Assembly (NCBI GenBank): GCA_000826855.1
Contig: JTLS01000180.1
Coordinates: forward strand, 1 to 32,602
Direction: 5' to 3'
Source of the DNA: Basidioascus undulatus
Taxonomy: Eukaryota
DNA length: 32,602 nt
Shown one piece after another: positions 1-32,602 of this stretch. Under the pieces are notes generated by a model. It did no database searches, was not told where the DNA came from, and worked only from the letters and a program-made list of their open reading frames with translations. Every line of letters starts with the position of its first letter. Position 1 is the first letter of the stretch. A program made the position numbers and the translations under genes.

Positions 1-109
1 CTTTTGAGGGTGGCTGCAGTAAAGGTTGCGAATCGCTTCTAATACGTCTGCTTAGTCTTCGGGCTAACGCAACACTTTTATTTTTATTTTTTAAATCTTT
101 GACCTCCAG

Positions 110-777
110 ACTAGTGGCGAGCGCAAGGTGCAGGAGTACCGGCAGGATGTCAGCGAGTGCATCCTGGAGATCAAGGCACACTGGAAGGAGCAGGTCCCCT
201 GCAAGGAGCCGCGCTGCGACACGACGACGGAGACCTGCGCGGACACCAAGAAGGGCCATCTGCACTAACACTAAGGTGTTGGGGTGTGGGGCCAGGCCAT
301 GGTATGGTTTCTCCCCTTCTTACCCCGCTTCCCCCTTTCTTTCTTGATGCTGACACACCTCTCCTTCTCCTGCAGGCGAAGGACCTTACCGGCACCATCA
401 CCGCCGCCGCCCCTCCCCACTCCCTCATCACCGACTCTCGCAAGAAGTCCCGCCGCCGCAGCAGCGACGACGGGGACACATCAGTCAACAAGAGGGACAA
501 GAAGGACCGCAGCGTCACGATCAACAACTACATGCTCGGCGCGCACGGCCCCAGCGCACGGACGACTTCCTGCTCACGCCCTCCGCCCGGCGAGGACCTC
601 AATTCCTCCGAGCTCTTCCAGAAGGTCCGCAACCTCGGACCGGCCACGTCCGTGAACATGCTCGCGCTCGTCTTTGACGTCGAGCGGACCAAGGGGATGG
701 GATTCACGTGGGTGGAGGCGGGACGGCTGAAGGGCCGTGCGGCGGCGTACCTGAAGGGGAAGGAGAACATGTGTTGA
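110..777 (+). CDS. 3' part of a spliced hypothetical gene with a C-x4-C-x6-C-x6-H motif; locally frameshifted; likely transposon-associated
   Basis: After acceptor CTCCAG (109) the frame reads TSGERKVQEYRQDVSECILEIKAHWKEQVPCKEPRCDTTTETCADTKKGHL, then hits TAA at 266 and 272, then continues GVWGQAM. Intron GTATGG(302)..CTGAC..CTGCAG(375). Final exon AKDLTGTITAAAPPHSL...GFTWVEAGRLKGRAAAYLKGKENMC* ends at 777. The 5' end lies upstream or outside the window. Confidence 0.6.
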
Positions 778-1140
778 GGGGTTGAGGAGGGGGAGAGGGA
801 TGAGGAGAGACGGGGGAGATGGGGAGGCCTCTTGTTCTTTGGTTTTTTTTTCGTCAAGCTTGACTGCATAGCGCAGCACATAAATCAGATAACCCTTCCC
901 ATTTGTGTGCAGAGGGCAAGTTTTCAGACCCAACAAGAAAGTTGAGAGGCAAAGGGAAGAGGCGTGGAGGTGGAGAGCTCGAGCAAGCGAAAGCCCAGCT
1001 CACGTCGGGAACCCCGACGCGAGCACCAGCTCAACTCAAGACTTGTTACTGTGCCTCCTGTATGCCTCCAGATCATCCTCCAAGTATTCACCAAAAGTCT
1101 GTAAGCAAATTCATGATACAAATAAATAAAGAATAACACC

Positions 1141-2117
1141 TCAAGCCCGGTGCCCGCAATGCCTGAACCACGCCCTGGCCTTCTCCGCCGTGATGACCTT
1201 CCCAGACCTCGTACAGCGCCATGAAGCCGTCCTCCTGCAGGTCACCACATCCCCATTTTCCCTCAAGTAAGCCTTGATAGCTGAAAATGCCAGCTCCGCC
1301 GGCTGAAAGTCTGGGCTGTAGGGAGCGAGGAAGAGCGGCAGCCGTAAGACTGCACAAGCTTGATGATCTCATCAGTCTTGTGGATTGATGCATTGTCAAG
1401 CATGAGGACGGAGTTGTTGAGGGGGTAAGGGTTCCTGAGCGGCAGAACCTCCTTCAAGAAGCGGTAGAACTCGTCAGAGTCGATCGAGCCCTGAACAACA
1501 TCGCAGGCAAGCATGCCGTCACGGGCAATGATGGGCAGCACGGAGAATCGCTTGCCGCGGTGGAAAACGGTCCTCATGGTCACCCGCCCACCAATCGGTG
1601 ACCTCCCATAGACATCCTGGAGGTTCTCTCATCAGAGCTCGCCTCATCCGCCGAGAGAATCTGCCAAGGCTTGTAGAACTCAAGGTACTCCGTCCAGAAT
1701 GCAGTGCGCTTGACCTCATCACGCTCGGCAGCCGATCGAAAGCTTCTTCTTCGAGAAACCTGCACGCATGAGGACCTCGCAAAAGATGGTGGAGGTGGTG
1801 GAGGTGGAGATGCGCTTGTCAAAGGCGCTCCCAAGGTTCTTCCGCAAACGAGCCAGGCGTTGGGGCGGGTCGATACGAACTGAGCGATGAGGAAGTCTGA
1901 CTCAAAGTCTGAAAGCGCTCAAGGACACCCGCGGCGTTGAACAAGCGCAACGCAACGGCGCTTTCGTTGACTGAACCAGTGCTCAAGTAGTTGTCGAAGG
2001 CCCGCTCGAAAGTGCGGGTCGAAATGTTGAGGACGCGAAGAAGCGCTCCACCGGCACGCCGTCAATTGCAAGCTTGACGGCAGCGACCTCCCCTTCCGAG
2101 ATCGAGCGGTACATCAT
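1141..2117 (-). mobile_element. IS630/Tc1-mariner-type DDE transposase gene, interrupted by several frameshifts
   Basis: Minus-strand pieces in changing frames: N-terminal HTH-like MMYRSISEGEVAAVKL...LNISTRTFERAFDNYLSTGSV; AAERDEVKRTAF...ILSADEASSDER (D1); RGKRFSVLPIIARDGMLACDVVQGSIDSDEFYRFL...SVLMLDNASIHK (D2); LFLAPYSPDFQPAELAFSAIKAYLR (E, about 33-34 aa after D2); C-terminal ITAEKARAWFRHCGHRA* with TGA at 1143-1141. Confidence 0.9.
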
Positions 2118-3283
2118 TGAAGGTGTTTGAAATTGATGGTGAATATGAGTTGTAAGTTGTGGAGTGTGTTATGGGAGAGCAGAGGCGTTGAGGAGAACAG
2201 CAAGGGAGCACGCCACGTGGACGCATAGCGCTGTGGCGCGATTCCCACGAGGACTTGTCTCTGCATGGTGAGGCCCCTGCCCAGGCCGACACGCGCACGG
2301 CAAGCTTTTTGCAAAGCGCTGTAGGATCCCGGGGAGGCGACGGTGGCTAGGTGGACCGCTCGTCCACACCTAGTGAGGGGCGAGGCTTCACGAGCGAGCC
2401 GGTCAATGGGGGTCCGATACGGATGAATTGAGCGTCAATATTTATGTGTACCTGCCGGAGGGTCAGCATCTCCGAGTGAGTCCATCTAAGCACGCAAGAC
2501 GCGGGGTTCATGTTTAGGGCAAAGCGATGGCACTCCGGCGCAGGAGGATGAGGAGATCAATAGCGAGCACCTTCGAAAATGGAGGGTAGGCAAATGATGC
2601 ATGAGTGAATATGGAAGCGCCAGCAATTATTCAGAGCAGATTGATAGCGCGCATGCGTGGTAGTCCGGCGAGGTTGAAGCGAGGCTCGACGGCGAAGCAT
2701 GGGCAAGGGGTGAAACCGCGCAGTTCGCGAGTGAGCGAAATCGAATGAATTGCGAAGGGCGTAGCGACGTGATATAAGAGCGTCTCCAAGCGTTGAACGT
2801 GCCATGATGGGCTGCCCCAAATGCAAGCGTGACCGGCGCTTCAAGCACCATTCATTTCATCCATCCGTCCAATCGCGTCCGGACTCCCAACACCCGACTC
2901 AACCACACGATGTCCTCCGTCGGAAAAAGCTCACCTATTTTGTGTTCAGGAGCGGAATGAGGACAAGGGCGAACGACGGCGAGGACGACCAGCATCACTC
3001 GGAGATGATGGGCGTTCGAGGGCAAGAGCAGACTGCGAGTGCGCGCGGCGATTGTCTTCCCCCGTGTCCCCTCCAAAGCCCACGATATTGCGTCTTTCAT
3101 GCTACTAGTTGCCAATATGCTTTGCACCCAGGTATACCATACATTTGCTGAATAAGGCTCCTACAACAACATTGTAGGGAGGAACTATTCACGAAGAGTG
3201 ATCTGCCGGCTCACTAGACTGCCCGGACCTTCGTGCGCCTTGCCTTGTTATCCCTTCGTCTCAACCGCCTCACCCCGTTCACG

Positions 3284-4097
3284 ATGTTCCTACTGCTTTC
3301 CTCTCCCCCAGAACCCATCCAAATCCCGACGCACGACCTCCCCACCCTCCTCGCCTCCGACTCGTCCCTCTACCCCTCCACCCTCACCCTCCAAACCCTC
3401 CGCTCATGGTACCGCGCCGCGCCCCAGCTTTTCCTCTCCTTCCTTCCATCCTCCCCTTCCCCAACGCACGCACCGTCTACCCTAGTCTTACTCCCGCTCC
3501 GCGCTGCGCCCTGGCGGGCGCTCGTCGATGGCCGGCTGAAGGAAGAGGACATGCGGGAGGAGATGCTGAGTTGGGACGGAGAGGCCGAGGAGGGCGTGGG
3601 GCTGCATGTGTGGCATATTGAGCGTGGGGAGGGGTGGGATGGACGGAGAGGAAGGTTCGGGGACGTTTGCTGGGCGGCGTTGGAGGAGGCTGTTAGAAGA
3701 CGAAGGGAGAAGCGGTGGAGAGGGAGGGTGCTTGGGCTCTCGGGTGGGTTTCTTTCTCTGCTTTCCGGGTTCCGCTATGAATTTCTAGAACTGAACTGAT
3801 CTCAACTCTTGTAATCACACTCCAGCCCTCACCGTCACTCGCCCCGGCCACGCGCTCTTCGCCCGTTTGGGCTTCAGCGACTCTCCAGCCTTCCCGCGGG
3901 AAGTGATCCTGCGAGGTGGCGAGGGATCTCTCCGGCGTGTGCCTTACGCTGGATCTACAAACGGACATTACGCGGGCGAGGAGGTTGTGGGCCAAGTGCG
4001 GATGATGGTTCGCAGTGCGGCAGACTGCGAAAGGACGGAGAGTGATGCGAGCTACTCGGTTGGCAGGACCTGTCTAGAGCGGATCCTTGGGGGGTAG
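3284..4097 (+). CDS. hypothetical protein, possible GNAT-like fold (2 exons: 3284-3743, 3826-4097)
   Basis: ATG at 3284. Intron GTGGGT(3744)..CTGAT..TCCAG(3825) joins in frame, giving ...VGLHVWHIER...RVLGLS|ALTVTRPGHALFARLGF...EVVGQVRMMVR...*. The ALxVTxxGxxLFxRLGF segment resembles GNAT motif B. Confidence 0.65.
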
Positions 4098-5096
4098 ACC
4101 TGAAGATTTAAGGGATTGAGGATTGCTTTTATAAGCTGGGATGGGTGTGGAGCCTGCGCATATTGGCTCGCTTGTTGCATTCTGTGAGAGCGCCACTTCG
4201 CACTCTGCAGCCATACGTCCAGCGACATTCGCTTTGTCCGTGTCTCCCCGGACTCTCCTATACATAACATCATGCTGTTCAAATGGTTCGTGTCAATGCA
4301 GAAAGTCAGTATCGGGTGAACGCAGTTTACAGTGACACGCGGCGCCGGACGTGCCGCCCGTCGCTCTGCTACACATACTCAATGTCCGGCTTCTATTCAG
4401 CAAGAAACCCCCTTGACATGTGCCTTTGAGTGATTGAATGAATTCAAAAACAATTAGACTGGCTGTTTTATCAGATCGTCCCCGCCCAAGCCACGCGAAG
4501 TCGCGAGGTCGGTGATGCGGATGAAGAATCTGGCGATGACATGGCCATTTCAAGACGATAGGAACAATCAGTCAGAACTAATACCGAAACCCATAAGTGT
4601 GTGGAAAGTTTTCCAACTGGGTACCAGTCGGTATGGGTGGGCATTCAAAGCATGTAGAAGAGGATGGTGGTCGAGGGGTCAAGGAGGCCTCGGAGGGAAA
4701 CCTCCACGGCCGCCTCTCAAGCCGGTTTACTCTTCGATTCCACCAAGCCCCCAATAAAAGAAACCCGGTGTGAAGGTTGCAGGAGCGGTTATCCCAGGTC
4801 CGCCTTAGCTTCACACGCTGATAGTTTTCGGTACCAAACAAGTGTCGGTGGCACTCATACAGCGCAGTGGGACGTAAATCAGCCACATAAACGAGTACCT
4901 TCAACAAATTTATAAACTGGGGGTGGAAAGTTCTCTGCCTGGGTAAAACCTGCGGGTGTTCTGCACAGCGCCTGACAATCCCTGGAAAAGCTGGTGCCCG
5001 GCGGGTGGTGTTGAACAGTTTCCAAGCGCGCCAAAAGCTAGGCAAGAGTATTTTTGCGCATATATAATAATAAGTCTTATTGGGACCAGTTTATAT

Positions 5097-6595
5097 CTAC
5101 TGAGGGAGCTCCAACTCGAATCCGGACTTCGAGATCTCGTCCGCCTCCTTTGCGACGAACGCCGGCGCGCCGGTGTACCACGCCTTCCCCTCGGTCTTGA
5201 CGACCCACTCCGTTCGCCGCAACGCCTTTTCCACCGGGGATGCCATACCTCCTCCACCGTCGTGCCTGTGAAGGCGCCGTTGCCTGCGGCCAAGGACACG
5301 ATCGAGTGGTAGTGCTTGGGCTGGTTGGGCGCGAGGCGGCCTTTCGCATAGACCAATACGACTCGCGCGCAGACGCAGGAGCCGCTGGGGGAACGGTCGA
5401 TTTGCCTGAATGACGGGACGGAGTGCGTCAGTCGTGGGGCAGCAATTAAAGGGACGGCAGGTACTCACTGGTCTGCAAAGAAGCACAGGCCTGTCTCCGC
5501 AGAGGGTAAGCCAGGACTCGGCTCGCCGACGGTGTCGTCAACTACCATGACAGAATCTGGTTTCCGGATTGGAATGTAAGCTTTCGGGCTTGAGAAAGGT
5601 CTAATAGAACTCTCACAGAGGCATGACAAGTCCTTCTCGGCAGGATGCCGCACGTGAGCGTTGAGCTCGGGAGTCTCCACGGTGAGGCTCTTGAGGCGCT
5701 TCGACGCCCTGTCCAGCGCCTGCAAGTCCGCCCTGCCCAAGCCGTTCTCAAACCCGAGCGCGTAGAACCCCCCCCCCCCTAGCNCCCCCCGTAGCTGATG
5801 TCGAGCCTGAGGCTTCGCCGGTCGCCGAGCTCCGGCCAGCGGTGCGACTCGGACATAGGCACCTCGAGCGCGATGGCGGTTGCGAACGAGGGCACGGGAG
5901 ACGGGCTTGGAAGAGTCGGCAAGGCCGGACGGGAGCACCGGGACGCTCACGCGCACGAGCCCGCACGGCGCGTGGATGTTCACTACCGTCGTACTTGTCG
6001 TGGGGTCGAAGGTCAGCGCCTGCCGACGCGGGAAGCTGTCGGTGTCCTGCGTGTCGACTAGGAAGCGCCCGGAGGCGATGGTGGCATGTCCACACACTGT
6101 AGGAAAGAGGAAGTAAGACGCTAAGGGAACACACAATGAATTGGAAAGAAGAATGTGAGGTGCACTGGTCGAAAAAGCCTTCGTTGCGGGTGAAGATGAC
6201 ACCGATGTCCGCGTCGCCCGAGGCGGTGAGCTCCGTGTTCTTGGTAAGGATCGCGCCGTACATGTCGCGGTGCCCGCGCGGCTCCCACATGAGACTGAAA
6301 CAGAAAATCGTTAAGCATGATTGGTGATTGGCCGCGATATTGTGGAACGACTGATCGCTTCCGCAGATAGTCGTAATCGCGCTTCGCCTGAGCGCGCTGC
6401 TCAAGTAGCGTGCCCTGCAGCTCGGGGAAGCCTTTCACAATGACACTGGTTGGCTGAAACTCGTAGATTATTAGTATTAATTAAGTTGCTGTGAGGGCTA
6501 AAACTCACCTCGCCAGTCGTGTGCATCTCCACGGCGAGGATCGGCTCTGCAGCGCCGCCCCTGGACGGCTGAACAATCGAGTTGAAGATGTTCAT
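5097..6595 (-). pseudogene. proline racemase family (trans-3-hydroxy-L-proline dehydratase-like) pseudogene
   Basis: Family motifs: EMHTTGEP, LMWEPRGHRDMYGAIL, NEGFSTMCGHATIA, DISYGG.FYA, QIDRSPSGSC, EGKAWYTG. Lesions: intron-2 donor reads ATCAGT instead of GT (6355); one extra T in GFST (about 6172-6176); frameshift near 5897; apparent deletion after FYA; frame break near 5245. Confidence 0.88.
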
Positions 6596-8743
6596 GATGC
6601 TTGGGACCTTCTAGGAGAGAAATAGTCATTGTAGGAGGGCAGGCGGTCGTTGGAGAAGGCCGCCGAGTCGAAGTACGGGAGGGGATGCAGCCAGCAAACG
6701 AGAGCGAGTCAGGCACGACTACGTATTGCCTTACAGCGTTTCTTTCTTCCGTTCGCGCTCGCTCCAGGCGCACTATCGAGTGATGCTGGAGTGAGCACCG
6801 GGAGGGAGCCGCTCAAAAGCGAGCCTATAAATATTGAATTGCAGCATAGCTCTCTAAGAAAGAGCAAGGCCATGTGTATGTGCGGCCGCACGAAGCCGAC
6901 ATGGAGCTGACACTGCGACATGTCCAACTGGCTGCAGCCGCAGTTGCACTGGTAACACGTTGCGACCAGTTTGCACCACCTCGTCGCTCCACCCTTTTAT
7001 AAGAGTAGCGTGTACTTTTCAAGACGGGCGCCAGGAGAGTGCGCAAGACTACGGGCTGACAAGTGGGCTCCGAAGACTGCAATAGACTAATGCATATGGA
7101 CACCCCGCTGCGCAGCTGTGTCCGCCTGCGAGACGAGCTCATCGCTCCATCTCACACCATATTAATAAATATGAAGATCAAAAGACGTTGTTCTGAAAAT
7201 TTTGGGTGCATGCGACCGAAGAGAAAGACGCCACGAAAGGCGTTCGGAGTGCGTATAGCACCGCACGGACATGCATGTTGCGGACAAGCGGCACGCCCAA
7301 GACGGCTAGCTGGGCGAGACTGGGTTTCTTTCGCAAATTGAATGGAAATCTTCATACCTTGGAGAGATAGGTTAGGTGGAATGAAGAAGTAGCTTTAAAC
7401 CTGCTTGCTAGGAAGTCGGTCCCCGCTATCCGCTAACACCGTAGGAGGACGGCGCTGAAACGAGCATGGGAGTACGTTTCGCTGAGCAAAAAGAGGGTAA
7501 AGTAGGGATGTTTGGTATTGTCTAATGATACATTTCAACCCGGAATTTCCTCAAGTCAGCATGACCTTTATGTGGGCCGGGGTGTTCCGTCTGGCGCTTC
7601 GACCGCCGCAGCGGAGCGGCCCGTGAAGGAAGTCATGTTTTTGGCTTGTTAACCGAGGGACACTGGTTTGTTATGCAAATGGAGGTAATCTTCATACACA
7701 AACACCAAGCTGGTTTTTGGAGGAGGTGCATGCGGTCCAACTGCGAGCCTGCAGCAGTATGGCTTGTGTTGCAGCATAGCATCGCGGCACACAGGATAGC
7801 GTTGCTCCTAAACTGAGTATTCATTTTACTGGAGTGCATAATGAGATCTGAAGACTACTGTTTATCAGACGCAGCTACAGACACGCGGGCTTTCAAGAAA
7901 GGACTGGAGGTCACGCTGGAAGATCGCGCGTGCTGGAGATCAGCGACCAATCAGCCAGGATAGCGCGCGTTCTATGTTGGTTTTGGCGGTATGTAACAAT
8001 ATGTATTGGGAAGTAATATGAATGGTGAATAAACTGCATAAAATGCTGAGGAAAGTCGCAGTCAGAAGATGTCGTTATCAGGACTGCCGGTGGCGTGCCA
8101 CCGTCAGCGCTGCTACACCATCTCGACTGCTGCCTTGGCTGCCTCTTCTTTCTCTTCCGTTGGATTCGAATGTGAATTTCCCTTGACTGCTCAAATAGGC
8201 ATTGGGCGCAATAGTATGACTGGGCGTTTCACAGCGGTGCTCGCAGGAATCCGCGAGACGTCCGTCGGCAGCGCTTGGCCCGCGCCTGTCCGGCCCGTTC
8301 ACGTCCGTTCAGCCGTCCTCCTGTCTCGTCTCTCGTTTCGTTCCACCAAACCACCATCATCGCACAGCAATCACAGCAGATTCTTTTCACAGCCGACACA
8401 CCCAAGCCTACGCCGAGTCGGGAAGCAGGCACACGGAAAGCGGTAGTCCTGCCGCAGAGATCGCACTGATCGACACTGGAGACGACTGGTACGCAGCCTT
8501 CCATTCGGTGGATGGCCACGGGCTCACACTTGTTCGGTCTGGAAAGAGAGCGCTTTCCTCGTCGGGCCTCTACTCTATCGCAGGCGCTTCCATTTTGTAC
8601 GAAAGCAGGCAAGCTTGAGGCACAGTCATCATCCAGTAGGTGTCGCTATCGCCACACCCGGGCGCTCCACCCGCCCAGTCATGCCCCTGACATTCTCACC
8701 TGCCGTTCCACTGTCCGTATCTGCTCAGCACTCGCATTCAACA

Positions 8744-11280
8744 ATGTCCGCCTCGTCCTCTTCCTCCGCGTTTTCCTCAGACCGATTCCCGTCCTTCCCG
8801 ATGGACATCTCCCCCGTCGGCTCAGCCGCTTCCTCAGCGTACTCGTCCATGTCCCTAGACTCCTCGCCCGACTTCGACCCCCAGGATCCGTTCAACCTCC
8901 GCAAGGAGCAGCACGAGCAGCGCAAGCGCGAGCTGGAGCACCGGGGGCACGAGGCCGAGCGGGAGGCGGAGGCCAGCGCTGAGGAAGACGGCGCCGACGA
9001 AGCCGAGGAGGAGCACCCAGATGCAGACGAGCGCTTCCACTCGACCCCCACCTCGTCCTTCGCCCCCGCCTTCCCGTTCTCCTCCCGCCGCTCAGTCTCC
9101 CCCGAGCTCGCCCCTGTCCCACTCGCGGCGCTCCCCACCCCGCCGCCCTCACACTCGCGTCCGACCCGCCTCAACCTCCCCTCGTGGCGCTCGCTCTCGC
9201 GCGACTCGGCGCGCTCCTCGTCCTCGGACGAGGACGACTGGCGCAACCGCCAGTCGACAACGATGTCGCCCCTCACCCGCCCACGACTGCACCGGAACAC
9301 TACCACTCCGCCCGTGCCGGCCCCAGGCGCAACAACCTCCTCATCGTACTTCGGGACCTTTCCCCCTGCGCCTGCCGCCACCGCTTCCCCGCCACCGCCT
9401 TCGGAGTCCTTCGAGCGCAGCATCTCCGAGATCCGCTCCATCCGTCTTCCCTCGCCTGCGCCGTCGCCCACGCCGGCACATGCCTCGGACTGGGACTCGC
9501 TCTTCGACATCCTCAACTCGCGCACGCCGTCCCCAGCGGGCCACCAGCAGCACCACCGCCGTCCAGGCGGGCTTGGTGTGAGTGGGCGCATGCGTGGGCC
9601 AACGAGGGCTGCAAACGAGTCTTGGCTCGGCATCGGGCTGTCGTCGTCGTCGGCAACGGAGCGCCGCGAGCCATCTCCCGCCCTCGCGCGCCCGCAAACC
9701 CCCCTGCACGGCACGCACCGAGCGCGCTTCGTCCCGCTCGGCCCATCCCGCTCGAGCGAATCGCCAGATCGGACGTCTTCGCGCTTCGCACCGTTCGAGC
9801 AGTCGCGGCGGGCCACCCCGCCCGCGACGCCGTTCTTCCCCTCAGCCTCATCTTCTACCGCCGCGGCCCCTTCTGCTTCCACCTCGTTTTCTTCCACTTC
9901 TTCCGCTGCGCGGCCGCAACTCCCGCCTCTCCATCTGCCCGCACCAACCCGCACGTCCCGGCCGCAACTCGCGTCCCGCCTGCCGGACCTGTTCGCAGAC
10001 GTCGAGGACGAGGACGAGGACGATCCGGCCCCGGCGCCCGCGCCCGCGAGGCAGCCGGCCATGCTCTCGGCCGGTCGCGAGGGCAGGCGCTGGGGAGACC
10101 TGATACAGCAGGAGGCGGAGGAAGACGCTCGCCGACGGCGGTTCGAGCCGCCGCCATTCGTCCTCCCTCCGCTGCTCGGCGATCTCGCGCACCACCCGCA
10201 CCGCCAGCCCGAGCCGGCTGTGAGTGTGTCGGACGACAGCGACGAGGCGGACCTCGACCTGCTCAACCTCGTTGCGTCCCGGCGGGCCGCGCGCTTCGCC
10301 TCGCTCCGCTCGCGCCATGCGGGCTCGGCGGTGCGCAGCACGCGCATCGCTGACGACGAGGACAACGACAACGACCGGGACCTCCCGTCGCACCCGCCCT
10401 CGCCGGGCGGGTCCGCAGAGCTCTTCTCGTCCCTCCTCACCTCCTCGCCGCACCGCTCCTCGTCCTTCTTCTCCTCGCTGCGACACCGCCGCACGTCCTC
10501 CTCCACCTCCCCCGCGAACCCCCCCTTCTCGCACCCGGCGCCCGCCCCGCTCTCCCCCACCCGCAGGCTCTTCCGCACCCTGCTCGGTCGGCCCTCCCAC
10601 TCCCCCAGCGCCTCCAACGCGATCGAGTTCGTCCCGTCCTACTTCGGCGGGCTCGCCTCGTACGGATACGGGTACGGCGGCGCGGTGGGCGATTACATGG
10701 ACGATGATGAGCTGGATCTGAGCTACGAGGGCCTGCTGCGGCTCAGCGAGGCGATCGGCGAGGCACGCCCGAAGGGCGTGAGCAAGGAGTGCTTGGATGG
10801 CCTTCGGAGCGTCGATTGGGGACAGTGGGTCAGGGAGCAGGGCGATACGGAGAGGAGGTGCCCCGTTTGTTTGGAGGACGTATGTCGGCCGCTTAGTGCT
10901 GGGAGGTAGGGGACTCAGGCAGCTGACGTTGGGGTATGGCGGCGCTACAGTACGCGCCTGAAGACATCCTCACTTCCCTCCCTGGGTGCGCCCACGCATT
11001 CCACAAGTCCTGCATCGAGGTGCGTTCGATCTGCCTTCCCCCTCCCCCTCTTTCCGCCCTCCGTCTTCCTCGCGTGCCCTTTTTGAACCTCACCTCCCTC
11101 TCGCAAACTCAGACTTGGCTCGGCCACTCCTCCAAGTCCTGTCCCGTCTGCCGGGCAGACGTCGAGGCCGCGTCGGCGCCCGCGCCGCGCATGCCGCACC
11201 ACCCGCCGCACGCGCACCCGCACCCGCGGACGGCTACGACGACTGCGAACTGGCGCGAGTTCGGCCCTCGCGGGCTGTGA
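8744..11280 (+). CDS. RING-H2 E3 ubiquitin ligase with long Ser/Pro-rich disordered N-terminus (exons 8744-10879, 10951-11019, 11113-11280)
   Basis: Spliced C-terminus reads LSYEGLLRLSEAIGEARPKG...CPVCLED|YAPEDILTSLPGCAHAFHKSCIE|TWLGHSSKSCPVCR, a C3H2C3 RING. Both introns are canonical GT-AG. The start ATG is in ACAATG context. Confidence 0.9.
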
Positions 11281-11847
11281 GGTTCAGAGTGGGTGCTGCG
11301 TGGTGTTGGCTCGTTTCGCGGAGACACACACACACTTTTGTCGTTTGTCTGTTTCTTGGTGTCACGCACCTCCCGTTTCTTGGTCGCCCTTGATGAACTT
11401 CTCTCGCCATCGCGTGCCTATTTCTTCTCTCTTTCCACTCTTCTCCGGGTCCGGCTCGCTCTTCCCTCTCGCATGTCTCTCAACAGTTTCTCGTCCCTCT
11501 CTCTTGGTTTCCTTCGTCTTTCTTTCTGCAGTCTGCTTTGCAGTCATCGCCACACGTCTCGCTTCTCGCTTCTCGCCTCTGTCCGCACCCCGCTCGCACA
11601 GTCTTGCTCTACGATCATCTCTTTCACCTTCCAACCACACCACCTTACACGCACACCGCCCCGTCACTGTTACTGCCCTCTATGCATTCGTCTTTTTCAC
11701 GCAGCCATGTCTCTTGCTAGTCCCCGTCCATCCATTACTTCTCTCGAGCCGTTGCAGATTAGGTACAAGTTTACCTCAAGCTCTTCGGAGCAAGACAGGA
11801 GGGTTCACTTCCGTCCGAGTGCAGGCGGAAACAGATGCAGCGACCCG

Positions 11848-13186
11848 ATGGCCACAGCTCCACCGTCTCCCATCCCCCCTGGAAGATCCTTTTCGGCTCC
11901 TTCGTCCAGTAACGACGTACGAATCCTTCTAACCTTGAAAACAACGACCAAGTCGGAGCGGGCTGAGTTGCGTTCCTCCTGCAGAGCGTACTACTCTTTG
12001 TCCGCCATCTCCGCACACCGATCATGGATCCATGATAAGGACCAGAAGCCAGGAAAGGTGGCCATGTATTATATATTCGACTTTATCTGTCTGTCAATTA
12101 TTAAACTGAGGTGAGCCAACCGCACAGCTTTTAGGACTTCGAGGTAGGCCTGAGCTTCATTCTGCAACAGGGCTTGGCTATCCATCTGTCGACCTACGGG
12201 ATGGTAACCGATTCTTACCGAAACTTGCTTTCAGACCTGCCGCTCACCCTTTAATCACTTAGATTCGTATGCCCTCGTCCAACGCTTGCGTACTATCGTA
12301 AACTAAGGCGGCAGCATCGTCTCTTTTCGCGGCTACGTCGAATTCGAGGATACCAGGCCTCTTCCAGCCCCCTAGCTCCTACATGCCTTACACTGTTCAT
12401 GCGTCACGCTAGTTATCAGCCGAAGATACAGTCCTACGCGGGGAAAGCAGTGAAGGATGTACGCCCTCCATTCCCTCACGGCTTCAGACTGGGCACCGCA
12501 AAATATGCCTCTGATGAGCGGAACCTTCAGACCGCTACCGCTGATAAGGCGAGGCGATCATTGCCGACATTCTGCTTTTCGCCAAGGAGTACAGCCCGCC
12601 TGAAACGGTTTTTCTCGTTGCGGGCGACCGCGACTTCGCTTACGCCGTCTCGGCGCTGTGCGGGCGTGGATACACGCTCGACGTGGTCGGCGCCCAGCGG
12701 GGTACAGCAGAGTTTGAGGGCACTTGCGCGCAAGGTGTATAGCTGGAGAAAGGACGTCGTTGAAGAGCCCGAACCCGCTGCATCTACAGTCAGCGAGCCC
12801 CAGACGCCGATAGTCAACAACACGAGCATCTCACCCTCGCATTCGAGCCCTCCTTGGCTGACATCTCAGGTCGCCGCCATGCCTACAACCCATCTCCACC
12901 CGGTTTCCCTTGCTTCTACCTCCCATGCCACGCCAACAGCGCCCATTCCCCCCCAGTTCGCGCCGCTCATCCAGGCCGCCCAACGCGTCAGTCTAAGGTC
13001 AGGCTCGACCCGACAGCGCTCGACCGAGGTCGGCGAAGCGCTCGGACCGCGGCGCAATGAGATATATCAAGGTGCTGAGTGCAAAGGTTTCATGAATATG
13101 CCAAGGAAGCAGAGAAGGCGGGCCTTGTGTTGCTCAACGGAGATGCGCAGTCGGGGTGTGAGTGGTTGCAGCTGGTGGTAGAGTAA
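11848..13186 (+). pseudogene. NYN-domain (PIN-like RNase, Limkain-b1/MARF1 type) protein with C-terminal OST-HTH-like region; pseudogene
   Basis: VAI|F*DFE (TAG at 12132 in place of the W of the FWD motif); second stop TAA at 12304; ADKA-IIADILLFAKEYSPPETVFLVAGDRDFAYAVSAL (NYN acidic motifs) broken by a 5-nt AGGCG duplication at 12547-12556; further frameshifts near 12690 and 13085; ends FHEYAKEAEKAGLVLLNG...WLQLVVE*. The start codon is uncertain. Confidence 0.85.
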
Positions 13187-14061
13187 GAAAGCGGTCGGGT
13201 ATATGCACACTTGTGATCGTGTTTGTGGTGTTCACAGTGTGTCTTTCCAGCCCAAGAGCATCAACGCCCAGAGGGAAAGGAAACGTGTGCATCCGGTTAG
13301 AGACCTGACCCGCCTGTTCTTTTACTATGAACGGCAGAGTGGGGGAAGTGCCTAGGCTTGGCCGCCCCTAGCTGTTATGGACCGCGTCTGCCTGGGACTT
13401 CAAGTGGACCAGAAAATATGAGGTATCTACCGGAGGTAACGTTCTTGAACGCCGATATTAATGGGAGTGAGAAAAATGTGGCTGCCCCTCGGCATGAAAC
13501 GGCGCGTTGCGAGGAGAAAAGTACCACCTCGGCAGCACTCTTCAAACCAAAAACCATACGGTAAGATATCTGCAACATTTAAGATGGTGTAACATCAGCG
13601 CAGCTGTTCTCGTTGCCAAAGAGGTATGAGCGGTGACGATGGGGCGACCATTCCAACTTGCTGACAAACTGGGCACACTGGTATCGTCGCCCCGCATACT
13701 ATCAAGTACCGTGATATCAATGGCTGGAGTAACCGGAGAATCATATAATTCTCTGGTGCCTAAGCACGCAGCATGGCGCACCATGCACCAACCAGTTGAG
13801 TCCGTTACGTGTGTAGGCGGTTCCAATGGCAGGCAACGCGGAGCCGTAGCTGGTCCTGAAAGCTAATCCTCAAGATCTTTTCGTTAGTCTTTGAAAACCA
13901 TTCAAAATTTCTTTGCATGATGCACAGGGCCTGAAGAGCGCAGGGACCCAAAGTCAAGAAACAGAGCAGAAGAGGGTCTGGCCGGGCGGATGCAAACGCC
14001 AAAAAGCTCACGTCTCTCGCTCTCACCCTCATTTCGACCTTCACGCATTTCGTATCGAGCC

Positions 14062-15636
14062 ATGTCCAAGCGCAAAGACGCCCCGAATTCGGGATCGTCT
14101 CAGAAGCACAAGCATGTCAAATACCGCAAGGTACTCTACCTCTCTCCTTGCCCTGCCCGCGCCAGCCCGCTGATTCTGGTCGCCAAGCATAGGACGGCAC
14201 CGCCATCGCGCTCTCCTCGTTCCATCCGCCTGTCGGGCCTGGGATATTTGTGTCTTGTGTGAGGGGAAAGGAGTCTCAAGCGACTCGGGAGGCGCTTGAG
14301 ATCTTGAACGACGTGCATCGCTTGCCCTCATGCCCTTCCCCCCTCGAGTACTCACCTCCATACCATCGTACCCCAGGTCGCCGAGCGTCATTTCCCCAAC
14401 CCAATCTTTGAGGTGTCCAATCCTTCTTCCGGCGCTGGCGGGGGCGTTGCCGGCGAGGAGGGTGCAGGGAGAGGGGAAAAGGAGGAGGAGGCGGAGGAGC
14501 TCGATATCCAAGCGCAGATCGCTGCAGAGCTGGTGGAGCTGAAGCCCGAGGGGAAGGAGGGCAAGGGCAAGGAGGGTGATGGGCAGCCGCGCATACGGAA
14601 GCGCTTTGTGAACCACCAAACCGGGACGCAGTGCCGTACGTCCATTCTTTTTCTGTCCTCGGTGGGCTGCAGGCTTAGAGGTATACGACGAACGCAGTGC
14701 TCTTCCTTGAAGTCCGCAAGCCGCTTGACGCGGTCGCGCTCGTCTTGAAGTACTTGGAGGAGGTGGAGGAGACGCGCGTGTGCAGAACGCGGTACGTCTT
14801 TTTGCTTCCCTCTCCCTTCCCTTGTCCCCCTGCTAACTTCCCGAGAATCGCCATGTAAGGTATATCGAGCGCCTGACGCCCATCTCCACCCTCGGCCCCG
14901 CAACCCTCCCCTCCCTCACCGCCCTCGCAACCTTCACCTTCCAGTCCGGTCTCGATGCTTCTGCTTCATCCCCCGAGCAGGGACTCACTGTTCGTCTCCT
15001 CCTACGCCCACCTTTACCATCCCGACCATCCTACTTCACCTTCCTTTTGCGGAGAAATTGACAGACGTGCTGGCATGGATCGGAGCAGTATCGTATCGAG
15101 CCCCGAGCCCGGGCGCACAGCACCCTCACGCGCGACGAGATCCTCTCCGTCGTCGGCGCATCCGTGTCTCATCCGCACAGGGTGGATCTCAAGGCGCCCG
15201 AGCGGTGGTTGATTGTAGAGATTTTCAAGGTTTGTTCTCCCTGCTCCCCCTTCTCCTTACGCCTGTTTGGGCGGTCCGGCTTGGACGCTTACATTGGAGC
15301 GTGCTGCAGAACGTGTGCGGTGTGGCGGTCGTCAAGGACTACGACAGGTTCTGCAAGTTCAACGTACGTCTGCGGCTCTTCGTCATCGGCATTCTCACCA
15401 GCATCTTTCGTATATCCGATGAGCGTTGATTGTCGTAACCTGGGTGCGTGCGAGAACAGCCCAAGCAAGTCGTCGATCGGGCCATCAAATCTTCTGGAGC
15501 TGCCGGGAAGGAGGAGAATGCGGTGGGAAATATGACGAAGAAGGAGGACCAGAAGGCTGGGAGTGAGGGGGCGGCTCTGGTGGAAGGTGCAGGTGAGGAC
15601 CACAGCGCAGCAGTAGAAGAGGCTGAGGCCACATGA
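14062..15636 (+). CDS. TAN1: THUMP-domain tRNA acetylation adaptor Tan1/THUMPD1 (8 exons)
   Basis: Seven GT-AG introns splice into one frame: GPGIFVSCVRGKESQATREALEILND...LDIQAQIAAELVELK...RTRYIERLTPIS...YRIEPRARAHSTLTRDEIL...HRVDLKAPERWLIVEIFK|NVCGVAVVKDYDRFCKFN. This is the characteristic THUMP C-terminal motif. Confidence 0.9.
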
Positions 15637-16070
15637 ATTGTCATGTCAGGGTCGCTGGATCCTTTCGCGTGCCGCAGAGCGAAGCGCCTTGTTATCCACT
15701 CGCACTGCCCAGGCGCACACGGCAGGTATCTCGTCCGGCATCAAACGGATGTCACAATCGGGTTTGCCGGGTGCTCGCGCATCGTCAGAACCTAAATTCA
15801 GAAAGCGCCAGCGGGCATGATGCATCGGTTTTCCTGATTCATGAAACCACAAACGCAGTCAAGAGCGCCGCACAAGAGCACGCTAGGTCCTTGCGCTGGC
15901 TACTGCACAAGGCTTAGACGGGCGTCTTTCGAGAAAGGCTCAGTCTGGGGCGTTCGGTGGGCACGCTGCGTGTATGGAAGTGCGCCTGTGGATACGGTGA
16001 CTGAAGAAATACAAGGGTGCAGATGCGACGTTGCCTCAAGGGTGATAGGGTAGACGCAGGGCAAGGGGAG

Positions 16071-16134
16071 GGGCAAGTGGGCAATTGGGCAAGTGGGCAA
16101 TTGGGCAAGTGGGCAAGTGGGCAAGTGGGCAAGT
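16071..16134 (+). repeat. 8-bp tandem repeat (GGGCAA[G/T]T) x8
   Basis: Direct reading: GGGCAAGT GGGCAATT GGGCAAGT GGGCAATT followed by (GGGCAAGT)x4. Confidence 0.95.
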
Positions 16135-16208
16135 GGCTCATGTTGCAAAGGGGCAAGGAATGTGGAGACGCCAGTGCGGAGACCCAGAAATGAGAAACAT
16201 GGACATTA

Positions 16209-18780
16209 TTACAGAAGCATCTCCCTGCAAACAAGTAGAAGGGGTGATTAGTAATGTTTGGGGGATAAACGGGAAGAAGGAAAGAGCATGACGCAGAAGA
16301 CACTTGCCTGAGATTGCGTTGAATGATAGTACTGTGGTGCGCGCAATGAGGGCCCGGCCAGCCGGGGCAGAAAATGGTTGGTGAGGCGGCAGACGATGCA
16401 GAGGTGGGTGCGAGGGTGGAGGTGGATGCGAGAGTGGAGGTGGATGCGAGGGTGGAGGTGGATGCGAGAGTGGAGGTGGATGCGAGAGTGGAGGTGGGTG
16501 CGAGAGTGGGACGAGCAAAAGGGATGAGAGGAGCAGGACGAGGGAGGAAGGCGTCAGCCCCGCGCGCGTATACAAGGTGGCGGCAGAGTGTGGGTAATGC
16601 GACGGTGGGTTGCGACGCTCAGAGCAACCCAAGCTGAGCCAAATCGTGCCGCATGATCGTTCTTTTTTTTCGCGCCGGCACAAGAGCGACGGAGGAAGAG
16701 GGGAAGGAAGGACAGAGACATTTAGCGTAACGTTCCTTCGCGTAAAGGTCGGGCGTTGCGAGGCCTCCCCCGCCCGAAAAGACACGATTCATAGTGAGTC
16801 GGTTCGGAGAATACCGAGAGCGGGGGAGGAATGGAGAACATAGAACCGAGAGAAAACCAGAAAGGCACGCACTGCGGTGGTGGCCTTCGGAGTCAGTACG
16901 GGGCGAGACGGGAAGGGAAGGCGAAGGACGGGTTGGGAACGTACCTCTGTGACTGCAGCCATAACGACTTTGAGAAGGGCGGTGTCGGTCTGTCGCGAGG
17001 CAGCAGTAATCTGTCTTAGCCAGCACCGCAGTGGGTCGTGGGCGGACATCGACGACTCACGGCGTTCGTAACGTGGACGTAGACCTCCTTCTGCGGCGTC
17101 CGGTTCAACCGCACAAAGCGACGCTTGAAGTAGTCCCTGCCCGCCGCATAATCGCACATCGGACCTGCATGTTCGAACGAACGCATCAGCTTCGCGCTGT
17201 CGTGCGCAAATAAAAGGCTCCTCTCCTGACCATCGTAATCAGGGAAATAGTTCTTGATCGGCGAGTACTTGATCTTTTCTCGGAATATGTCGTCCTGCAC
17301 ATGACGAAAGGTGTTTGTCAGTCCGGCGAAGACGAGGAAGGGACAGGGTGCATGGCGCACCTTGTTCAGGAAGAGGATCATCGACGTCTTGACAAACCAT
17401 CTTGAATTGCAGATGCTACCGGAAATTTTGTTTGTCAAGTGAGCGCGAGCACACAGGTTATCATAAGGGTGCGGCGACGGACGAGTCGAAAAGCATGACT
17501 GTGTCAAGGAATGGTTAGCCGGCCCGTCCCCTTGGAACGTGAAAAGCAGGACGCACGAGCTTCGTGCATCTGATTAGACTCCCGGTCCTCCACCAGCACT
17601 TGATCGTAACCACCGATCGAAACCAAGAACTGCGACATCGCCTAGGGTTAGCCGTTTGCGGACCCTGCGCACACTTGCGAATGAGCTCCGCACAAGAACA
17701 GCCGTGACCTGCAAATGCAATGCCGATGAGCACATGAGAGCCTAAAGGAATTGGGATCCACGTACGCCCTCGAAACAATGGATCCACTTCTTCCGCTCTG
17801 AGCGCTGCCCGCCGACATCGAAGATGTGATACTGTTCCGCCCCATCCCCACACGTCAGCGCAACCATTGCCGCAGTCCCCGCCCCGTCCAGCCGACACAC
17901 ATCCCATTCCGAGATCCTGAACCGGGTCTCGACAATTCCGATGGACTTTGCTCGACACCGGAGGATGTCGGCGTCCGTCGCCCGGTAGTCCAGCTGCCAG
18001 AAGCGGCCGAGGTCGGAGTAGAAGTAGGGGAGATGCTCTGGAATCGCTGCCTCGTTCGCGCGCGCGTACGTCGCCTGCACGCCCGGGTCCTGCCACAAAG
18101 CCTGGAGCGCGGTGAGGTACTGAGGGGGAAAAGGCTGGTTGTCCGCCAGCTCAGGCGCTGCGGCGAGGATGGGGAGGTGTTCCTGCGAGATGATGATGAG
18201 CGCGTACGGATCGGGGAGAAGACGAGGTGGCGTGCTTACCCTGTTTTGCGGTTCGATCTCGATGTTGAAATCTTCCGCGGCATCCAGGATGAGGCGCATG
18301 CCTTGCACGATGTTAGAGAAGACGAGTTGGCGGTAAGATTCCCGTTCCGCGGGAGTGAACGCTTCTTTGTTGTAGAGGACTTTCATTTGCTGCGGCCATC
18401 AAGTAGAAACGTGAGCATCCCAGAGCCAAGCGCCCAATGATCGCGTGCGCAAGCTCATCGCCATGGAGTAGCCGATACCGCAACTCCATCATCCTGCGTC
18501 ACCTTCCGTGCCGTCCCATCCGCCTTCATGTCATCGTCTAAGATAGGAAGCGCGAGGCACACCTTCAAGACCGTGGACTTTCCCGACTCTCCAGCACCCA
18601 ACAGAAGCAGCTTGACCTGCTTCCGCATCTTGGCCTCATCCTGCCCGCCCAGCTCCCAACGTGAACGGCGGCTCCGGGTGCGGCAGATGTTGACGGGCAC
18701 AGACGCACCTGCTTGATTGTCTTCTCGATAGCGCGGGACCGCTTCGCCTCAGGCGAGTCGGTGGATGAGACGCAGCCCAT
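16209..18780 (-). CDS. heterotrimeric G-protein alpha subunit, probably fungal group II; 14 exons including microexons
   Basis: MGCVSS lipidation N-terminus; KLLLLGAGESGKST (G1); RCRAKSIGI (G2); DVGGQRSERKKWIHCFE (G3); ILFLNK|DD (G4); HVTNA|TDT (G5). The C-terminus KVVMAAVTD|TIIQRNLR|EMLL* (TAA 16211-16209) is obtained via the nested intron and a GC-AG intron. Microexons at 17708-17694 (15 nt) and 17498-17483 (16 nt). Confidence 0.93.
16225..16307 (-). other. GC-AG spliceosomal intron (last intron of the G-alpha gene)
   Basis: CAG|GCAAGT donor, ACTAAT branch-like site and TTGCAG| acceptor. Removal joins AG|G = Arg and yields NLR-EMLL*. Confidence 0.85.
16332..16945 (-). other. [D1,2] spliceosomal twin intron (stwintron): internal intron 16944-16872 interrupts the donor of the external intron (16945 plus 16871-16332)
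   Basis: Minus strand: ACA GA|G[GTACGT...ACTGAC...CCGCAG]TGCGT.....CCACAG|T ACT ATC ATT CAA. Excising the bracketed 73 nt creates donor GTGCGT. Excising that intron gives GA|T = Asp and the in-frame C-terminus. Confidence 0.8.
16401..16508 (+). repeat. 18-bp minisatellite GAGGTGG[A/G]TGCGAG[A/G]GTG x6, inside the external intron of the stwintron
   Basis: Six contiguous units start at 16401, 16419, 16437, 16455, 16473 and 16491, with two variable positions. Confidence 0.95.
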
Positions 18781-20250
18781 GGTGGGGGTAGAGCGGGGAT
18801 GGGAAGGTAGGCGGAGATGAGGGGGGGCAGGGGGGATCTGTCTGGTCGTCCGCGAAGGGTGAGCTTCGTGCCTGGGTCCTGAGTCGGAATAACGCGTGAC
18901 AGACAAAGGCCGGTCCGCCGGAGACCTATAGAAGAAGAGGGGAAGCTCAAGGAGCGACTGCAGTTGGTGGAAGACGGTGAAGGAACGGCGTGTGTCAGCT
19001 CAGGAGTTGGACACACACAGCTCCGGTTTCTGCCCGTGCCCTTGTCGATCTGAGAGCGCAGATTACAAAGCAAGGTTACTTACGGATTGGTGTAGTCCAC
19101 CACACCAGGCAGGAGGCAAGCTCGTTAGACCAGGGCGATAACCTGGGCAGAGGAGGATGATGAACGAACTGGAGACGAGTCAAGAGTCGCCGCTTGACAT
19201 CAGTCTACTCACTTCAGCTGTCAAAGCACGAGCACACAGCCAAGTCTCAGCTCGCAGTCGTGATTAAGTTGTTGGCTTGCCAAGTTGGGTTCGGGAAGAT
19301 GGAATGGTGGAGTAGTTTTACAAGAGAAAAGAGCGGAAGATTTGAGGGATGAGTCCCGTTGAGTGAACAGGAGTCACCACTCGCGGCCGTCGAGGCGAAC
19401 AAGCCGCCGTCGATCATCAGCTCCCAGCTCTGTCCCATCGACAATACAGCCGCGGCCCTGTTCGCGTTCTTCGTTCCCAAGATGCAGTCCACTTTGGGAT
19501 GGTGTAAAATATACGTAGGGAAACACGGTTAGTTACCAACATTCCATGATGCAGTCCAGTCGTGACATTCAGCATCTCCTCCTCTCGGACAGGTCAACCT
19601 TTTCGACATCTTGTATGGAAAGGCGCACAGAGACCCTATTGAGGGAATGCGATCCTCTGCATCGCATCCTGACCAATTCGACAGACGGTCCATCACTTTT
19701 CACATCAATGCACAACGCACAACTTGCGTTCAACCTCCTGATTAGTTGAACACATAAGTACGAATGTGGCGTGCAGGCCCATGCAGGCGGCATTTGGGCG
19801 GCGGTGGGCCTGTCAAGGTCTGTCAGGAAGTCAGGTCGTTCGTTGCCTCACCAAAGCATGGTGAAACGCTGAGCGGACAACAGTGCAGAGGTAAAACCCG
19901 GTTCTTTCCTTTCTGACATAAAAAGGCTGTGTTGTGTTCTTTTTTCGACAAGAAAACCACCTCCGTTGTAGACGGGGAGTTGTTTGCCAATTTCACGACT
20001 TGAGTTCAAGTGGCTTAGGTTGCCTCATGAGGAATGCGTCCGCCGCGCGTGCAACCCGCGTCCGCCGCAGGGACTGTCTGCTCAAGACCACCGGCTTTCT
20101 CTGATTCGCAGAACACGCCCGCGCGCACTACCATCATCGATTGCATCTCCAAATCCAGGTATGCCATACTCCGCATTATGAGAGAGGTGTGAGCTGATCT
20201 GGTTACCACCACGACTTACATTAGTACCGCTGTGGTCGCGTGTCCCCAGT

Positions 20251-23200
20251 ATGGCGGCACGGTCAGGAGTACGAGCCTCGACCACAGCCTTTCGGGCCCC
20301 ACTGATGAGCAATGCAAACAGTATACGTCCACCCTCTTTCTCATTGATGTCTCGCCGTCGATGGGCACCATGCGCCGCGTGCCGGATGGCGTGAAGGTGG
20401 ACGAGCGCGGCAAGCCTTTCATGAAGGTGGTCACGGACCTTGAGTGGGTGCTCGAATATGTGCTCAAGAAGGTGCAGACCAAGGTGCGTTACCAGTTCCT
20501 TTATTTTCACTCGCATGCAATCGCTTATACGCGGAAGTGTATAGGTCATGGCGGGACTCAAGACCGAGAAGATTGGCGTGTTCCTTATCGGGTCGGACGG
20601 TGCGCCTCCTATCAAGTCCAGACACTTCAAGGCTGACGGCTTGTGATGATAGTCACGAAGAATCTCGTCAACGACGAGCGTCCGGATGAGTACGAGAACA
20701 TCGAGGAGTACATCCAGCTGCAGCAGCCCGGAGCAGCAACGCTCGACCGCATACGCGCTATCCGCCCATCGCAGACCGTCGGCGATCGTACGTCGTGAGG
20801 TCCCTGGGGCATCCAGGCAGGGACAGAAGCTCACTATCATTGGGGTATCCTTAGCGCTCAACGGCCTCGTTGTCGCGCTGCAGGCTATGTCCGTCGACAT
20901 CGGGAACAAAAGGACGTGGACCCGCAACATCATCCTCCTCACCGACGGCCGGAACGAGATCGACCACGAGGGATGGGAGGACATCGCGCGTCGCGCGGAG
21001 AACGACAACGTACATTTGACGCTGATGTAGGGGTTTCCATCATCTTCGTGGTCGGCCCGGTCGGAGGCTGACTGATTCCGTGTGCAGTGGCGTGGACTTT
21101 GATGACGACGCGGAGGACGGCCCGTTTAAAGAGGAGGACAAGCCGGAGCTCAAGGTGCGTATATCCATCTTCTAGCGCACCTGTTACTCAAGCTGACTGC
21201 GCATGTTCGAACAGCGCGAGAACGAAGAATTCTACCAGGAGCTCCTGTCGCGCGTCCCGCGCAATTTCTTCGGCACCGCCTCGCGCGCGCTCGCCGCGCT
21301 CGACAAGCCGCAGATCCGCCTCAAGAAGTCGCAGGTCAATCACCAAACGCTGCGCATCGGCGACCCAGAGCAGTACCCGGAGCAGTCGCTCGAGATCTCG
21401 GTCAAGTACTCCAAGGCCGTCGCGAAGACGCTCCCGCCGTCGATGAAGAAGATCAGCAAGAAGTCGGTCGGCTCGGGCGCGCTGGCGGGACGGAAGCTTC
21501 CGCGAAACTGGAGCCAGCGCGCTGACGACGGGGACATCACGATGGCGGAGCCGAGCGACGCGTACGCCGGCGGTAAGATCTCGAACGATACGAAGTACTT
21601 CCTCGTCCCCGAGCGCAAGTCCCCGCCAAAGGGCGTCGAGGAGGGCGCCGAAGAACCGATGGAGGAGGTTGAGGTTGAGGTGGAGCGGGAGCAGCTGCAG
21701 AAGGCGTACAAGTACGGCGCGACGTACGTGCCCAAGCCCAGCGAGGAGGAGGGCGGCTTCCAGGAGCTCGAGACAAAGAAGGGCATCGACATGCTCATGT
21801 TCATCCCTCAGAGGAAGGTGCGTCATGACGTCGGTTCATGCCGCTACAGCTTGCGGGACTGATACGATATGCTTTCGCAGTACGACCGCTACTTCTCGAT
21901 GGGCGAACCGGCCTACATCTTCGCCGACAAGACGTCGACGTTCTCGCAGACCGCGCTGAGCTCCGTCATCCACGGCCTCGTCCAGAATAACCTCTACATG
22001 CTCGTCCGTCTCGTCCGCGAGAACAACAAGGCGCCGATCGTCGGCGTATGTCGGCCCGTCGTCTTCGCAGACTACGAGTATCTGCATTTCGTGCGCGTGA
22101 GTATCGCGACGTGATTGCTGCGCAGAGCACGACGATTCTTACAGTTCCTTCTGCGCAGGTACCGTTCGCGGAGGACTACCGCAAGTACTCGTTCCCGAGC
22201 CTGACGCGCTTGTACACGACCAAGGCGAAGCGGGTGACGGAGCATAAGAACCTGCCGACGAAGGATTTGGACGCCAAGATGGACGCTTTCGTGGACGCGA
22301 TGGACCTGACGGGCGAGGGCCCGGAAGACGAGGAGGAGGACGAAGACGGGTAAGCCGGTTCTCCTATTCGACAGCTCGTCCTGTCCCACACTGAGCCTCA
22401 TCATGGACGACAGGAACATGATAAAATACCGCAAGGATTGGTTCGACATCTTCGAAGCCTACTCGCCGTCGGTCCACCGCATCCAGCAAGCGATCGTCCA
22501 CGGCGCGATGGTCGATGACCTTGACGCGGAACCGCTCCCGCCGCCGCACTTGGAACTCACGAAGTTCTTCAACCCCCCTGCGAGCGTCCTTAAGCGCGCA
22601 CGGCCCGCAGTTGAGGACTGCATCGAAGCCTTCGACGTGAAGAAAGGTGCGCTCTTCCTACTCCTATCCTGGATATCACAGCGCATTGCTCACGGATGTA
22701 CCGCCAGTGCCTCCGAAAGTGAAGAGGACGAAGCGCGGCGGCGCGCCCATCCCGGAGACGCTCGAGAGGATTGACATCGACGCGCTTCTTGGAGGATCCC
22801 CGCCTCCGAAGGCCATTTCCTCCTCAGCCTCGCCCACACGCTTGCTATCGAAGGCCGTCTCGAAGCCAGCGTCGCCCCGGCGCAAGACATCAACGCCGCC
22901 CGCGTCCGTTGGGGCTGCATCTCCCGCGCACGCGGTGAAGGCGGTGATGGAGGTCGAGGAGGTCGACAGTGACGCGACGGTCGACGACGAGGACGAAGGG
23001 TACCTGCAGGCGTATCGCCGCACGACCTCCCCAGCAGCCAAGCAGGCGGACGGCAAGACGCCCGAACCCGCGCGCCAGACCCCTACCGCGACGGCCGCAT
23101 CGAGTGCGACTTCGGAGCCGCAGACGCAGACGAACAGGCTCATCAACGTGCAAGACCCGCTCGGAGACTGGGACAAGGCCTACAGCCATTCAGGCGTACG

Positions 23201-23789
23201 TCTCTGCCGTCGATTGGCTGCGGAGAACAATGTGTGCTGACACGCACACGAACACTCTCGGTGAAGGACCTTTTCGACAAGATGTTCCTCGACATGGCGA
23301 GCGTAATCCCCGAGGTCGTCGAAGGCAGCTTCTCGCACTCAAGGTTTGACCTTGCAATGGAGTGCATGAAGGTGTTCAGGCGCACGGCTATCGACGTATG
23401 TCTCGCTCCCTCCGCTGTGGGGTTGAAACACCCGCTTACATCAGGCCCCTTTTTTTTTTTAGGAGGACGGTGCGGAAGAGTACAACCAGTGGGCTGAAAC
23501 TTCATATTTGTCGTTCACTGTCCGCATATACACTGACGTTATGATGCGTCCTTGCAGGTTCATCCGCACCTTCAAGTCGACCTGCCCAAAGCCTAAGTTT
23601 TGGGAGAAGGTCCGGAAGGAGGAAGGACTTGATCTGGGCCTCATCACGAGCGCCGAGGAGAACAACTCTGACGTCTCGGTTGAGGAGGCGAGGAAGGTAC
23701 GCGTTCCTGTTGTGCAGCCGTCAGCAGCGCAGAGATTTTGGGACGGCTCGCTGATGAAGCCTGCTCATCCGCAGTTTATGTCTTCTTGA
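20251..23789 (+). CDS. KU80: Ku80 NHEJ DNA end-binding subunit (about 14 introns)
   Basis: MAARSG|YTSTLFLIDVSPSMG (vWA), RNIILLTDG, KAYKYGATYVP, VPFAEDYRKYSFPSL, MDAFVDAMDL, YSPSVHRIQQAIVHGA, PLPPPHLELTKFFNPP, and C-terminal FWEKVRK..LGLITSAE..SDVSVEEARK|FMSS*. All junctions are canonical and in frame. A probable 5'UTR intron lies at 20159-20249. Confidence 0.93.
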
Positions 23790-25334
23790 TCAGCACAGTC
23801 CCAATTCTTATCCACCGTCGCAACCCCGCATCACGACCGCCATGACAGTTCACGTTCTGTTGTACTTGTACCAACCTTGCATGTTTTCGAAGCTATTTCT
23901 GTTGTCCGTCACGACATTGAGTGAAACGGATTGCACAGCGTGAAGAAGGCAGGAGCCATGTCTGTGTCTAAGAAAAATCTTGTACTCGATTGATGGCGAG
24001 GCGCTCAGCTGCCAGAGAATCTCAGCGGCCGCTAAAAATGAAGGTGACTTCCCCGTGACGAAAATATGAAAGGCGATATCTCATTCAGGGATAAATAATA
24101 CAATCTGAAGCAAAAGAAATGTGGAAATGTGAGGGAAGCTGCACACGTTTACAGGACAGTGGCCCCGCCCGAGCGTTCAACGGCCGGGCGGACAAGCGCT
24201 CCAACCTTCTCTCATCATCGTCGCTTGCTCGCTTCTTAGACTTCACGGTTGCCGGCTTCGCGAGACTTCGATCACTCATAGATAACAGCTGATTTACTCG
24301 GTCTCTGATGGAAGGCCTGAACGGGGATGTAAAGTGTCACGCGTAAGTCATTTCATCAAAGTCTACGGTGGTTCTAACCCATGGCGGACTCATTCAGACT
24401 ACCCAGCCACCTGGATGGCCTCGCCATCTTTTAGGTAGACGAGATCCCGGCTGCATCCGGAAATGCGAGTTACTGCCCTATTAAAGTGGATCACCTTTTA
24501 ATCTTGCTCTCAGGCAGTGCGCAGCAGCCAGCACACGCTGTGACGCGTCCGGCAGGGTGGAGTTCGCTCATAAGCCGGGTATAGTGATAGCCCTACTAAT
24601 ATGTTGTCATTTGCCTTGTTTGATTGACGAAGATCGACACAGGTTCTCATTCCGCTCGAACAGCTTCCGCGTCCTGAGGCACTGCGGTGTGCGGTGGGGT
24701 GGATCGCCTTCCGCACCCGCCCACGCCAGCGCCAGGTCCGCGCCCGCTCGACCCGCCGGTCCCGCCCCGCCAAGCTGGGTTCCCAATTGCGCGATTCAGC
24801 GTCCCAGACACACACCTTATTTTGTTTATCGTCGTCGTGCCCGCACGAGGCCACATGTCTTCCCGCTAAGGGGGGTTGACGCACTCACTAGGGGTTGTCC
24901 CAGAACGCTGGCGTACCTCACTACCCTCGTTTCGCTCTCGCTCTCCAAACTCGCTCCATTGATCGCGTTCACGAGGTTCGCCTCCTCACCGAGTCCGCGT
25001 CGTTCCGTCCCTTACCCTCAAACCAGCGCTATCCTGTTTCGCTACAGCGTCGATTTCGACGACGTCGCGGGCGGGCTCGGCAGTGCAATAGCGCGTACCT
25101 TGCTTTGAAGTCGCTTGGACTCTTGCTCCTGCGCTTCGAGCCACCCGGTGCTCATCGTCTTCGTTCGACCCAACGTCACTATAGCCTGTTTCGTACCAGC
25201 CCCCCTTACGCCCTCTGCCCTGCCTCCGATTCCGCAGCCTCCTTCCGCTCATCTCTCTTCCCGCTCATCTCTCACTCTGTACCACCTTTCGTGCTGCGCC
25301 GCTGCCGTCCTTCGCCGGGGGATCATAGGCCAGC

Positions 25335-26795
25335 ATGCCAACTTACACCGGCACCGTCCCCACTCCGACGGACGCCTCGATCCTCCTGCGCGCAGCCGCT
25401 GCCGGTGCCTTACCCGTCTTTCGTCGCCGCTTGACGTCGTCCGAGCGGCTGAGCATCAAGGCTGGAGACGTATTCGTGTGGGAGGAAGGAGTCGGCATGC
25501 AGCGATGGACGGATGGGCGGCGGTGGGGTCCTAGTCGCGTCCAAGGCGGGTTCCTGTGGTATCGCGAAGTGGAAGAAGGGCGTGGGCGGAGCAGGTCAGC
25601 GTTTCAACACTATGTTTGCGCAGTGGGATGCACTTAAATGAAATTGGCGTACAGGTCCTCCCTCGATGAACCCGCGTCTTCTTCCTCGGTCACCGCCGCG
25701 CCGCGTCCCACGAACACTGCGCCCGCCCTTACGAAACAGACCTATTCCCTTCCCCCGCCTCAGACGCCTCCATCGCCATCCGCCCCGCCTCCACCTCCCC
25801 GTCTGCACCTCGTCTGCTATTCCCTCCCCACACCCGACCCGAATCTCCCGACCCCCACCACCGACCCTGCCCTCGCCGCGTACCGCAATGCGCCGAACGA
25901 CTCGCGGCCGTTCACGCCGTGCGTGCTCGAGACCCGACGCGCGAGTGCCGAGGCGGACAAACCGCGCGAAGAAGAAGGCTGGACGAGCAGCTCGGCTGCG
26001 CCGCCCCTCCACCGCAAGCGGCCGGGCTCGCCGGTCTTCGCCTACAGCGCGCCGCCGTCCGGGCCGCCGTCGGAGTCCGCCGTAACTGGCGCGTCTAAAC
26101 GACTACGCCTCGCCTCGCCTCCGTCCGGCGCTTCCTCGGCTCGCTTCTCTCCTCCCCCAACGCCCCCCATCTCCTCCACCCGCTCAGACTTTCCAGAGAT
26201 CCACTCGGCCCCTGCGATGGGCGGGCAGTCCTCCCACTCACCATTCACCCCGCGCGCATCGTTATCACTTGACGAGTCGTGGCAGAGTCACCCGTCGTCA
26301 CGACCGTACGAGTTCATCACCCCACCTGTCTCCGGAGCACGCGCCGACTTCTTCCCGATGCTGCAAGCGCCGCTGGGGCACCACCCTAGGCGTTCGTCCA
26401 TTTCCTTCAGCGGCAGCGGCGGGGCCGCACAGCCCTCCTATCGCTCCCCGCCGCTCGCACGCCGCTCGCCTAGCCTCCGATCGACTCTCGCCTGTGCCGA
26501 GCAGCTCCAGCGGCTATCCGGCAGCACCATGCACTCGCTCCCCTCCCTCGCTGTCTCGTATGGCGATCACCCACCTCCACCGCCGCTACCGCTGCCGCGG
26601 CCGCCGCCGTCGCTGTATACGACCCATGCATACCCCCCGACGTCTCCGACTTTCCCCCTCCCATCGCCGCAACAGGCCTGCGTGCCAGCCGCGGCGGACG
26701 CTTTCATGGATTTTTCCCCGCAGGGCTTCCACTTTCGGCGGACGCTTTGCGATGAGGACCGCAGGCAATTGGACTCTTTTCGGCTCACTCTGTAG
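25335..26795 (+). CDS. Gti1/Pac2 (WOPR) family transcription factor (exons 25335-25594, 25655-26795)
   Basis: PTYTGTVPTPTDASILL..RRRLTSSERLSIKAGDVFVWEEGVGMQRWTDGRRWGPSRVQGGFLWYRE (WOPRa); LTKQTYS...LHLVCYS...LPTPTTDPAL (WOPRb). Intron GTCAGC..TACAG. Confidence 0.92.
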
Positions 26796-29091
26796 CACTA
26801 TTGCAATGTTTCTGCTCTTTTGCATACGCACGCAGCAATGCGCTCCACAAACACACGCACACACTGTCTACTTATCACCATGCACTGCGCTGTTCTTCCC
26901 AACCCGCGTCCCGTCATTTTTGGCATTGCTCCACGTTGTACGACGCTTCGTTTCTTGCTTGCACTTTCGCCGATGCTAGCATATGGTGTTTCGGCCGTGC
27001 ACCGAGTGGCACTATCACCTTGTCTGGCTTCGCCCAATGTCAGTCTCAAGATTGAGCTATCGTCATGAGTTCAAATCAAAAATCAGCGCCGGGCTGCTTT
27101 CGAAGTGGCCCCGGGATGTGCCGCACACACGCCGCATCAGTCTGATACCAGGGGCGTCCGCTATTCGATATTCTCGCAACGTCCAGGTTACTTTGGGCAA
27201 CTCAAGCTCTGGCAGCATCCCGTCAGATGAGGACAGCTACATAGCTTGCACTTGTGCTTGTCCTCAAGGCTGATAACCGCACCCGAAGCACCCTAGCCAT
27301 TCGCACCTTCGTGATGTCGAATCGTCCTCAAATACTGCTTGCGGTGCATTCTCCTTTGCTGTGGAGGCGAAAACGCGCCGCAACGTTCTGAACTGACACG
27401 TCATGACTGTCCGTCGCCGTGCAGCTGTTGCATGCGCGAGCGCCACACATCGTCCTGTATAGTTGAACGTTGCACCGCAGCGTGGTGCCAGCATACGTGG
27501 GACCGCAGAGCACAAATAACGAAGGCTACTGACGCGGTTTTGTTGCGCAAGGAACCACGATATGCCATTAGTTTATCTTTCTGTGATTGAAGGGAGCACA
27601 GAAGCCGTATTCTCTTCACGGGATTTGGAGCAGGGCATCATCCCATGTCATGTTCTCCACGGCGTCAAGCACTCTGTATTTGCCTCGTACCTCCCGACGT
27701 TTATCCAAAATCTCAAACACAGCACCGTCCGGCCTACAAGTTTACCAACTGAGTGTATACGCATGTTGCCCATGTGTCAGAGCGTCTAGCTGGTCGTACC
27801 AATGGGGCTAGAACGGAGTCCGTTTTGGTCCTTGTTCGTTCTCAATTTTCTACTACATTGACCAATATTTACTAGCACAGCAGTTCAAAACTCCTATTCA
27901 CGCGGTATGCTGCCTCCTCAGGCCCATAGCCCCGCCATTCTCCGCCCTTGGGGCATTGTTCCGCTGGTTTGATTACCAGTATCACATTTTCAATTGTACC
28001 CAAAGATTTCCTAAAAAAAGGGCTTTCCGGTGCTATGGGCTCCACTCATCCAAGTGTACTCCGCTCGCCTTGAAAGAGGGCAAGGTTGGCGAGCTTCACG
28101 CTGCAAGGCCAGGTGAGGTACGTGTAGGCAGACAGCGTCGACTCTGGCAGGTGAGCTGCCTGTTTTGAGTTGTTAATAAACACCAATTGAAGTGAGTTCA
28201 GGCATATTGCTGATATTCGCAATGGCTCTTCAGGGTGAATAGGCTGATACCACTGCGCACGCAGCTGTCACTGTGGGTGTAGCTCGGAGTATCTGGGGGC
28301 TGCAAAGGCAAGCCTTGCGCAGCCTTTTACTGAAGGTGAAGTCTTGTCATTATTGGAATAGAGTCCCAAATGAATACATACCACACTCCTTCCAGTACTA
28401 AGATGGATCGGTCCTGCATCAGAGGCACTACCACGGCAGGGTGCTTGCGGTGTTCACATCGATGCGATAGTGATAACTCCGGCCGCATTAAGTCTTTCGG
28501 ATTCTTGGGATTGTGAGGAGGCGTCCTCACGCACATTGGTTTGAATTTGGCTCCAAGTCGAGACGTTGGCATTTAGGGAATATCCAGTACAGAAAGTTCC
28601 CAGCTCAAAAGACTTGAGATGGAGCGCATGTCGGCAGCGCGCGATTGCGAATACGCCGTCCAGCATGCAACTTGATGAGAGCGTGCGACCACCAACTGCC
28701 AGCACTTGTAGAGTTGAACGTAATCCCGAATGCCTATATTCTCTTTGCATCCATGCGGTGTATCTCCGGGAAGATGTTCATCGTGTCGACTCTGCCGGTC
28801 GCTGCGACGACAGATCGCCGCCATGCTCCCCATCTGCAAGGCAGCGTCGTGTCTCTGCCCTGGATAAGGGATTAGGCAAGTTGTAATATTTTGAAGAGGT
28901 ACACTATTTGCCTCTCACGCTGTTCGCATTTTCACTTTTCACCAACGGGTCAAGACAGCAAACGGTCGACTCCGGGGTCCAGCGCCAAGGCTCATTCACG
29001 TGAATCTGGCCGCCCGACGCAGCTTCCCCACCGACGCTCACCATCTCCATCTCCCCAATTGCTCCTCCTCCTCCCTGCCGTACAGATCGCA

Positions 29092-31848
29092 ATGCCGGTC
29101 ATACGCATCAGACGGCGCTCTTCCGTCGTGCCGTGCCCGCCCCTGCTCGAGCCGGACGCAGACCCGCTCCCGTCGCCGTCGCCCGCCGACGCCCTCCAGC
29201 CCGCGTCCCGCGGCCCCGCGCCCCCTTTCAACAGGGACTCGTCCAACTCCACCACCGCCACGCCAACCCCACCCCGACGAGACAGCGTCCCCCCGCCGCC
29301 CACACGTCCGCGCGCACGCTCACGCACCCTCCACTCCATCTTCGGCGATGCAGAGGCCGGCTACGGCCACCTGATCGACACCGAGCCCGCCCCTCCCGTC
29401 GCAGCACCACCAGCTGAGGCGGGCGCTCCCGCACCCCTTCCCCCTCGCAAATCCAGCGTAGTAGACTCGCTGCGCTCGCGCCTAGGCAGCGTCTCGTCTG
29501 CTGCTGGGGCGGGTGCCGCTGCAGGCGAGGATTCAGCCGCAGGCGGAACAAGACCCAGGTGCGGGAGCAAGCTCAGTATCGGCAGTGGGAGCGGGAGGCG
29601 CCGCGACAGGGGAGCGAGCATCGGGAGTGTGGTCGGGCAGGATTTGGATACGCTTCACCATCCGGATGAGGTTGTCGAACATTTGGACGTGATCGGTGCG
29701 TCTTCCACTTTCCACACTGCCACCCACCCATCTTCTTACACTGCGTTTCCCTTCCACGACCCAAAAGATCCCCAAATAGCCGCCATAGGCCACCTTCAGA
29801 ACGCCGCCGTGCGTCTACTCATTGCCTCCCTGCTCCCCACCCATCTTCCTAACACTTCCACCCCACGGAGTAGAACACAATCCTCCTCCCTCCTCTGCCC
29901 TCGCTCTACTCTCGCGTGCCCAGCATTCCCCTCCCCACCACTTCCCCCTTGTCCGACCCTGAAAAGGGCAAGATGGTTGGGGAGGAGGACGAGGAGCTGG
30001 ACGAGTATGTCCATGAGCTCCTCACGCGCAGGCACAAGTTCAAGCGCGGCATGCGGGGCGTGTGGGCATTCTTGAAGACGCGTGCGTTCTGCGTTCCCAT
30101 AGTAGAATGCTTGATGTCCCAGGGCTGATGCTGGGCCGTTTTGGGATGCTATGCAGCTCTGGGGATACTAGTAGGGATCTACGGCCTCGTGCGCCCTTGT
30201 TTTCCTACTCTCCTAGTACCCATATCTGACTGGCACATTATCTATATTCAACAGGCAGTGGTGTTCTGGGGCTCCGCAATCGTTCTCTTCCTCGTGCGCT
30301 GGATTGACTTGCACAATGGTCCGTTGCTTCCCGGTCCTTTCACCCACTATTCCGCCTCACGCACATCTGACGCTGTTACTCGGACGATCCAGATCGCACC
30401 CAGAAGAAATGGATAGGTACGCTTCTGACTTTCACTGTCTCTTTCCTTCGACGAATGGCGGAGACTGACTGATCGCATGTACATCGGGCGGCAATGCAGA
30501 GATCAGCTGTCAAGTAACCGTACGTCCCTCTTCCCCGCCTAGCGAGGTTGGCAGGGTGGGTTTCAGTGGGGAACTGAGCGTGCACGAGGGACAGAACTTC
30601 CTCTTCTGCACAGGGATAATCCTCATCCCCTGGCGCGTCCGAGACACGTACCGCATCGTCCGGTCCGCCCTTCGCGCCCTTCCGACCCCTCGCCCTCGCC
30701 CTCTGACCCACATCCATCTGATCTAGCATCTGGCACTACGCCCACTTAACCTCTCGCCGACGCCGTGCGCGCGGTCTCCCGCCGCTCAAAGACAAAAACG
30801 ACCTCCCCCGCCTGGTGGAGGACGCTGATTACGAGCCTGTCCTGAGTGTGGAGGAGCAGCGGAGATTGGAGTGGCAGCAGGGTGAGTGGGGCGTGGTAGG
30901 CGAAAGGTAGGCAAGAGCGGGATGACGCTGACGCGGGGTTGGGGGGACAGAGAAGTTCGCAGAGAGTAACACGTATTACAGGGCGCATGAGTCAGAGACG
31001 CACAAGGTCTGTTTCGTGTCTTCATCCAAGGAAGGTGGCAGCTGACATAGATTGAGGGATGGCGCCAGGCGTTTCCCATCACCTTCGCGCTCTGGATCTG
31101 TATCGTGCGTCTCCTTAAACGTTTGCGCTCCCGCCCTCTCGTTCGACTGATCAGTCCCGGAGAGATGCAGTTCGCGGACGGGAACTCGCTCTTCCAGTGT
31201 ATGCTCAGCGTGCGCTTGCGTTTCGCACCTCCAGCTGTCATTTGAGCCTCACGCAACGAAATGGGGGTTGACGATGAGGACAGGGTGCTATGTGGGGCTA
31301 CTGGGGCTTCTCGGGCGAGCCACCCAAGTATGATTCGCGTCCGCCGTACGTCCCACCTTCCTCCAACTCGCACGAGTGCGCCCCAGTCCCCTCGCTGAGA
31401 CGATGCACTCGGTGTCCGCACAGCGCATTAACCGGCCTCGGCGTCGGCCTCTCCTTCCTCCGCGGCGCCCGTCCGTCTTCCTTTCCCCCCTGAACCACGA
31501 TTCGGACCGGGCAACCTGTTTACCTCTGGAGGGGTGGTTGGGGATTACCTAGTGGCCGGCATACTCACATGGCGTGGCGGCGCACGCTCAAAGAAGACCG
31601 AAGAAGTAACGCAGAAGCTCCGCGCGGCACTCGCGCTCCCCGTCGAGGACGGGTGGTTTGGCGCGCGGGACGAGCTGGTGCGGATACGCACGGGCAAGGA
31701 TGGAGAGGGTGAGGAAGGGGAGGAGTGCAAGGAGAAGGTTGGTGGGGAGGTGAGAAGAGGAGCGGGGAAAGCGCATGGGCATTGGAACGGGGAAGGGTGT
31801 GCGTTGGCCCCGAGGCACTCGAGCAGGCAGGAGGGCGTCGTGCTATAG
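29092..31848 (+). CDS. conserved fungal integral membrane protein, DUF2985-like, many short exons
   Basis: Canonical introns splice into one frame: DEVVEHLDVI|DPQIAAIGHLQNAA|NTILLPP...GVWAFLKT|PLGILVGIYGL|AVVFWGSAIVLFL...KKWI|EISCQVT|NFLFCTGIILIPWRVRDTYR...GLPPLKDKNDLP...YYRAHESETHK|AFPITFALWIC..DGNSLFQCML..MWG...LTWRGGARSKKTEEV; TAG at 31846-31848. The family name is from recall, not a search. Confidence 0.8.
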
Positions 31849-32602
31849 GGCGCTGCGGGATGCGGAGTGCCATCTTCGGGACCTTTCTTTCTTGGTTCTT
31901 GTTTTGGGCAGTCCGCCGCCCGGGTGGGTGGTACGGCGCCGGTCCGGACAGTGGATTGGGGACAATTGGCTTGTTGTGTGTTGTCAGTGTGTGTTGCTTG
32001 CTTGTTTTGTTTAGACGATTTCGTTCATGTTTATTTCAGGGGATTACGAGATACACAAGTTACGTTGCGGATCTCCGTCTGTTGGACGCAGTTGGAGTTG
32101 TACCTAAGATGTTGGGCACAGAACATTAGGACTGCATTCCCGAATGCAAACCAGGCGGTAGCGTTGAGTAGTTGGCGCCTGAGCGAAGGGCTGAAATAAA
32201 AATCCCTGGCACATCATATATCTTTGTTGTCTCCCTATTCGCGTTTGTTCCCTCTCTTGATGCATAATGTAGTGAGTGAGGCCGGTGACATACTACCAAC
32301 TGCGCAAGACATAACACAGTCTCAAGGGATGACTACCCTGCTTCCATAGCTGACAAGGCCTTCAAGCAGGCAGGTATATGGAAAACGGCACATTGACTGT
32401 TGAGAGCAATAAACATTCTCGCATGGGAATAAGTCATAAACAAGTGCTTGTCTGAGAGTGATGCAGCAGTTGAAGCCCACAAACACATGTTTTGTGTACT
32501 TATACTGTAGATGAGCAGCGGGGGTCTGGTTCTGGGAACAGCAGAGGAGCAACAGCAGGAACAGTAATGGAGCTAGAAAGGAGCAGGAGTCTAGGCTGGG
32601 AA

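Follow-up and report, generated by a model that had tools for sequence, protein, structure and literature searches.

A 614-nt unit (positions 16945 to 16332, minus strand) in a Gpa2-type G-alpha gene is probably a [D1,2] spliceosomal twin intron (stwintron), a reading to which we give a probability of about 0.8, with a two-step order inferred from its sequence. The gene lies in a stretch of DNA of 32,602 nt that was analysed as a whole (the window). In a [D1,2] stwintron, as the class is defined in passages of PMC12403724 and PMC5587772, a complete U2 intron lies between the first and second bases of the donor of another intron, and the unit starts with 5'-GGT. Spliced contigs reveal two mature forms of the transcript, and in both of them exon 12 stops at 16946, leaving a single base between it and the visible GT.

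Splice junctions of the G-alpha gene in assembled contigs

Three sets of assembled contigs were compared with the window. X1 is genomic and possibly the source of the window, and is hence not independent of it; X2 is a genomic set filed separately from X1, from another study and another year; X3 comes from the same sample as X1 and is recorded only as 'DNA?', and we treat it as cDNA, since none of the introns is present in its contigs. Contigs are consensus objects from which rare forms are dropped, and they cannot prove absence. The X1 and X2 contigs cross the site of the unit without an indel and agree with the window throughout 3001 bases except at two places (16460 and 16902). Since both genomic sets carry the GG without an indel, the doubled G is not an assembly slip.

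The exon model gives a coding sequence of 1059 nt (352 aa) only with exon 12 ending at 16946 (Table 1). All 13 junctions of this model are present in spliced contigs of X3, 12 of them besides the junction at the unit, and the X3 junctions also confirm micro-exons of 15 and 16 nt. The junction 16946|16331 skips 614 nt bounded by GG..AG on the minus strand; it has a single placement ('both' = 0) and a depth of 54.7. The original prediction had argued that one-step splicing from GT (16944) to AG (16332) breaks the frame and that a GA|T junction gives a typical G-alpha ending, and it had proposed to look for 16946|16331 as a GG..AG intron and for a single G at 16944-16945. All of its coordinates agree with the window sequence, the gene model displays the frameshift, the resulting tail matches those of homologues, the mature junction is seen in X3, and GG is present in the genomic contigs of both X1 and X2.

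Table 1. Coordinates of the G-alpha gene and of the elements of its odd intron in the window.
Feature	Positions	Strand	Description
G-alpha gene CDS	16209..18780	minus	ATG 18780, TAA 16211-16209; 14 coding exons; 352 aa main isoform
Exon 12	16946..16989	minus	ends in GA, positions 1 and 2 of the conserved Asp codon; phase 2
First donor base G	16945	minus	missing from both spliced forms; present in X1 and X2 DNA
Internal intron (putative)	16872..16944	minus	73 nt; GTACGT donor, ACTGAC 16897-16892, CAG acceptor; sequence only
TGCGT	16867..16871	minus	with G 16945 would form donor GTGCGT after removal of the internal intron
External intron to proximal acceptor	16662..16871	minus	A8-G, AG at 16663-16662; junction 16946|16661
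Alternative terminal exon, coding part	16619..16661	minus	A of GA|A (Glu), 13 codons, TGA 16621-16619
Distal stretch	16332..16661	minus	alternative isoform: tail coding and 3' UTR; main isoform: removed; distal acceptor CAG 16334-16332
Tandem repeat	16401..16509		18-nt unit in 6.1 copies, within the distal stretch of the external intron
Exon 13	16308..16331	minus	24 nt; first part of main-isoform tail; X3 contigs and model
Last intron	16225..16307	minus	83 nt; GC-AG; donor GCAAGT, branch element TACTAAT
Exon 14, coding part	16209..16224	minus	16 nt including TAA

A probable intron nested within a donor

Read along the minus strand, the landmarks of the unit are GAG at 16947-16945, GTACGT from 16944, CAG at 16874-16872, TGCGT at 16871-16867, a further CAG at 16334-16332 and T at 16331. 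The 73 nt between G 16945 and TGCGT have the donor, branch element and acceptor of a complete intron, in which the branch A would be 16893, 21 nt before the intron end, with 17 nt from ACTGAC to CAG. This length falls inside the range of 57-83 nt that holds for 11 of the 12 introns of the gene besides the 614-nt unit (intron 2, at 173 nt, is longer). GTGCGT or GTACGT is the donor in three of these 12 introns, with GTGCGT itself in introns 1 and 7. Both the complete 73-nt intron and the repeated use of the rebuilt donor had been part of the original prediction, and both fit the sequence of the gene.

Only one of the eight AG dinucleotides in the unit, that at 16872, is followed by T. A [D1,2] stwintron is the best reading because this lone AG|T closes a 73-nt intron that rebuilds GTGCGT and because the arrangement is rare by chance; only 6 of 20,000 dinucleotide shuffles produced a qualifying nested intron (169 of 20,000 under loose criteria). 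Two AG|C sites (16634 and 16618) were also tried as nested solutions and were rejected, since neither of the resulting sequences, GCTTGG and GCGTCG, is a donor. A scan of the window, both strands included, found the nested pattern once, at the G-alpha locus, and no copy of the internal intron longer than 12 nt was present elsewhere in the window. Since the intermediate junction 16945|16871 does not occur among the contig joints of X3, a set that loses rare forms, the order of the steps is one that we infer. No X3 contig holds any part of 16662-16945, and X3 depth is 0 over 16708-16909.

The external intron of the distal form would be 541 nt long, and the acceptors at 16332 and 16662 are both in use. 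The sole branch candidate near 16332 is CTCAT (16350-16346), which is non-consensus; the CTCAY type is found in several other introns of the gene. The unit does not match the published Aspergillus-trained pattern GGTRWGY..DYTRAY..HAGTRWGY..DYTRAY..HAG (PMC5587772), which is tuned to A. nidulans and is a search aid and not part of the stwintron definition. The mismatches are the C at +4 in both donors, an external part longer than 120 nt and the lack of DYTRAY near 16332. C at +4 and a CTCAT-like branch are traits shared with other introns of this gene. A predicted RNA fold of 16960-16662, considered as a means of bringing the sites together, was not significant (z = -1.64; 10 of 200 shuffles fold as well).

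A second acceptor and a predicted alternative C-terminal tail

X3 contains a second junction, 16946|16661, which skips 284 nt, is likewise bounded by GG..AG and has a single placement ('both' = 0) at a depth of 33.2. A 390-nt X3 contig covers 16661-16307 at the same depth. As judged by contig depth in one run, the alternative form accounts for about 38% of the two forms together, and the two depths (54.7 and 33.2) sum to near the 103.5 of the upstream exons. The alternative exon encodes a 14-residue G-alpha-like tail that ranked first among the 46,358 six-frame 14-mers of the window when scored against a profile of homologue tails, with a stop directly after it. The main tail consists of 13 residues after the conserved Asp, contributed by exons 13 and 14, and the 3' UTR of the main isoform extends at least to 15986. 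In the alternative isoform a spliced intron leaves an exon junction 311 nt after the stop, and this isoform might be destined for decay instead of coding for protein. The junction 16946|16661, with the same odd 5' end as the main one and with its alternative terminal exon, had been overlooked in the original prediction. Among the titles and abstracts of the matches listed in a broad literature search there was no specific report of alternative C-terminal splicing of a fungal G-alpha, which is weak evidence of absence.

Placement of the gene and tails of its homologues

Two stop-free frames match Pfam PF00503 (5.6e-46, 157.6 bits, and 2.3e-16, 60.3 bits; cut-off 48.8). The gene is a Gpa2-type G-alpha in an Agaricomycotina (Basidiomycota) clade and not a member of the Gi-like group: in a tree of 48 rows, with Gi-like rows as the outgroup, the protein falls inside a clade of 12 rows with 97% SH-aLRT support. 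Six members of the clade are named (Mrakia, Phaffia, Botryobasidium, Ceratobasidium and two Phanerochaete species) and five rows are unnamed; taxonomic lineages were checked for Mrakia, Botryobasidium, Ceratobasidium and Phanerochaete. The protein shares 62% identity with P0002 and 61% with Mrakia. The basidiomycete G-alpha gene that had been predicted is thereby placed within this clade.

The frame and tail of the main isoform agree with the homologues. Two orthologue pairs from Ceratobasidium, with identities of 92.3% and 93.7% as far as the junction, each have one partner with a tail like the 14-residue type and one with the 13-residue type: the models of Ceratobasidium sp. AG-I and sp. 414 carry a tail like the proximal type with conservative changes, and near-identical transcript-derived proteins carry the other. 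Each tail type is also the only known tail in some other members of the same clade. A gene model from Rhizoctonia solani, P0164, continues past the same codon as E-C-V-P-F, the residues that the window would encode if the internal intron alone were removed; this read-through fits a putative ordinary GA|GTGYGT donor at the same position in a relative.

A model of two-step splicing and its relation to known systems

According to the model that we favor, the strong donor GAG|GTACGT at 16944 would be paired, under intron definition, with the closest acceptor that can be used, CAG at 16874-16872, and 73 nt would be removed, joining G 16945 to T 16871. The rebuilt donor GA|GTGCGT, which is typical of the G-alpha gene, would then be spliced to the acceptor at 16332 or to that at 16662. 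Of the two mature forms, the one spliced to the distal acceptor encodes the main tail, and the one spliced to the proximal acceptor has GA|A and 13 codons to TGA, and so the 14-residue tail. Because G-alpha proteins touch their receptor through the extreme C-terminus, the two forms would be expected to couple differently to receptors. In animals, the two Go-alpha forms are an instance of G-alpha genes in which alternative 3' exons vary the receptor-facing C-terminal part. The gene described here resembles animal Go-alpha in that one gene specifies proteins differing in this part; it differs in being fungal, in that the last 13-14 residues alone change, and in that two acceptors share one rebuilt donor.

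A broader and more speculative scheme, unlikely as a whole, holds that this Gpa2-type Agaricomycotina gene has two old, mutually exclusive tail exons (proximal, 14 residues; distal, 13 residues) with different receptor coupling, and that the stwintron acts as a timer. The donor that makes the choice would be absent until the nested intron is excised, and at that moment transcription would already have reached the distal acceptor, 330 nt downstream, which could compete. In the same scheme, the one-base difference in intron phase that related models suggest, with the same Glu codon followed by either G or E, would be the trace of a stwintron-mediated intron shift.

The original prediction had held that stwintrons are known mainly from ascomycetes, and the stwintron literature that we searched describes cases in Ascomycota only and none in Basidiomycota. 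Among the [D1,2] examples from Pezizomycotina are lipS of Aspergillus nidulans and A. niger (PMC5639578) and the sister stwintrons of Hypoxylaceae and Xylariaceae (PMC12403724, PMC9024468). The unit shares with these the 5'-GGT start, the rebuilding of a GT donor upon removal of the internal intron, and an apparent GG..AG intron that gene callers cannot model. It differs from them in its basidiomycete host, in its donors GTACGT and GTGCGT (C at +4) as opposed to the Aspergillus pattern GTRWGY, in an external intron of 541 nt as opposed to about 57 nt in the A. niger example, and in that this external intron has two used acceptors and contains a coding exon. Unlike the sister stwintrons, it gives no sign of propagation, with no copies of the internal intron in the window. 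An intermediate that lacks only the internal intron is the experimental criterion of the authors who described stwintrons, and it was cloned in the Pezizomycotina cases; among the X3 contigs of the present gene no such joint occurs.

Passages of PMC6616335 describe a further donor-disrupted stwintron at a point of alternative splicing, the [D5,6] stwintron of the reticulon-like gene rtnA, in which, as in the model above, the external donor can pair with more than one acceptor once the internal intron is gone. In rtnA the internal intron lies between donor bases 5 and 6, and the alternatives involve a second acceptor for the internal intron and the skipping of an exon of 15-33 nt; in the G-alpha gene it is the external intron that has two acceptors to choose from, and the choice swaps the C-terminal tail. 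Recursive splicing of animal introns at ratchet points likewise takes out a long stretch in more than one spliceosomal reaction and regenerates a 5' splice site at a fresh junction, a site supplied entirely by downstream sequence. In recursive splicing, according to passages of PMC5587772, no splice element is interrupted by another intron, and such interruption defines a stwintron. A ratchet point does not fit the unit, the donor being split as G|TGCGT between 16945 and 16871.

Alternative explanations for the GG..AG junctions

The same junctions would arise in one step if U1 bound GAG|GTACGT and cleavage occurred one base upstream, with 614 or 284 nt leaving as a single lariat. We consider this improbable. 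Both catalytic steps depend on a U at intron position +2 that hardly ever varies, a rule with which a one-step GG-AG reaction conflicts, and although the absence of the intermediate from the X3 contigs is what such a reaction would give, it leaves unexplained why the intron that the lone AG|T closes should be complete and normal in size, and why its removal should restore a donor that other introns of the gene also use, a coincidence with the shuffle frequency given above. GG-AG introns have been annotated as a plain non-canonical class in the basidiomycete Ganoderma lingzhi (20 cases, 0.022%; PMC11590231), but these may themselves be unrecognised stwintrons; in passages of that source the mechanism is unnamed and the words 'twin' and 'nested' occur 0 times. 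An artefact, in which an extra G in the assembly hides an ordinary phase-2 GA|GTACGT intron or the cDNA contigs are mis-joined or derive from another strain, is highly improbable. X1 is perhaps the source of the window, and all contigs are consensus objects, but the GG without an indel in X2 comes from another study and year, X3 and X1 share one sample, and two separate junction contigs agree on 16946 at depths that add up to near that upstream; with a single G, moreover, the nested signals would be pure coincidence.

A different question concerns the proximal form, which, even if the stwintron is real, could be splicing noise or a target of decay, with 16661-16619 a functionless remnant of an old exon duplication. 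This is possible but doubtful. The proximal acceptor is a poor AAG after a run of eight A residues with no consensus branch element nearby, an exon junction follows the stop at the distance given above, and support for the form comes from contig depths of one run. Against this, the form contributes more than a third of the combined depth, its peptide takes first rank with a stop at exactly the right length, a similar proximal-type tail recurs in the two Ceratobasidium models whose near-identical transcript-derived counterparts bear the other tail, and each type occurs as the sole known tail in other clade members.

Implications for intron evolution and annotation

Stwintrons are proof of splice-site pairing across introns, from the inside out and in a fixed order, and serve as models for intron origin, one-base movement and loss. 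A case in Basidiomycota backed by transcript contigs would extend the phenomenon to the sister phylum of Ascomycota. We had not expected that one rebuilt donor would serve two acceptors and lead to alternative receptor-facing tails; if both tails are translated, this would give fungi a means to diversify G-protein coupling. The junction described here is beyond the reach of automatic gene models, and the GG-AG class in basidiomycete annotations may hide further stwintrons. None of the 21 genome-derived models of related genes reproduces the transcript-supported tail, and therefore fungal G-alpha C-termini in databases may be systematically wrong.

Other features of the gene and the window

Elsewhere in the window, an 820-aa frame (8447-10906) had no homologue at E <= 1e-10, and 14 long frames had no Pfam family at E <= 0.01, so that the fungus is placed by the G-alpha tree alone. 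A metagenome scan with exon 4 returned two loci (L001 and L002), which were rejected as chance matches to one 8-residue pattern and are not G-alpha. The joint at the last intron of the gene skips 83 nt in X3 and has five equivalent placements, of which GC..AG (16307-16225, GCAAGT..CAG) is the only known splice type; with its GC start, AG end and otherwise consensus donor, this intron fits the GC-AG class.

A G-alpha gene with an unusual mature junction

The G-alpha gene on the minus strand was modelled by reading the sequence and joining exons by script, which gave 14 coding exons, a CDS of 1059 nt and a protein of 352 aa; two stop-free frames across these exons matched the Pfam G-alpha family PF00503 (5.6e-46 and 2.3e-16). 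Contig set X3, made from the same sample as the genomic set X1 and labelled 'DNA?', was taken as cDNA because its contigs lack every intron of the model. Exons 1-11 are joined in one 1058-nt X3 contig, both micro-exons included. The joint of the last intron has five equivalent placements in X3, and GC..AG is the only known splice type among them. Outside this gene, a stop-free frame of 820 aa at 8447-10909 (+) had no homologue at E <= 1e-10, and neither it nor 13 other frames (193-399 aa) matched a Pfam family at E <= 0.01, so that none of the 14 long frames tested in the window outside the G-alpha gene belonged to a known family.

Features of the G-alpha gene and nearby repeats
Feature	Position	Strand	Basis or remark
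Exon 1	18780-18709	-	model
Exon 2	18640-18563	-	model
Exon 3	18389-18240	-	model
Exon 4	18182-17901	-	model
Exon 5	17831-17766	-	model
Exon 6, 15-nt micro-exon	17708-17694	-	model; between two joints in 1058-nt X3 contig
Exon 7	17629-17557	-	model
Exon 8, 16-nt micro-exon	17498-17483	-	model; between two joints in 1058-nt X3 contig
Exon 9	17415-17361	-	model
Exon 10	17294-17231	-	model
Exon 11	17164-17061	-	model
Exon 12	16989-16946	-	model
GAG	16947-16945	-	sequence
Internal stretch, 73 nt: donor GTACGT from 16944, CAG ending at 16872	16944-16872	-	sequence
TGCGT	16871-16867	-	sequence, directly after internal CAG
Distal acceptor CAG, then T 16331 opening next coding exon	16334-16332	-	sequence
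Exon 13	16331-16308	-	model
Last intron, GC-AG type, donor GCAAGT, branch element TACTAAT	16307-16225	-	spliced X3 contig
Exon 14, coding part	16224-16209	-	model
18-nt tandem repeat, 6.1 copies, 94% matches	16401-16509	.	distal part of external intron
8-nt repeat, 8.2 copies	16071-16136	.	3' UTR

The original prediction was that the unit between exons 12 and 13 is a [D1,2] stwintron, in which an internal intron separates the first and second donor bases of an external intron, and its coordinates for the unit proved exact on rereading the sequence. As it had argued, the reading frame closes only with exon 12 ending at 16946, and a one-step splice that links the visible GT at 16944 with the acceptor at 16332 puts the protein out of frame, so that the conserved tail is lost. 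The mature junction that it foresaw, 16946/16331, is present in X3 as a joint that skips 614 nt at a depth of 54.7, has no alternative placement and ends GG..AG on the gene strand. The reading depends on two G's at 16945-16944. Both are present in genomic contigs from two sets, X1, which may be the source of the window, and X2, from another study and year; these contigs span all 3001 bases compared with 0 indels and 2 substitutions (16460 and 16902), and since they have no indel at this site the two G's are real in the DNA. The substitutions, window versus X1 and X2, are G>A at 16902 and G>T at 16460 on the + strand. Neither touches a splice signal; 16902 sits in the pyrimidine-rich part of the internal intron and 16460 within the 18-nt repeat. 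Because the window differs from both sets at these positions, its sequence may derive from a third assembly or isolate.

The probable nested intron and the proposed order of splicing

Among the 8 AG dinucleotides in the unit, the one in the CAG at 16872 is alone in being followed by T. The internal stretch that it closes begins with GTACGT, which is also the donor of intron 5, and carries a branch element, ACTGAC, 17 nt from the CAG; its length is 73 nt, and 11 of the 12 other introns of the gene measure 57-83 nt. Joining G 16945 to T 16871 rebuilds GTGCGT, exactly the donor with which introns 1 and 7 begin. The unit was dinucleotide-shuffled 20,000 times with its first 7 bases kept; a nested intron (length 45-200 nt, CTRAY element present, GTRNGT rebuilt) arose 6 times (169 times under loose criteria), and on both strands of the window the full nested pattern occurs once, at the G-alpha locus. 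The unit misses the literal Aspergillus-trained stwintron pattern (PMC5587772), having C at +4 in both donors, an external part of 541 nt and CTCAT as branch candidate. The same traits are found in other introns of the gene, four of which begin GTGCG and one GTCCGT, and several of which have CTCAY elements.

We regard two-step, inside-out splicing of a [D1,2] stwintron as the best reading, with a probability of about 0.8. The strong donor at 16944 would first pair with the nearest usable acceptor, releasing the 73-nt intron, and the rebuilt donor GA|GTGCGT would then pair with either of two acceptors. We infer both steps and their order from how the unit is built and from what its splicing finally yields, which is the criterion that the describing authors applied ahead of their RT-PCR test (PMC5587772). 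The intermediate junction 16945|16871 is not among the X3 contigs, whose depth is 0 over 16708-16909. Cleavage of the whole unit in one step as a GG-AG intron, which we consider unlikely, would leave the unique nested intron unexplained. That the unit is an assembly or contig artefact is very improbable: two junction contigs, and two DNA runs filed under different studies, contradict it. The observation behind the original prediction is thus confirmed, and its interpretation as a nested stwintron is supported.

The [D1,2] stwintron is a known type, here in a phylum for which we found none described in the literature searched, a body that leaves out the first stwintron paper (2013). In the sources searched, Basidiomycota appear as being without the stwintron position among 52 orthologues (PMC5639578) or without the host gene studied (PMC6616335), a review places stwintrons in ascomycete species from several orders (PMC7385547), and the word 'basidiomyc' is absent (PMC12403724). 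Basidiomycota are also named in a further stwintron paper (PMC5611559). For the basidiomycete Ganoderma lingzhi, PMC11590231 records 20 GG-AG introns and treats them as plain non-canonical sites; 'twin' and 'nested' do not occur in it.

A second acceptor and an alternative tail

The more surprising addition is that the stwintron is tied to alternative G-alpha tails. A second X3 joint, 16946|16661, skips 284 nt at a depth of 33.2, again with GG..AG ends and no alternative placement; it is carried on a 390-nt contig that is unspliced from 16661 to exon 13. That two acceptors share one odd 5' boundary speaks for a defined donor and against a slip. The depths of the two paths (54.7 + 33.2) come close to the 103.5 of the upstream exons in the X3 contigs, and the proximal form makes up ~38%, as estimated from contig depths of one run (X3). 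This form reads GA|A (Glu), then 13 codons, TIMRHDLAQLGLL, and TGA at 16621-16619. A profile built from the 8 distinct 14-residue tails among 120 homologues was used to score all stop-free 14-mers in six frames of the window; the alternative tail, in the genomic reading of its exon, ranked 1 of 46,358 with a score of 16.97 (background mean -17.1, sd 6.25), and is among the 1,040 of these 14-mers with a stop directly after. We think it probable that this is a functional second tail. The rival view, that the alternative isoform is unproductive, rests on an exon junction 311 nt beyond its stop.

Tail types among relatives

In most homologues, as in the main isoform, 13 residues follow the conserved Asp; 14 are found in Mrakia, Phaffia and three further proteins (P0034, P0036 and P0046), and P0046 shares an R-H-D-L core with the alternative tail. 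Judged from these sequences, both tail types are natural in the G-alpha family. The homologue P0002 and a Mrakia frigida protein share 62% and 61% identity with the main protein, and no closer relative was found in the protein collection searched. In a 48-row tree the main protein falls inside a 12-row clade (97% SH-aLRT) whose 6 named members, from Mrakia, Phaffia, Botryobasidium, Ceratobasidium and two Phanerochaete species, are all Agaricomycotina (lineages of Mrakia, Botryobasidium, Ceratobasidium and Phanerochaete checked by look-up); 5 more rows are unnamed. This clade is nested in a larger one, with 97% support, that also takes in Ustilaginomycotina and Pucciniomycotina. The position among Agaricomycotina supports the claim of a basidiomycete host.

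The C-terminal region of P0031 as query gave 30 proteins, 31 with P0125. All 10 proteins derived from transcripts (1.3-2 kb contigs, from Logan or JGI) have a complete tail, which is reproduced in 0 of 21 genome-derived models from Cantharellales and Sebacinales (P0125, P0156-P0168, P0170, P0171, P0175-P0179). One model gets to the tail with two residues replacing Asp, and a 14-type-like tail is found in two, those of Ceratobasidium sp. AG-I and sp. 414. The other 18 stop or read through within 3 residues of the Glu codon, in 17 cases within 1. After the shared Glu, 13 models read G and 4 read E; V, A and D occur once each, and 1 model has no residue there. Judged from proteins only, G is compatible with a donor one base ahead of the donor that E would need, so that the introns of the close orthologues P0158 and P0161 (92.8% identical) may be offset by one base, or more GG..AG units may be hidden in these genes. 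Phanerochaete carnosa, with G after Glu, and P. sordida, with E, show the same difference at the protein level.

Up to the junction, the two Ceratobasidium models (sp. AG-I and sp. 414) show 92.3% and 93.7% identity to transcript-derived proteins with 13-type tails, and their own tails score 10.2 on the same 14-residue profile; the orthologue pairs with differing tail types are P0125/P0031 and P0161/P0155. The simplest reading is that the Ceratobasidium genes would also carry both tail exons, and the comparison, made on proteins only, suggests a two-tail arrangement older than the window's lineage. The Rhizoctonia solani model P0164 continues E-C-V-P-F, which is what the window encodes with only the internal intron removed. 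This is suggestive of an ordinary GA|GTGYGT donor here in a relative, and of an internal intron that entered an already existing donor in the lineage of the window.
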